Shown here: positions 1-9,395 of the stretch, piece after piece
Numbering within the stretch: the first letter of the stretch is position 1
How the letters are laid out: each line of letters begins with the position of its first letter
Virus record (IMG/VR): IMGVR_UViG_2690316166_000023
Strand: one strand, 5' to 3'
DNA: 9,395 nucleotides
Source: a virus
Lineage: Duplodnaviria; Heunggongvirae; Uroviricota; Caudoviricetes
Program-made: the position numbers and the translations under genes
Notes under the pieces: generated by a model
What the model saw: the letters and a program-made list of their open reading frames with translations, nothing else
The model's database searches: none
Told to the model about the DNA's origin: nothing

Positions 1-456
1 CAATCCGTGATCGAATAGAGCGGAATACGCACATTGGGTAAGTGCTGCTCTGTCTTCATCGCTGATGGTGCCCAGTTGTAGCTCCGTTCTCCAGTCATTA
101 ATTTTTTCATATGCCTGATTAAGATATGACTGGCGCATTGCTTCCAGTTTTCTTGCGTAGTTAACCGGAATACGGGAGATTATGCCATTATCAAACTTCC
201 AGTTTCCTGAAATATCCGTGCCTTCAGGGAGTTCATCGACCTCAACCACAGAAAACCCCGCAGGATACAGCGCCGAGGCGTCCTGTGATATTGAGCAGAT
301 AACGCCGCTGTCAGGTGTTATGCAAAGTTTATATTTTTTGGTGAATAATGGCAGGGATTCGTAGAAATCCTTACCATCTTCACTCTGGAAATACTGAACA
401 TTATTACCATATGGCATATTTTCAGGATAATAACGGGTTATATTTTTTAGTTCCAT
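1..456 (-). CDS. Tail fibre assembly protein (Tfa; P2 gpG / Mu U / Caudo_TAP family), partial: C-terminal end lies beyond the window start
   Basis: Minus-strand ATG at 456-454 preceded by AGGAGG (complement of 462-467); frame open for 152 codons to position 1 (hand-translated: MELKNITRYYPENMPYGNN...DASALYPAGFSVVEVDELPEG...GNWKFDNGIISR...SDEDRAALTQ...). The ...DAS.L.P.GFSVVEV... and ...DEERA.L... pattern matches my recollection of P2 gpG-type proteins. Not in the ORF track because no stop lies in the window. Confidence 0.7.
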   Translation of the reverse strand, partial: MELKNITRYYPENMPYGNNVQYFQSEDGKDFYESLPLFTKKYKLCITPDSGVICSISQDASALYPAGFSVVEVDELPEGTDISGNWKFDNGIISRIPVNYARKLEAMRQSYLNQAYEKINDWRTELQLGTISDEDRAALTQCAYSALFDHGL

Positions 457-486
457 AAAATCCTCCTGGAAATAAATCTGTTTTAA

Positions 487-2799
487 NNNNNNNNNNNNNN
501 NNNNNNNNNNNNNNNNNNNNNNNNNNNNNNNNNNNNNNNNNNNNNNNNNNNNNNNNNNNNNNNNNNNNNNNNNNNNNNNNNNNNNNNNNNNNNNNNNNNN
601 NNNNNNNNNNNNNNNNNNNNNNNNNNNNNNNNNNNNNNNNNNNNNNNNNNNNNNNNNNNNNNNNNTCTGAATATCATTATATACTTGCAGCCGTCACCCA
701 TGCTCCANNNNNNNNNNNNNNNNNNNNNNNNNNNNNNNNNNNNNNNNNNNNNNNNNNNNNNNNNNNNNNNNNNNNNNNNNNNNNNNNNNNNNNNNNNNNN
801 NNNNNNNNNNNNNNNNNNNNNNNNNNNNNNNNNNNNNNNNNNNNNNNNNNNNNNNNNNNNNNNNNNNNNNNNNNNNNNNNNNNNNNNNNNNNNNNNNNNN
901 NNNNNNNNNNNNNNNNNNNNNNNNNNNNNNNNNNNNNNNNNNNNNNNNNNNNNNNNNNNNNNNNNNNNNNNNNNNNNNNNNNNNNNNNNNNNNNNNNNNN
1001 NNNNNNNNNNNNNNNNNNNNNNNNNNNNNNNNNNNNNNNNNNNNNNNNNNNNNNNNNNNNNNNNNNNNNNNNNNNNNNNNNNNNNNNNNNNNNNNNNNNN
1101 NNNNNNNNNNNNNNNNNNNNNNNNNNNNNNNNNNNNNNNNNNNNNNNNNNNNNNNNNNNNNNNNNNNNNNNNNNNNNNNNNNNNNNNNNNNNNNNNNNNN
1201 NNNNNNNNNNNNNNNNNNNNNNNNNNNNNNNNNNNNNNNNNNNNNNNNNNNNNNNNNNNNNNNNNNNNNNNNNNNNNNNNNNNNNNNNNNNNNNNNNNNN
1301 NNNNNNNNNNNNNNNNNNNNNNNNNNNNNNNNNNNNNNNNNNNNNNNNNNNNNNNNNNNNNNNNNNNNNNNNNNNNNNNNNNNNNNNNNNNNNNNNNNNN
1401 NNNNNNNNNNNNNNNNNNNNNNNNNNNNNNNNNNNNNNNNNNNNNNNNNNNNNNNNNNNNNNNNNNNNNNNNNNNNNNNNNNNNNNNNNNNNNNNNNNNN
1501 NNNNNNNNNNNNNNNNNNNNNNNNNNNNNNNNNNNNNNNNNNNNNNNNNNNNNNNNNNNNNNNNNNNNNNNNNNNNNNNNNNNNNNNNNNNNNNNNNNNN
1601 NNNNNNNNNNNNNNNNNNNNNNNNNNNNNNNNNNNNNNNNNNNNNNNNNNNNNNNNNNNNNNNNNNNNNNNNNNNNNNNNNNNNNNNNNNNNNNNNNNNN
1701 NNNNNNNNNNNNNNNNNNNNNNNNNNNNNNNNNNNNNNNNNNNNNNNNNNNNNNNNNNNNNNNNNNNNNNNNNNNNNNNNNNNNNNNNNNNNNNNNNNNN
1801 NNNNNNNNNNNNNNNNNNNNNNNNNNNNNNNNNNNNNNATTCAGCAGTTCGGCCTGGANNNNNNNNNNNNNNNNNNNNNNNNNNNNNNNNNNNNNNNNNN
1901 NNNNNNNNNNNNNNNNNNNNNNNNNNNNNNNNNNNNNNNNNNNNNNNNNNNNNNNNNNNNNNNNNNNNNNNNNNNNNNNNNNNNNNNNNNNNNNNNNNNN
2001 NNNNNNNNNNNNNNNNNNNNNNNNNNNNNNNNNNNNNNNNNNNNNNNNNNNNNNNNNNNNNNNNNNNNNNNNNNNNNNNNNNNNNNNNNNNNNNNNNNNN
2101 NNNNNNNNNNNNNNNNNNNNNNNNNNNNNNNNNNNNNNNNNNNNNNNNNNNNNNNNNNNNNNNNNNNNNNNNNNNNNNNNNNNNNNNNNNNNNNNNNNNN
2201 NNNNNNNNNNNNNNNNNNNNNNNNNNNNNNNNNNNNNNNNNNNNNNNNNNNNNNNNNNNNNNNNNNNNNNNNNNNNNNNNNNNNNNNNNNNNNNNNNNNN
2301 NNNNNNNNNNNNNNNNNNNNNNNNNNNNNNNNNNNNNNNNNNNNNNNNNNNNNNNNNCGCTGTCGCTCCGTGAGGGTGGCTCCGGCCATATCACACTCGG
2401 GAAGCCCGAGATAACGCTCCCAGTCTTCCAGCAGCAGGCGCGACGTNNNNNNNNNNNNNNNNNNNNNNNNNNNNNNNNNNNNNNNNNNNNNNNNNNNNNN
2501 NNNNNNNNNNNNNNNNNNNNNNNNNNNNNNNNNNNNNNNNNNNNNNNNNNNNNNNNNNNNNNNNNNNNNNNNNNNNNNNNNNNNNNNNNNNNNNNNNNNN
2601 NNNNNNNNNNNNNNNNNNNNNNNNNNNNNNNNNNNNNNNNNNNNNNNNNNNNNNNNNNNNNNNNNNNNNNNNNNNNNNNNNNNNNNNNNNNNNNNNNNNN
2701 NNNNNNNNNNNNNNNNNNNNNNNNNNNNNNNNNNNNNNNNNNNNNNNNNNNNNNNNNNNNNNNNNNNNNNNNNNNNNNNNNNNNNNNNNNNNNNNNNNN
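487..2799. other. N-masked / undetermined sequence: four N runs (487-665, 708-1838, 1859-2357, 2447-2799) separated by short real islands (666-707, 1839-1858, 2358-2446)
   Basis: Directly visible runs of n. ORF-track entries crossing this block are poly-X and cannot be trusted, since stop codons may be hidden. Context implies tail-fibre coding on the minus strand. Confidence 0.99.
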
Positions 2800-2934
2800 C
2801 CTGCGTCCCGTCAAAGGGAACCCCATTAATATTTCTTGGGGTGGCGAGTCTATTCGCGGCAACGGCGGTGCCGTCCGATGGCAGAGCATTCGCCGCCCTG
2901 TTTACCGTTTCCCGTAAACCGAGGTTTTCAGGAA
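2800..2934 (-). CDS. 5' portion of a tail-fibre variable (C-terminal) segment that begins at the crossover site and has no start codon of its own; continues leftward into masked sequence
   Basis: Minus-strand frame with first codon bases at 2938, 2935, ... reads NRVNPGFPENLGLRETVNRAANALPSDGTAVAANRLATPRNINGVPFDGTQ. The LGL-ETVNRA-N motif is, as I recall it, the conserved junction of P2 H / Mu S / P1 S-type tail fibres. In-frame TAA at 2954-2956 immediately upstream and no ATG/GTG/TTG before the masked block. Confidence 0.5.
2909..2934. other. Site-specific recombination crossover site for the adjacent invertase (gix/pix/hix/cix-type, 12-2-12 imperfect dyad)
   Basis: TTCCCGTAAACC-GA-GGTTTTCAGGAA; the right half is the reverse complement of TTCCTGAAAACC, almost identical to the left half. 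Closely resembles the Mu gix site as I recall it (TTCCTGTAAACCGAGGTTTTGGATAA). Lies 65 bp upstream of the invertase start and inside the tail-fibre motif. Confidence 0.75.
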
Positions 2935-2999
2935 AGCCAGGATTAACTCTGTTTTATTCCTCATGCGACAATTCCGGCTTTTTATAATAAGGAAATCGT

Positions 3000-3572
3000 A
3001 TGCTGATTGGGTATATCAGGGTGTCAACAAATGACCAGAATACGGCGCTACAAAGAAATGCGCTGGAATGTGCAGGATGTGAGCTGTTTTTCGAAGACAG
3101 AATAAGCGGTAAGACAAGGGAGCGTCCCGGACTTAAACGCGCATTAAAGCGACTCCGGCCAGGGGATACCCTGCTGGTCTGGAAACTGGATCGCCTTGGA
3201 CGCAGTATGCAGCACCTTGTCCTTTTAACAGAAGAACTCCGGCAACGCGGCGTTAACTTCCGCAGCATTACGGACAATATTGATACATCCACTCCCATGG
3301 GACGTTTCTTTTTCCATATAATGGGCGCGCTGGCGGAAATGGAGCGGGAACTCATTATTGAACGTACACGCGCGGGTCTTGCTGCTGCCCGTGCTCAGGG
3401 GCGTCATGGCGGCAGACCTCAGAAACTGACAGAGAAAGAGCGGGAGCAAATCGCCCGTTTGCTGGCTAATGGCGAGTCCCGTAAACAAATCGCACTGATA
3501 TTTGATATTGGCCTTTCCACCCTTTATCGTTATTTTCCTGCCTCACCAGCTCCGTCACCAAAAGTACCGTGA
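3000..3572 (+). CDS. Serine recombinase: DNA invertase of the Gin/Pin/Hin/Cin family
   Basis: 190-aa ORF, ATG 3000 with AAGGAAA ribosome-binding site upstream. N-terminus MLIGYIRVSTNDQNT (catalytic Ser in RVST), ...GDTLLVWKLDRLGRS..., ...PMGRFFFHIMGALAEMERELIIERT..., C-terminal HTH (...IALIFDIGLSTLYRYF), all hallmark invertase blocks. Adjacent crossover site. Confidence 0.95.
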   Translation: MLIGYIRVSTNDQNTALQRNALECAGCELFFEDRISGKTRERPGLKRALKRLRPGDTLLVWKLDRLGRSMQHLVLLTEELRQRGVNFRSITDNIDTSTPMGRFFFHIMGALAEMERELIIERTRAGLAAARAQGRHGGRPQKLTEKEREQIARLLANGESRKQIALIFDIGLSTLYRYFPASPAPSPKVP

Positions 3573-3657
3573 CGCTTTTTTGAATTTCCGCAAAACACAT
3601 ATTTTTCAGCGGTCGCTATTCTGACTCTGTTTAATTCAGAAACAGGCAGAAAAGACG

Positions 3658-5712
3658 ATGTCAGACTCCAAGTGGAAAATGCTCTCCGCCATGCCCGGAG
3701 AGTTTTCAGTCAAGGTTGCCGGTGGCACGGTGGCATTTATTGAAAGCCCTTTCCGCCCTTCGGGTAATAAAGGGGGGATCACCTTCGCAGACTGCGTGAT
3801 CCGCTTCAGCACGAAAGAGCCATTATGGGTAATGCCGGTATCCGGTAATCCCAGTGCAGAAATCACCAGTTCAGGCGTGACTGGCATCATTCCAATCACA
3901 TCTGACGTGGCCGGAACGCTCACGCCCTCCGACTGGAATGCACCGGATAACGCCGGGCCTTCCGGTAGCACGAATGGCAGCAGTTCAGAGCCGGAATATT
4001 ACTTTGTTGTCATTCTCGCGGGTCAGTCAAATGGCATGGCCTACGGCGAGGGGCTGCCGTTACCGGATTCGTTTGACCGCCCGGACCCACGCATTAAGCA
4101 ACTGGCACGCCGCAGTACGGTAACGCCCAACGGTACGTCGTGTACATACAACGACATCATTCCGGCAGACCACTGCCTGCATGATGTTCAGGATATGAGC
4201 GGGATAAACCACCCGAAAGCTGATCTGGCAAAAGGCCAGTACGGGACTGTCGGTCAGGGGTTGCATATTGCCAAAAAACTGCTTCCCTATATCCCACAGA
4301 ATGCCGGGATACTTCTGGTGCCCTGTTGTCGTGGCGGGTCAGCATTCACCACTGGAGCCGACGGCTCATTCAGTGAGGCCAGCGGTGCTTCCGCTGATTC
4401 TTCACGCTGGGGGGCCGGTAAACCTCTGTATCAGGACCTGGTAAGCCGCACCAAAGTCGCGCTGGCGAAAAACCCGAAAAACAAACTTCTGGCTGTGGTC
4501 TGGATGCAGGGAGAGGCAGACCTTGCCTCAGGAAGCCAGCAGCATAATAGTTTATTCACGGCCATGGTTCAGCAGTTCAGAACTGACCTGGCTCCGCTTG
4601 CTGCGCAGTGCGTGAGTGGAAATGCCACCACGGTGCCGTGGATTTGCGGTGATACCACGTATTACTGGAAAAACGCTGGCACCGATAAATATGAGGCAGT
4701 ATACGGTGGCTACAAAGGCAAGGAAGCACAGAAAATTTTCTTTGTACCGTTCCTGACGGATGAGAATGGACAGAGCACGCCAACGAATGCTCCGGCGGAA
4801 GACCCGGATATTGTGGCTGTCGGGTATTACGGTGCAGCATCCCGAACCCAGGGCAGTTTTGTTTCGACACAGCGTGACAGCCATTTCAGCTCATGGGCAC
4901 GCAGGGGCGTCATTTCAGACCGTCTGGCCTCAGCTATTATGCTCCATGCAGGGCGCACGGCTGAACTGATGCGCGGGCAGACCGTGACACCACCGGATGA
5001 GAAGCCGTCACCTGATACACCATCAAAACCGTCCACGCCACCCGCAGACACCACGACGATGAGTACGCTATTTGCTTACCGGGCATCTGAGTCTGAAGGA
5101 CGGTTGACACCACAGGGTTGGGCTGCCGGAGGTGGCAAGGCTCAAATCGTGGATGATGCCGGAGCCAGCGGGGGTAAGGCAATGAAACTGACCAAGGAAA
5201 CAGGAAGAGCCCTCTGGTACCTTGAGCATGATGCTGGTAATGGTGCGGACCTGCTGGGTAAAGGTGGTCTTGTCAGTTGTCGTTTTAAACTCGATGGCGC
5301 GCTTACGGCTAATCAGTACGCACTGGCGCTGTACTGGCCGGTTTCTGCCCTGCCGCAAGGGGTTACTCTGGAAGGAAATGCCGGTCATAACCTGCTGGCA
5401 TCGTTCTACGTACAGAGCGATGCCACAGACCTTAACGTGATGTATCACAAAGGAAACACGGCGCAGAACACGAAGCTGGGGTCATTCGGCGCATTTAATA
5501 ACGAATGGCATACGCTGGGCTTCCGTTTTGCCGGTAACAACAGTATTGAGGTGACGCCGGTCATTGATGGTAAGGACGGGACACCATTCATGCTGTCGCA
5601 GTCTCCGGTCGGCACGTTTACGGCAGACAAGTTGCGCGTGACCGATATCACTAAAAATGCGACTTACCCGGTACTGATTGACAGTATCGTGGTGGAAGTG
5701 AATAACGCGTAA
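3658..5712 (+). CDS. SGNH/SASA-family carbohydrate O-acetylesterase, three-part architecture resembling prophage NanS-p sialate O-acetylesterases
   Basis: 684-aa ORF. SGNH blocks visible: block I VILAGQSNGMAYGEG (catalytic Ser), block II CCRGGSAF, block III WMQGEADL, block V RDSHFS (Asp/His). Preceded by a ~110-aa S/T/G-rich N-terminal region and followed by a Pro/Thr-rich linker (TPPDEKPSPDTPSKPSTPPADTTT, about nt 4980-5060) and a ~220-aa C-terminal domain. Weak ribosome-binding site. The enzyme class is well supported; the sialate substrate is inferred. Confidence 0.8.
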   Translation: MSDSKWKMLSAMPGEFSVKVAGGTVAFIESPFRPSGNKGGITFADCVIRFSTKEPLWVMPVSGNPSAEITSSGVTGIIPITSDVAGTLTPSDWNAPDNAGPSGSTNGSSSEPEYYFVVILAGQSNGMAYGEGLPLPDSFDRPDPRIKQLARRSTVTPNGTSCTYNDIIPADHCLHDVQDMSGINHPKADLAKGQYGTVGQGLHIAKKLLPYIPQNAGILLVPCCRGGSAFTTGADGSFSEASGASADSSRWGAGKPLYQDLVSRTKVALAKNPKNKLLAVVWMQGEADLASGSQQHNSLFTAMVQQFRTDLAPLAAQCVSGNATTVPWICGDTTYYWKNAGTDKYEAVYGGYKGKEAQKIFFVPFLTDENGQSTPTNAPAEDPDIVAVGYYGAASRTQGSFVSTQRDSHFSSWARRGVISDRLASAIMLHAGRTAELMRGQTVTPPDEKPSPDTPSKPSTPPADTTTMSTLFAYRASESEGRLTPQGWAAGGGKAQIVDDAGASGGKAMKLTKETGRALWYLEHDAGNGADLLGKGGLVSCRFKLDGALTANQYALALYWPVSALPQGVTLEGNAGHNLLASFYVQSDATDLNVMYHKGNTAQNTKLGSFGAFNNEWHTLGFRFAGNNSIEVTPVIDGKDGTPFMLSQSPVGTFTADKLRVTDITKNATYPVLIDSIVVEVNNA

Positions 5713-5726
5713 GCAGGATAAAAAAA

Positions 5727-5761
5727 TGCCGCCGGTAAGGGAAAACAAGAAACCGGCGGCA
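5727..5761. terminator. GC-rich stem-loop immediately after the esterase stop; a run of T follows it on the minus strand only
   Basis: Stem TGCCGCCGGT (5727-5736) pairs with ACCGGCGGCA (5752-5761), 15-nt loop. Flanked by AAAAAAA (5720-5726) upstream and AAAAAG downstream, so the canonical hairpin-plus-U-tract geometry exists for leftward transcription; rightward it is a hairpin without a U-tract. Confidence 0.4.
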
Positions 5762-5856
5762 AAAAGATCGTTATATCCAAAGCAAAAAATGCAGTGCACC
5801 TTTTTACCTAACAGATATTACCGGTGTCAACACCATGTCAATAATTGGGAGGGATA

Positions 5857-6039
5857 ATGACATTTTTACAGCTTATTTTATTGTATTTCTGCACGGCAGT
5901 ATGTGCGTTATATCTGGTGAGTGGTGGTTATAAGGCCATCAGAAATTATGTTCGCCGCAAAATTGAGGACGCAGCAGCTGAAAAACTCAGTAAAACAGCG
6001 CAGGTAACTCCGCTCCCAAAAGACCCGACCCAGCCCTGA
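5857..6039 (+). CDS. Small hypothetical membrane protein (60 aa): one N-terminal hydrophobic helix and a basic tail
   Basis: ATG 5857 four nt after GGGAGGG (5847-5853); MTFLQLILLYFCTAVCALYLVSGGYKAIRNYVRRKIEDAAAEKL... The ORF-track start at 5845 is a TTG with no ribosome-binding site. No family recognised. Confidence 0.5.
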   Translation: MTFLQLILLYFCTAVCALYLVSGGYKAIRNYVRRKIEDAAAEKLSKTAQVTPLPKDPTQP

Positions 6040-6074
6040 TTGCAGGGCTTTATTCCCGCATAAGGAGGATATAC

Positions 6075-6329
6075 ATGCCAGAAATTAAAGGCACCGTCAC
6101 TGAAGACCTGGTAAAACAGGCACTGTATTCCGGTGAAGTAAATAAGTTGCTGAAAGCGCAGGTCCGCAAGGATTTTGAGGCACAAATCGACACTTACGTT
6201 GATGAAGTGCTGGCAAAACTTATTGGGCCAGCAGTTGCGGCCAGTGATGCTGATAATGAGCCGAAAACCGACGCGCAGCCAGAGCAACCAGACCCGGCTC
6301 AGCCCGGAACTGACAGTACCATGATGTAA
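6075..6329 (+). CDS. Small hypothetical acidic protein (84 aa): helical N-terminus and an Asp/Glu/Pro/Gln-rich, probably disordered, C-terminus
   Basis: ATG 6075 with near-consensus ribosome-binding site AAGGAGG (6062-6068, 6-nt spacer); 35 nt downstream of the previous ORF on the same strand, so probably one operon. No family recognised. Confidence 0.6.
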   Translation: MPEIKGTVTEDLVKQALYSGEVNKLLKAQVRKDFEAQIDTYVDEVLAKLIGPAVAASDADNEPKTDAQPEQPDPAQPGTDSTMM

Positions 6330-6386
6330 CAATACAAACCGGTGGTGTCCTCTGCCGGTTTGACACTAATGAAAACATCTTTGCCG

Positions 6387-6427
6387 CTATCCAGCCATAT
6401 GTAATCGCTGGATAGTATTTCGTATTC
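6387..6427 (+). terminator. Candidate intrinsic terminator for the two-gene small operon
   Basis: Inverted repeat CTATCCAGC (6387-6395) / GCTGGATAG (6407-6415), 11-nt loop, followed by T-rich TATTTCGTATTC. A second imperfect hairpin sits at about 6335-6360. Confidence 0.35.
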
Positions 6428-6496
6428 AGAAATATAGCTGCTTATGGAGCAGTCAATCCTGCTTCCCCATCCGGGCAGGCAAATGAACCGGTATCA

Positions 6497-6790
6497 TTAG
6501 TCCGATTCACGCTTTTGTAGAATCGTTCCCAGAATGCTATACAGCTCATTAGCCTGTTGCTCCATCATTGAGACGGAGGCTATACGGTGCAAAGTGATTT
6601 CAGGAGGTGGCACACCTCCATCTTCTTGCTGTGGAGGAAAAACATAAGATTTAATAAAAAAGTTGAAGCATATGAACTCTCCCGCACTCGAACTGTATTT
6701 GCAGGCATCTGAATAATCGGAAAAATAATCATTATAGATTTCCGCATTTTCAATCATTTTTCGATTTCTCGTCGTTACATGATTGTCCAT
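6497..6790 (-). CDS. Hypothetical protein (97 aa), AT-rich, transcribed divergently from com-mom
   Basis: Minus-strand ATG at 6790-6788 with AAGAGG 5 nt upstream (complement of about 6796-6801). MDNHVTTRNRKMIENAEIYNDYFSDYSDACKYSS...; no family recognised. Composition appears more AT-rich than the flanking genes. Confidence 0.55.
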   Translation of the reverse strand: MDNHVTTRNRKMIENAEIYNDYFSDYSDACKYSSSAGEFICFNFFIKSYVFPPQQEDGGVPPPEITLHRIASVSMMEQQANELYSILGTILQKRESD

Positions 6791-6978
6791 AGCAGCCTCT
6801 TACGCTGGCAATTAACCAATTGACTTCTATAAATTAGTTGATTTGTTTGCTTTGCGGTATTCAAATGTACAATCATTCAGCACTTATGCGTTACAGCACC
6901 GTTTAAAATTAGTGATCAAACTCATAAATTTTCGCTAATGACATTTCGTGTTATTTGTTGTATCAATTAAATAAATCA

Positions 6979-7003
6979 AATCGATCGTTTTTGTCGATCG
7001 ATT
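6979..7003. promoter_or_regulatory. Palindromic operator-like element with two Dam (GATC) sites upstream of com-mom
   Basis: AATCGATCG-tttttgt-CGATCGATT: 9-bp arms in perfect inverted repeat, GATC at 6984-6987 and 6996-6999, a third GATC at 6914-6917. About 45-65 bp upstream of the com start. Mu mom is known to be controlled through clustered GATC sites whose methylation blocks OxyR binding. Confidence 0.45.
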
Positions 7004-7046
7004 GAGTGATAAAGATATCAACAACAAAGCAGGAGGTTATGCGGCC

Positions 7047-7247
7047 ATGTATCGAAACATACGGTGCCGACATTGTAACAAGCTACTGGCACGAGCCAGC
7101 TTCAGTTATCTGGAAGTTAAATGTCCGCGCTGTAAAACCCTCAATCAAATCACATCTCAGAGCGCCACAGAGCACCCCACATACACAAGGAAATCCTGTC
7201 GTGGGGAACAGAAAGCAAGTTACATCCCGTATCATCAGCACGCCTGA
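7047..7247 (+). CDS. com: Com-like zinc-finger translational activator
   Basis: 66-aa ORF, ATG 7047 ten nt after AGGAGG (7031-7036). [30 protein letters not shown]... has the Cys-X2-Cys...Cys-X2-Cys pattern and aligns block-wise with Mu Com as I recall it (MKSIRCKNCNKLL...IEIRCPRCK...). Its 3' end overlaps the following mom-like frame. The ORF-track start at 7002 is a TTG extension. Confidence 0.8.
7175..7206 (+). promoter_or_regulatory. RNA hairpin that would sequester the putative mom GTG start codon and its ribosome-binding site (candidate Com-responsive translational switch)
   Basis: CCCCAC (7175-7180) is the exact complement of GTGGGG (7201-7206); the 20-nt loop holds AAGGAAA; the GTG at 7201-7203 is in the mom frame and inside the 3' arm. 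It lies inside the 3' end of com, the arrangement known for Mu. Confidence 0.4.
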
Positions 7248-7938
7248 ACTTATTCACTATAACGACAATATCGTCGGTTATGGCTCCCGTGAGTTACGGG
7301 TTGAGACAATAAGTTGCTGGCTGGCCCGGCTGGTCGTCGTCAATAAACATTACAGCCATCGTTTCGTAAATAATTCCTACCTTCATCTGGGCATATTTTC
7401 AGAACGGGAGCTGGTTGGCGTAATGCAATGGGGTTATGCCCTTAATCCAAACAATGGTGCACGCGTCGTAACTGGCACGCAGAACCGCGAATATATGGAG
7501 CTTAACCGGTTATGGCTGCATGACTGTATGCCGAGAAACTCCGAATCAAGGGCAATCAGTTACGCGCTCAAACTAATCAGACAACTTTATCCGCAGGTGC
7601 AGTGGGTTCAGTCGTTTGCAGATGAGCGTTGTGGCTGTCTTGGTGTCGTGTACCAGGCAAGCAATTTTGATTATGTAGGCAGTCATGAAACAACATTCTA
7701 TGAACTTGATGGCGAGTGGTATCACGAGATTTGCAAGAATGCAATCAAACGAGGAGGACAGCGAGGTGAACATCTGCGGGCTAATATCGACAGAGCCAGT
7801 GTTCATAAATTCCGTCAGTTTCGTTACATCCGGTTTCTGGACAAGAGAGCCAGAAAACGCCTTAACACAAAGCTATTCAAAGTCCAGCCTTACCCAAAAC
7901 CACAAACAGTTAAAACTGGTTTGAAAGAGAGTGAATGA
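7201..7938 (+). CDS. mom: Mom-like DNA modification protein (adenine-modifying, acyltransferase-like); start uncertain: GTG 7201 proposed, maximal ORF begins at 7006
   Basis: Long ORF ending at 7938 that overlaps com in another frame, which is the signature com-mom arrangement. GTG 7201 has AAGGA 8 nt upstream and sits in the hairpin, giving 245 aa (Mu Mom is about 230 aa). Assignment rests on context; I cannot recall Mom sequence well enough to align it. Confidence 0.6.
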
Positions 7939-7995
7939 ACGCTTAAAAACTCATTCTAAAACTCAAAAGAAAAGCGCCGATTTAGTATCAAATAA

Positions 7996-8862
<867 letters not shown>

Positions 8863-8870
8863 GTAACAGT

Positions 8871-8950
8871 GCCGGATGCGGCGTGAACGCCTTATCCGGC
8901 CTACATGTCGCACGAACCAGGAAGGCCCGATAAGCGCAGCGCATCGGGCA
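8871..8950. repeat. REP/BIME element: two palindromic units in the convergent intergenic gap
   Basis: GCCGGATGCGGCGTGAACGCCTTATCCGGCCTACA (8871-8905) is a textbook E. coli-type REP; the second unit GCCCGATAAGCGCAGCGCATCGGGC (8925-8949) is an inverted-repeat variant. Confidence 0.75.
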
Positions 8951-8975
8951 ATCTGGGGTTTGGCATCAGTCAAAA

Positions 8976-9395
8976 TCAAAGAAACCATTCCGGCTTAACG
9001 CCAAATCGGGCTGAAAGTGCCTTAATGTGGGATATCGTCAGGGATCGTTGTCCAGACAAAATCTGACTGACCAGGGATTTAGAGCCGATTTCGTTCTTCA
9101 AATCCGCATAGGTCAGATTATGTTGATCAATCAGCGTGCGAAGTAACGCCACGCCAACAGGCATTGCCGCAACGGCTTTGTCGAACTCTGCAAACTCTTG
9201 GTTGTTGTTTTCATATTCTGCAATGCGGCTCGCCAGAAAGTCGATAAGTGGATTGGTGTCATCTTCTTCAATCAAATATTCGACCAGTTCCAGTGCTTCA
9301 CGATAATCATCTTCTGAGTCACTACCTCCCAGAAAGGGGACTGCATTGACCAGTTCTCTTGTTGCTTTAACAGCGCGTGCAGCATTAGCAGTCAT
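8976..9395 (-). CDS. HigA-family antitoxin / XRE-type HTH regulator
   Basis: 139-aa minus-strand ORF whose ATG is the last three bases of the window. MTANAARAVKATRELVNAVPFLGG...NPLIDFLASRIAEYE...EFAEFDKAVAAMPVGVALLRTLIDQHNLTYADL...IGSKSLVSQILSGQRSLTISHIKALSARFGVKPEWF matches E. coli HigA block for block as I recall it. The partner toxin gene would lie upstream, outside the window. Confidence 0.8.
   Translation of the reverse strand: MTANAARAVKATRELVNAVPFLGGSDSEDDYREALELVEYLIEEDDTNPLIDFLASRIAEYENNNQEFAEFDKAVAAMPVGVALLRTLIDQHNLTYADLKNEIGSKSLVSQILSGQRSLTISHIKALSARFGVKPEWFL

Follow-up and report, generated by a model that had tools for sequence, protein, structure and literature searches.

A Mu-like Escherichia coli prophage with a probable compact counterpart of the Mu G segment at its right end

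The invertible tail-fibre segment that most resembles the locus described here is the G segment of bacteriophage Mu, which follows an S-U-U'-S' logic (PMC4406740). The gene order gp48 - S - segment - invertase - com/mom - right end is the same in Mu (also in D108 and SfMu) and at our locus, and in both cases the tail-fibre gene joins a constant N-terminal part to alternative C-termini and the silent cassette faces the invertase. In the C segment of P1, which also relies on a serine invertase (Cin), the cin gene is found on the other side, the repeats measure 0.6 kb and the segment 4.2 kb. The Min system of p15B is likewise based on a Gin-family invertase that acts on fibre gene ends, with six crossover sites and several cassettes; the locus described here differs from it in having two sites and two cassettes. 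Among phage records, the closest relative is a Mu-like phage inserted in Stx-converting phages (LC727881 and LC727895), which has the same compact layout, a single convergent tail-fibre assembly gene (tfa) and two site cores 1.37 kb apart, but represents another lineage at ~25% DNA divergence, with full-length S at 76% identity and the invertase region at 75% on the DNA level. In these records the locus is annotated solely as 'region of the inserted Bacteriophage Mu-like phage', with segment and sites unmarked, and in the phage collection no sequenced phage carries the module above about 75% DNA identity. The compact module is previously undescribed and is, at the same time, an unsurprising member of the classical Gin-type system. 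In particular, it is very probably a compact orthologue of the Mu G segment, that is, the invertible tail-fibre switch itself.

The window (the whole stretch of DNA analysed, 9,395 nucleotides) corresponds to positions 3-9397 of CXEP01000023.1, a contig of the draft E. coli assembly GCA_001256535.1. It holds the right-hand end of a transposable prophage of Mu type that has inserted into an E. coli 6-phospho-beta-glucosidase gene. Prophages in complete E. coli genomes and in other contigs are 100.0% identical to window positions 32-486 and 2800-8027. The plus strand carries com (7047-7247, Zn_ribbon_Com Pfam match) and mom (7201-7938, Mom Pfam match), followed by the prophage right end ...ATCGCCGCGCTATA at 8044, an end common to 13 relatives (L001-L013); together, these features show the prophage to be Mu-like and transposable and the switch to lie at its right end. 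The start of mom is overlapped by 47 nt of com, the same as in Mu. Beyond the shared end ...CGCGCTATA each of the 13 relatives continues into a host flank of its own, which is what transposition would lead one to expect, and Mu-type genes are present in the relatives (Gp41_Mu, Phage_Mu_Gp45, GP46, Baseplate_J and Phage_Mu_Gp48). A Mu-like transposable prophage is recognized by its Mu-type tail and baseplate genes, by com/mom at its right end and by insertion at many host sites, and all of these features are found. BLAST matches to the relatives stop at 8027, which reflects a 22-nt indel, the true prophage end being at 8044. Indeed, 22 nt (TGAAATGCAAATCGGTATCAAA) present in 13/13 relatives are missing from the window at 8027/8028; in the relatives they stand between two copies of the direct repeat GGTATCAAA, with the end of the prophage about 17 nt away (region 7990-8044). 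As the transposase of Mu binds to sites in this terminal region, loss of the 22 nt might disable transposition; alternatively, it might represent an assembly collapse.

The core of the locus is a 26-bp dyad at 2909-2934, which the preliminary description had placed inside a conserved tail-fibre motif, in a minus-strand frame without a start codon that is closed by a TAA at 2954-2956. All of these elements are borne out by the sequence. The 26-mer TTCCCGTAAACCGAGGTTTTCAGGAA occurs once in the window and is not expected by chance, as 200 shuffles gave 0 matches at <=3 mismatches. It reads TTCCCGTAAACC GA GGTTTTCAGGAA, with the central dinucleotide at 2921-2922, and forms an imperfect dyad of two 12-bp half-sites, TTCCCGTAAACC and TTCCTGAAAACC, around the 2-bp GA core, as in a right crossover site of the gixR type. 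The minus-strand frame through the site reads ...SHEE*NRVNPGFPENLGLRETVNRAANALPSDGTAVAANRLATPRNINGVPFDGTQ, so that the motif had been quoted correctly; ATG, GTG and TTG are absent from the visible part of the frame, and the in-frame TAA shuts it on the invertase side. Positions 2800-2953 (minus strand) represent the 5' part of a promoterless alternative fibre C-terminus (S'v, referred to as Sv2) that has no start codon; they are identical to positions 6716-6869 of the relative L003, and the ~80 remaining codons fall in a gap of the scaffold. In relatives, the Sv2 cassette reaches its stop 361 nt away from the centre of the site. No minus-strand promoter that could serve the silent cassette turned up in a simple scan. 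Where the window reads without a break, Sv2 and the tfa downstream of it face the invertase and have neither start codon nor promoter, so that the cassette is silent (an arrangement that we refer to as state A), in agreement with the earlier proposal that the fibre segment adjoining the invertase is off; both states are seen in relatives. In state A, tfa would be silent as well.

On the other side of the site, the plus strand encodes a Gin-family serine DNA invertase of 190 aa (3000-3572), with an intact ORF. The protein has the organization of a small serine recombinase, namely an N-terminal catalytic domain (Resolvase, residues 3-135, E 2e-51) with the active-site serine near residue 9-10 (Ser9, in the motif YIRVSTNDQ) and a C-terminal helix-turn-helix (HTH_7, residues 138-181). 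Comparison with the Mu Gin structures 4M6F/3UJ3 gives an E value of 2e-88, with YIRVSTNDQ aligned to Mu Gin Ser9, and the sequence is 73.9% identical to Mu Gin over 184 aa. The same protein is listed in 5547 blocks of a public collection. No promoter-like site for the invertase was found by a simple scan, a result that we count against the reading of the locus as a working Gin-type switch. NCBIfam gave no match for S, tfa or the DUF6645 protein encoded further downstream, and resolvase-type matches below threshold only.

By homology, the 5' part of the invertase gene contains a putative Fis-dependent recombinational enhancer (3018-3089, plus strand). The P1 record annotates the Cin enhancer at nt 19-90 of cin, an interval that is conserved here. 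Two blocks, nt 25-35 and nt 73-83, are invariant when this gene is compared with gin and cin, with 48 bp separating the start of the first from that of the second. In 8 related invertase genes, and within what is coding sequence, synonymous-site identity reaches 0.81 in codons 7-12 and 0.74 in codons 25-30, as compared with about 0.4 between those two blocks and a background of 0.43 in codons 31-88. The two conservation peaks fit two putative Fis sites. Some related prophages have tfa and the DUF6645 gene with no annotated recombinase (e.g. NZ_CP145714.1 266258-271356); the span present in them implies a deletion that starts in the silent cassette and reaches into the invertase gene, so that the segment would be fixed in one orientation.

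The other half of the switch can be read in the relatives. In 12 of the 13 (L001 and L003-L013) the layout is gp48(+) S(+) tfa(-) ~120-codon fibre end(-) site invertase(+), and at least 9 of these 12 are 100% identical to the readable flanks of the window; the exception is L002, in which the segment is inverted. The preliminary description had considered that the lack of a second site within a few kb would speak against a switch. In relatives with 100% identical flanks, a second and inverted site, TTATCGATAACG TC GGTTTACGGGAA, with the identical central dinucleotide, is located 517 nt within S, at a distance of 1.3 kb from the right site. A search with the full 26-mer at <=3 mismatches had retrieved one site in the relatives, because 5 positions differ in the outer half of the left site; inspection of the sequence, followed by a search for the core, revealed the second. 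Exactly two site cores, inverted with respect to each other, are present in 20.5 kb of the complete relative L005, and two are also found in 5.7 kb of the diverged L019.

Inversion in place is directly visible in two of the relatives. A stretch of 6573 nt that covers the prophage end and the host flank is 100% identical in L013 (FORC_069) and L002 (FORC_043), which thus stem from one insertion event. Their blastn comparison gives collinear, inverted and again collinear blocks, with overlaps of 141-143 bp that correspond to the inverted repeats. The outer half-sites remain with their flanks (TTATCGATAACG beside the constant part of S, Sc, and TTCCTGAAAACC beside the invertase) and all sequence inward of the shared CGGTTTACGGGAAACGGT swaps partner. 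Strand exchange is thereby confined to the core dinucleotide and the identical inner half-site, which is the interval expected for a Gin-type reaction. Both orientations, with the exchange at the site, are thus documented in relatives rather than in this isolate. The two junctions also recur at >=99% in complete E. coli records, 17 of them joining Sc to the other variable end (Sv1) and 6 joining Sc to Sv2. The G-segment logic that had been proposed for the locus is therefore upheld, as the cassette beside the invertase comes to expression only once inversion fuses it to the constant 177-aa N-terminal part of S, and each of the two states occurs among the relatives. In L001 (NZ_CP147059.1 930892-961792) the prophage copy is scrambled, with the tape-measure gene split and inverted and a deletion from the DNA-circularisation gene into gp48; its switch module is intact and 100% identical to that of the window.

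The likeness to Mu extends to the position and sequence of the sites. The gix sites of Mu fall at homologous codons of S, which read FIQNLGLQETVNRA in Mu and F[ID/PE]N[VL]GLRETVNRA here. Mu gix, TTATCCAAAACC TC GGTTTACAGGAA, is found at both segment ends on the other strand, with the same central dinucleotide as here; its half-sites TTATCCAAAACC and TTCCTGTAAACC are arranged around the same core, which is followed by the same 14 bases, ACGGTAAACAGGGC. Sc is 47% identical to residues 1-198 of Mu S. When the fibre peptide was compared with P2 H, Mu S/S' and P1 S, as had been suggested, the tips matched theirs; the tip of P1 S is homologous, with 44% identity over residues 231-296, and the invertase genes of the two systems differ in sequence, at ~67% identity at the DNA level. 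In other respects the locus departs from Mu. The segment measures 1.3 kb instead of 3.0 kb, and the variable parts ~117-120 aa instead of ~320-335 aa. A single tfa, linked to Sv2, is present where Mu has U and U', so that with one Caudo_TAP gene the locus is not a strict four-gene G segment (S-U / U'-S') with an assembly gene for each fibre end. The inverted repeat is imperfect and longer than the 34-bp repeat of Mu: its right arm (2844-2929, 86 nt) is 92% complementary to the left arm of the relatives, and a second block (2781-2830, 50 nt) reaches 84%, as determined by a repeat search on L005 (arms 8598-8683 / 9845-9930 and 8697-8746 / 9782-9831). Finally, 3.4 kb of cargo (SASA/DUF6645, DUF1378 and DUF826) is interposed between the invertase and com/mom here and not in Mu.

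In the window itself, the second site and the constant part of S fall in gaps. The left end carries tfa (1-466, minus strand; Caudo_TAP, E 5e-19), which is cut by the contig start; in relatives the gene encodes 173 aa, begins its course 51 bp downstream of the silent cassette stop within the invertible segment, and is 28-32% identical to Mu U/U'. The tfa stretch at 32-486 is found in 441 genomes and also in plasmids, and bases 32-90 belong to a widely repeated tfa stretch present in 651 genomes and many plasmids. Bases 1-31 diverge from the tfa 3' end of every relative, and in 0/5426 complete E. coli genomes are these 31 nt (33 nt when counted from the contig start) joined to this tfa; they are probably a repeat-induced contig end or part of a mosaic tfa. 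Four N runs follow (487-665, 708-1838, 1859-2357 and 2447-2799), with three islands between them. The same N runs stand in the public record CXEP01000023.1, including those between 1839-1858 and 666-707, where the second site of this genome would be situated, and no genes are called across them. Two further N runs of the same scaffold, in the host hyc genes (L014 15296-15342 and 17905-17928), offer a measure of how their lengths are to be read: across them the scaffold has 3101 nt as compared with 3058 in 6/6 complete genomes, 71 N replacing 28 bases, an excess of 43 nt for the two runs combined. What the Ns represent is therefore gaps in the scaffold of a short-read draft, with lengths that are estimates, and not masked sequence. 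The '2.4 kb between' tfa and the silent cassette that had been noted earlier is therefore not a measured distance, and the proposal to obtain the unmasked sequence falls away, as the public record carries identical Ns and there is no hidden sequence to recover from it.

Three short islands interrupt the gaps, and all of them lie on the minus strand. The first (666-707) contains the last 10 codons of Sv1, with the stop at 677-679 and 11 nt downstream, and is an exact reverse-orientation match to L003 5842-5883 and L005 8927-8968. The second (1839-1858) belongs to Sc, 139 nt into S, and is matched exactly, again in reverse orientation, in 13/13 relatives. The third (2358-2446) is an internal piece of gp48 (Phage_Mu_Gp48), the gene upstream of S, with an 89-nt exact match, likewise reversed, in L001 and L004-L012. 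The islands belong to the remaining half of this switch and do not represent further cassettes. In 13/13 relatives examined the distance from the tfa start to the invertase start is 506 bp, as compared with 2559 in the scaffold. No single real state has the order seen in the scaffold, tfa(-) Sv1 end(-) Sc(-) gp48(-) Sv2(-) invertase(+), and the island spacing exceeds that of the relatives by 63 and 439 nt. Each adjacency taken by itself is familiar: state A accounts for tfa-Sv2-site-invertase and, as its reverse complement, for Sv1 end-Sc-gp48, and the reverse complement of state B accounts for tfa-Sv2-gixL-Sc-gp48. Reasoning from scaffolder behaviour rather than from reads, we are inclined to think that the scaffolder linearised read-pair links from both orientations, an explanation that we hold with some reserve. 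A mixed-orientation reading of this kind would mean that both states were probably present in the sequenced DNA, and the widely repeated tfa stretch together with the unmatched first 31 nt would add to the ambiguity at the left contig. A single or double inversion of the canonical layout was also considered, and no simple model of this type gives both the order and the +63/+439 spacing. An exact scan for the prophage-host junction in genome, viral and metagenome contig collections returned no match.

The same scaffold order could alternatively reflect a real rearrangement, in which an inverted gp48'-S block lies between tfa and the silent cassette and the switch is scrambled. Secondary recombination at pseudo-sites, homologous exchange involving the 140-bp repeats when two copies of the prophage are present, or a rearrangement caused by Mu-type transposition could each lead to such a structure, and even taken jointly these routes remain improbable, as does the rearrangement as such. 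Island order and orientation that match no canonical state, together with the enlarged spacing, are what a rearrangement would leave behind; L001 offers an example of a scrambled, internally deleted copy of the prophage, and the window has its own irregularities in the 22-nt deletion at the prophage end and the unmatched 31 nt at the contig start. However, islands on the same strand as the flanks occur in 0/5426 complete E. coli genomes, and neither of the window-specific adjacencies is present in IMG/VR, as searched with gapped patterns across two N blocks. Moreover, islands of 20-89 nt between estimated gaps are typical of short-read scaffolding in ambiguous regions, and state A or state B explains every pairwise adjacency. 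Less probable still is that the module is a fossil, with a defective prophage, a frozen segment and no switching in this strain. The 22-nt deletion may impair transposition, relatives without the invertase exist and state A is the commoner one (17 versus 6 records), all of which would suit a frozen segment; yet many prophages share this intact invertase ORF in identical form, the site is undamaged, sister strains carry one insertion event in both states and the scaffold itself hints at both.

Two further readings concern the content of the interval between tfa and the silent cassette. The preliminary description had seen in its 2.4 kb room for more than one alternative cassette, and additional fibre cassettes and crossover sites in the 2.3-kb interval would make the locus a Min (p15B)-like multi-site system. 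The nominal length is what speaks for it, along with the existence of multi-site fibre shufflers in related phage-plasmids. We consider this very unlikely, as the interval is a scaffold gap of unreliable length that corresponds to 260 bp in relatives with 100% identical flanks, and the relatives with the 506-bp spacing have two sites. Neither in L005 nor in L019 are there more than two sites and more than two cassettes, as a Min- or shufflon-like system would have; both hold exactly two site cores, and what the islands contain is gp48, Sc and the end of Sv1 rather than any new fibre end. The least likely of all is an IS or group II intron of about 2 kb inserted in the silent cassette: the extra interval of 2053 nt is in the size range of such elements, but the gap lengths are estimates, and each of the three islands is a prophage gene (gp48, Sc or the Sv1 end) and none is mobile-element sequence.

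For the compact switch of Mu type, which is the reading that we prefer, the following mechanism can be proposed. The fibre gene S ends the late operon; its first ~177 codons (Sc) lie outside the 1.3-kb invertible segment, and its last ~117-120 codons are supplied by whichever of the two cassettes (Sv1 or Sv2) is turned towards Sc. The gene for the Gin-like invertase lies immediately beyond the segment; the enzyme would pair the two inverted 26-bp sites, and strand exchange at the shared central TC/GA dinucleotide would flip the segment. Inversion would probably require Fis at the putative enhancer, nt 19-90 of the invertase's own gene. In state A, the expressed fibre would be Sc+Sv1, and the two tips would be expected to differ in receptor specificity.

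A distinctive feature of the segment is that its sole tfa lies on the Sv2 strand, with no assembly gene on the Sv1 strand. This single-tfa layout is repeated in L019, from a lineage ~25% diverged, which points to a conserved design. A perfect 8-bp GC-rich hairpin (AGAAGGCCTTCCGGCCTTCT) is located between the Sv1 stop and the convergent tfa stop (L005 8966-8985); its position falls in the window gap 487-665, and the island 666-707 ends exactly at the hairpin foot. The hairpin could terminate transcription from either direction. We tentatively raise the possibility, which we consider less likely than not, of an asymmetric switch unlike that of Mu, in which Sc+Sv2 would be expressed with tfa and Sc+Sv1 without a chaperone gene, ending at the hairpin. 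If this were true, either Sv1 would fold without Tfa, or inversion would toggle the supply of the chaperone in addition to receptor specificity. State A, the commoner one in the records (17 versus 6), might then be a low-infectivity or 'fibre-less' state.

As a classical Gin-type host-range switch that is common in a widespread E. coli Mu-like prophage lineage, the locus brings little new biology, and its value is that of a clean natural demonstration of in-place inversion. It also illustrates that N runs of draft assemblies can pass for hidden sequence, and that invertible segments are spots where short-read scaffolds turn chimeric. In parallel, the compact single-chaperone segment may provide a convenient minimal system for the question of fibre-tip folding without Tfa.

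The remainder of the window is occupied by the cargo and the host flank. The 3.4 kb between invertase and com/mom, for which there is no Mu counterpart, include at 3658-6790 the genes for a 684-aa protein (SASA and C-terminal DUF6645), for DUF1378 and DUF826 proteins, and a minus-strand 97-aa ORF. SASA being a sialate O-acetylesterase-like domain, the 684-aa protein could be a surface-carbohydrate-modifying or tail-associated esterase. Beyond the prophage end, the remnant of the interrupted 6-phospho-beta-glucosidase gene (8045-8862; Glyco_hydro_1, bglA-like) retains the C-terminal 270 codons on this side, and is followed by a REP element (about 8870-8950) and then by a higA/higB-like pair.

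Follow-up and report, generated by a model that had tools for sequence, protein, structure and literature searches.

The closest described counterparts of the locus analyzed here are the NanS-p esterases of Stx and other lambdoid phages (933W L0105/z1466; phi24B vb_24B_21 = gp84). Several of these alleles have been characterized biochemically (PMC8065619, PMC10462455), and for several of them cleavage of Neu5,9Ac2 and of O-acetyl groups on mucin has been demonstrated (PMC8065619). The related NanS of E. coli is a chromosomal gene and not a phage gene (PMC8065619). A further domain at the N-terminus of phage NanS-p proteins, DUF1737, is a capsid-binding or decoration domain in phi24B (bioRxiv 10.64898/2026.04.10.717836). 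In lambdoid Stx phages, the esterase gene and the DUF1378 and DUF826 genes that accompany it sit downstream of stx. A second point of reference is phage Mu, in which the invertase gene gin ends at 35673 and com starts at 35768. These 94 bp hold no esterase, DUF1378, DUF826 or orphan gene, which agrees with the statement in a first-pass annotation that the Mu invertase gene lies almost directly before the mom region.

In the window examined here (the whole analyzed stretch of viral DNA, 9,395 nucleotides, IMG/VR record IMGVR_UViG_2690316166_000023), four intact ORFs occupy the corresponding interval. Its left border is the gene for a gin-type serine DNA invertase (3000..3572, + strand; Resolvase E 1.6e-51 plus HTH_7), and com (7047-7247, +; Zn_ribbon_Com E 1.3e-12) and mom (7201-7938, +; Mom E 1.6e-77) lie to its right, at RefSeq coordinates and with Pfam matches. 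The same four ORFs are annotated in a RefSeq copy that is 100% identical. The earlier description, in which an esterase and a divergent orphan are among four genes that separate the invertase from com-mom, is thus borne out by ORF, Pfam and RefSeq evidence. The carrier is a Mu-like transposable prophage of the Sp18 type: besides gin, com-mom and a right end like that of Mu, it has head, tail and Mor/C genes of Mu type. The block is present in 25 genomes, at different positions, and the host DNA adjoining the right end ...GCGCTATA differs from copy to copy. Relative to the Mu/D108-type right end, amino acid identity is 74% for gin, 44% for com and 78% for mom, and a 34-bp stretch shortly upstream of gin (2895-2928) is 97% identical to the annotated G-segment boundary DNA of Mu. 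We consider it probable that the region is an accessory right-end module of this prophage type, composed of a conserved NanS-p set and a variable slot.

The first gene of the block (3658..5712, +) encodes a 684-aa NanS-p-type sialate O-acetylesterase, as judged from Pfam, PDB and PHROGs matches. Its N-terminal domain (aa 1-~95; 3658-~3942) is followed by a Ser/Gly/Pro linker, a SASA/SGNH catalytic domain (aa ~114-440; 3997-4977), a Pro/Thr linker and a lectin-like DUF6645 domain (aa 469-684; 5062-5709). Both recognized domains are found by Pfam (SASA, PF03629, E 1.5e-13; DUF6645, PF20350, E 7.4e-68), and the protein matches the E. coli NanS structure 3pt5 over aa 110-428 (E 1.8e-117), the phi24B NanS-p C-domain 6yp6 over aa 469-683 (E 1.1e-97) and phrog_143 (E 1.8e-296). 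From aa 94 onward, it is 65% identical to 933W L0105. The GQSN and R-D-S-H blocks are conserved in the alignment to 3pt5, with the NanS family blocks defined as published (PMC10462455). In addition, phi24B NanS-p has four aromatic residues with a proposed role in sugar binding (Y510, Y515, Y540 and F611; PMC10462455), and an offset reading of the alignment places Y, Y, Y and F at these sites here. The protein would therefore seem to be an SGNH/SASA enzyme fused to a lectin-like carbohydrate-binding domain. Because its catalytic domain is 63-80% identical to the lambdoid alleles compared, we infer that it would deacetylate the Neu5,9Ac2 of mucin-type glycans at the 9-O position and act on O-acetylated mucin.

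Two small genes follow the esterase. The first (5857..6039, +; PF07125, E 1.2e-31; phrog_494) encodes a 60-aa DUF1378 protein with a hydrophobic N-terminal segment and then a basic stretch, which is probably a single-pass membrane protein. Its ATG at 5857 is preceded by a GGAGGG Shine-Dalgarno sequence and is identical to the RefSeq start, and the protein is 53% identical to the product of the ORF after nanS-p in 933W. DUF1378 genes occur downstream of the esterase in 309 phage records, at a distance of 135-155 bp in every record listed for both genes. The second gene (6075..6329, +; PF05696, E 6.4e-16; phrog_311) encodes an acidic DUF826 protein of 84 aa with a helical N-terminal half and a Pro/acidic tail. 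It is 39% identical (E 5e-15) to the product of the DUF826 gene that comes after DUF1378 in Stx2a_F451, a phage with the identical order esterase-DUF1378-DUF826. By homology and gene order, this trio is the NanS-p set known from the annotation of hundreds of lambdoid phages, Stx phages among them. Directly 3′ of the esterase stop codon, sequence inspection also revealed a GC-rich hairpin, GCCGCCGGT-N14-ACCGGCGGC (5729..5760), which is absent from the consensus scan list owing to its loop of more than 8 nt. The hairpin has A7 on its left and A5 on its right but lacks a plus-strand T-tract, and so resembles a terminator for minus-strand transcription.

Upstream of the esterase there is a two-part element, TTGAATTTCCGCAAA-N22-TATTCT (3580..3622, +), that resembles a late promoter and lies 36 nt from the ATG. 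A pattern built solely from the Sp18 sequences that occupy the positions of Plys and PI in Mu, CTGAWATYCCGCAAA-N22/23-TAYGCT, has this site as its only other match with at most 3 mismatches (0.01 expected per 38.8 kb). Moreover, a 20-mer of the element is present in exactly two copies in the whole prophage, one in the C-lys spacer and one upstream of the esterase, where 0.03 would be expected. The element is kept at the same position in Sp18, whose copy upstream of its own esterase has 4 mismatches (0.24 chance matches expected). The motif was also sought at the PP and Pmom positions and was not found there. The esterase set probably has its own late promoter at 3580-3622 that would depend on the activator C, where binding of C to the motif is extrapolated from Mu. 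Because the motif is shared with the Plys and PI promoter positions, expression of the esterase as a late gene is suggested. Transcribed in this way, the esterase would not be produced by the resting lysogen but would appear during lytic growth, the stage at which Stx phages express nanS-p.

The first ~95 residues of the esterase, a small beta-rich domain, differ from those of the lambdoid enzymes. There is no Pfam match to DUF1737 (PF08410) in the esterase, the alignment gives 20% identity between residues 1-92 and the N-terminus of the 933W enzyme, and tblastn matches to lambdoid alleles begin only at aa 94-112. An exhaustive search of 1.84 billion representative proteins returned only this protein and one 30%-identical homologue, which also sits in a Mu-like prophage. 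The domain was accordingly found only in esterases of Mu-like prophages, and we count it as new. Among Sp18-type alleles, this domain is 98% identical, whereas the SASA domain is only 67% and the C-domain only 42-45% identical. The N-domain of Sakai Sp18 belongs to the same family (62% identity to that in the window), and the body of the Sp18 esterase is 80-81% identical to 933W NanS-p versus 69-74% to the window esterase. Alleles thus differ through exchange of their catalytic and lectin domains and retain a constant N-domain. It is reasonable to speculate that the domain tethers the esterase to the virion of the Mu-type phage or fits it to this phage type in some other way. However, its structural model has moderate confidence (pLDDT 71.5), structural searches gave no significant match in PDB (best E 0.045) or BFVD (best E 0.0076), and no relatives were found elsewhere in the same prophage. 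For these reasons, the suggestion of virion anchoring draws on analogy and on the mosaic pattern.

Such an arrangement raises the question of whether the esterase acts on a receptor rather than on mucin. SGNH-esterase tailspikes such as phage G7C gp63.1 are virion-attached, combine an N-terminal adaptor with an exchangeable enzymatic body, and act on O-antigen. We know of no detectable sequence relation between these tailspikes and the Mu-borne esterase, and, whereas the tailspikes are attached to the virion, attachment of the esterase is suggested by analogy. A virion-borne, receptor-modifying enzyme that strips O-acetyl groups from O-antigen or capsule at adsorption would belong functionally to the tail-fibre module, and it would affect host range rather than mucin use. 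Consistent with this idea, the esterase gene is always directly downstream of tail-fibre, tail-fibre-assembly or invertase genes, and in gin-less and more distant relatives it directly follows tail-fibre or assembly genes. The probable late promoter fits as well. So does the domain layout, which is reminiscent of tail fibres and spikes in that an N-terminus specific to the phage type precedes an enzymatic and binding body that can be swapped. The esterase also weakly matches the PHROGs 'tail protein' family phrog_25867 (E 1.2e-6), an Arthrobacter phage 'minor tail protein' likewise has a SASA domain, and a published review raises the receptor-modifying possibility for NanS-p (PMC8065619). Nevertheless, we regard this explanation as unlikely, given that the catalytic domain is so close to chromosomal NanS, that the lambdoid alleles to which it is 63-80% identical include several that cleave Neu5,9Ac2 and mucin O-acetyls (PMC8065619), and that the N-domain has no tail-attachment homology in the PDB, BFVD and same-prophage searches.

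The distribution of the block bears on its age. It is carried by 34 IMG/VR loci and 4 genome loci inserted at different sites, by Sakai Sp18 (ECs_4992-4998) and by a Mu-like phage inserted in Stx phages. Every lineage locus (IMG/VR or genome) that reaches past the esterase has DUF1378, and all but two have DUF826; the exceptions, L011 and L016, show only a divergent DUF1378. The trio occurs in at least three allelic types, including that of the O157 Sakai prophage Sp18. More distant Mu-like prophages carry an esterase with the same N-domain after their tail-fibre genes, and one of these relatives (L048) has the esterase without DUF1378 and DUF826, so the trio is not obligatory. About 228 E. 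coli genomes have a mom of the Sp18/window type, and about 99 have a divergent class (60-80% identity) that is tied to the Mu type through one Mu-type locus examined. Sakai Sp18 has the same order as the window, namely an invertase, a 679-aa esterase, a 60-aa protein, an 81-aa protein, a minus-strand ORF, com and mom. However, it is a different allele, with identities to the window of 66-67% for the esterase, 73% for DUF1378 and 72% for DUF826. Its trio (ECs_4993-4995) is annotated merely as 'hypothetical', and our literature search found no paper linking these Sp18 genes to NanS-p. Because the set is fixed in the Sp18 family of Mu-like prophages, Sakai Sp18 included, the block is not a recent insertion at this site, contrary to its earlier portrayal as an inserted island.

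Base composition is indeed heterogeneous, as previously noted, with a GC content of 0.55 for the esterase, 0.45 for DUF1378, 0.50 for DUF826, 0.40 for orf97 and 0.34 for the orf97-com spacer, next to 0.52 for gin and 0.46 for mom. This difference from the neighboring Mu genes, the abundance of homologues in co-resident lambdoid prophages, and the truncated esterases in some relatives (L014, L027 and L035) might be taken to mean that the block is inert passenger DNA in the course of decay, brought in from a lambdoid prophage through illegitimate recombination. We consider this highly improbable. None of the four ORFs is disrupted, either here or in the 100% identical copies inserted at many different places in host chromosomes, and several lineages have retained the block despite protein divergence of more than 35%. 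The N-domain is lineage-specific and not lambdoid, and a promoter-like element is conserved upstream.

At the right end, the extra DNA is better delimited near 6937 than at the 6996 first proposed, because from there on the sequence again matches the mom regulatory region conserved in related phages. This region (6938..7046, +) is 92% identical to an Sp18-type phage from 6938 onward. It has clustered GATC sites at 6983 and 6996, with a further GATC at 6914, and an AATCAATTAAAT...CGATCG element that resembles DNA upstream of the Mu mom promoter; Mu has a similar GATC-rich element upstream of com. Between DUF826 and this region lies a slot of about 600 bp (6330..6937; GC 0.38-0.42) with at least four alternative small-ORF contents among related prophages: orf97; a 64-aa CxxC...CxxC ORF; a 66-78-aa plus-strand ORF with a 68-76-aa minus-strand ORF; or a 78-aa plus-strand ORF alone. 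Sakai Sp18 has the 64-aa, zinc-ribbon-like ORF (ECs_4996) instead of orf97. The first-pass annotation had viewed the whole region as a plausible hotspot, and relative to Mu the DNA is indeed extra and accessory-looking. The trio, however, is conserved core across the Mu-like lineage, and only the slot between DUF826 and the mom promoter is truly variable and behaves like a hotspot.

In the window, this short slot beside the mom promoter holds one divergent, low-GC orphan, orf97 (6497..6790, - strand; 97 aa, or 86 aa from Met12 in the RefSeq call), whose ATG at 6790 has an AAGAGG Shine-Dalgarno sequence 6 nt before it. Homologues occur only in E. coli and Shigella, at 79-100% identity and always at this position. 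Values of dN/dS (0.36 overall; 0.20 for core codons 13-87 versus the 79% variant) indicate that orf97 is a real gene under purifying selection. It has no match in Pfam (even at E<=10), PHROGs, NCBIfam, PADLOC, PDB or phage tblastn, and its AlphaFold model is unusable (pLDDT 50.7). Assignment to DUF3467 (PF11950) was rejected (hhalign probability 0.65%, no Pfam match at E<=10). The alternative slot ORFs have no significant match in Pfam, PHROGs, NCBIfam or PDB, and the 64-aa ORF has only sub-threshold zinc-ribbon matches.

Lysogen-expressed accessory genes are typically low in GC and oriented against the late genes. The slot, with its low GC and its at least four alternative ORF sets mostly running against late-gene direction, resembles this description. 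Moreover, orf97 is under purifying selection, and the adjacent gene (mom or, in some relatives, one for a C5 methyltransferase) itself serves anti-restriction. The region, or the slot with orf97, might accordingly be a hotspot for anti-phage defense, superinfection-exclusion or anti-defense cargo. We think this quite improbable, as the argument for defense is one of position. The three larger genes clearly form the NanS-p set rather than a defense system, and the slot ORFs are single and very small (64-100 aa), with no significant match in PADLOC or the other collections searched. Defense profiles (PADLOC-DB 2.0) gave no match for the esterase, DUF1378, orf97 or three alternative slot ORFs, and DUF826 gave a sub-threshold partial match to PbeC (E 0.0076, 12.9 bits). 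With three of its four genes belonging to a known set and no credible PADLOC match, the region does not appear to be the undescribed or anti-phage system that had been proposed.

We therefore return to the reading of a conserved NanS-p set beside a variable slot. Within it, the set itself is known, and the Mu-type N-domain, the probable late promoter and orf97 in its slot are new. Chromosomal NanS (YjhS; 3pt5) aligns over its whole length with the phage enzyme, including the GQSN and RxSH blocks, but lacks the N-terminal and lectin-like C-terminal domains. The NanS-p proteins of Stx and lambdoid phages share with the Mu-borne esterase the SASA/SGNH catalytic domain, the lectin-like jelly-roll C-domain (DUF6645), flexible Ser/Pro-rich interdomain linkers, the DUF1378 and DUF826 genes that follow and, probably, late expression. 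However, their carriers are lambdoid phages, whereas the carrier here is a Mu-like transposable myovirus. Stx-phage nanS-p lies in the late region, downstream of Q/stx and upstream of the holin gene (e.g., in 933W and Stx2a_F451), whereas the esterase gene here lies between the invertase and com-mom, with the lysis genes ~16 kb away. Finally, the position occupied by DUF1737 in lambdoid NanS-p is taken here by an unrelated, beta-rich domain of ~95 aa.

The window covers the right end of a Mu-like prophage of E. coli. Between the gin invertase gene (3000-3572) and com (7047-7247), which overlaps mom (7201-7938), lie four intact open reading frames. The three flanking genes are identified by Pfam matches and by a RefSeq copy that is 100% identical to the block and carries identical gene annotation. 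Three of the frames are on the plus strand and encode a 684-aa esterase (3658-5712), a 60-aa DUF1378 protein (5857-6039), and an 84-aa DUF826 protein (6075-6329), and one is a minus-strand orphan, orf97 (6497-6790), encoding 97 aa. The GC content is 0.55 for the esterase gene, 0.40 for orf97, and 0.34 for the orf97-com spacer, compared with 0.52 for gin and 0.46 for mom. These frames, the RefSeq copy, and the per-gene GC values bear out the claim of the first-pass annotation that four genes of uneven composition separate the invertase from com-mom. Relative to Mu, in which only 94 bp separate the end of gin (35673) from the start of com (35768), the interval does hold extra DNA, but its right border, originally drawn at 6996, is better placed at ~6937, the point from which the sequence again resembles the conserved region regulating mom in related phages. 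Rfam and tRNA scans gave zero matches within the island.

The plus-strand genes have known relatives. By Pfam, the esterase combines DUF6645 with a SASA carbohydrate-esterase domain. It has tblastn matches of 50-67% identity in 349 phage records, almost all of them Stx phages or other lambdoid phages, and among these is L0105 of phage 933W, the founding NanS-p. Residues 110-428 match the crystal structure of E. coli NanS (3pt5, E 1.8e-117), and residues 469-683 match the lectin-like C-terminal domain of phi24B NanS-p (6yp6, E 1.1e-97). The GQSN and R-x-S-H blocks, as defined previously (PMC10462455), are both kept. Homologues of DUF1378 occur in 309 phage records, lying 135-155 bp downstream of the esterase gene wherever both are among the matches listed, and the DUF826 protein is 39% identical to that of Stx2a_F451. 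This Stx phage has, in its RefSeq annotation, the order SASA esterase, DUF1378, DUF826, holin, lysozyme, of which the window shares the first three. Homology and shared gene order with Stx and other lambdoid phages thus indicate that the esterase-DUF1378-DUF826 trio is the already known nanS-p gene set. The K-12 protein YbcW was also checked as a possible DUF1378 protein, and this assignment proved wrong. Published work shows that Neu5,9Ac2 and O-acetylated mucin glycans are substrates cleaved by several lambdoid NanS-p alleles, which also allow growth on Neu5,9Ac2, and that nanS-p ranks with the late genes showing the strongest induction (PMC8065619).

Nor is the trio a recent arrival in this prophage. 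[quoted passage not shown] DUF1378 is found in every one of these loci that reaches past the esterase, and DUF826 in all except L011 and L016 (L numbers denote the related prophage loci compared). At least 80% of positions 2800-8100 is present in 25 of 5426 complete E. coli genomes, at differing chromosomal positions. Furthermore, a 79% variant of orf97 led to four other prophages at four different insertion sites, all with the arrangement esterase-DUF1378-DUF826-orphan-com-mom, although gin is absent from three of the four. The block is likewise present in Mu-like phages lodged inside Stx phages and in prophage Sp18 of O157:H7 Sakai (ECs_4992 to ECs_4998). In more distant Mu-like prophages a SASA esterase directly follows the tail-fibre genes, and in two distant Mu-like prophages, L009 and L048, the N-domain belongs to the same family as that of the window. 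Related Mu-like prophages therefore carry the trio routinely, which for these three genes is the outcome that the first-pass annotation had named as refuting its proposal.

Judged by a mom gene of this type (at least 90% identity), the phage family occurs in ~228 of 5426 complete E. coli genomes, a figure that is an upper bound; N-domain DNA was detected in 32 genomes. Some complete E. coli genomes have up to three copies of N-domain DNA, as would be expected if the phage transposes or re-infects the same strain. A divergent mom (60-80% identity) is present in ~99 complete E. coli genomes, and the sole such locus examined is Mu-like, with gin adjoining com.

The relatives vary in several other respects. 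In L005-L007, L015-L018, L020, L023, and L028-L030, gin has been lost except for its last 29 codons (Gin aa 162-190) and the esterase block is kept; the tail-fibre segment of these phages looks to be fixed in one orientation. The esterase gene is interrupted or truncated in L014 (2271-4460), L027 (1959-4149), and L035 (from 4267), where the match covers only aa 1-496 or 1-277 with a gap before DUF1378, or is frameshifted after aa ~505, evidence that the enzyme occasionally decays. Strain JKHS016 has its 100% identical copy (L001, 8765-17870) in a rearranged prophage, in which a head-to-tail-tube gene block is inverted and the portal-like, tape-measure, and protease genes have been broken up into pseudogenes. 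In L002 (9266-10472), L048 (12628-13837), L027, L033, and L038, the gene after com encodes a 350-aa C-5 cytosine DNA methyltransferase (PF00145, E 2e-42) instead of Mom, and the two genes overlap as com and mom do. DNA-modification genes of different kinds would therefore seem able to replace one another under Com control.

The window copy itself has an unusual terminus. The phage ends at ~8044 (...GCGCTATA), inserted within a host gene for a GH1 phospho-beta-glucosidase; the 6-phospho-beta-glucosidase remnant downstream (8050-8862) covers only profile positions 189-452. Within the terminus (8019-8044, junction 8027/8028), 21 bp (TGAAATGCAAATCGGTATCAA-like) between two GGTATCAAA repeats are missing, a segment kept in five of five other copies examined (L001, L002, L005, L006, and L008). 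This loss may have removed or respaced a transposase-binding site, and perhaps the copy is transposition-defective. Nucleoid-associated sRNAs include the naRNA4 family, to which host DNA beyond GH1 (8836-8901, minus strand) has a sub-threshold Rfam match (42.9 bits versus a gathering score of 59.5, E 3e-5). An antitoxin-type HTH_3 (HigA-like) gene follows GH1 on the minus strand (8976-9395) and extends past the window end. On the other side of the block, 487-2799 is mostly N, in four runs of 179, 1131, 499, and 353 bases over the invertible tail-fibre segment, and no inverted repeat was detectable around this segment, whose masked part includes the second invertase recombination site and the tail-fibre genes.

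The esterase differs from lambdoid NanS-p in its N-domain, which is not the Pfam domain DUF1737 and is 20% identical to the N-terminus of the 933W protein. When 1.84 billion representative proteins were scanned exhaustively with HMMER, only fragments of the window protein and one homologue of 30% identity were recovered; the homologue is encoded downstream of an invertase, also in a Mu-like prophage. Scans of one genome per GTDB species with the N-domain and with P0019 gave zero matches, and no paralogue was found among the structural genes of the same prophage. AlphaFold models the N-domain as a small all-beta fold with strands between residues 7 and 79 (pLDDT 71.5), for which Foldseek found no significant neighbour in PDB and BFVD, the weak matches being to cupin-like or small beta proteins (E >= 0.0076).

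Identities calculated domain by domain are uneven. Among the Sp18-type alleles L002, L039, and L042 the N-domain is 98% identical, compared with only 67% for the SASA domain and 42-45% for the C-terminal domain. The body of the L002 protein (SASA and C-terminal domains) is 80% and 81% identical to 933W NanS-p versus 69% and 74% to the window esterase. These values indicate that the N-terminus follows the phage type, and that the catalytic and lectin parts have been exchanged. Recent exchange with lambdoid alleles was considered and rejected, given that the Mu-borne body that diverges most (L039) reaches no more than 62% identity to any phage record; the exchange is therefore old, or its donor is unsampled. 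A 2026 preprint on phi24B places the DUF1737 domain of the esterase, as a hexamer, on the hexons of the capsid and shows the esterase to be a structural protein that undergoes processing (bioRxiv 10.64898/2026.04.10.717836). By analogy, the Mu-lineage N-domain may be an anchor for the Mu-type particle.

The esterase gene probably also has its own late promoter. A 20-nt element, CTTTTTTGAATTTCCGCAAA, directly follows the gin stop codon and has one other copy in a whole prophage (0.03 expected). That copy lies at the position of Plys in Mu, in the spacer that separates the Mor/C-family activator gene from the lysozyme gene. In Sp18 the element is also found upstream of the protease/scaffold gene, at the position of PI, and at each site a TAYGCT-like hexamer lies 22-23 nt downstream. 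A pattern built from only the two Sp18 sites at the Plys and PI positions has a sole other match with three or fewer mismatches, at 3580-3622 on the plus strand of the window, 36 nt before the esterase ATG (0.01 expected per 38.8 kb). This candidate promoter comprises the upstream element TTCCGCAAA and a TATTCT hexamer. The corresponding Sp18 site upstream of its own esterase gene has four mismatches (0.24 expected). The element is kept in the gin-esterase spacer of both lineages and is similar to the regions of the Mu Plys and PI promoters that contain CCCGCA. Because the plus strand lacks a T-tract at the hairpin after the esterase stop codon (5729-5760), transcriptional read-through into DUF1378 and DUF826 is plausible. 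A scan for consensus promoters and terminators found sites no more numerous than in shuffled sequence.

The remaining gene, orf97, has a good Shine-Dalgarno sequence and a dN/dS of 0.36 overall and 0.20 in its core. Its homologues are found only in E. coli and Shigella, at 79-100% identity and always at the same position. Searches of its product against family, structure, defence, and PDB profiles gave no match, and its AlphaFold model (pLDDT 50.7) is too poor for a fold search. A relationship to DUF3467 was rejected, as hhalign against aligned PF11950 proteins gave a probability of 0.65%. In related prophages, the interval between DUF826 and the mom regulatory region (6330-6937 in the window) spans 460-930 bp and has other contents: a 64-aa CxxC...CxxC frame, a pair of frames of 66-78 and 68-76 aa, or only one of these. 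These alternative frames had no significant Pfam match and no PADLOC match, the 64-aa frame having only a sub-threshold zinc-ribbon match. The slot is thus a genuine small hotspot, as had been proposed for the whole block, but nothing in the profile searches identifies a defence function for its cargo. The broader reading of the block as a defence island was dropped, the trio being a NanS-p module.

Perhaps these strands belong together, with the N-domain serving as a Mu-myovirus virion adaptor and counterpart of DUF1737, NanS-type esterases being structural, mucus-directed decorations for which morphotypes swap only the anchor, DUF1378 and DUF826 being dedicated helpers of the enzyme rather than lysis-linked proteins, and the slot forming a separate hotspot of small lysogen-expressed genes. 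We regard this joint reading as tentative and, taken whole, rather unlikely. The clean replacement of the N-domain, set beside recombination of the catalytic and lectin domains with lambdoid alleles, offers a direct handle on the recent proposal of a virion anchor at the N-terminus; if that proposal is right, the Mu-lineage N-domain should bind a Mu-type particle. Finding DUF1378 and DUF826 linked to the esterase, remote from any lysis gene, also limits what can be proposed for these two widespread families.

The observation that began this analysis is real and its main interpretation was wrong, since the genes are a known NanS-p module in a Mu-like setting, for which the searchable literature holds no discussion. 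What is new is the N-terminal domain, the probable late promoter, and the neighbouring orphan slot, rather than a new kind of system. Counts of nanS-p copies and growth phenotypes credited to Stx phages may miss a source in Mu-like prophages. NanS-p esterases have been discussed almost only as Stx-phage cargo that lets EHEC use O-acetylated mucin sialic acids; here the same enzyme set is a fixed part, probably expressed late, of one family of transposable Mu-like prophages.

Follow-up and report, generated by a model that had tools for sequence, protein, structure and literature searches.

To our knowledge, NanS-p esterases have been described in the literature only from lambdoid prophages, and the presence of such a gene close to the com and mom genes of a Mu-like prophage raises the question of what the encoded protein is, which of its parts are shared with the lambdoid enzymes, and what its N-terminal part may contribute. 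The gene is encountered in a stretch of DNA of 9,395 nucleotides (IMG/VR virus record IMGVR_UViG_2690316166_000023), which is referred to below as the window. The analysis supports, with an estimated probability of about 0.8, the reading that the gene encodes a three-module sialate O-acetylesterase of the NanS-p type and belongs to the late genes that are fixed in Sp18-like Mu prophages. Literature searches on NanS-p with Mu-like, DUF6645, and ECs4993 yielded no description of this allele class, an earlier mention being possible.

Genomic context and distribution

An identical copy of the protein encoded by the esterase gene (Table 1) is the head of a cluster of 599 members, and residues 71-684 match PHROG 143 (E 2e-296). 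The upstream neighbour of the gene is a serine DNA invertase gene, at the position that gin has in phage Mu. Further upstream of the invertase an invertible tail-fibre segment is present, which is mostly masked as N. The two small genes directly 3' of the esterase, encoding DUF1378 and DUF826 proteins, are the usual downstream partners of lambdoid nanS-p, where they are placed between nanS-p and S (PMC10462455), and both are kept in the Mu-type arrangement. Identity to the prophage copies of other genomes ends at window position 8027, and the match to host ascB runs from position 8045. Neither NCBIfam nor PADLOC gave anything informative for the esterase or the small genes beside it, and a defence-system reading was dropped on that basis.

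Table 1. Features of the window, with positions, strand, and basis of assignment.
Feature	Position	Strand	Basis or remark
Gin/Pin-type serine DNA invertase	3000..3572	+	Pfam Resolvase (E 1.6e-51) and HTH_7; PHROG 125 DNA invertase
Late-promoter-like element	3581..3622	+	TGAATTTCCGCAAA, 22-nt spacer, then TATTCT
Esterase gene	3658..5712	+	Complete ATG-to-stop ORF, uninterrupted, 684 aa plus stop
N-terminal domain, residues 1-82	3658..3903	+	Predicted small all-beta, in place of DUF1737
Linker, residues 83-110, Ser/Gly/Asn/Pro-rich	3904..3987	+	Predicted disordered
SASA/SGNH catalytic domain, residues 111-428	3988..4941	+	3PT5 (E 1.8e-117)
Nucleophile Ser124	4027-4029	+	
Base His409	4882-4884	+	
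Interdomain linker, Pro/Thr/Ser-rich, residues 429-468	4942..5061	+	Read from sequence
Lectin-like jelly-roll carbohydrate-binding domain (DUF6645), residues 469-684	5062..5709	+	6YP6 and Pfam
DUF1378 small membrane protein	5857..6039	+	Pfam (E 1.2e-31); RefSeq annotation at locus L001
DUF826 protein	6075..6329	+	Pfam (E 6.4e-16)
com	7047..7247	+	PHROG Com; RefSeq annotation
mom	7201..7938	+	Pfam Mom (E 1.6e-77); PHROG Mom; RefSeq annotation
Right end of Mu-like prophage (...GGTATCA)	8020..8027	.	Adjoins truncated host ascB

In several E. coli genomes, 5.1 kb of the window is 100% identical at differing chromosomal sites, and the surrounding prophages carry MuA, MuB, Gam, Mor/C, the gpT head gene, and Mu-type tail genes. 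The full Mu-like prophage, Mu-type baseplate genes included, is annotated in RefSeq at two loci (L040 and L001), and a Mu-like I protease was also identified, which bears out the Mu-type invertase/mom region of the original prediction. The right end occurs in up to 3-4 copies per genome, and its insertion targets include ascB (in the window), a JAB-domain gene (JKHS016), and sorM (Sakai). The com-mom right end is present in 233 of the 5426 complete E. coli genomes (~4%), including that of O157:H7 Sakai, and in E. coli and Shigella the Sp18-like lineage of Mu prophages carries the esterase as a fixed gene. The N-domain found in the window, here designated type 1, accounts for 28/5426 and a second type (type 2) for 205/5426. 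The location, which had been called unusual, is indeed so against a literature confined to lambdoid prophages, but it is not in genomes at this frequency. Since the allele class, annotated as hypothetical or DUF6645 protein, sits in Mu-like prophages, counts of nanS-p per strain that consider only lambdoid prophages would miss it.

Several of the host prophage copies are degraded or rearranged, so that many strains may lack a working lytic cycle in which the gene could be expressed. The near-identical catalytic modules are recombination bridges between unrelated prophage types. One locus (L004) displays a hybrid joint between Mu-like and lambdoid prophages that lies inside the esterase gene.

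The three modules of the esterase

Residues 110-428 align to E. coli NanS/YjhS (3PT5) with E 1.8e-117 and ~65% identity over 319 residues, residues 469-683 match the crystallised C-terminal domain of phi24B NanS-p (6YP6, E 1.1e-97, ~70% identical), and the Pfam SASA profile PF03629 matches significantly at residues 117-312 (E 1.5e-13, 51.3 bits vs a cut-off of 24.8). These matches confirm the NanS-p-like SGNH/SASA esterase that had been proposed, as well as the claim that the SGNH catalytic blocks are all present, as four NanS-type blocks were found: GQSNG (122-126), RGGSAF (225-230), MQGEAD (283-288), and RDSHFS (406-411). In 3PT5 the corresponding blocks are GQSNA, RGGSAF, MQGEFD, and R-x-SHFS (PMC10792757). 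The nucleophile and the base are invariant in the 15 aligned homologues. Block IV reads RDSH here versus RSSH or RASH in NanS and Stx2a alleles, and the type 2 allele has RASH as well, which indicates that the Asp of this block is dispensable. In NanS a main-chain carbonyl takes the place of the catalytic acid. A full-length AlphaFold2 model, built on a shallow alignment of 18 close homologues, had a mean pLDDT of 35, and the residue-by-residue identity of ~65% to 3PT5 makes the same fold very likely. A sequence search of the PDB (E <= 1) gave, besides NanS and NanS-p, just a weak plant esterase and chance nanobody matches.

For the prophage-encoded NanS-p of EDL933 and of O104:H4, activity on Neu5,9Ac2 and mucin has been reported (PMC8065619). 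Given an identity of 87-91% between the catalytic and binding modules of the window's protein and lambdoid alleles, a shared sialate substrate is far likelier than any other, and the catalytic module would deacetylate Neu5,9Ac2 and related O-acetylated sialic acids of mucin. Deacetylation of O-antigen or capsule, which the original prediction had rated as equally likely, finds no support in modules so close to lambdoid NanS-p.

The C-terminal module is preceded by an interdomain linker of which the length differs between aligned alleles, and it contains the Pfam domain DUF6645 (PF20350) at residues 533-650 (E 7e-68). Its residues Y554, Y559, Y584, and F654 correspond to Y510, Y515, Y540, and F611 of vb_24B_21, four aromatic residues that have been proposed as the sugar-binding site of the NanS-p C-terminal domain (PMC10462455). 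The beta-rich domain that had been noted after a Pro/Thr linker is thus real, but by homology to 6YP6 it is the standard carbohydrate-binding module of NanS-p and no extra; as a lectin-like jelly roll it would bring the enzyme to glycans.

What distinguishes the protein is its N-terminus, where DUF1737 is swapped for an unrelated domain of ~80 residues, predicted to be all-beta, and a linker predicted to be disordered. The structure prediction folds residues 1-82 into a beta domain of five strands, with pLDDT below 50 across residues 83-116. The N-terminus had been characterized as S/T/G-rich, which does not hold for the predicted beta fold; only the linker 83-110 is low-complexity. Over residues ~100-684, with the onset at about residue 106-121, the protein is 87-91% identical to DUF1737-bearing lambdoid E. 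coli alleles, and at the DNA level the similarity to DUF1737-type alleles starts at window positions 3973-4019 and stops at 5726-5992, placing the recombination boundary with lambdoid alleles at the end of the linker. The predicted domain, followed by its flexible linker, sits in precisely the slot that DUF1737 takes up in lambdoid and P2-like alleles. A Pfam search for DUF1737 (PF08410) gave no match in the esterase at E <= 0.01; in precomputed Pfam assignments this family is present in alleles of 647-650 aa and absent from the Mu-type alleles of 678-691 aa. The N-termini of the two types cannot be aligned. The original prediction had recognized the N-terminal domain as extra, and distinctive it is, but the replacement of DUF1737 by an unrelated domain had been missed.

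Pfam and fold searches with the N-domain revealed no likeness to DUF1737 or to known decoration or tail-adaptor proteins, and the fold searches returned weak matches to cupin and jelly-roll barrels, PA14 carbohydrate-binding domains among them. When the N-domain alone was searched exhaustively with HMMER against 1.84 billion representatives, 3 matches were obtained, all of them fragments of such esterases; a word-indexed search likewise returned fragments only, and a pattern scan of GTDB species genomes gave no match. The domain was found only in esterases of Mu-like prophages and is an orphan otherwise. It is located 3' of Mu-like tail-fibre/invertase genes in 34/34 IMG/VR loci, and the same holds for those annotated E. 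coli prophages that were examined and for a homologue of which the N-domain is 30% identical (type 3). The same architecture is kept in homologues with N-domains that are 59% and 30% identical. Compared with the allele of locus L023, the N-domain displays 21 synonymous and 3 non-synonymous differences, and its dN/dS of 0.03-0.13 reveals purifying selection.

Expression and possible roles

The promoter-like element precedes the esterase ATG by 63 nt, where Mu has Pmom, directly after gin; it includes CGCAAA at 3589-3594, and transcription would be expected to start near 3629-3631. Its motif, TGANNTNNCGCAAA followed by TAnnnT 22-23 nt on, also precedes the lysozyme gene of the type 1 prophage. 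In an intact type 2 prophage there are exactly three occurrences, ahead of lys, of the I protease gene, and of the esterase gene, versus 0.16 expected. The motif was obtained by comparing phage upstream regions and derives partly from those of the esterase and lys genes, so that the I-protease site alone counts as independent support. It differs from the element of phage Mu itself (CCATAACCCC), and no PP-equivalent site was found. A scan for generic sigma-70 promoters and terminators returned sites no more numerous than in shuffled sequence. The motif shared with the lys and I-protease upstream regions suggests that the esterase is probably a late gene, whose C-dependent transcription would start at a C-type late promoter and accompany that of the lysis and head genes. 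Moreover, the esterase sequence contains no hydrophobic N-terminal segment. As induction proceeds to its late stage, an enzyme that is made late and lacks a signal peptide would build up in the cytoplasm, and only lysis by the phage would bring it into contact with its extracellular substrate.

Several roles can be envisaged for a protein of this build. Its preservation as a decaying remnant, i.e., a lambdoid nanS-p fragment fused by accident to Mu-like sequence and without function, might be suspected from the hybrid joints between Mu-like and lambdoid sequence that exist inside the gene (L004) and from the many degraded carrier prophages. However, hundreds of records contain the same or nearly the same intact frame of 684 codons, every catalytic motif is preserved, and the architecture is maintained in the homologues with divergent N-domains (59% and 30% identical); on the strength of this conservation and the dN/dS of the N-domain (0.03-0.13), the pseudogene or accidental-fusion reading was rejected as extremely improbable. 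An improbable, if less extreme, alternative is a tail-associated enzyme that is held on the baseplate or fibres by its N-domain and aids adsorption by deacetylating an O-acetylated surface glycan (O-antigen, or a capsule such as O-acetylated polysialic acid). The position of the gene directly after the tail-fibre/invertase module, with a late-promoter-like element, would fit such an enzyme, as would the combination of N-terminal domain and flexible linker that resembles receptor-binding enzymes, and the possibility that NanS-p takes part in access to receptors has been put forward (PMC8065619). Against it, the 87-91% identity of its modules is to lambdoid alleles from unrelated virions with other host ranges, and the invertase gene parts the esterase from the tail operon, at a place where Mu has only com and mom. 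No likeness to a tailspike or adaptor N-terminal domain, or to a tailspike esterase, appeared in the PDB sequence search or in the fold searches with the N-domain, and phi24B, the sole case studied, anchors its esterase on the capsid rather than the tail.

That case suggests by analogy a different role for the N-domain. The phi24B gp84 protein, which processes itself, is a capsid-decorating esterase that is docked on the capsid through DUF1737 (2026 preprint, bioRxiv 10.64898/2026.04.10.717836), and the N-domain might, as a tentative and rather unlikely proposal, be the corresponding virion-docking module of Sp18-like Mu myoviruses. DUF1737-type alleles also occur in P2-like phages, which implies that the type of N-terminal module does not simply track the type of capsid. 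The protein could instead be a soluble 'moron' enzyme, released at lysis or leaking from cells as a public good that enables surviving lysogens to use O-acetylated sialic acids, with the N-domain as an additional carbohydrate-binding or solubility module that has no link to the virion; we consider this a serious candidate, at somewhat below even odds. A small beta-sandwich or jelly-roll fold is typical of carbohydrate-binding modules, and the weak fold matches of the N-domain are of this kind, including the PA14 domains. Growth benefit on Neu5,9Ac2 is the reported function of lambdoid NanS-p (PMC8065619), and the gene is intact although many host prophage copies are defective. However, the N-domain, joined through a long disordered tether, takes exactly the place of the capsid-binding DUF1737. 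Its occurrence was confined to Mu-like prophages, whereas recombination with lambdoid alleles freely exchanges the catalytic and binding modules, in whose company a general sugar-binding module should have spread.

The clean replacement of DUF1737 by a Mu-restricted orphan domain provides a testable prediction on the modular display of glycan-modifying enzymes on virions. If docking were true, the capsid (or tail) would carry an active esterase, together with its lectin module, held by an N-domain that does the work of DUF1737 in the podovirus phi24B without being related to it, and phages of differing architecture would independently have given one mucin-modifying cassette their own anchors. 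Such display would imply a role at the level of the virion, in mucus adherence or penetration, beyond a benefit to the lysogen alone.

Relation to known NanS-type enzymes

The three-module NanS-p-type esterase proposed here can be compared with several known systems. The NanS-p proteins of lambdoid Stx and non-Stx prophages (e.g., 933W L0105/z1466 and phi24B vb_24B_21/gp84) share the SASA and lectin-like domains and Pro/Thr-rich linkers, and likewise have DUF1378 and DUF826 downstream, no signal peptide, and likely late expression. Unlike the Mu-type esterase, with its unrelated beta domain of ~80 residues and longer linker, they contain DUF1737, which in phi24B gp84 consists of an alpha helix plus three strands, in contrast to the five strands of the predicted all-beta N-domain. 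Moreover, the lambdoid genes are situated between stx/Q and the holin gene, whereas the Mu-type gene is situated between gin and com/mom in the prophage of a transposable myovirus. The chromosomal NanS (YjhS, 3PT5), which is part of the chromosomal sialic-acid regulon, very probably shares the catalytic fold and has each of the four SGNH blocks in the variant form, with RSSH instead of RDSH in block IV; its 337-residue 3PT5 chain aligns only to residues 110-428, so that NanS is without the N- and C-terminal modules.

Among contractile-tailed temperate phages outside the lambdoid group, P2-like phages (Peduoviridae, e.g., vB_EcoM-569R5 and a P88-like phage) carry a homologous esterase that has kept a DUF1737-like N-terminus and is encoded after the lysis genes, away from any transposon end. 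Finally, ECs_4993 of prophage Sp18 in O157:H7 Sakai, annotated as a hypothetical protein, represents the commoner type 2 allele: it has the same three modules, with an N-domain that is 59% identical (66% overall) and RASH in block IV, and its gene occupies the same place, after the invertase gene and before DUF1378, DUF826, com, and mom.

Domain architecture of the esterase

The esterase gene is one ATG-to-stop frame of 684 codons, the product of which matches SASA (PF03629; residues 117-312, E 1.5e-13) and DUF6645 (PF20350; residues 533-650, E 7e-68) in Pfam, as well as PHROG 143 (residues 71-684). Escherichia coli NanS/YjhS (PDB 3PT5) could be aligned with residues 110-428 (E 1.8e-117), and the variant SGNH blocks described for that structure, GQSNA, RGGSAF, MQGEFD, and R-x-SHFS (PMC10792757), all recur, as GQSNG (122-126), RGGSAF (225-230), MQGEAD (283-288), and RDSHFS (406-411). 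Ser124 and His409 are unchanged throughout an alignment of 15 alleles. Asp407 is not essential, since block IV reads RSSH in NanS, RSSH or RASH in Stx2a-phage alleles (PMC10462455), and RASH in the aligned allele of the Sakai Sp18 type (type 2); in 3PT5 the acid role is filled by a main-chain oxygen (PMC10792757). The original prediction of a NanS-p-like esterase with a full set of SGNH blocks in a Mu-like context is thus real and right in outline, on the evidence of the reading frame, the Pfam matches, the 3PT5 and 6YP6 alignments, and the setting.

The predicted extra domains fared differently at the two ends. Residues 469-683 aligned with the NanS-p C-terminal domain solved by crystallography (PDB 6YP6; E 1.1e-97), and the four aromatics proposed as the binding site of vb_24B_21 (phi24B gp84) are conserved (Y554, Y559, Y584, and F654); homology identifies this domain as the lectin-like jelly-roll module already known from vb_24B_21, a standard part of NanS-p and no addition. 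The N-terminal domain does stand, as a replacement of DUF1737. Homologues found among 5.8 billion protein clusters fall into two architectures: alleles of 647-650 amino acids with SASA, DUF6645, and DUF1737 (PF08410), and alleles of 678-691 amino acids, such as that of the window, from which PF08410 is absent; the exact sequence of the esterase heads a cluster of 599 members. Both classes share 87-91% identity over residues ~100-684 and are unalignable before residue ~100. Nucleotide similarity to alleles of the DUF1737 class sets in at window 3973-4019 (residues ~106-121) and continues past the stop codon into DUF1378, ending at 5726-5992. This pattern is that of a clean swap of the N-terminal module on a cassette that both classes share and that spans the catalytic and binding domains and DUF1378. 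In lambdoid phages, the interval from nanS-p to the holin gene contains genes for DUF826 and DUF1378 (PMC10462455).

The N-terminal domain (residues 1-82) has no Pfam family, and HMMER, run exhaustively against 1.84 billion representative proteins, returned three matches, each a fragment of such an esterase. From an alignment of five sequences, including homologues at 58% and 30% identity, AlphaFold2 predicted five beta strands within residues ~7-79 (pLDDT 79-89 across residues ~11-70) and disorder for residues 83-116. The domain is under purifying selection, with a dN/dS of 0.03-0.13 among type 1 alleles (that of the window and its close relatives) and 21 synonymous and 3 non-synonymous differences from locus L023. 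Type 2, which includes Sakai Sp18 ECs_4993, has an N-terminal domain 59% identical to that of type 1, and type 3 (P0126) one that is 30% identical; all three are joined to the same esterase and lie 3' of a Mu-like baseplate/fibre/invertase module. The DNA 5' of the esterase is Mu-like tail-fibre or invertase sequence in all 34 IMG/VR loci. Locus L004 (754-9083) is a hybrid in which Mu-like sequence, with an invertase and an esterase with this domain, gives way within the 3' portion of the esterase gene to lambdoid sequence with genes for DUF1378, DUF826, holin, lysozyme, Rz, and Nu1 terminase; the common nanS-p cassette evidently acts as a bridge by which unrelated prophages recombine.

The Mu-like prophage and its right end

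Upstream of about 2800 the window is mostly N-masked, and reading frames listed within the masked runs are artefacts.

Positions of features in the window
Feature	Position	Strand	Remark
N-masked runs	487-665 and about 709-2800		over expected tail-fibre/invertible-segment genes 5' of invertase
Tail-fibre assembly gene	upstream of invertase	-	
Resolvase-type invertase	3000-3572		
Promoter-like motif	3581-3622		
Esterase (nanS-p)	3658-5712	+	
DUF1378	5857-6039		
DUF826	6075-6329		
Variable interval DUF826-com	6330-7046		
97-aa ORF	6497-6790	-	
One-base-shorter motif copy	6846-6859	-	
GATC inverted repeat	6979-7003		
com and mom	7047-7938		
Right-end junction (...GGTATCA)	about 8025-8027		abuts truncated ascB
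ascB (6-phospho-beta-glucosidase)	8050-8862		C-terminal 270 codons; host gene cut by prophage
higA-like HTH antitoxin gene	8976-9395	-	

Copies of the 5.1-kb stretch 2900-8027, 100% identical, are found in several E. coli genomes, where their chromosomal positions differ; where annotated, such copies terminate complete Mu-like prophages on the right. Besides a repressor-region gene, these prophages encode MuA transposase, MuB ATPase, Gam, a Mor/C-family activator, lysis and portal proteins, the gpT major head protein, and sheath, tube, baseplate, fibre, and invertase proteins. Different target genes are interrupted (a JAB-domain gene, sorM in Sakai, ascB in the window), and this variety together with the gene content confirms the Mu-type invertase/mom setting. 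At the ascB site, the prophage was absent from every complete E. coli genome in the collection. Several carriers are degraded or internally rearranged (L001 6967-10006; L040 23657-33168): portal, MuF, sheath, and tape-measure genes are truncated, and a head-tail block is inverted; the end of these carriers from the esterase through DUF1378, DUF826, and com to mom is still 100% identical.

Among 5426 complete E. coli genomes, type 1 N-domain DNA (at least 90% identity) was found in 28 and type 2 in 205, the sum of which equals the 233 genomes with the com-mom right end of the Sp18-like lineage; any nanS-p-like DNA was present in 1291. The esterase therefore is a fixed component of Sp18-like Mu prophages and no occasional passenger, and its location, originally considered unusual, is less remarkable than claimed.

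The interval between DUF826 and com varies among otherwise near-identical prophages (L006 10700-11450; L002 8686-8880; L043 8627-9091) and may be a cargo (moron) slot, holding the 97-aa ORF in the window, the 154-aa ECs_4996 in Sakai, and other small ORFs elsewhere. Searches of Pfam, PHROG, NCBIfam, and PADLOC returned nothing for the 97-aa ORF. The Com-controlled DNA-modification gene is exchanged in some type 2 prophages (L002 9221-10472; H188, H189), mom being replaced after com by a DNA cytosine methyltransferase gene.

Promoter-like motifs

The sequence TGAATTTCCGCAAA lies 63 nt 5' of the esterase ATG and is followed 22 nt on by TATTCT. The pattern of TGANNTNNCGCAAA, 22-23 nt, and TAnnnT is also present 5' of the type 1 lysozyme gene; an intact type 2 prophage (39.5 kb), scanned over both strands, has it exactly three times in all, versus 0.16 times expected from first-order Markov simulation. 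Copies of the motif lie at 19098 in locus L040 and at 10792, 18719, and 34715 in L042. The three of the type 2 prophage are all on the coding strand, 5' of lys, the Mu-like I protease gene (Pfam Mu-like_Pro, E 2e-89), and the esterase, the I-protease site being the sole occurrence independent of the derivation of the motif. At these positions Mu has Plys, PI, and Pmom, the last of them directly after gin; the Mu late promoters have a different common element, CCATAACCCC, at the equivalent place. A site equivalent to PP was sought and not found. The motifs probably are the late, C-type-activator-dependent promoters of the Sp18-like lineage, and from their common presence upstream of lys, I protease, and esterase we infer late expression of the esterase gene, driven by the phage's C-type activator.

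A one-base-shorter copy, TGAATACCGCAAA, is located 5' of the 97-aa ORF. Moreover, a perfect 9-bp inverted repeat, AATCGATCG...CGATCGATT, with two GATC sites, ~45-65 nt 5' of com, is reminiscent of the GATC cluster under Dam/OxyR control at Mu Pmom; no recognisable late-promoter element was found between this repeat and com.

Putative function and relation to known systems

Sequence comparison supports with high confidence an active sialate O-acetylesterase of the NanS-p type, the close lambdoid relatives of which are reportedly active on Neu5,9Ac2 and mucin (PMC8065619). The acetyl ester would be attacked by Ser124 with His409 as the base, while the lectin module would direct the enzyme onto glycans. 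No hydrophobic N-terminal segment, and hence no signal peptide, is present in the sequence, so that the enzyme, made late, would be kept in the cytoplasm until phage lysis brings it to mucin sialic acids. A decaying remnant is ruled out by the conservation data.

The N-terminal domain may tether this enzyme to the Mu-like virion, a tentative idea to which we assign a probability of about 0.3. It rests on phi24B gp84, a NanS-p homologue that decorates the capsid via a hexamer of its own DUF1737 domain and later undergoes self-processing at the two linkers (bioRxiv 10.64898/2026.04.10.717836), and on the replacement of exactly DUF1737 by a lineage-restricted tethered domain in Mu-type alleles. 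The lack of similarity to any known anchor and the occurrence of DUF1737 alleles in P2-like phages count against it, and its main rival, a purely soluble enzyme with a further glycan-binding or otherwise non-structural N-terminal module, comes somewhat nearer to an even chance. A tail-borne, receptor-modifying enzyme acting on O-antigen or capsule, originally put forward as an equal alternative, is improbable, because the catalytic and binding modules are near-identical to those of lambdoid alleles.

Mu-type alleles have long been in public databases, labelled hypothetical protein (Sakai ECs_4993) or, in RefSeq, 'DUF6645 domain-containing protein' or 'sialate O-acetylesterase'; in the literature searched, no paper tied NanS-p to Mu-like prophages or described the N-terminal domain. 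The module swap and probable late-promoter control are worth following; the C-terminal domain, like the location, is less remarkable than was first supposed. Phage Mu differs in having nothing between gin and Pmom-com-mom. In P2-like phages (Peduoviridae) a DUF1737-type homologue directly follows the holin, endolysin, and spanin genes (e.g., L038 2770-4020; L039 2764-4227), and thus NanS-p, even in canonical form, is not restricted to lambdoid phages. The esterase would work like NanS-p and has the catalytic and C-terminal domains of that family, but differs from its description in lacking both the DUF1737 N-terminus and the location in a lambdoid late region.

What the first reader, a model, noticed from the sequence alone, without database searches (positions are those of the whole stretch)
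5857..6329. Two-gene operon of unknown function: small membrane protein plus small acidic protein
Both genes have strong ribosome-binding sites (GGGAGGG and AAGGAGG), are 35 nt apart and are followed by a hairpin terminator. The first encodes a 60-aa single-helix membrane protein with a basic tail; the second an 84-aa protein with a strongly acidic, Pro/Gln-rich tail. I recognise neither. The size and pairing are reminiscent of small membrane toxin plus neutraliser modules, superinfection-exclusion pairs or holin-like effectors, but this is conjecture.
Basis: inference. Interest (0 to 1): 0.5.

Follow-up and report, generated by a model that had tools for sequence, protein, structure and literature searches.

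The report
Known phage DUF1378/DUF826 small-gene pair
The two small genes are real and already catalogued as phage families of unknown function (DUF1378 and DUF826); they ride with a sialic-acid esterase gene in a Mu-like prophage, and relatives of the membrane protein sit at the end of phage lysis cassettes, which suggests an untested role in host-cell lysis.

Summary
Both ORFs are real: 5857-6039 (60 aa) and 6075-6329 (84 aa), each with a strong RBS, 35 nt apart, under purifying selection (dN/dS 0.30 and 0.16). They are not orphans. The first is Pfam DUF1378 (E 9e-32) and the second is Pfam DUF826 (E 6e-16). Identical proteins are annotated in RefSeq and occur on at least 1000 contigs.

They form the last two genes of a three-gene cassette: NanS-p-like sialate O-acetylesterase, DUF1378, DUF826. 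Here the cassette lies between gin and com-mom at the right end of a Mu-like prophage. The same cassette lies between stx and the pinholin gene S in Shiga-toxin phages.

No member of either family has a known function. New here: in 26 of 34 loci, longer DUF1378 relatives start on the stop codon of the spanin gene, mostly in class II holin/SAR-endolysin lysis cassettes. The predicted N-out/C-in topology matches Mu releasin and LambdaSo Lcc6, with no sequence homology to releasin.

Best guess (about 0.4): a membrane-tethered lysis accessory factor with DUF826 as cytoplasmic partner. A lysogenic-conversion or exclusion moron, or an esterase accessory, remain open. A toxin-neutraliser pair has no support.

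The parts
3658..5712 (+). NanS-p-like sialate O-acetylesterase (684 aa), first gene of the cassette. SASA esterase domain at residues 117-312 and DUF6645 lectin-like domain at 533-650. The N-terminal ~110 aa match no family.
   Evidence: Pfam SASA E 1.5e-13 and DUF6645 E 7e-68. phrog_143 E 2e-296. About 69% nt identity to 933W nanS-p over 3990-5702. N-terminal 121 aa have no Pfam hit.
5727..5761 (+). GC-rich hairpin (10-bp stem) just after the esterase stop. It is preceded by an A-run and not followed by a U-run on the + strand.
   Evidence: Fold -21.7 kcal/mol, z -4.0. An equivalent A-run plus hairpin occurs after nanS-p in 933W and in L003 despite different sequence.
5847..5853 (+). Ribosome-binding site GGGAGGG for the DUF1378 gene.
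   Evidence: Read directly from the sequence.
5857..6039 (+). DUF1378 family gene (60 aa). Predicted N-out/C-in single-pass inner-membrane protein: TM at residues 3-24 with the conserved motif LYFCxxVCxLYLxSGGY, then a basic cytoplasmic helix and a Pro-rich end.
   Evidence: Pfam PF07125 E 9.4e-32, 109 bits. phrog_494 E 1.3e-32. Alignments A2 and A4. Hydropathy and charge. dN/dS 0.30.
6032..6049 (+). Small 7-bp hairpin spanning the DUF1378 stop codon.
   Evidence: Fold -17.3 kcal/mol for 6015-6080, z -2.2. A hairpin at the same position occurs in 933W and more weakly in L003.
6062..6068 (+). Ribosome-binding site AAGGAGG for the DUF826 gene.
   Evidence: Read directly from the sequence.
6075..6329 (+). 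DUF826 family gene (84 aa). Soluble helical core (helix 10-17, long helix 20-50) plus a disordered acidic Pro/Gln-rich tail ending in a conserved hydrophobic Met motif.
   Evidence: Pfam PF05696 E 6.4e-16. phrog_311 E 4.9e-28. AlphaFold2 model with pLDDT above 90 for residues 21-50 and below 55 from 51 onward. dN/dS 0.16 overall, 0.13 for the core and 0.55 for the tail.
6335..6362 (+). Hairpin after the DUF826 stop (11-bp stem) without a proper U-tract.
   Evidence: Fold -16.7 kcal/mol, z -2.5. Not called by the terminator scan. Positional equivalents occur in L003 and 933W, the latter with a U-run.

Best explanation
Shown: the two ORFs are genuine genes under purifying selection. They belong to Pfam DUF1378 (a small inner-membrane protein) and Pfam DUF826 (a small acidic helical protein). 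They are the distal genes of a conserved cassette: NanS-p-like sialate O-acetylesterase, DUF1378, DUF826. In this window the cassette sits in the accessory slot between gin and com-mom at the right end of a Mu-like transposable prophage. In Shiga-toxin and other lambdoid phages the same cassette sits between stx and the pinholin gene S.

Inferred mechanism: DUF1378 inserts with its N-terminus out and about 36 basic residues in the cytoplasm. It acts at the inner membrane as an accessory factor of phage lysis. That would mean modulating the step at which pinholin depolarisation, SAR-endolysin release and spanin action are triggered. In this it would resemble the non-homologous Mu releasin gp25 and LambdaSo Lcc6. 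DUF826, with a long amphipathic helix and an acidic tail, would be a cytoplasmic partner or modulator that binds the basic juxtamembrane helix of DUF1378.

Family membership, cassette structure, predicted topology and genomic association with lysis genes are shown. Any effect on lysis, and any physical contact between the two proteins, are inferred only.
For: Family membership.

Real genes: dN/dS 0.30 and 0.16.

Cassette conserved in two unrelated phage backbones, although nanS-p is only about 69% identical at the nucleotide level and the small proteins are about 52% and 36-44% identical.

Lysis association of the DUF1378 family:
- In 26 of 34 loci found with the long-form profile, the start codon overlaps the stop of the spanin gene by 4 nt. 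In 3 more it follows within 11 nt.
- The upstream gene is an Rz-like spanin (phrog_214, E 3e-47) with an embedded o-spanin (phrog_456).
- Among 78 distinct contexts, 25 are spanin followed by DUF1378, 8 have a lysis cassette nearby, and 14 are nanS-p, DUF1378, DUF826, S, R.
- Most of those cassettes have class II or pinholin-like holins and endolysins of 172-179 aa with Gly/Ala-rich N-terminal SAR-like segments.
- 933W R and the endolysin of this Mu-like prophage type also carry such segments.

Topology: no charge before the TM; five K/R within 12 residues after it.

Precedents:
- Mu gp25 is a 99-aa N-out/C-in membrane-tethered cytoplasmic protein needed for SAR-endolysin release (PMC9239132).
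- LambdaSo Lcc6 is 65 aa, with TM 5-22 and 43 cytoplasmic residues. It is essential for lysis in a pinholin/SAR-endolysin phage and is encoded far from the lysis cassette (bioRxiv 10.1101/2024.01.23.576932).

Pair linkage independent of the esterase: DUF826 and DUF1378 are adjacent, in reversed order and without NanS-p, in L111, L114 and L115.
Against: - In this window, and in all Mu-like copies, the pair is far from the lysis genes. It lies in a classic moron slot after the tail-fibre/gin region.
- That prophage type already has its own DUF2730 releasin homologue.
- 11 of 78 contexts are tail-fibre assembly, DUF1378, Dam methylase, with no lysis gene nearby.
- The slot after Rz is also a common moron slot.
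- DUF1378 occurs with several holin, endolysin (including soluble GH19) and spanin types, so no specific lysis partner is evident.
- There is no sequence relation to releasin (hhalign probability 0.15%) or to any annotated lysis PHROG above noise.
- DUF826 also occurs alone, next to glycosyltransferase-type morons.
- A structure prediction of a natural fusion gave no confident contact (pLDDT 51).
- No experiment on any member was found.
Confidence: 0.4

Rival explanations
1. Lysogenic-conversion moron acting on the host envelope. DUF1378 would be a small inner-membrane protein that binds a conserved host membrane protein through its highly conserved TM segment. Examples would be blocking DNA entry of superinfecting phages or modulating a transporter. 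DUF826 would assist or regulate it.
For: - The pair sits in typical moron slots: after gin and the tail fibres in Mu-like phages, after tail-fibre assembly and before Dam in other myophages, and after Rz or before the terminase gene in lambdoid phages.
- The cassette is bracketed by hairpins.
- It has moved between unrelated phage backbones.
- The TM segment, not the tail, is the best-conserved part, regardless of which holin, endolysin or spanin the phage has. That fits a host target.
- Neighbouring genes are accessory: NanS-p esterase, Mom or methylases.
Against: - No hit to any defence or exclusion model in PADLOC, and no annotated PHROG.
- No promoter-like site upstream of the pair.
- The 4-nt overlap with the spanin stop codon in 26 of 34 long-form loci implies late, lysis-coupled expression rather than lysogen expression.
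- In Stx phages the pair lies inside the Q-dependent late operon (PMC10462455).
Confidence: 0.25
2. Accessory proteins of carbohydrate-active morons. The pair, or at least DUF826, would help the NanS-p esterase, for example in membrane localisation, release or regulation.
For: - In every E. coli, Shigella or Citrobacter-type locus examined, the pair directly follows a NanS-p-like gene, in both phage backbones and across about 30% nucleotide divergence.
- Short solo DUF826 genes in L116-L122 also sit at the 3' end of a glycan-related block: MptE-like (which PHROG names a sialyltransferase), GT2 glycosyltransferase and methyltransferase.
Against: - DUF1378 occurs without any esterase in at least 44 of 78 contexts.
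- DUF826 plus DUF1378 occur together without NanS-p in L111, L114 and L115.
- The literature on NanS-p read here reports activity of the esterase and names the small ORFs only as unknown (PMC10462455).
- No domain in either protein suggests sugar binding or transport.
Confidence: 0.12
3. Small membrane toxin plus proteic neutraliser. DUF1378 would damage the membrane and DUF826 would neutralise it, giving addiction or abortive infection.
For: Size, charge complementarity (+3.5 against -8.5) and adjacency of the two genes.
Against: - DUF1378 is encoded alone in dozens of phages with no DUF826, which would be lethal for a toxin.
- DUF826 also occurs alone.
- Gene order is not fixed.
- No PADLOC or toxin-antitoxin family hit: the best is PbeC at E 0.0076 and 12.9 bits, which is noise.
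Confidence: 0.05

Closest known systems
Pfam DUF1378 (PF07125) / PHROG 494 and Pfam DUF826 (PF05696) / PHROG 311: the uncharacterised ORFs between nanS-p and holin S of Shiga-toxin phages such as 933W
   Same: Direct membership, with scores far above the curated cut-offs. Same gene order after a NanS-p-type esterase. Same size, TM motif, helical core, acidic tail and hydrophobic Met C-terminus.
   Different: The backbone is a Mu-like transposable prophage, not a lambdoid one. What follows is com-mom rather than S-R-Rz. The esterase has a different N-terminal domain (no DUF1737). Identity to the 933W proteins is only about 52% and 36%.
Phage Mu gp25 'releasin' (DUF2730)
   Same: A small protein with an N-terminal TM, predicted N-out/C-in, and a helical cytoplasmic domain. 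It is encoded in phages that use SAR endolysins. Relatives of DUF1378 lie within the lysis cassette.
   Different: No sequence relationship (hhalign probability 0.15%; no Pfam DUF2730 hit). DUF1378 is shorter (60 against 99 aa). The window's copy is not near the endolysin, and the same prophage type has its own DUF2730 gene. Function untested.
Shewanella phage LambdaSo Lcc6
   Same: About 65 aa with an N-terminal TM and about 43 cytoplasmic residues. The phage uses a pinholin and a SAR endolysin. The gene is encoded away from the lysis cassette near a genome end, as the pair is here.
   Different: None of the 34 family clusters found by the exhaustive search is 65 aa long. Lcc6 has a shown lysis phenotype; DUF1378 has none on record.
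Soluble cytoplasmic lysis regulators such as T4 RIII or P1 LydB (recalled from memory, not tested)
   Same: A small cytoplasmic helical protein that could act on the cytoplasmic face of a membrane lysis protein. This is the role proposed for DUF826.
   Different: No homology found. DUF826 matches only PHROGs of unknown function, and nothing in PDB sequences or BFVD folds.
Small inner-membrane superinfection-exclusion morons such as HK97 gp15 (recalled from memory, not tested)
   Same: A small single-TM protein encoded at the end of the tail or late region in a moron slot.
   Different: No match to any PHROG annotated as exclusion, or to PADLOC. Many relatives are translationally coupled to spanin genes.

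Membership tests
Pfam DUF1378 (PF07125) | Whole-protein score above the curated gathering cut-off (25 bits) over the full ~59-residue profile | tested here: met
   109.4 bits, E 9.4e-32, residues 1-58 on profile positions 1-58 of 59. phrog_494 E 1.3e-32.
Pfam DUF1378 (PF07125) | N-terminal hydrophobic helix with the conserved LYFCxxVCxLYLxSGGY(K/R)xxR motif | tested here: met
   Invariant columns M1 F3 L9 Y10 F11 V15 L18 Y19 L20 S22 G23 G24 Y25 R29. Hydropathy maximum 2.1 over residues 4-22.
Pfam DUF826 (PF05696) | Whole-protein score above the curated gathering cut-off (25 bits) | tested here: met
   58.7 bits, E 6.4e-16, residues 1-57. phrog_311 E 4.9e-28 over residues 1-83.
nanS-p / DUF1378 / DUF826 cassette of Stx and lambdoid phages | Gene order: SASA+DUF6645 esterase, then DUF1378, then DUF826, all on the same strand | tested here: met
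   Window 3658-5712, 5857-6039 and 6075-6329. The same order occurs in 933W (L002) and in 34 distinct contexts.
nanS-p / DUF1378 / DUF826 cassette of Stx and lambdoid phages | Location between stx (or Q) and the holin S of the late operon | tested here: not met
   Here the cassette lies between gin (3000-3572) and com-mom (7002-7938) of a Mu-like prophage.
Releasin (Mu gp25, DUF2730) | Sequence membership of DUF2730 (PF10805) | tested here: not met
   No Pfam hit other than DUF1378. hhalign of the DUF1378 profile against the DUF2730 protein of the same prophage type gave probability 0.15%.
Releasin (Mu gp25, DUF2730) | N-terminal TMD with N-out/C-in topology and a cytoplasmic C-terminal domain | tested here: inconclusive
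   Prediction only. No charged residue lies before the TM, and K26, R29, R33, R34 and K35 lie after it. No experimental topology exists.
Releasin (Mu gp25, DUF2730) | [quoted passage not shown] | tested here: not met
   In the complete prophage L001 the endolysin is at 1380-1880 and the pair at 20158-20630. The feature is met by long-form relatives: 29 of 34 directly follow the spanin gene.
Releasin (Mu gp25, DUF2730) | Required for release of a SAR endolysin | not testable with these tools
   Needs genetics or a lysis assay.
LambdaSo Lcc6-like lysis factor | About 65 aa, N-terminal TM, about 43 cytoplasmic residues, in a pinholin/SAR-endolysin phage | tested here: inconclusive
   The architecture matches by prediction: 60 aa, TM 3-24, 36 cytoplasmic residues. 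The host prophage type has a SAR-like endolysin.
Holins (any class) | Match to a holin family | tested here: not met
   No holin family in Pfam or PHROGs. Lethality could not be tested.
Two-component spanin (Rz/Rz1) | i-spanin: N-in TM plus periplasmic coiled coil, paired with a lipoprotein o-spanin | tested here: not met
   Only long-form relatives give noise-level hits to Rz-like PHROGs (E about 0.005). The charge distribution predicts the opposite topology. DUF826 has no lipobox.
Toxin-antitoxin or anti-phage defence pair | Match to a known toxin, antitoxin or defence model, and obligate co-occurrence of the two genes | tested here: not met
   The PADLOC best hit is 12.9 bits, E 0.0076. Each family occurs without the other.

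The most novel reading that the evidence does not exclude
DUF1378 would define a third, non-homologous class of membrane-tethered cytoplasmic lysis factors, after Mu releasin and LambdaSo Lcc6. It would be the last gene of many class II holin / SAR-endolysin / spanin cassettes. In Shiga-toxin phages it would work with DUF826 immediately upstream of S. The pair would then influence the timing of lysis, and so of Shiga-toxin and NanS-p release.
Probability: 0.3. Interest if true: 0.65.

Novelty: already known. Interest (0 to 1): 0.35.

Why it matters
The pair is carried by hundreds of Shiga-toxin and other E. coli prophages. It was found in 309 phage records, and DNA similar to this 751-nt region was found in 350 of 5426 complete E. 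coli genomes. It sits next to stx, nanS-p and the lysis genes, yet no function is known for either family.

If DUF1378 proves to be a lysis accessory factor, standard holin/endolysin/spanin descriptions of pinholin/SAR-endolysin phages would be incomplete. Toxin-release timing in EHEC would gain a new determinant. If it proves to be an ordinary moron, the finding is a routine annotation of two DUF genes. Either outcome can be reached with simple deletions and plasmid lysis assays.

Tried and rejected
1. PDB sequence searches with both profiles gave nothing below E 0.1.

2. The AlphaFold2 model of DUF826 is one short and one long helix plus a disordered tail. A Foldseek search of BFVD gave no match below E 1.9. 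Further fold searches were not run because a single helix is uninformative.

3. AlphaFold2 of P0214, a natural frameshift fusion of the DUF1378 tail and DUF826, was tried as a stand-in for a complex. Mean pLDDT was 51, so it is uninformative. An alignment meant to support such a model was mis-aligned by MAFFT and was dropped.

4. hhalign of DUF826 against the C-terminal helix of long-form DUF1378 tested a gene-fission idea. Probability was 12% over 44 columns, probably a compositional effect, so this is inconclusive.

5. hhalign against DUF2730 releasin was negative.

6. Literature searches by DUF names, Pfam accessions and locus tags found only one relevant mention and no functional study.

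7. Alignment A1 contained a chimeric database protein (P0064). This produced spurious 'DUF826' hits near com. It was rebuilt as A5.

8. tblastn of the window's DUF826 against phage records found only 2 records. Profile searches show DUF826 beside DUF1378 in all lambdoid loci.

9. The antisense ORF 5946-6332 (128 aa, - strand) and the TTG start at 5845 were considered and rejected. Reasons: the Pfam match, the RBS position, homologues that start with MTF, and the dN/dS in the + frames.

11. One source names the protein 'regulator of sigma D'. Nothing supports this name.

Full report
OBSERVATION

The first runs from ATG 5857 to TGA 6039 (60 aa). The second runs from ATG 6075 to TAA 6329 (84 aa). 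GGGAGGG (5847-5853) and AAGGAGG (6062-6068) lie at proper distances from the two start codons, and the gap between the genes is 35 nt.

Protein 1 has one hydrophobic helix (residues 3-24) and a basic remainder (pI 9.9, +3.8). Protein 2 is acidic (pI 4.2, -8.5) with a Pro/Gln/Asp/Glu-rich tail.

A hairpin with an 11-bp stem follows at 6335-6362 (-16.7 kcal/mol, z -2.5). It lacks a U-tract and the terminator scan did not call it.

Both ORFs are under purifying selection against a cassette that is 78% identical. dN/dS is 0.30 for the first and 0.16 for the second. The DUF826 core scores 0.13 and its tail 0.55. Only the word 'terminator' is unproven.

WHAT THE GENES ARE

The genes are not orphans.
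- Protein 1 is a full-length member of Pfam DUF1378 (109 bits, E 9e-32) and PHROG 494.
- Protein 2 is a member of Pfam DUF826 (59 bits, E 6e-16) and PHROG 311.
- Identical DNA occurs in 14 complete E. coli genomes, and similar DNA in 350 of 5426.
- RefSeq annotates the proteins as WP_000143468.1 and WP_001114100.1.
- Each exact sequence occurs on at least 1000 contigs.
- The only relevant paper found notes that some Stx2a phages have DUF826/DUF1378 ORFs of unknown function between nanS-p and the holin gene S (PMC10462455).

Both families are small. An exhaustive HMMER search of 1.84 billion representatives found only 34 DUF1378 clusters. DUF826 gave 226 clusters; every listed hit that carries a source name is from Escherichia or Shigella, and Citrobacter rodentium appears among the members of the window protein's cluster.

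CONTEXT IN THE WINDOW

- Upstream lies a Gin-type serine invertase (3000-3572).
- Next is a 684-aa protein with a SASA esterase domain and a DUF6645 domain (3658-5712). This is a NanS-p-type sialate O-acetylesterase.
- Downstream are an unassigned 97-aa ORF on the other strand, then com and mom (7002-7938).
- After those come a truncated glycoside hydrolase family 1 gene and a HigA-like gene.

A complete copy in strain JKHS016 shows that this is the right end of a Mu-like prophage. It has Mor, a SAR-type endolysin, DUF2730, a Mu-type head and tail, gin and com/mom. Other copies sit in other host genes, for example citF. The prophage end maps to position 8043 by comparison with an annotated Mu-like insertion.

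THE CASSETTE

The trio of esterase, DUF1378 and DUF826 occurs in two unrelated backbones.
- In 933W and other lambdoid phages the order is stxAB, nanS-p, DUF1378, DUF826, S, R, Rz.
- In E. coli Mu-like phages the order is gin, esterase, DUF1378, DUF826, a variable slot, then com and mom or a C5 methylase.

The two versions are old. They share about 69% nucleotide identity over the esterase. The small proteins are about 52% and 36-44% identical. All three genes are nevertheless kept intact.

No promoter-like site precedes the pair. A GC hairpin preceded by an A-run follows the esterase stop in all three cassette types. A small hairpin spans the DUF1378 stop codon. A hairpin follows DUF826, with a U-run in 933W.

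WIDER FAMILY CONTEXTS: THE NEW INFORMATION

The exhaustive search also found longer DUF1378 members (80-91 aa) that pass the Pfam cut-off. They have an LIAGGW-type TM and a long Ala/Glu/Lys helix.

A scan of IMG/VR with their profile gave 34 loci.
- In 26 loci the start codon overlaps the stop codon of the preceding gene by 4 nt.
- In 3 more it follows within 11 nt.
- The preceding gene is an Rz-like i-spanin (phrog_214, E 3e-47) with an embedded o-spanin (phrog_456), or a separate o-spanin.
- Upstream are class II or pinholin-like holins.
- The endolysins are mostly 172-179 aa with Gly/Ala-rich N-terminal SAR-like segments. A few cassettes have soluble GH19 endolysins.
- The one cultured-phage record with a long form, phage EKP1, shows the same layout: holin, lysozyme, Rz, a small ORF, then DUF1378.

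De-duplication gives 78 distinct DUF1378 contexts:

| Context | Count |
|---|---|
| Spanin followed by DUF1378 | 25 |
| Lysis cassette nearby, other order | 8 |
| Lambdoid trio followed by S-R | 14 |
| Mu-like trio | 20 |
| Tail-fibre assembly, DUF1378, Dam methylase | 11 |

Three of the last group (L111, L114, L115) have a short DUF826 immediately before DUF1378. That is the pair in reversed order and without an esterase.

Short DUF826 genes also occur alone. They follow a block of MptE-like, GT2 and methyltransferase genes and precede the small terminase gene.

So the two families are linked in several arrangements, but neither strictly needs the other or the esterase.

STRUCTURE AND TOPOLOGY

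DUF1378 has no charged residue before its TM, and has K26, R29, R33, R34 and K35 after it. The positive-inside rule therefore predicts N-out/C-in, with about 36 cytoplasmic residues. The TM is the best-conserved part.

DUF826 is predicted as a short helix (10-17) and a long helix (20-50, pLDDT above 90) with a disordered tail.

There are no relatives in PDB sequences or in BFVD folds, and no PADLOC match above noise.

MECHANISM

Two precedents share the predicted architecture of DUF1378.
- Mu gp25 'releasin' is a 99-aa N-out/C-in, membrane-tethered cytoplasmic protein needed for SAR-endolysin release (PMC9239132).
- LambdaSo Lcc6 is 65 aa, with TM 5-22 and 43 cytoplasmic residues. It is essential for lysis with a pinholin and a SAR endolysin, and it is encoded far from the lysis cassette.

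DUF1378 is not homologous to DUF2730.

Three points favour a lysis role. Long-form genes are translationally coupled to spanin genes. The Stx-phage pair lies directly before S. Every E. coli backbone examined here that carries the pair has an endolysin with a SAR-like N-terminus. I therefore consider a lysis-accessory role at the inner membrane the best-supported mechanism, with DUF826 as a cytoplasmic partner of the basic juxtamembrane helix. I rate it at only about 0.4.

The window's own copy lies in a moron slot far from the lysis genes, as do 31 of 78 contexts. No specific lysis partner co-varies with the family.

Rivals:
- A lysogenic-conversion or exclusion moron acting on a host membrane protein (about 0.25).
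- An accessory of carbohydrate-active morons such as NanS-p (about 0.12).
- A toxin-neutraliser pair (about 0.05). This is contradicted by the many solo DUF1378 genes.

VERDICT

The feature is real and correctly described, but it is already catalogued: two DUF families annotated in RefSeq and mentioned in the Stx-phage literature. It is part of a three-gene cassette rather than a free-standing two-gene operon.

Its function is still unknown. The spanin-coupled relatives give a concrete, testable lead. Interest is moderate to low (0.35). The most novel reading not excluded is a new class of lysis factor relevant to Shiga-toxin release. I give that a probability of about 0.3 and an interest of about 0.65 if true.

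Noticed in passing
window 7966-8862: The Mu-like prophage ends at about 8043 (...ATCGCCGCGCTATA), matching the annotated end of a Mu-like insertion in LC727881. From 8044 the sequence is the C-terminal two thirds of a glycoside hydrolase family 1 (6-phospho-beta-glucosidase-like) gene. The prophage therefore disrupted this host gene. Other copies sit in citF or elsewhere, as expected for transposition.
   Followed up: partly
window 2358-3572: A Gin/Pin-type serine invertase lies at 3000-3572. Short stretches at 2358-2443 and 2800-2929 match related prophages in inverted orientation, consistent with an invertible tail-fibre (G-like) segment. Most of that segment is masked by N in the window.
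   Followed up: no
window 487-2799: Four runs of N (487-665, 708-1838, 1859-2357, 2447-2799) mask most of the left third of the window.
   Followed up: yes
window 3658-4020: The N-terminal ~110 residues of the NanS-p-like esterase match no Pfam family. They replace the DUF1737 domain of Stx-phage NanS-p. Homology to 933W nanS-p begins only at about 3990. This looks like a domain swap tied to the change of phage backbone.
   Followed up: partly
window 6497-6790 (- strand); L003 8503-8697 (- strand): The slot between DUF826 and com is variable. Here it holds a 97-aa ORF with no Pfam, PHROG, NCBIfam or PADLOC hit, shared by a subset of the Mu-like prophages. In L003 it holds a 64-aa zinc-ribbon-like ORF instead.
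   Followed up: partly
window 7002-7938; L003 9237-10289: com (Zn-ribbon Com, E 1e-12) overlaps the start of mom (Pfam Mom, E 2e-77). In the related Mu-like element in L003, mom appears to be replaced by a 350-aa ORF read by eye as a C5 cytosine methyltransferase. No family search was run on that ORF.
   Followed up: no
window 5727-5761; L002 5135-5165; L003 7860-7888: All three divergent cassette types have an A-run followed by a strong GC hairpin right after the esterase stop, with no U-run on the coding strand. Read on the opposite strand it looks like an intrinsic terminator (hairpin plus U7). Position and structure are conserved but the sequence is not.
   Followed up: partly
window 6032-6049; L002 about 5429-5445: A small hairpin spans the stop codon of the DUF1378 gene in the window and in 933W, and more weakly in L003. 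It might set the ratio of expression of the two genes.
   Followed up: partly
L116-L122 (e.g. L122 3311-6159): Short DUF826 genes (55-56 aa, no acidic tail) occur without DUF1378. They lie at the end of a block of MptE-like (PHROG name: alpha-2,3-sialyltransferase), GT2 glycosyltransferase and methyltransferase genes, just before the small terminase gene. This is a second association of DUF826 with glycan-related accessory genes.
   Followed up: partly
proteins P0064, P0172, P0180, P0214: Public databases hold chimeric or frameshift products that join DUF1378 and DUF826, or join DUF826 to sequence upstream of com. P0064 contaminated my first alignment and produced false DUF826 hits near com.
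   Followed up: yes
window 8976-9395 (- strand): A HigA-like HTH antitoxin-type gene (Pfam HTH_3, E 2e-9) runs to the window edge. A partner toxin, if any, would lie beyond the window.
   Followed up: no
window 5946-6332 (- strand): A 128-aa antisense ORF overlaps the whole DUF826 gene, and a similar one exists in L003. It is most likely a by-product of the composition of the sense strand, because selection and family matches are in the + frame.
   Followed up: partly

Follow-up and report, generated by a model that had tools for sequence, protein, structure and literature searches.

What does a perfect palindrome with a Dam target site in each arm do immediately upstream of the com gene of an E. 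coli prophage? The palindrome lies in a viral stretch of 9,395 nucleotides (IMGVR_UViG_2690316166_000023), here called the window, which has 100% identity to prophages in the chromosomes of many E. coli strains; the host genes at the insertion differ between them. The window forms the right end of a transposable, Mu-like prophage. This prophage carries a transposase, GemA, only one gene of the Mor family, head and tail genes of the Mu type and an invertase. In the window a truncated host glycosyl-hydrolase gene comes after mom. Four runs are masked with N (487-665, 708-1838, 1859-2357 and 2447-2799), and because of this masking the apparent open reading frames at 685-2373 (plus strand) and 694-2889 (minus strand) are artefacts.

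The gene behind the palindrome is com (7047-7247, plus strand), coding for the zinc-ribbon translational activator of mom. It is recognized by Pfam (PF10122 Zn_ribbon_Com, 7.5e-13), by PHROG (gpCom control of modification) and by RefSeq (Com family) and its product is 45% identical to Mu Com. The gene mom (7201-7938, plus strand) codes for the DNA adenine modification enzyme (Pfam PF25680 Mom, 1.6e-77; 78% identity to Mu Mom; also named in RefSeq). Both genes overlap at 7201-7247. The locus is a com-mom operon in which the gene for the Com zinc ribbon overlaps the start of a Mom-family gene. The Shine-Dalgarno sequence of com (AGGAGG, 7031-7036, plus strand) is nearly invariant in the window's clade, with a single variant at 7033. 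The reading frame of mom is open upstream to 7006 (an open reading frame of 310 amino acids) and contains an ATG at 7039, just after the Shine-Dalgarno sequence of com, with the com ATG coming 8 nt later. The start that RefSeq assigns to mom is the GTG at 7201.

The palindrome at 6979-7003 reads AATCGATCG-TTTTTGT-CGATCGATT. Its arms (6979-6987 and 6995-7003) are 9 nt long, perfectly complementary and separated by a spacer of 7 nt. Pairing does not extend further, as an A at 6978 faces a G at 7004. The com start codon follows 43 bp past the palindrome, and in this respect the sequence is as the initial annotation had described it: a perfect palindrome with 9-bp arms and two GATC sites just upstream of com. 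The left-arm GATC (6983-6986) and the right-arm GATC (6996-6999) are 13 bp apart, the same spacing as in phage Mu, in agn43 and in both gtr pairs. The annotation had further drawn a third GATC about 70 bp upstream into the control of the operon. This site is indeed present at 6914-6917, 69 bp upstream of the palindromic pair, but the operator role given to it is doubtful. It is found only in the window and in one other locus (L041), is missing from the other clade members and is at none of the offsets at which a third GATC recurs (18-19 or 31 bp); it is therefore probably outside the operator and irrelevant. For the same reasons, lack of conservation and a wrong offset, we rejected it as a third operator site and as a third half-site of the gtr type.

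The window contains only one other perfect inverted repeat of 9 nt (gctatccag-N11-ctggatagt, 6387-6415). It sits between the convergent DUF826 gene (6075-6329, plus strand) and an open reading frame at 6497-6790 (minus strand) and may be a bidirectional terminator. We also considered the palindrome as an operator of this divergent open reading frame and rejected the idea: neither Pfam nor PHROG assigns its product to a family, a DNA-binding signature is lacking, and the frame and the dyad are not conserved together.

How unusual is the palindrome? When the window is simulated 300 times with a first-order Markov model, the probability that some perfect inverted repeat arises whose arms measure at least 9 nt and whose loop measures 3-12 nt is about 0.20. 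In simulations of the same kind (n = 300) any GATC pair exactly 13 bp apart arises with a probability of about 0.09 and three GATC sites within 87 bp with a probability of about 0.5. Inside the window the palindrome is only modestly unusual, and it is the comparison across loci that decides against chance. For this comparison about 100 loci encoding relatives of Mom were collected and com was then located in each of them. Both GATC sites are kept in all 26 loci of the window's clade, where 6979-6999 is invariant and a single variant occurs at 7000, in L044. The two longest invariant blocks upstream of com in this clade are 6952-6968 and 6979-6999, which match the two half-sites described below, and the most variable stretch is 7004-7016. 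Beyond the clade, all enterobacterial com lineages have GATC-N9-GATC(G/A)AT upstream of com or have one of the two GATC sites swapped at the same position; the left-arm site is present in every lineage that has the pair. The 9-nt spacer between the GATC sites and the flanks of the pair vary freely among the com lineages. The constraint is on the GATC sites and on the half-site positions and not on the stem, since the spacer is free between lineages, the stem is weaker outside the clade and in L044 the arm is broken and the GATC is kept.

As far as is known, Dam is confined to the enterobacteria and their relatives, and hosts of the Pseudomonas and Burkholderia type are taken to be without Dam. 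The com loci of Pseudomonas (PAN70, JD024, B3), Burkholderia (phiE255), Neptunomonas and similar hosts lack a GATC pair in front of com, and most of them lack any GATC there. The host range of the pair fits a Dam-dependent element. In E. coli, dam and oxyR are both core genes. Several of the non-enteric com loci (L109-L112, L010-L012 and L068 from Pseudomonas, Burkholderia, Neptunomonas and others) have a conserved, structured-looking leader about 100 nt upstream of com. This leader, '...ccagccaaggcc.tccc...gagcctagca...', occupies the place of the GATC operator; a scan of three of these loci (L109, L111 and L010) found no Rfam family in it.

The shape of the dyad recalls the binding site of OxyR. 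At the gtr operon of P22 the half-site bound by an OxyR dimer has the consensus ATAGxTxxxAxCTAT, and the GATC pairs 13 bp apart are inside one half-site (PMC2909390). Scored against the OxyR dimer consensus ATAGnTnnnAnCTAT, the 15-mer ATCGTTTTTGTCGAT at 6984-6998 of the window matches 7 of 10 positions, and 9 of 10 if the C/G substitutions needed for the GATC sites are allowed. We regard gATCG-N7-CGATc as most likely one OxyR-dimer half-site with a Dam site in each arm where the canonical site has ATAG and CTAT. The whole of 6979-7003 would then be a promoter-proximal half-site of the OxyR type together with its flanks, as is also suggested by the alignment with the Mu GATC2/GATC3 pair and by the match to the agn43 core. 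In three lineages (L009, L069 and L005) one GATC is replaced at the same position by a sequence nearer to the OxyR consensus, which is CTAT in L005 and L009.

OxyR binds as a dimer of dimers and a second half-site is therefore expected; counted from start to start, its distance in the OxyR/Dam class is 31-32 bp, with 22 bp in the compact mode. The best candidate in the window is ATTTGTTGTATCAAT at 6953-6967, a distal OxyR-type half-site without GATC which matches 7 of 10 positions and begins 31 bp upstream of the proximal one. It falls within the clade-invariant block 6952-6968. For each of 11 lineages we scored the match to the OxyR consensus at every offset from the GATC pair. Despite their differing sequences, the best upstream offset is -31 in 10 of them and -32 in the remaining one. 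At -31 the strict score averages 5.73, against 2.8 ± 0.68 across all offsets (z = 4.3). The individual matches, 7 of 10 each, are moderate and, because the region is AT-rich, not rare locally: about 3% of the positions in 6791-7046 reach such a match in the relaxed score, which counts the substitutions that create a GATC as matches too. The distal site also accounts for the third GATC of other lineages, which is found either 18-19 bp or 31 bp from the pair, since these spacings correspond to the right and the left arm of the distal site, respectively. In L035 a deletion of 1 nt between the half-sites (aatt-aacaaa) shortens the spacing from 31 to 30 bp. The dyad had been taken as a sign of a dimeric binding protein. 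The dimer as such is retained, most simply as one dimer of an OxyR tetramer, and what had gone unseen is the second half-site 31 bp upstream.

Where is the promoter? A sigma-70 scan reported no promoter on the plus strand, and the sequence leaves three candidates, whose starts would be near 6973, 7022 and 7028. The one best conserved in the clade consists of ATGACA (6938-6943) and TATCAA (6961-6966) with 17 nt between them (6938-6966, plus strand). Its hexamers are conserved except for the last base of the first (A or T at 6943), its spacer is variable, and it is exactly at ATGAC that the two upstream variants of the clade become homologous. The scan missed this candidate because its -10 hexamer is without the final T. 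Its use would put the start near 6973 and the operator at about -20 to +26, similar to agn43. An alternative candidate (6991-7021, plus strand) is TTGTCG followed after 19 nt by TATCAA (7016-7021); the distance between the motif YATCAW and the dyad is constant in the clade. With this promoter the second GATC would be at about -33, as is GATC4 of gtr. The compact layout is common to the window's clade, L049-L051, L006, L114, L165 and the isolated phage Chuche. Most compact lineages have a good -10 sequence (TATACT, TATAGT, TATCAT or TGnTAGATT) 11-18 nt past the last GATC, which would set the dyad at about -36 to -20; in the window's clade this stretch is degenerate and variable. Three of these loci (L049, L050 and L051) have a leader hairpin with compensatory changes (GCCAC...GTGGC versus GCCG...CGGC) just upstream of the com ribosome binding site.

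The late activator of Mu must also be considered. Mu C binds a site that overlaps the mom promoter (PMC4461284). The single Mor-family protein of our prophage, encoded at 29059-29481 of L004, is an orthologue of C, with 40% identity to Mu C and 28% to Mor. The Mu C site TTAT-N6-ATAACC does not occur upstream of com in the window, and a C-dependent promoter of the Mu Pmom type is not found there. The regions upstream of lys, the protease gene and the tailspike gene share in two sister phages the motif TTTYTGAWNTYCCGCAAA and, 21-23 nt further on, a -10-like TAnnnT. This combination is the probable late-promoter element of the prophage. Copies are found in the window at 3576-3598 (plus strand) and in L004 at 29054, 20867 and 4902; the tailspike gene is of the DUF6645/SASA type. 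A copy that is one nucleotide shorter lies at about 6847-6869 on the minus strand and points at the open reading frame 6497-6790, which may thus be a late gene. A matrix of the motif gives no plus-strand match in 6791-7046 (best 5.8 bits against 27 for real sites), and the motif is likewise absent from the plus strand upstream of com in the sister phage, which is 90-95% identical over most of the genome. No late-activator site was found that would confine expression to the lytic cycle.

We suggest that the palindrome forms the half nearer to the promoter in a bipartite OxyR operator (6953-6967 and 6984-6998) which is blocked by Dam methylation and guards com-mom, and we consider this reading probable. 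With both GATC sites unmethylated an OxyR tetramer would occupy both half-sites; hemimethylated DNA may permit binding too. The operator is only 43 bp away from the com start codon and must therefore overlap the core promoter of com-mom or the first transcribed bases, so that bound OxyR would block RNA polymerase sterically. Methylation of the two GATC sites by Dam would keep OxyR off and com-mom would be transcribed. That OxyR binds, that methylation blocks it, where the promoter lies and in which direction the switch works are all what we infer from the sequence, and since the transcription start has been placed in this way the proposed steric repression depends on that promoter. Each of the candidate promoters would imply direct steric repression by OxyR, as opposed to Mu, whose operator precedes the activator site. 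Here the control by methylation might be weaker or might work differently, as the distal half-site is without GATC and Mu and agn43 have three such sites. It is also conceivable, though rather unlikely in our opinion, that the Dam/OxyR switch alone governs the com cassette, with the operator on the core promoter and the C site lost; expression could then be phase-variable in lysogens.

Could the dyad instead be the operator of a dimeric regulator encoded by the phage, for example a late activator of the C/Mor type, with the GATC sites being incidental or modulating? The prophage does encode the C-type protein described above, no further activator site can be recognized in front of com, and if the promoter were just downstream, as in L049-L051, L006 and Chuche, the dyad would be roughly at the position of C in Mu. 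Presumably Mu C lies at about -57 to -28 of Pmom. Such a regulator is very unlikely for several reasons. In the locus holding the prophage of about 39 kb the dyad is the sole GATC-N9-GATC and the sole ATCG-N7-CGAT; being unique it is not a general late-promoter element of the phage. The apparent late-promoter motif is different and absent upstream of com, Mu has the GATC pair beside the C site and not in its stead, and the pair also occurs at agn43 and gtr, where there is no phage activator. The divergent neighbour, lacking a DNA-binding signature and co-conservation with the dyad, does not offer itself as the regulator either. The GATC pair could also work without OxyR, either because methylation alters the binding of RNA polymerase, as with the -35 GATC of IS10, or because SeqA binds the hemimethylated pair. 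SeqA binds GATC pairs over a range of spacings that includes 13 bp. The GATC sites are the most strictly conserved bases, and one of them abuts the -35 hexamer of the alternative candidate promoter (6991-7021). Left unexplained are the conserved half-site positions outside the GATC sites, the half-site at -31 which has no GATC, and the replacements toward the OxyR consensus in L009, L069 and L005. We judge it very unlikely that the pair functions entirely without OxyR; a direct effect of methylation or SeqA could possibly act in addition to OxyR.

A further explanation takes the palindrome as a hairpin, be it an intrinsic terminator on the minus strand against transcription from the right end of the prophage or a stem-loop in the 5′ leader of the com mRNA. 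A terminator scan reports a minus-strand stem of 9 bp with 4 G-C pairs followed by the tail TGATTTATTT, RNA folding gives -11.3 kcal/mol for the plus strand and -10.3 kcal/mol for the minus strand, and use of the upstream candidate promoter would place the stem close to the 5′ end of the transcript. But no minus-strand gene converges on the palindrome or ends there, and com and mom are on the plus strand. With 4 of 9 pairs being G-C, no gene end and a stem that is not conserved, the structure does not qualify as an intrinsic terminator. The stem reaches -11 kcal/mol in this clade only and -3 to -9 kcal/mol in other lineages. L044, a close relative, has its arm broken by a change that spares the GATC. 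More generally, spacer and arms drift where the GATC sites are fixed, and the palindrome matches no Rfam family. A function as hairpin is thus highly improbable. Finally, the palindrome might be a chance product of an AT-rich intergenic region, in line with the weak statistics inside the window (about 0.2 for the inverted repeat and about 0.09 for the GATC pair). Its recurrence at the same place upstream of com across lineages, with the GATC pair in 26 of 26 clade loci, effectively refutes this reading, to which we give hardly any credence.

The putative OxyR/Dam operator recurs as a module. The exact core ATCGATCG-N7-CGATCGAT is found in 59 IMG/VR loci, 30 of which are associated with com. 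In a sister phage, the Stx-inserted Mu-like phage, operator and com stand before a C5-cytosine methylase gene (L172, 38060-39266; PF00145, 1.4e-37), and in phage Chuche they stand before an N6/N4 methylase gene (L108, 492-1168). Several of the core loci without com are AT-rich, have a GATC triplet with spacings of 13 and 18/19 bp and are located before phage glycosyltransferase genes of the GT25 or GT2 type, beside a D12 (Dam-type) methylase (L132 605-627, L159 1007-1029, L124 13135-13157, L137/L163 and L138/L157). Judged by their sequence these dyads are probably further OxyR/Dam switches similar to gtr.

Mom homologues of about 70% identity in phages of the Yersinia and Serratia type are without com and without the GATC pair. 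Directly before mom stands, at several of these com-less loci, a gene for tRNA-Gly(TCC) or the 3′ fragment of a tRNA, and then a GC-rich conserved element about 110 nt long (L086 633-706, L088 1310-1384, L094 1306-1379, L097 1218-1291, L101 1306-1379; L013 about 1290-1400). RefSeq names Mom a 'tRNA(Gly)-dependent adenine aminoacyltransferase'. The tRNA before mom may be left over from an integration site, or it may reflect a functional link.

Taken together, the Dam/OxyR control of Mu mom appears to be conserved as a module: two OxyR half-sites at a distance of 31-32 bp, with a GATC pair spaced by 13 bp in one of them. The module spans many enterobacterial Mu-like phages and stays with com whichever DNA-modification enzyme comes next. 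It amounts to a simple sequence rule by which prophage genes under Dam/OxyR control might be predicted.

How does the operator compare with the systems already known? The closest relative is Mu. The operator of Mu mom is reportedly bound by OxyR (MomR) and is said to contain three Dam sites. Upstream of com Mu reads gacGATCgaatcaattaaatcGATCggtaatacaGATCgatt, which contains AATCGATCg-N7-aGATCGATT; the arms are perfect over 8 bp in Mu and over 9 bp in the window. The Mu GATC2/GATC3 dyad aligns with the dyad of the window, with a spacing of 13 bp in both and at a homologous position upstream of com-mom. We take the aligned Mu region to be the one at which OxyR represses mom unless Dam methylates the GATC sites. 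The initial annotation had seen a parallel with the control of Mu mom, that is, a repressor whose binding to clustered GATC sites is sensitive to methylation. Because the dyads align, this parallel is one of homology and not of analogy, and methylation-sensitive repression is the explanation that best accounts for the sequence. The Mu distal half-site ATAGAAAACGACGAT lies 31 bp upstream and bears GATC1, whereas its counterpart in the window, ATTTGTTGTATCAAT, has no GATC. The layouts also differ downstream. The last GATC is 51 bp away from the com ATG in the window and 78 bp in Mu, so that the operator is about 26-27 bp nearer to com. Mu has the C-binding dyad TTATgccccAATAA and the promoter between the last GATC and com; in the window no C-type site is detectable, and the Mu segment that contains the C site (TTATgccccAATAACC) together with the -35 region has no counterpart. 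The C site of Mu is itself dyad-symmetric and near the com-mom promoter, but with its TTAT-N6-ATAACC it is unlike the dyad of the window.

The second known system is agn43 (flu) of E. coli, which reads TTATCGATCG-tttatat-CGATCGATAA with perfect arms of 10 bp. The 8-bp core ATCGATCG/CGATCGAT is identical to that of the window, the T-rich spacer has the same length of 7 nt and the 15-mer ATCGTTTATATCGAT is comparable to ATCGTTTTTGTCGAT of the window. The distal half-site ATAGAATAAAACGAT is 32 bp upstream, and there are three GATC sites versus two in the window. The agn43 operator spans the annotated 5′ end of the IsrC RNA, which we take as the transcription start (about -12 to +35). This layout resembles that of the window if the conserved upstream candidate promoter is the real one. 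The two differ in what they control, as agn43 is a chromosomal adhesin gene (in CP4-44) with documented phase variation and the operon of the window serves DNA modification in a phage and is not known to be phase-variable.

In the third system, P22 gtr, the half-sites are 32 bp apart and Dam methylation abolishes OxyR binding in EMSA (PMC2909390, Broadbent et al. 2010). The promoter-proximal GATC pair extends into the -35 region, where GATC4 is located at -33 (PMC2909390), and this geometry matches that of the window if the candidate promoter TTGTCG/TATCAA (6991-7021) is used. Of the gtr half-sites A (ATCGGTAACAACGAT), B (ATAGATAAAAACTAT) and C (ATCGCTTGTATCGAT), A and C have the same form as the proximal half-site of the window. 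Three half-sites and four GATC sites allow gtr to alternate between an activating (AB) and a repressing (BC) occupancy. The window has two half-sites and two GATC sites and, unlike gtr, would be expected to show the repressing mode alone. The cluster of three GATC sites with one in the distal half-site, a feature of Mu and agn43, is absent from the window. Such a cluster does not define the class, since each pair-bearing half-site of gtr has two GATC sites and half-site B has none.

The palindrome had been thought to represent an operator design related to but distinct from that of Mu. We do not agree, as Mu, agn43 and the P22 gtr half-sites A and C all have this form. The dyad follows the textbook OxyR/Dam design and in all likelihood represents just one more copy of an established switch. 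Apart from the layout variant, the palindrome is an expected feature of a com-mom operon. The variant itself, with the operator on or next to the core promoter, two GATC sites and no detectable C site, leaves a modest chance of a purely epigenetic and perhaps phase-variable control of a toxic DNA-modification gene in lysogens. If this were true, subpopulations of E. coli would heritably switch a prophage DNA-modification enzyme on and off, in the same way as agn43 and gtr are switched.

Follow-up and report, generated by a model that had tools for sequence, protein, structure and literature searches.

What do the two overlapping open reading frames (ORFs) at positions 7047-7938 of the window (the whole stretch of 9,395 nucleotides that was analyzed) encode, and how would their expression be controlled? 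We read them, with a probability of about 0.9, as the com-mom operon of an Sp18-type, Mu-like transposable prophage of E. coli, whose right end lies at 8044 within ascB and whose regulation and chemistry would be those of Mu. The Mu reference was AF083977 (com at 35768-35956, mom at 35907-36602), together with the Mom structure PDB 8bv8, and the features of the locus are collected in Table 1.

Table 1. Features of the com-mom locus and the adjoining prophage end, in window coordinates.
Feature	Coordinates	Strand	Description
Distal GATC (Dam site)	6914-6917		Third of three GATCs within 86 bp upstream of com
GATC inverted repeat	6979-7003		Perfect 9-bp repeat, AATCGATCG-N7-CGATCGATT, with two GATCs; homologous to the Dam/OxyR region upstream of Mu Pmom (function by analogy)
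com Shine-Dalgarno GGAGG	7032-7036	+	Read from the sequence; 10 nt 5' of the ATG at 7047
com	7047-7247	+	66 aa, ATG start; CCCC zinc-ribbon translational activator (function from homology)
Putative Com-binding RNA hairpin	7162-7175	+	Stem GCGC/GCAC with a C·A mismatch, hexaloop CACAGA, motif CC(N3)GAG
TIS (translation inhibition structure)	7175-7206	+	CCCCAC (7175-7180) pairs with GUGGGG (7201-7206); loop holds the mom Shine-Dalgarno AAGGAAA (7187-7193)
mom	7201-7938	+	245 aa, GTG start; GNAT-fold Gly-tRNA(Gly)-dependent adenine N6 aminoacyltransferase, DNA 'momylation' (by homology)
Prophage right end	7939-8044		Repeated GTATCAAA motifs at 7985 and 8020; terminus ...GCCGCGCTATA

The initial annotation had proposed two overlapping ORFs in this interval, the downstream one in another frame in the manner of Mu, and its coordinates prove exact. 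PGAP calls the same pair in the prophage of E. coli AF39, to which window positions 2800-8027 are 99.9% identical (positions 487-2799 of the window are masked by N); the AF39 coding sequences at 9348-9548 and 9502-10239 map to 7047-7247 and 7201-7938, respectively. From the ORF table and the sequence, the two genes overlap by 47 nt, mom being read in the +1 frame with respect to com. Mu has the same gene order at the right end of a transposable phage, with an overlap of 50 nt that likewise places mom in the +1 frame.

When the upstream product is compared with known families, it matches Pfam PF10122 (Zn_ribbon_Com) with E = 7.5e-13 and 48.2 bits (cutoff 22.9), PHROG 13819 ('gpCom control of modification', E = 2.9e-13) and also PHROG 6417 ('translational regulator'), and PGAP names it 'Com family protein' in AF39. 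The zinc ligands of Mu Com are Cys6, Cys9, Cys26 and Cys29 (PMC3299994), and Cys7, Cys10, Cys26 and Cys29 of the window protein are in register with them, so that the CCCC zinc ribbon is shared and the earlier description of a zinc-finger, Com-like ORF is borne out by both the family match and the four retained cysteines. Identity to Mu Com is only 47%, and the window protein is 4 residues longer. A scan of NCBIfam release 20 with Com gave a single zinc-finger match, which was below threshold, and a PDB search returned weak matches to ribosomal S27e zinc ribbons and nothing else.

The downstream ORF had initially been assigned to Mom by context and size only, and this assignment is now proven by sequence. 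Its product matches PF25680 over the full length of the model (1-202 of 202; E = 7.8e-78, 261.2 bits, gathering cutoff 27.1), PHROG 1384 ('Mom-like DNA modification protein', E = 2.8e-83) and the crystal structure 8bv8 ('Methylcarbamoylase mom', E = 2.4e-123, 78% identity). Together, the Pfam E-values of the Com and Mom products confirm the com-mom observation far beyond chance. An alignment to Mu Com and Mom had been suggested as a check, and it gives, beside the 47% for Com, 78.2-78.4% identity for Mom over 229-231 residues (tblastn; global alignment 181/231). This is an orthologue-level value, and judged by it the window protein is an orthologue of the characterized Mu enzyme. In RefSeq, the AF39 protein that is 100% identical to window Mom carries the name 'tRNA(Gly)-dependent adenine aminoacyltransferase Mom'; the scan of NCBIfam release 20 gave no Mom match, and the RefSeq name presumably rests on a type of evidence other than a match in that release.

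Mu Mom has a GNAT fold and moves glycine from Gly-tRNA(Gly) onto the N6 of adenine in double-stranded DNA, after which an on-base rearrangement yields N6-carbamoylmethyl-dA (PMC13219725, 2026). The conversion of adenine to a carbamoylmethyl derivative, as first stated for this locus, consequently stands for its end product, while the route is updated to glycine transfer from Gly-tRNA(Gly) followed by rearrangement on the base (PMC13219725). Among the residues examined for catalysis and dimerization, Mu Mom loses all or most of its activity when W48, H58, Y59, R111, S124, D149, R151, Y159 or W181 is mutated, whereas Y28, which was mutated too, is not important for it (PMC13219725). In that paper's numbering, for which a 10-residue offset of the GenBank CDS was corrected before the comparison, the nine functional residues correspond to W40, H50, Y51, R103, S116, D141, R143, Y151 and W173 of the window protein, and Y28 to the also conserved Y20, so that 10 of 10 compared residues are identical. 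Mu Mom also becomes inactive when the HTH-like insertion that is specific to Mom (Mu residues ~175-209) is deleted (PMC13219725); in the window protein this insertion is identical at 28 of 35 positions (80%) and aligns without gaps. On the strength of its 78% identity to the solved structure 8bv8, window Mom is predicted to share the GNAT fold of Mu Mom; a single-sequence AlphaFold2 model of the 245-residue protein had a mean pLDDT of 31.4 and a pTM of 0.24, values too low for the model to be of use. Relative to Mu, window Mom has an N-terminal insertion of 2 residues and a C-terminal tail of 12 further residues, and its gene lacks the upstream ATG that lies behind the 241-residue numbering of Mu Mom.

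In Mu, the target of Com is CC(N)2-3GAG, presented in a short hexaloop hairpin closed by a C-G pair, and the TIS that adjoins this hairpin includes the GUG start of mom in its stem (PMC6483171). Both elements can be recognized in the window, where, as in Mu, the GUG is buried in a CCCAC/GUGGG stem and a CC(N3)GAG loop lies just 5' of it. The putative Com motif, CCACAGAG (CC-ACA-GAG), occupies 7165-7172, with C7165-G7172 as the closing pair, and its hairpin abuts the TIS on the 5' side. In this E. coli lineage, unlike in Mu, C and A are mismatched at the third pair of the hairpin stem, and the hairpin is thermodynamically marginal: in a ViennaRNA fold the Mu-type register was not predicted, and the Com hairpin was not the minimum-energy structure. 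We aligned six sequences, namely Mu, the window copy with two further ones from E. coli, and one copy each from Edwardsiella and Scandinavium. In this alignment the 4-bp hairpin stem covaries, with changes on both sides at three pairs, and 94% of all cells are paired, compared with 22-56% when the partners are slid. The TIS folds with -12.6 kcal/mol (z = -2.1; 7 of 200 shuffles fold equally well), and its 5-bp core CCCAC/GUGGG is invariant in all six aligned sequences, around loops of 11 to 20 nt. The window stem has 6 bp where Mu has 5, and the loop 20 nt where Mu has 11; in the window, unlike in Mu, an inner helix is predicted within the loop over the Shine-Dalgarno sequence. A scan of the whole window at the Rfam gathering thresholds gave no match; neither the Com target nor the TIS has a curated family.

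A sister prophage in E. coli SW070917 carries a DNA cytosine methyltransferase gene in place of mom. Its com, hairpin, TIS and GUG are near-identical to those of the window (one substitution), and the two sequences diverge ~10 nt past the GUG. That SW070917 keeps the com-hairpin-TIS-GUG segment before another gene argues that this segment is a functional control unit, and the swap is the behavior that would be expected of a self-contained control cassette. Other Com-controlled methyltransferase cassettes of Mu-like prophages are known from the literature (FluMu hin1523, Pnme1 nma1821 and B3 ORF47/48; PMC3299994); these and SW070917 resemble the window in having com and a control region before a DNA-modification gene at the right end, but their enzyme is unrelated to Mom, whereas the window enzyme is a true Mom.

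The Mu mom promoter is weak and needs the activator C, with Dam methylation and OxyR acting as a gate at the GATCs that precede it (PMC3378877). In the window, the inverted repeat upstream of com matches AATCGATCG..GATCGATT of Mu base by base, with invariant GATC columns, and by analogy with the Mu literature (PMC3378877) it may have a Dam/OxyR role. GATC occurs 12 times in the window against 26 expected, with three occurrences at 6914, 6983 and 6996 and none inside com-mom. In Mu, as well as in the copies from Edwardsiella, Scandinavium and Symbiopectobacterium/Pantoea, com is likewise preceded by a GATC cluster. Two of the window sites align with the three of Mu, and the third is 66 bp further upstream. 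Between the GATC region and the -10 element, Mu has the operator of its C protein, with the consensus TTAT-N6-ATAA. This operator is absent from the aligned window segment GATTGAGTGATAAAGATATC, which is 27 nt shorter than in Mu (the last GATC is 47 nt from the com ATG in the window and 74 nt in Mu). A promoter scan of the + strand upstream of com found no sigma-70-like site, and a tentative -10 element, TAAAGAT at 7010-7016, which resembles TAAGAT of Mu, was rejected for want of conservation in the O157 and CI5 copies. The segment from the GATC dyad to the com Shine-Dalgarno differs among the E. coli copies.

Given the Mor-family activator gene of the AF39 sister prophage, it is likely that activation uses a site specific to this lineage. 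A broader proposal, which we regard as possible but doubtful, is that control of the Sp18-type mom operon has been rewired, with no C operator, the GATC repeat ~27 bp nearer com, Dam and OxyR acting at or within the core promoter and a different site for a Mor/C-family protein, and that com-hairpin-TIS-GUG is a portable switch, recombined onto either mom or the cytosine methyltransferase of SW070917 with a breakpoint ~10 nt after the start.

The module had also been placed at the terminus of a mobile element, and the comparison of four copies at four insertion sites agrees with this and sets the prophage end at 8044. The four copies have a common sequence up to ...GCCGCGCTATA and are unrelated beyond it; they are inserted in ascB (the window), in dcyD, upstream of garL and in an xdh gene, and homology to ascB in the window begins at 8045. 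An end at 8027, where the megablast match stops, was rejected: the match breaks off there owing to a deletion, since after 8027 the window copy is 22 bp shorter between two CGGTATCAAA repeats than each of the other three. The CGGTATCAAA repeats near the terminus are probably transposase-binding sites. The AF39 prophage is flanked by both halves of the D-cysteine desulfhydrase gene dcyD and encodes a transposase, a MuB-like AAA ATPase, Kil, Gam, the Mor-family activator, a Mu gpT-family head protein and contractile-tail genes. Because of the terminus shared by the four copies and the Mu-like character of the AF39 prophage, we take the module to lie, like its Mu counterpart, at the right-hand end of a transposable prophage.

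Mu gin directly adjoins com, whereas in the window ~3.4 kb separate the invertase (3000-3572) from com and hold genes for a NanS-like esterase, DUF1378 and DUF826 proteins and a small minus-strand ORF, an arrangement also present in the O157:H7 and CI5 copies. The Sp18-type prophages (O157:H7 F7508, CI5 and AF39) have the order invertase, DUF6645/SASA esterase, DUF1378, DUF826, small minus-strand ORF, com, mom and prophage end in common with the window, their com-mom DNA is 92-100% identical and they have the same terminus; the window copy differs from them in its ascB insertion site and in the deletion near the terminus.

Three other readings of the locus have to be weighed against this one, two of which concern Mom itself. 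The mom frame is open upstream to 7006 in the window, the full ORF comprising 310 residues, and a longer Mom could in principle be made through the com region from 7006 (GTG) or 7039 (ATG), in which case the overlap would be a long dual-coding region. In the O157:H7 copy, however, this frame is interrupted by a stop codon inside com, and there is no ATG, GTG or TTG from that stop to the GTG at 7201; the extension to 7006 is therefore non-coding, and on account of the stop the longer isoform from either start was rejected. The ATG at 7039 is moreover only 2 nt away from GGAGG, the Pfam Mom match starts only at residue 96 of the 310-residue ORF, and the GTG at 7201, which PGAP also picks, aligns with the GUG start of Mu mom within the conserved TIS, all of which leaves a longer Mom with a negligible probability. 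A functionally diverged Mom, using another aminoacyl-tRNA or acyl donor or recognizing another DNA sequence context and so producing a different modification, is very improbable as well. The initial annotation had allowed that a divergent Mom homologue could carry a different chemistry, and it is true that 22% of the residues differ from Mu Mom, that the additional N-terminal residues fall in the basic tail and are joined by the C-terminal extension, and that, according to the authors of PMC13219725, co-substrate specificity is not predictable from structure alone. Yet the protein is not very divergent: the compared Mu residues and the HTH-like DNA-binding insertion, the latter free of indels, are kept as described above, the overall identity is that of an orthologue, and RefSeq gives the identical AF39 protein the function of the Mu enzyme. 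The idea of a different chemistry is consequently unsupported.

The remaining alternative accepts com and mom as genuine but places them in a crippled or permanently silent prophage copy, as passengers that are never expressed in this strain. The window copy is without one CGGTATCAAA unit of 22 bp near its terminus that the other three copies have, the rest of the prophage lies outside the window, part of the stretch inside it (487-2799) is N-masked, and Sp18 is cited from a paper on the O157 'defective prophage pool' (reference 15 in PMC3299994). Because of the end deletion, and with most of the prophage outside the window, this copy may never be induced. Against permanent silence, both ORFs are intact and their proteins are 100% identical to those on at least 1000 contigs, 2800-8027 is nearly identical to an apparently complete prophage, and the 22-bp difference, which leaves com-mom untouched, could equally be an assembly or slippage variant. 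On balance we consider a silent passenger unlikely, and prefer to read the module as a com-mom operon with Mu-type regulation and chemistry.

A mechanism for this operon can be proposed on the model of Mu, from which we infer the enzymatic activity, the dependence on Com and the control by Dam and OxyR alike. During late lytic growth, the operon would be transcribed from a weak, activator-dependent promoter, at which the upstream GATCs would let host Dam methylation and OxyR gate transcription. In the resulting mRNA, the GUG of mom at 7201 lies, at the sequence level, in a G/C-rich 6-bp stem (7175-7180 with 7201-7206) that would bury it. Com would be translated first and bind the CC-ACA-GAG loop at 7165-7172, whereupon the stem would open and mom could be translated. 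Mom would then take glycine from charged tRNA(Gly) and attach it to the N6 of adenines in double-stranded DNA, the glycine adduct would rearrange to N6-carbamoylmethyl-adenine, and the modified phage genome would be protected from many restriction endonucleases. The prediction that follows is that virions from the window prophage should contain N6-carbamoylmethyl-adenine and be resistant to many restriction systems.

Mom and its regulators had already been noted at this position in the Mu-like phage Sp18 (PMC3299994), and the com-mom finding, though correct, is an ordinary one, the pair being well known and annotated in hundreds of genomes. The module shows where a Mu-like prophage, by which ascB is disrupted, ends on its right side, and it has little import beyond correct annotation. 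What remains is only mildly interesting and is regulatory: the C operator is lacking, the GATC dyad is displaced, the Com hairpin contains a mismatch, and in a related locus mom has been exchanged for a methyltransferase. Neither would be a discovery in itself, but after the demonstration of Gly-tRNA(Gly) dependence in 2026, a natural Mom variant with 78% identity could be a comparison point for structure-function work, as could the divergent Com with its RNA target. The module is common in public data: the exact Mom and Com proteins each occur on at least 1000 public contigs, under the names 'protein mom' and 'Com family', and at 90% DNA identity or more the module is present in 233 of 5426 complete E. 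coli genomes.

The sister Mu-like prophage of E. coli SW070917 carries the same com gene, Com hairpin, translation-inhibition structure (the stem that buries the mom GUG start) and GUG start as the window, joined there to a DNA cytosine methyltransferase that replaces mom (L025 3001-4207), and the breakpoint lies approximately 10 nt past the start codon. Com variants of 61 aa are found on at least 1000 contigs, and these may belong to the com–methyltransferase form.

When the window is compared with Mu, it is apparent that it carries cargo, located between a Gin-like invertase and com, that Mu lacks: the gene for a 684-aa protein, DUF1378 and DUF826. We take the 684-aa protein to be NanS-p-like, as in Stx phages; lambdoid prophages typically carry genes of the NanS-p-like, DUF1378 and DUF826 families. 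The 97-aa ORF, which had no match in Pfam, PHROG or NCBIfam, varies more than any other gene in this region, being frameshifted in the prophages of both O157:H7 F7508 and SW070917, and some copies are homologous to the window only from ~6952 onward.

Features of the window and the regions compared at the prophage right end
Feature	Position	Strand	Remark
Gin-like invertase	3000-3572
684-aa protein	3658-5712		sialate O-acetylesterase domain and DUF6645
DUF1378	5845-6039
DUF826	6075-6329
97-aa ORF	6497-6790	-	annotated as 86 aa in AF39
Sigma-70-like promoter	6811-6782	-	just upstream of 97-aa ORF
Host HTH_3 (XRE-family) gene	8976-9395	-	reaches window edge
Prophage end	8020-8044		compared with the three below
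L002 prophage copy	10311-10375
L003 prophage copy	5059-5123
L004 prophage copy	2817-2881

Ahead of the invertase, positions 487-2799 are mostly masked by four runs of N (179, 1131, 499 and 353 bases). The short unmasked islands at 666-707 and 2358-2446 match the tail-fibre region of the sister prophage in E. coli isolate AF39 in the opposite orientation, whereas both flanks (32-486 and 2800 onward) match that prophage in the same orientation. This contrast suggests that the masked stretch is a Gin-type invertible tail-fibre segment, captured in the other orientation.

Comparison of copies at the right end revealed that 22 bp (TGAAATGCAAATCGGTATCAAA), present in all three other copies between two CGGTATCAAA direct repeats, are missing from the window. 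Because of this absence, the window copy is short of one of three GTATCAAA motifs, which are probably transposase-binding sites. Slippage may have deleted these 22 bp, their absence may be an artefact of the assembly, or the change may be one that disables transposition. Within 8040-8050 the prophage terminates in ...GCGCTATA and not in ...CA, unlike Mu, whose own end is ...GCCGCTTCA.

The insertion truncated host ascB, of which the C-terminal part alone remains (8045-8862; Glyco_hydro_1 model positions 189-452). The host HTH_3 gene beyond it is unrelated to the com–mom module; its neighbor in other genomes is a HigB-family toxin, and it is therefore probably a HigA-type antitoxin. The AF39 prophage also contains, between virion morphogenesis and minor head genes, a feature annotated as 'tRNA-OTHER' (L024 11517-11596), a curious presence because Mom consumes charged tRNA(Gly); the corresponding region falls beyond the window.

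Follow-up and report, generated by a model that had tools for sequence, protein, structure and literature searches.

The com-mom locus in a Mu-like prophage

The window analysed here, a stretch of 9,395 nt, carries at positions 6800-8027 the right end of a Mu-like prophage, in which two overlapping genes lie on the plus strand. The first, com (7047-7247), encodes a 66-aa CCCC zinc ribbon protein with cysteines at positions 7, 10, 27 and 30, and the second, mom (7201-7938), encodes 245 aa when read from the GTG at 7201. Both gene identities were already part of the original prediction, which had been made from the DNA letters of the window, and the Pfam matches agree with them (Zn_ribbon_Com, 7.5e-13; Mom, PF25680, 7.8e-78, with the Mom domain beginning at residue 31). 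Read from this GTG, mom begins inside the 3' end of com in a different frame, giving an overlap of 47 nt; the com stop codon occupies 7245-7247, and com ends 41 nt past the mom GTG. Mom, an adenine hypermodification enzyme that depends on glycyl-tRNA, shields phage DNA from restriction (PMC13219725, PMC7261163) and is cytotoxic (PMC3378877, PMC7261163). In Mu, Com acts as a translational activator that binds mRNA and without which mom is not translated (PMC6483171, PMC3378877).

Copies of the stretch 6800-8027 with 100% identity were found in several complete E. coli chromosomes, and of 5,426 complete E. coli genomes 226 carried the prophage with a coverage of at least 80%, the flanking genes varying by genome. 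It is an E. coli lineage separate from the Mu-type phages; compared with Mu, its Mom is ~78% identical at the protein level and the DNA ~72% identical over mom. At 8025-8862 the right end of the prophage (...GCGGTATCA) is joined to a gene fragment encoding the last 264 residues of a glycoside hydrolase of family 1 that is phospho-beta-glucosidase-like, and since this glycoside hydrolase gene is truncated at the prophage end, the insertion lies inside a host gene. Elsewhere in E. coli, identical prophage ends adjoin other truncated genes, namely those for a PLP-dependent enzyme and a diguanylate cyclase, as well as citF. Different truncated genes at the prophage ends are the pattern expected of Mu-like transposition.

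Whereas gin is directly followed by com in Mu, the present prophage has ~3.4 kb of additional genes between the two. The gin-like serine invertase gene (3000-3572) is followed by a gene (3658-5712) whose 684-aa product combines a SASA carbohydrate-esterase domain with DUF6645, by the coding regions for DUF1378 (5845-6039) and DUF826 (6075-6329) and, on the minus strand, by a 97-aa ORF without a Pfam match (6497-6790). Four runs of N (487-665, 708-1838, 1859-2357 and 2447-2799) mask most of what lies upstream of the invertase, and the ORFs listed within 487-2799 are therefore artefacts.

A palindrome, AATCGATCG-N7-CGATCGATT, with overlapping GATC (Dam) sites is located at 6979-7003. This GATC-rich element is conserved in the region on which Dam and OxyR act in Mu, upstream of Pmom. 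From the palindrome to the com ATG the distance is ~45 nt, compared with ~75 nt in Mu; the spacer is ~30 nt shorter here, which makes the fit for a C-type activator and a promoter uncertain. A promoter scan of the plus strand detected no sigma-70 consensus promoter upstream of com, as would be expected of an activator-dependent promoter like Pmom.

Between 7006 and 7450 the mom frame offers only four start codons, GTG 7006, ATG 7039, GTG 7201 and ATG 7423. The original prediction regarded GTG 7201 as the only plausible in-frame one near the end of com, placing the start much later than that of the maximal ORF opening at 7006, and on both points the comparative data concur. In RefSeq, identical prophage copies are annotated with com at 7047-7247 (WP_014334043.1) and with mom at 7201-7938 and a GTG start (WP_000528246.1). 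The GTG is invariant in 14 of 14 distinct enterobacterial com-mom junctions, which constitute our alignment A2. In locus L049 a TGA stands in frame two codons ahead of the GTG, which is therefore the sole possible mom start there. Upstream of the GTG the reading frame is closed (Mu, L049) or unconserved in other relatives, and residues S9 and R10 of Mom, numbered from the GTG, are invariant. Taken as a whole, this is strong comparative evidence that Mom comprises the 245 aa from GTG 7201 and not the 310 aa of the maximal ORF, and it would fix the annotated start of a toxic gene. The RefSeq record of Mu (L001, NC_000929.1, 428-460) lets mom begin at ATG 428, 10 codons upstream of the GTG, which results in 241 aa, whereas the literature places the Mu mom start at the GUG within the stem described below (PMC6483171). 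We therefore flag this record, whose ATG start for mom is without literature support; ATG 428 also has no counterpart in the lineage of the present prophage.

RNA structure at the mom start codon

The exact pairing of CCCCAC (7175-7180) with GUGGGG (7201-7206) that had been proposed from the sequence was recovered: all six pairs are Watson-Crick pairs (five G-C and one A-U), and they enclose a 20-nt loop (7181-7200). Following the terminology used for Mu, we refer to this hairpin as the translation-inhibition structure (TIS). Its 5' arm lies inside the com codons His43-Pro44-Thr45, and its 3' arm consists of the mom start codon and the next three nucleotides, GGG. When the region 7160-7220 was folded, a check that accompanied the proposal, the stem was present in both the MFE and the centroid structure of the 61-nt RNA (-14.3 kcal/mol, z = -1.81). 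The same was true for the 32-nt hairpin folded by itself (-11.5 kcal/mol, z = -2.07, 10 of 200 shuffles being as good) and for a 131-nt fold, for which z was only -0.34. Within four transcript contexts, 221-511 nt in length, all six stem pairs had p = 0.68-1.0, and the probability of the GUG being unpaired was at most 0.02. The outer stem by itself contributes -8.5 of the -11.5 kcal/mol of the hairpin.

A Shine-Dalgarno-like AAGGA is located at 7187-7191, 9 nt before GTG 7201. It indeed lies between the two arms, as originally described, but it is not free in the loop. A predicted inner helix (ACA.GG / CC.UGU, 7185-7199) pairs the Shine-Dalgarno guanines, G7189 with C7196 and G7190 with C7195 (p = 0.97 for both), the remaining three pairs of this helix having p = 0.28-0.58. 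Because the inner helix engages these guanines, the mom ribosome-binding site is sequestered at two levels. Opening it was calculated to cost 14.4-17.0 kcal/mol, compared with 8.9-10.2 kcal/mol for the com site, and after in-silico mutation of the 5' arm the cost drops to 6.8-9.0 kcal/mol. Thus, the stem is not thermodynamically negligible; a negligible stem had been named as an outcome that would count against its role.

Hairpins of this kind are not rare. Perfect 6-bp hairpins whose loops measure 3-24 nt occur 75 times in the unmasked 7.2 kb of the window, and a 32-nt MFE at or below -11.5 kcal/mol is reached at 37 sites, which puts the present one in the top 3%. The hairpin alone is within the chance range; the case for it rests on position, homology and conservation. 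Reading the structure as an intrinsic terminator was considered and rejected: the stem is followed by AACAGAAAGC, and the terminator scan was blank there on the plus strand.

Directly 5' of the stem lies the predicted Com recognition sequence, GAGCGCCACAGAGCACC (7160-7176, plus strand). SELEX and footprinting experiments with Mu Com have defined the motifs that it binds, among them a bipartite GAG(N)2CC motif and CC(N)2-3GAG (PMC6483171). The two GAG(N)2CC units of the bipartite motif both occur in GAGCGCCACAGAGCACC, and the predicted site is in the same register as GAAUGCCUGCGAGCAUCC of Mu. Within it, nucleotides 7162-7175 form the predicted Com-binding hairpin, hp1 (GCGC / CACAGA / GCAC), in which CC-ACA-GAG at 7165-7172 fits CC(N)2-3GAG and C7165-G7172 is the closing pair of the hexaloop. 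The last nucleotide of hp1, C7175, is common with the TIS. The interval of 7175-7206 given in the original prediction includes the stem, but the predicted Com site lies 5' of the stem and mostly outside that interval.

The second pair of hp1 is a C7163.A7174 mismatch, unlike in 24 of 27 relatives, and it leaves the hairpin thermodynamically marginal. We obtained -0.5 to +0.6 kcal/mol for hp1, compared with -1.7 kcal/mol in Mu and -3.3 kcal/mol in the viral-contig copy L008. These values were calculated with the mismatch open; a value of -1.9, obtained when C.A was scored as a pair, is not meaningful and was discarded. L008 carries a U at the position equivalent to 7163 (1163 in L008), so that a U-A pair replaces C.A. 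This U was the only substitution in the span 7160-7206 among ~30 sampled copies that are 96-100% identical in Mom.

Conservation, covariation and taxonomic spread

For comparison, 80 viral and 57 genomic loci with Mom relatives were fetched, and 141 sequences were analysed, including Mu, two E. coli RefSeq copies and the present stretch itself. A Com ORF ending shortly past the mom start was detected in 84 of the 141 loci, and manual translation revealed that L112 and L120 encode Com as well. Within alignment A2 the five core pairs of the TIS were paired in 100% of the cells, the one change being a C-to-U wobble substitution in L040. Core pairs without variation give no covariation signal, and the overlapping codons (Com His-Pro-Thr, Mom Val-Gly) constrain them too. 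The outermost TIS pair varied, with C-G in seven junctions, U-A in six and U-G in one; between the C7175 column and its hp1 partner the corresponding pairs were G-C in seven, A-U in six and G-U in one. As judged from these alignment columns, C7175 could join either hp1 or the TIS, which fits a mutually exclusive switch; the covariation of the outermost pair essentially separates two clades and reflects few independent events.

Third codon positions of com behaved differently in stems and loops: in the stems they were invariant or covarying (A2 columns 18 and 21), whereas in the loops they varied freely (columns 12 and 24). The inter-arm loop of the TIS ranged from 11 to 20 nt across A2 and was variable in sequence, while the stem was kept. 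Over 27 distinct sequences 97.2% of the hp1 cells were paired, and double changes occurred in all four pairs. Unpaired cells were confined to the present prophage and to L029 and L030, its two nearest divergent relatives, which share the C.A mismatch; both of the latter also possess the GG-CC pairing seen in the inner helix.

A covariance model, R1, was built from A2, with the present junction among the training sequences. Searched against the 9,395-nt window, it gave a single match on the plus strand at 7158-7211, spanning the Com-binding hairpin and the TIS (52.4 bits, E 3e-21), the runner-up scoring 4.9 bits. Beyond the training set, R1 matched com-mom junctions from Pseudomonas, Rhodospirillaceae and Desulfovibrio with 14-22 bits (E 2e-3 to 6e-7). 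These distant matches rest mainly on the Com hairpin, and all of them are in loci that encode Com; Mom loci lacking com gave no R1 match. An Rfam scan of 6800-8100 (E <= 10) returned only chance-level matches well below the gathering scores, and the RNA element thus appears to be uncatalogued in Rfam.

Other clades apparently bury the Shine-Dalgarno sequence or the start codon with different sequences. In L116, L086 and L033, GUCUCCGA pairs with UCGGAGAC over the Shine-Dalgarno sequence. In Desulfovibrio and Pseudomonas loci the AUG or GUG is in the 3' arm of a long hairpin, the 5' arm of which includes the Com loop. The probability of the mom start being unpaired was below 0.2 in 78% of com-linked junctions and in 41% of com-less ones, a comparison based on heuristic start choices and phylogenetically related samples, and its p-value should accordingly be read with caution. 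The Com loop of the distant clades (GCCAU) and their start (AUGGC) can pair in 88% of the cells, compared with 13-38% in slid controls. However, covariation between the Com loop and the start in these clades was no better than in shuffles, and RNAalifold kept only the Com hairpin. The long-range pairing of Com loop and start in the distant clades is therefore suggestive only.

Probable control of mom by Com: comparison with Mu and alternatives

The short hairpin bound by Com in Mu is closed by a C-G pair, carries CC(N)2-3GAG as its loop motif and includes a GA that is critical (PMC6483171). The TIS adjoins this hairpin and contains the mom GUG in its stem, and Com binding destabilises the TIS; TIS melting itself was not observed in that study, in which a truncated Com was used (PMC6483171). 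Written in the same register, the Mu element reads AUGC-CUGCGA-GCAU-CCCAC-GGAGAAACAUU-GUGGGA and the present one GCGC-CACAGA-GCAC-CCCAC-(20 nt)-GUGGGG. The hairpin had been put forward as the counterpart of the Mu structure, and its column-for-column alignment with the UCCCAC...GUGGGA stem around the Mu GTG substantiates this. Shared with Mu are the gene pair and its overlap, the stem core CCCAC/GUGGG containing the GUG, and a Com hairpin that immediately precedes the stem, shows CC(N)3GAG as its loop motif and C-G as its closing pair, and has one nucleotide in common with the TIS. The genomes of D108, SfMu, the Yersinia vB_YpM phages and other Mu-like prophages all have com-mom with a CCCAC/GUGGG stem and a Com hairpin of the Mu type.

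The two elements also differ. The TIS loop has 20 nt and an inner helix here but 11 nt in Mu, the hairpin energy is -11.5 compared with -8.7 kcal/mol, and the outermost TIS pair is C-G instead of U-A. In Mu the Shine-Dalgarno sequence is a GGAG 7 nt before the GTG, the GG of which pairs with UU. A second CC(N)3GAG copy, which overlaps the TIS in Mu (CCACGGAG), is absent from the present prophage.

Very probably, then, the hairpin is the TIS of the com-mom operon in this Mu-like E. coli prophage, homologous to the Mu TIS and part of a mechanism in which the stem is opened by Com. The analysis shows its structure and stability, its homology with the Mu element, how it is conserved and covaries, and where the start codon is placed; Com binding at 7160-7176 and the opening of the stem by Com are inferred from Mu. 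In the com-mom mRNA, the stem 7175-7180/7201-7206 would bury the mom GUG and the inner helix would tie up both Shine-Dalgarno guanines, blocking the access of the 30S subunit to mom. With GUG and Shine-Dalgarno sequence buried, ribosomes would therefore translate com from its start at 7047 but not mom. Com, a small zinc-ribbon protein produced from the same mRNA, would then bind the adjacent hairpin and motif at 7160-7176. The last nucleotide of hp1, C7175, is also the first nucleotide of the TIS stem. Com binding would destabilise the TIS and expose the Shine-Dalgarno sequence and the GUG, and the toxic DNA-modifying Mom would be made late in lytic growth.

The main rival is translational coupling in cis, in which ribosomes moving along com unwind 7175-7206, and mom would need the translation of com but not the binding of Com. 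This is compatible with the position of the whole hairpin inside the com frame, the end of com being only those 41 nt past the GTG, and with the finding that com ends 4-58 nt past the position aligned with the first Mom residue in most of the 84 com-linked loci. Coupling alone, however, leaves unexplained why a conserved and covarying Com hairpin with its motif is located next to the stem, and Com provided in trans was reportedly sufficient in the work of Wulczyn et al. from 1989. As an alternative to Com control it is also at odds with the role of Mu Com as an mRNA-binding activator that mom translation requires (PMC6483171, PMC3378877). We consider it improbable as the explanation of the hairpin, although it may coexist with the Com mechanism.

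Somewhat less probable still is that the complementarity is a by-product of overlapping coding and Mu ancestry, without a regulatory role in this prophage. The invariance of the core pairs, the arms of which encode Com His-Pro-Thr and Mom Val-Gly, would be in line with such a view, and so would the frequency of 6-bp hairpins in the 9,395-nt stretch. Coding constraint does not readily account for synonymous positions that are fixed or covarying in the stem while neighbouring ones in the loop vary, nor for a stem that is kept while the loop between its arms changes in length (11-20 nt) and sequence; moreover, other clades, e.g. L116, L086 and L033, bury the Shine-Dalgarno sequence or the start with quite different sequences. 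The hairpin would be irrelevant if Mom started at ATG 7039, which would yield a 299-aa product read through com in the other frame, or at ATG 7423. The reading frame of mom has no stop from 7006 onwards, and AGGAGG (7031-7036) precedes ATG 7039, but at a distance of only 2 nt, and Mu and L049 have a closed frame upstream of the GTG, which elsewhere is unconserved. ATG 7423 falls on Mom residue 75, deep within the Pfam domain, which begins at residue 31. With S9 and R10 from the GTG invariant and 7201 being the RefSeq start, a start at either ATG is highly improbable, the least probable of the explanations considered here.

Read as a Com-opened TIS, the element extends the established picture of Mu and does not change it; the mechanism is a known one, and the element is orthologous in a distinct lineage. 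The sequence elements suggest that the Mu switch, in which a protein opens a hairpin, has been kept in a common E. coli prophage lineage, and the gating of Mom expression matters for using or detecting Mom. The Com-binding hairpin also accompanies com-mom across distant bacterial phyla, and the element appears to have no listing in Rfam. Tentatively, and with slightly more doubt than confidence, a wider reading can be proposed, in which the Com hairpin and an adjoining structure burying the start or Shine-Dalgarno sequence form a widespread, uncatalogued protein-responsive RNA switch that is found with com-mom from Enterobacteriaceae to Pseudomonas, Rhodospirillaceae and Desulfovibrio. In its enterobacterial form C7175 may be a toggle nucleotide that covaries with G7162 of the Com hairpin and with G7206 of the TIS. 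The present lineage may be a variant of this switch in which the TIS has two tiers and the Com hairpin is weakened by its mismatch, which, if true, would imply tighter repression or a changed requirement for Com.

An analogy with HIV Tat-TAR was drawn by the authors of the Mu study (PMC6483171). In both systems a small viral protein, zinc-binding or disordered, recognises a hairpin whose hexaloop resembles CC(N)2-3GAG and is closed by a C-G pair, and expression is thereby activated. Tat-TAR, however, acts on eukaryotic transcription elongation and not on ribosome access, and there is no homology between the systems.

Mom homologues with ~67-70% identity were also detected in the middle of 40-50 kb contigs of phages of the Yersinia, Serratia and Sphingomonas types (L050-L083, L094-L098). 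These loci contain neither a com gene nor a match to the RNA model, and the Mom homologues they encode must therefore be under different control. The com-less loci of the Yersinia type nevertheless have a paired ATG as their predicted start. The present prophage has two copies of CCAC, at 7165-7168 in the loop of the Com hairpin and at 7177-7180 in the TIS 5' arm, each a possible partner of GUGG of the start (7201-7204). This twofold CCAC echoes the distant clades, where complementarity to the start codon resides in the Com loop itself.
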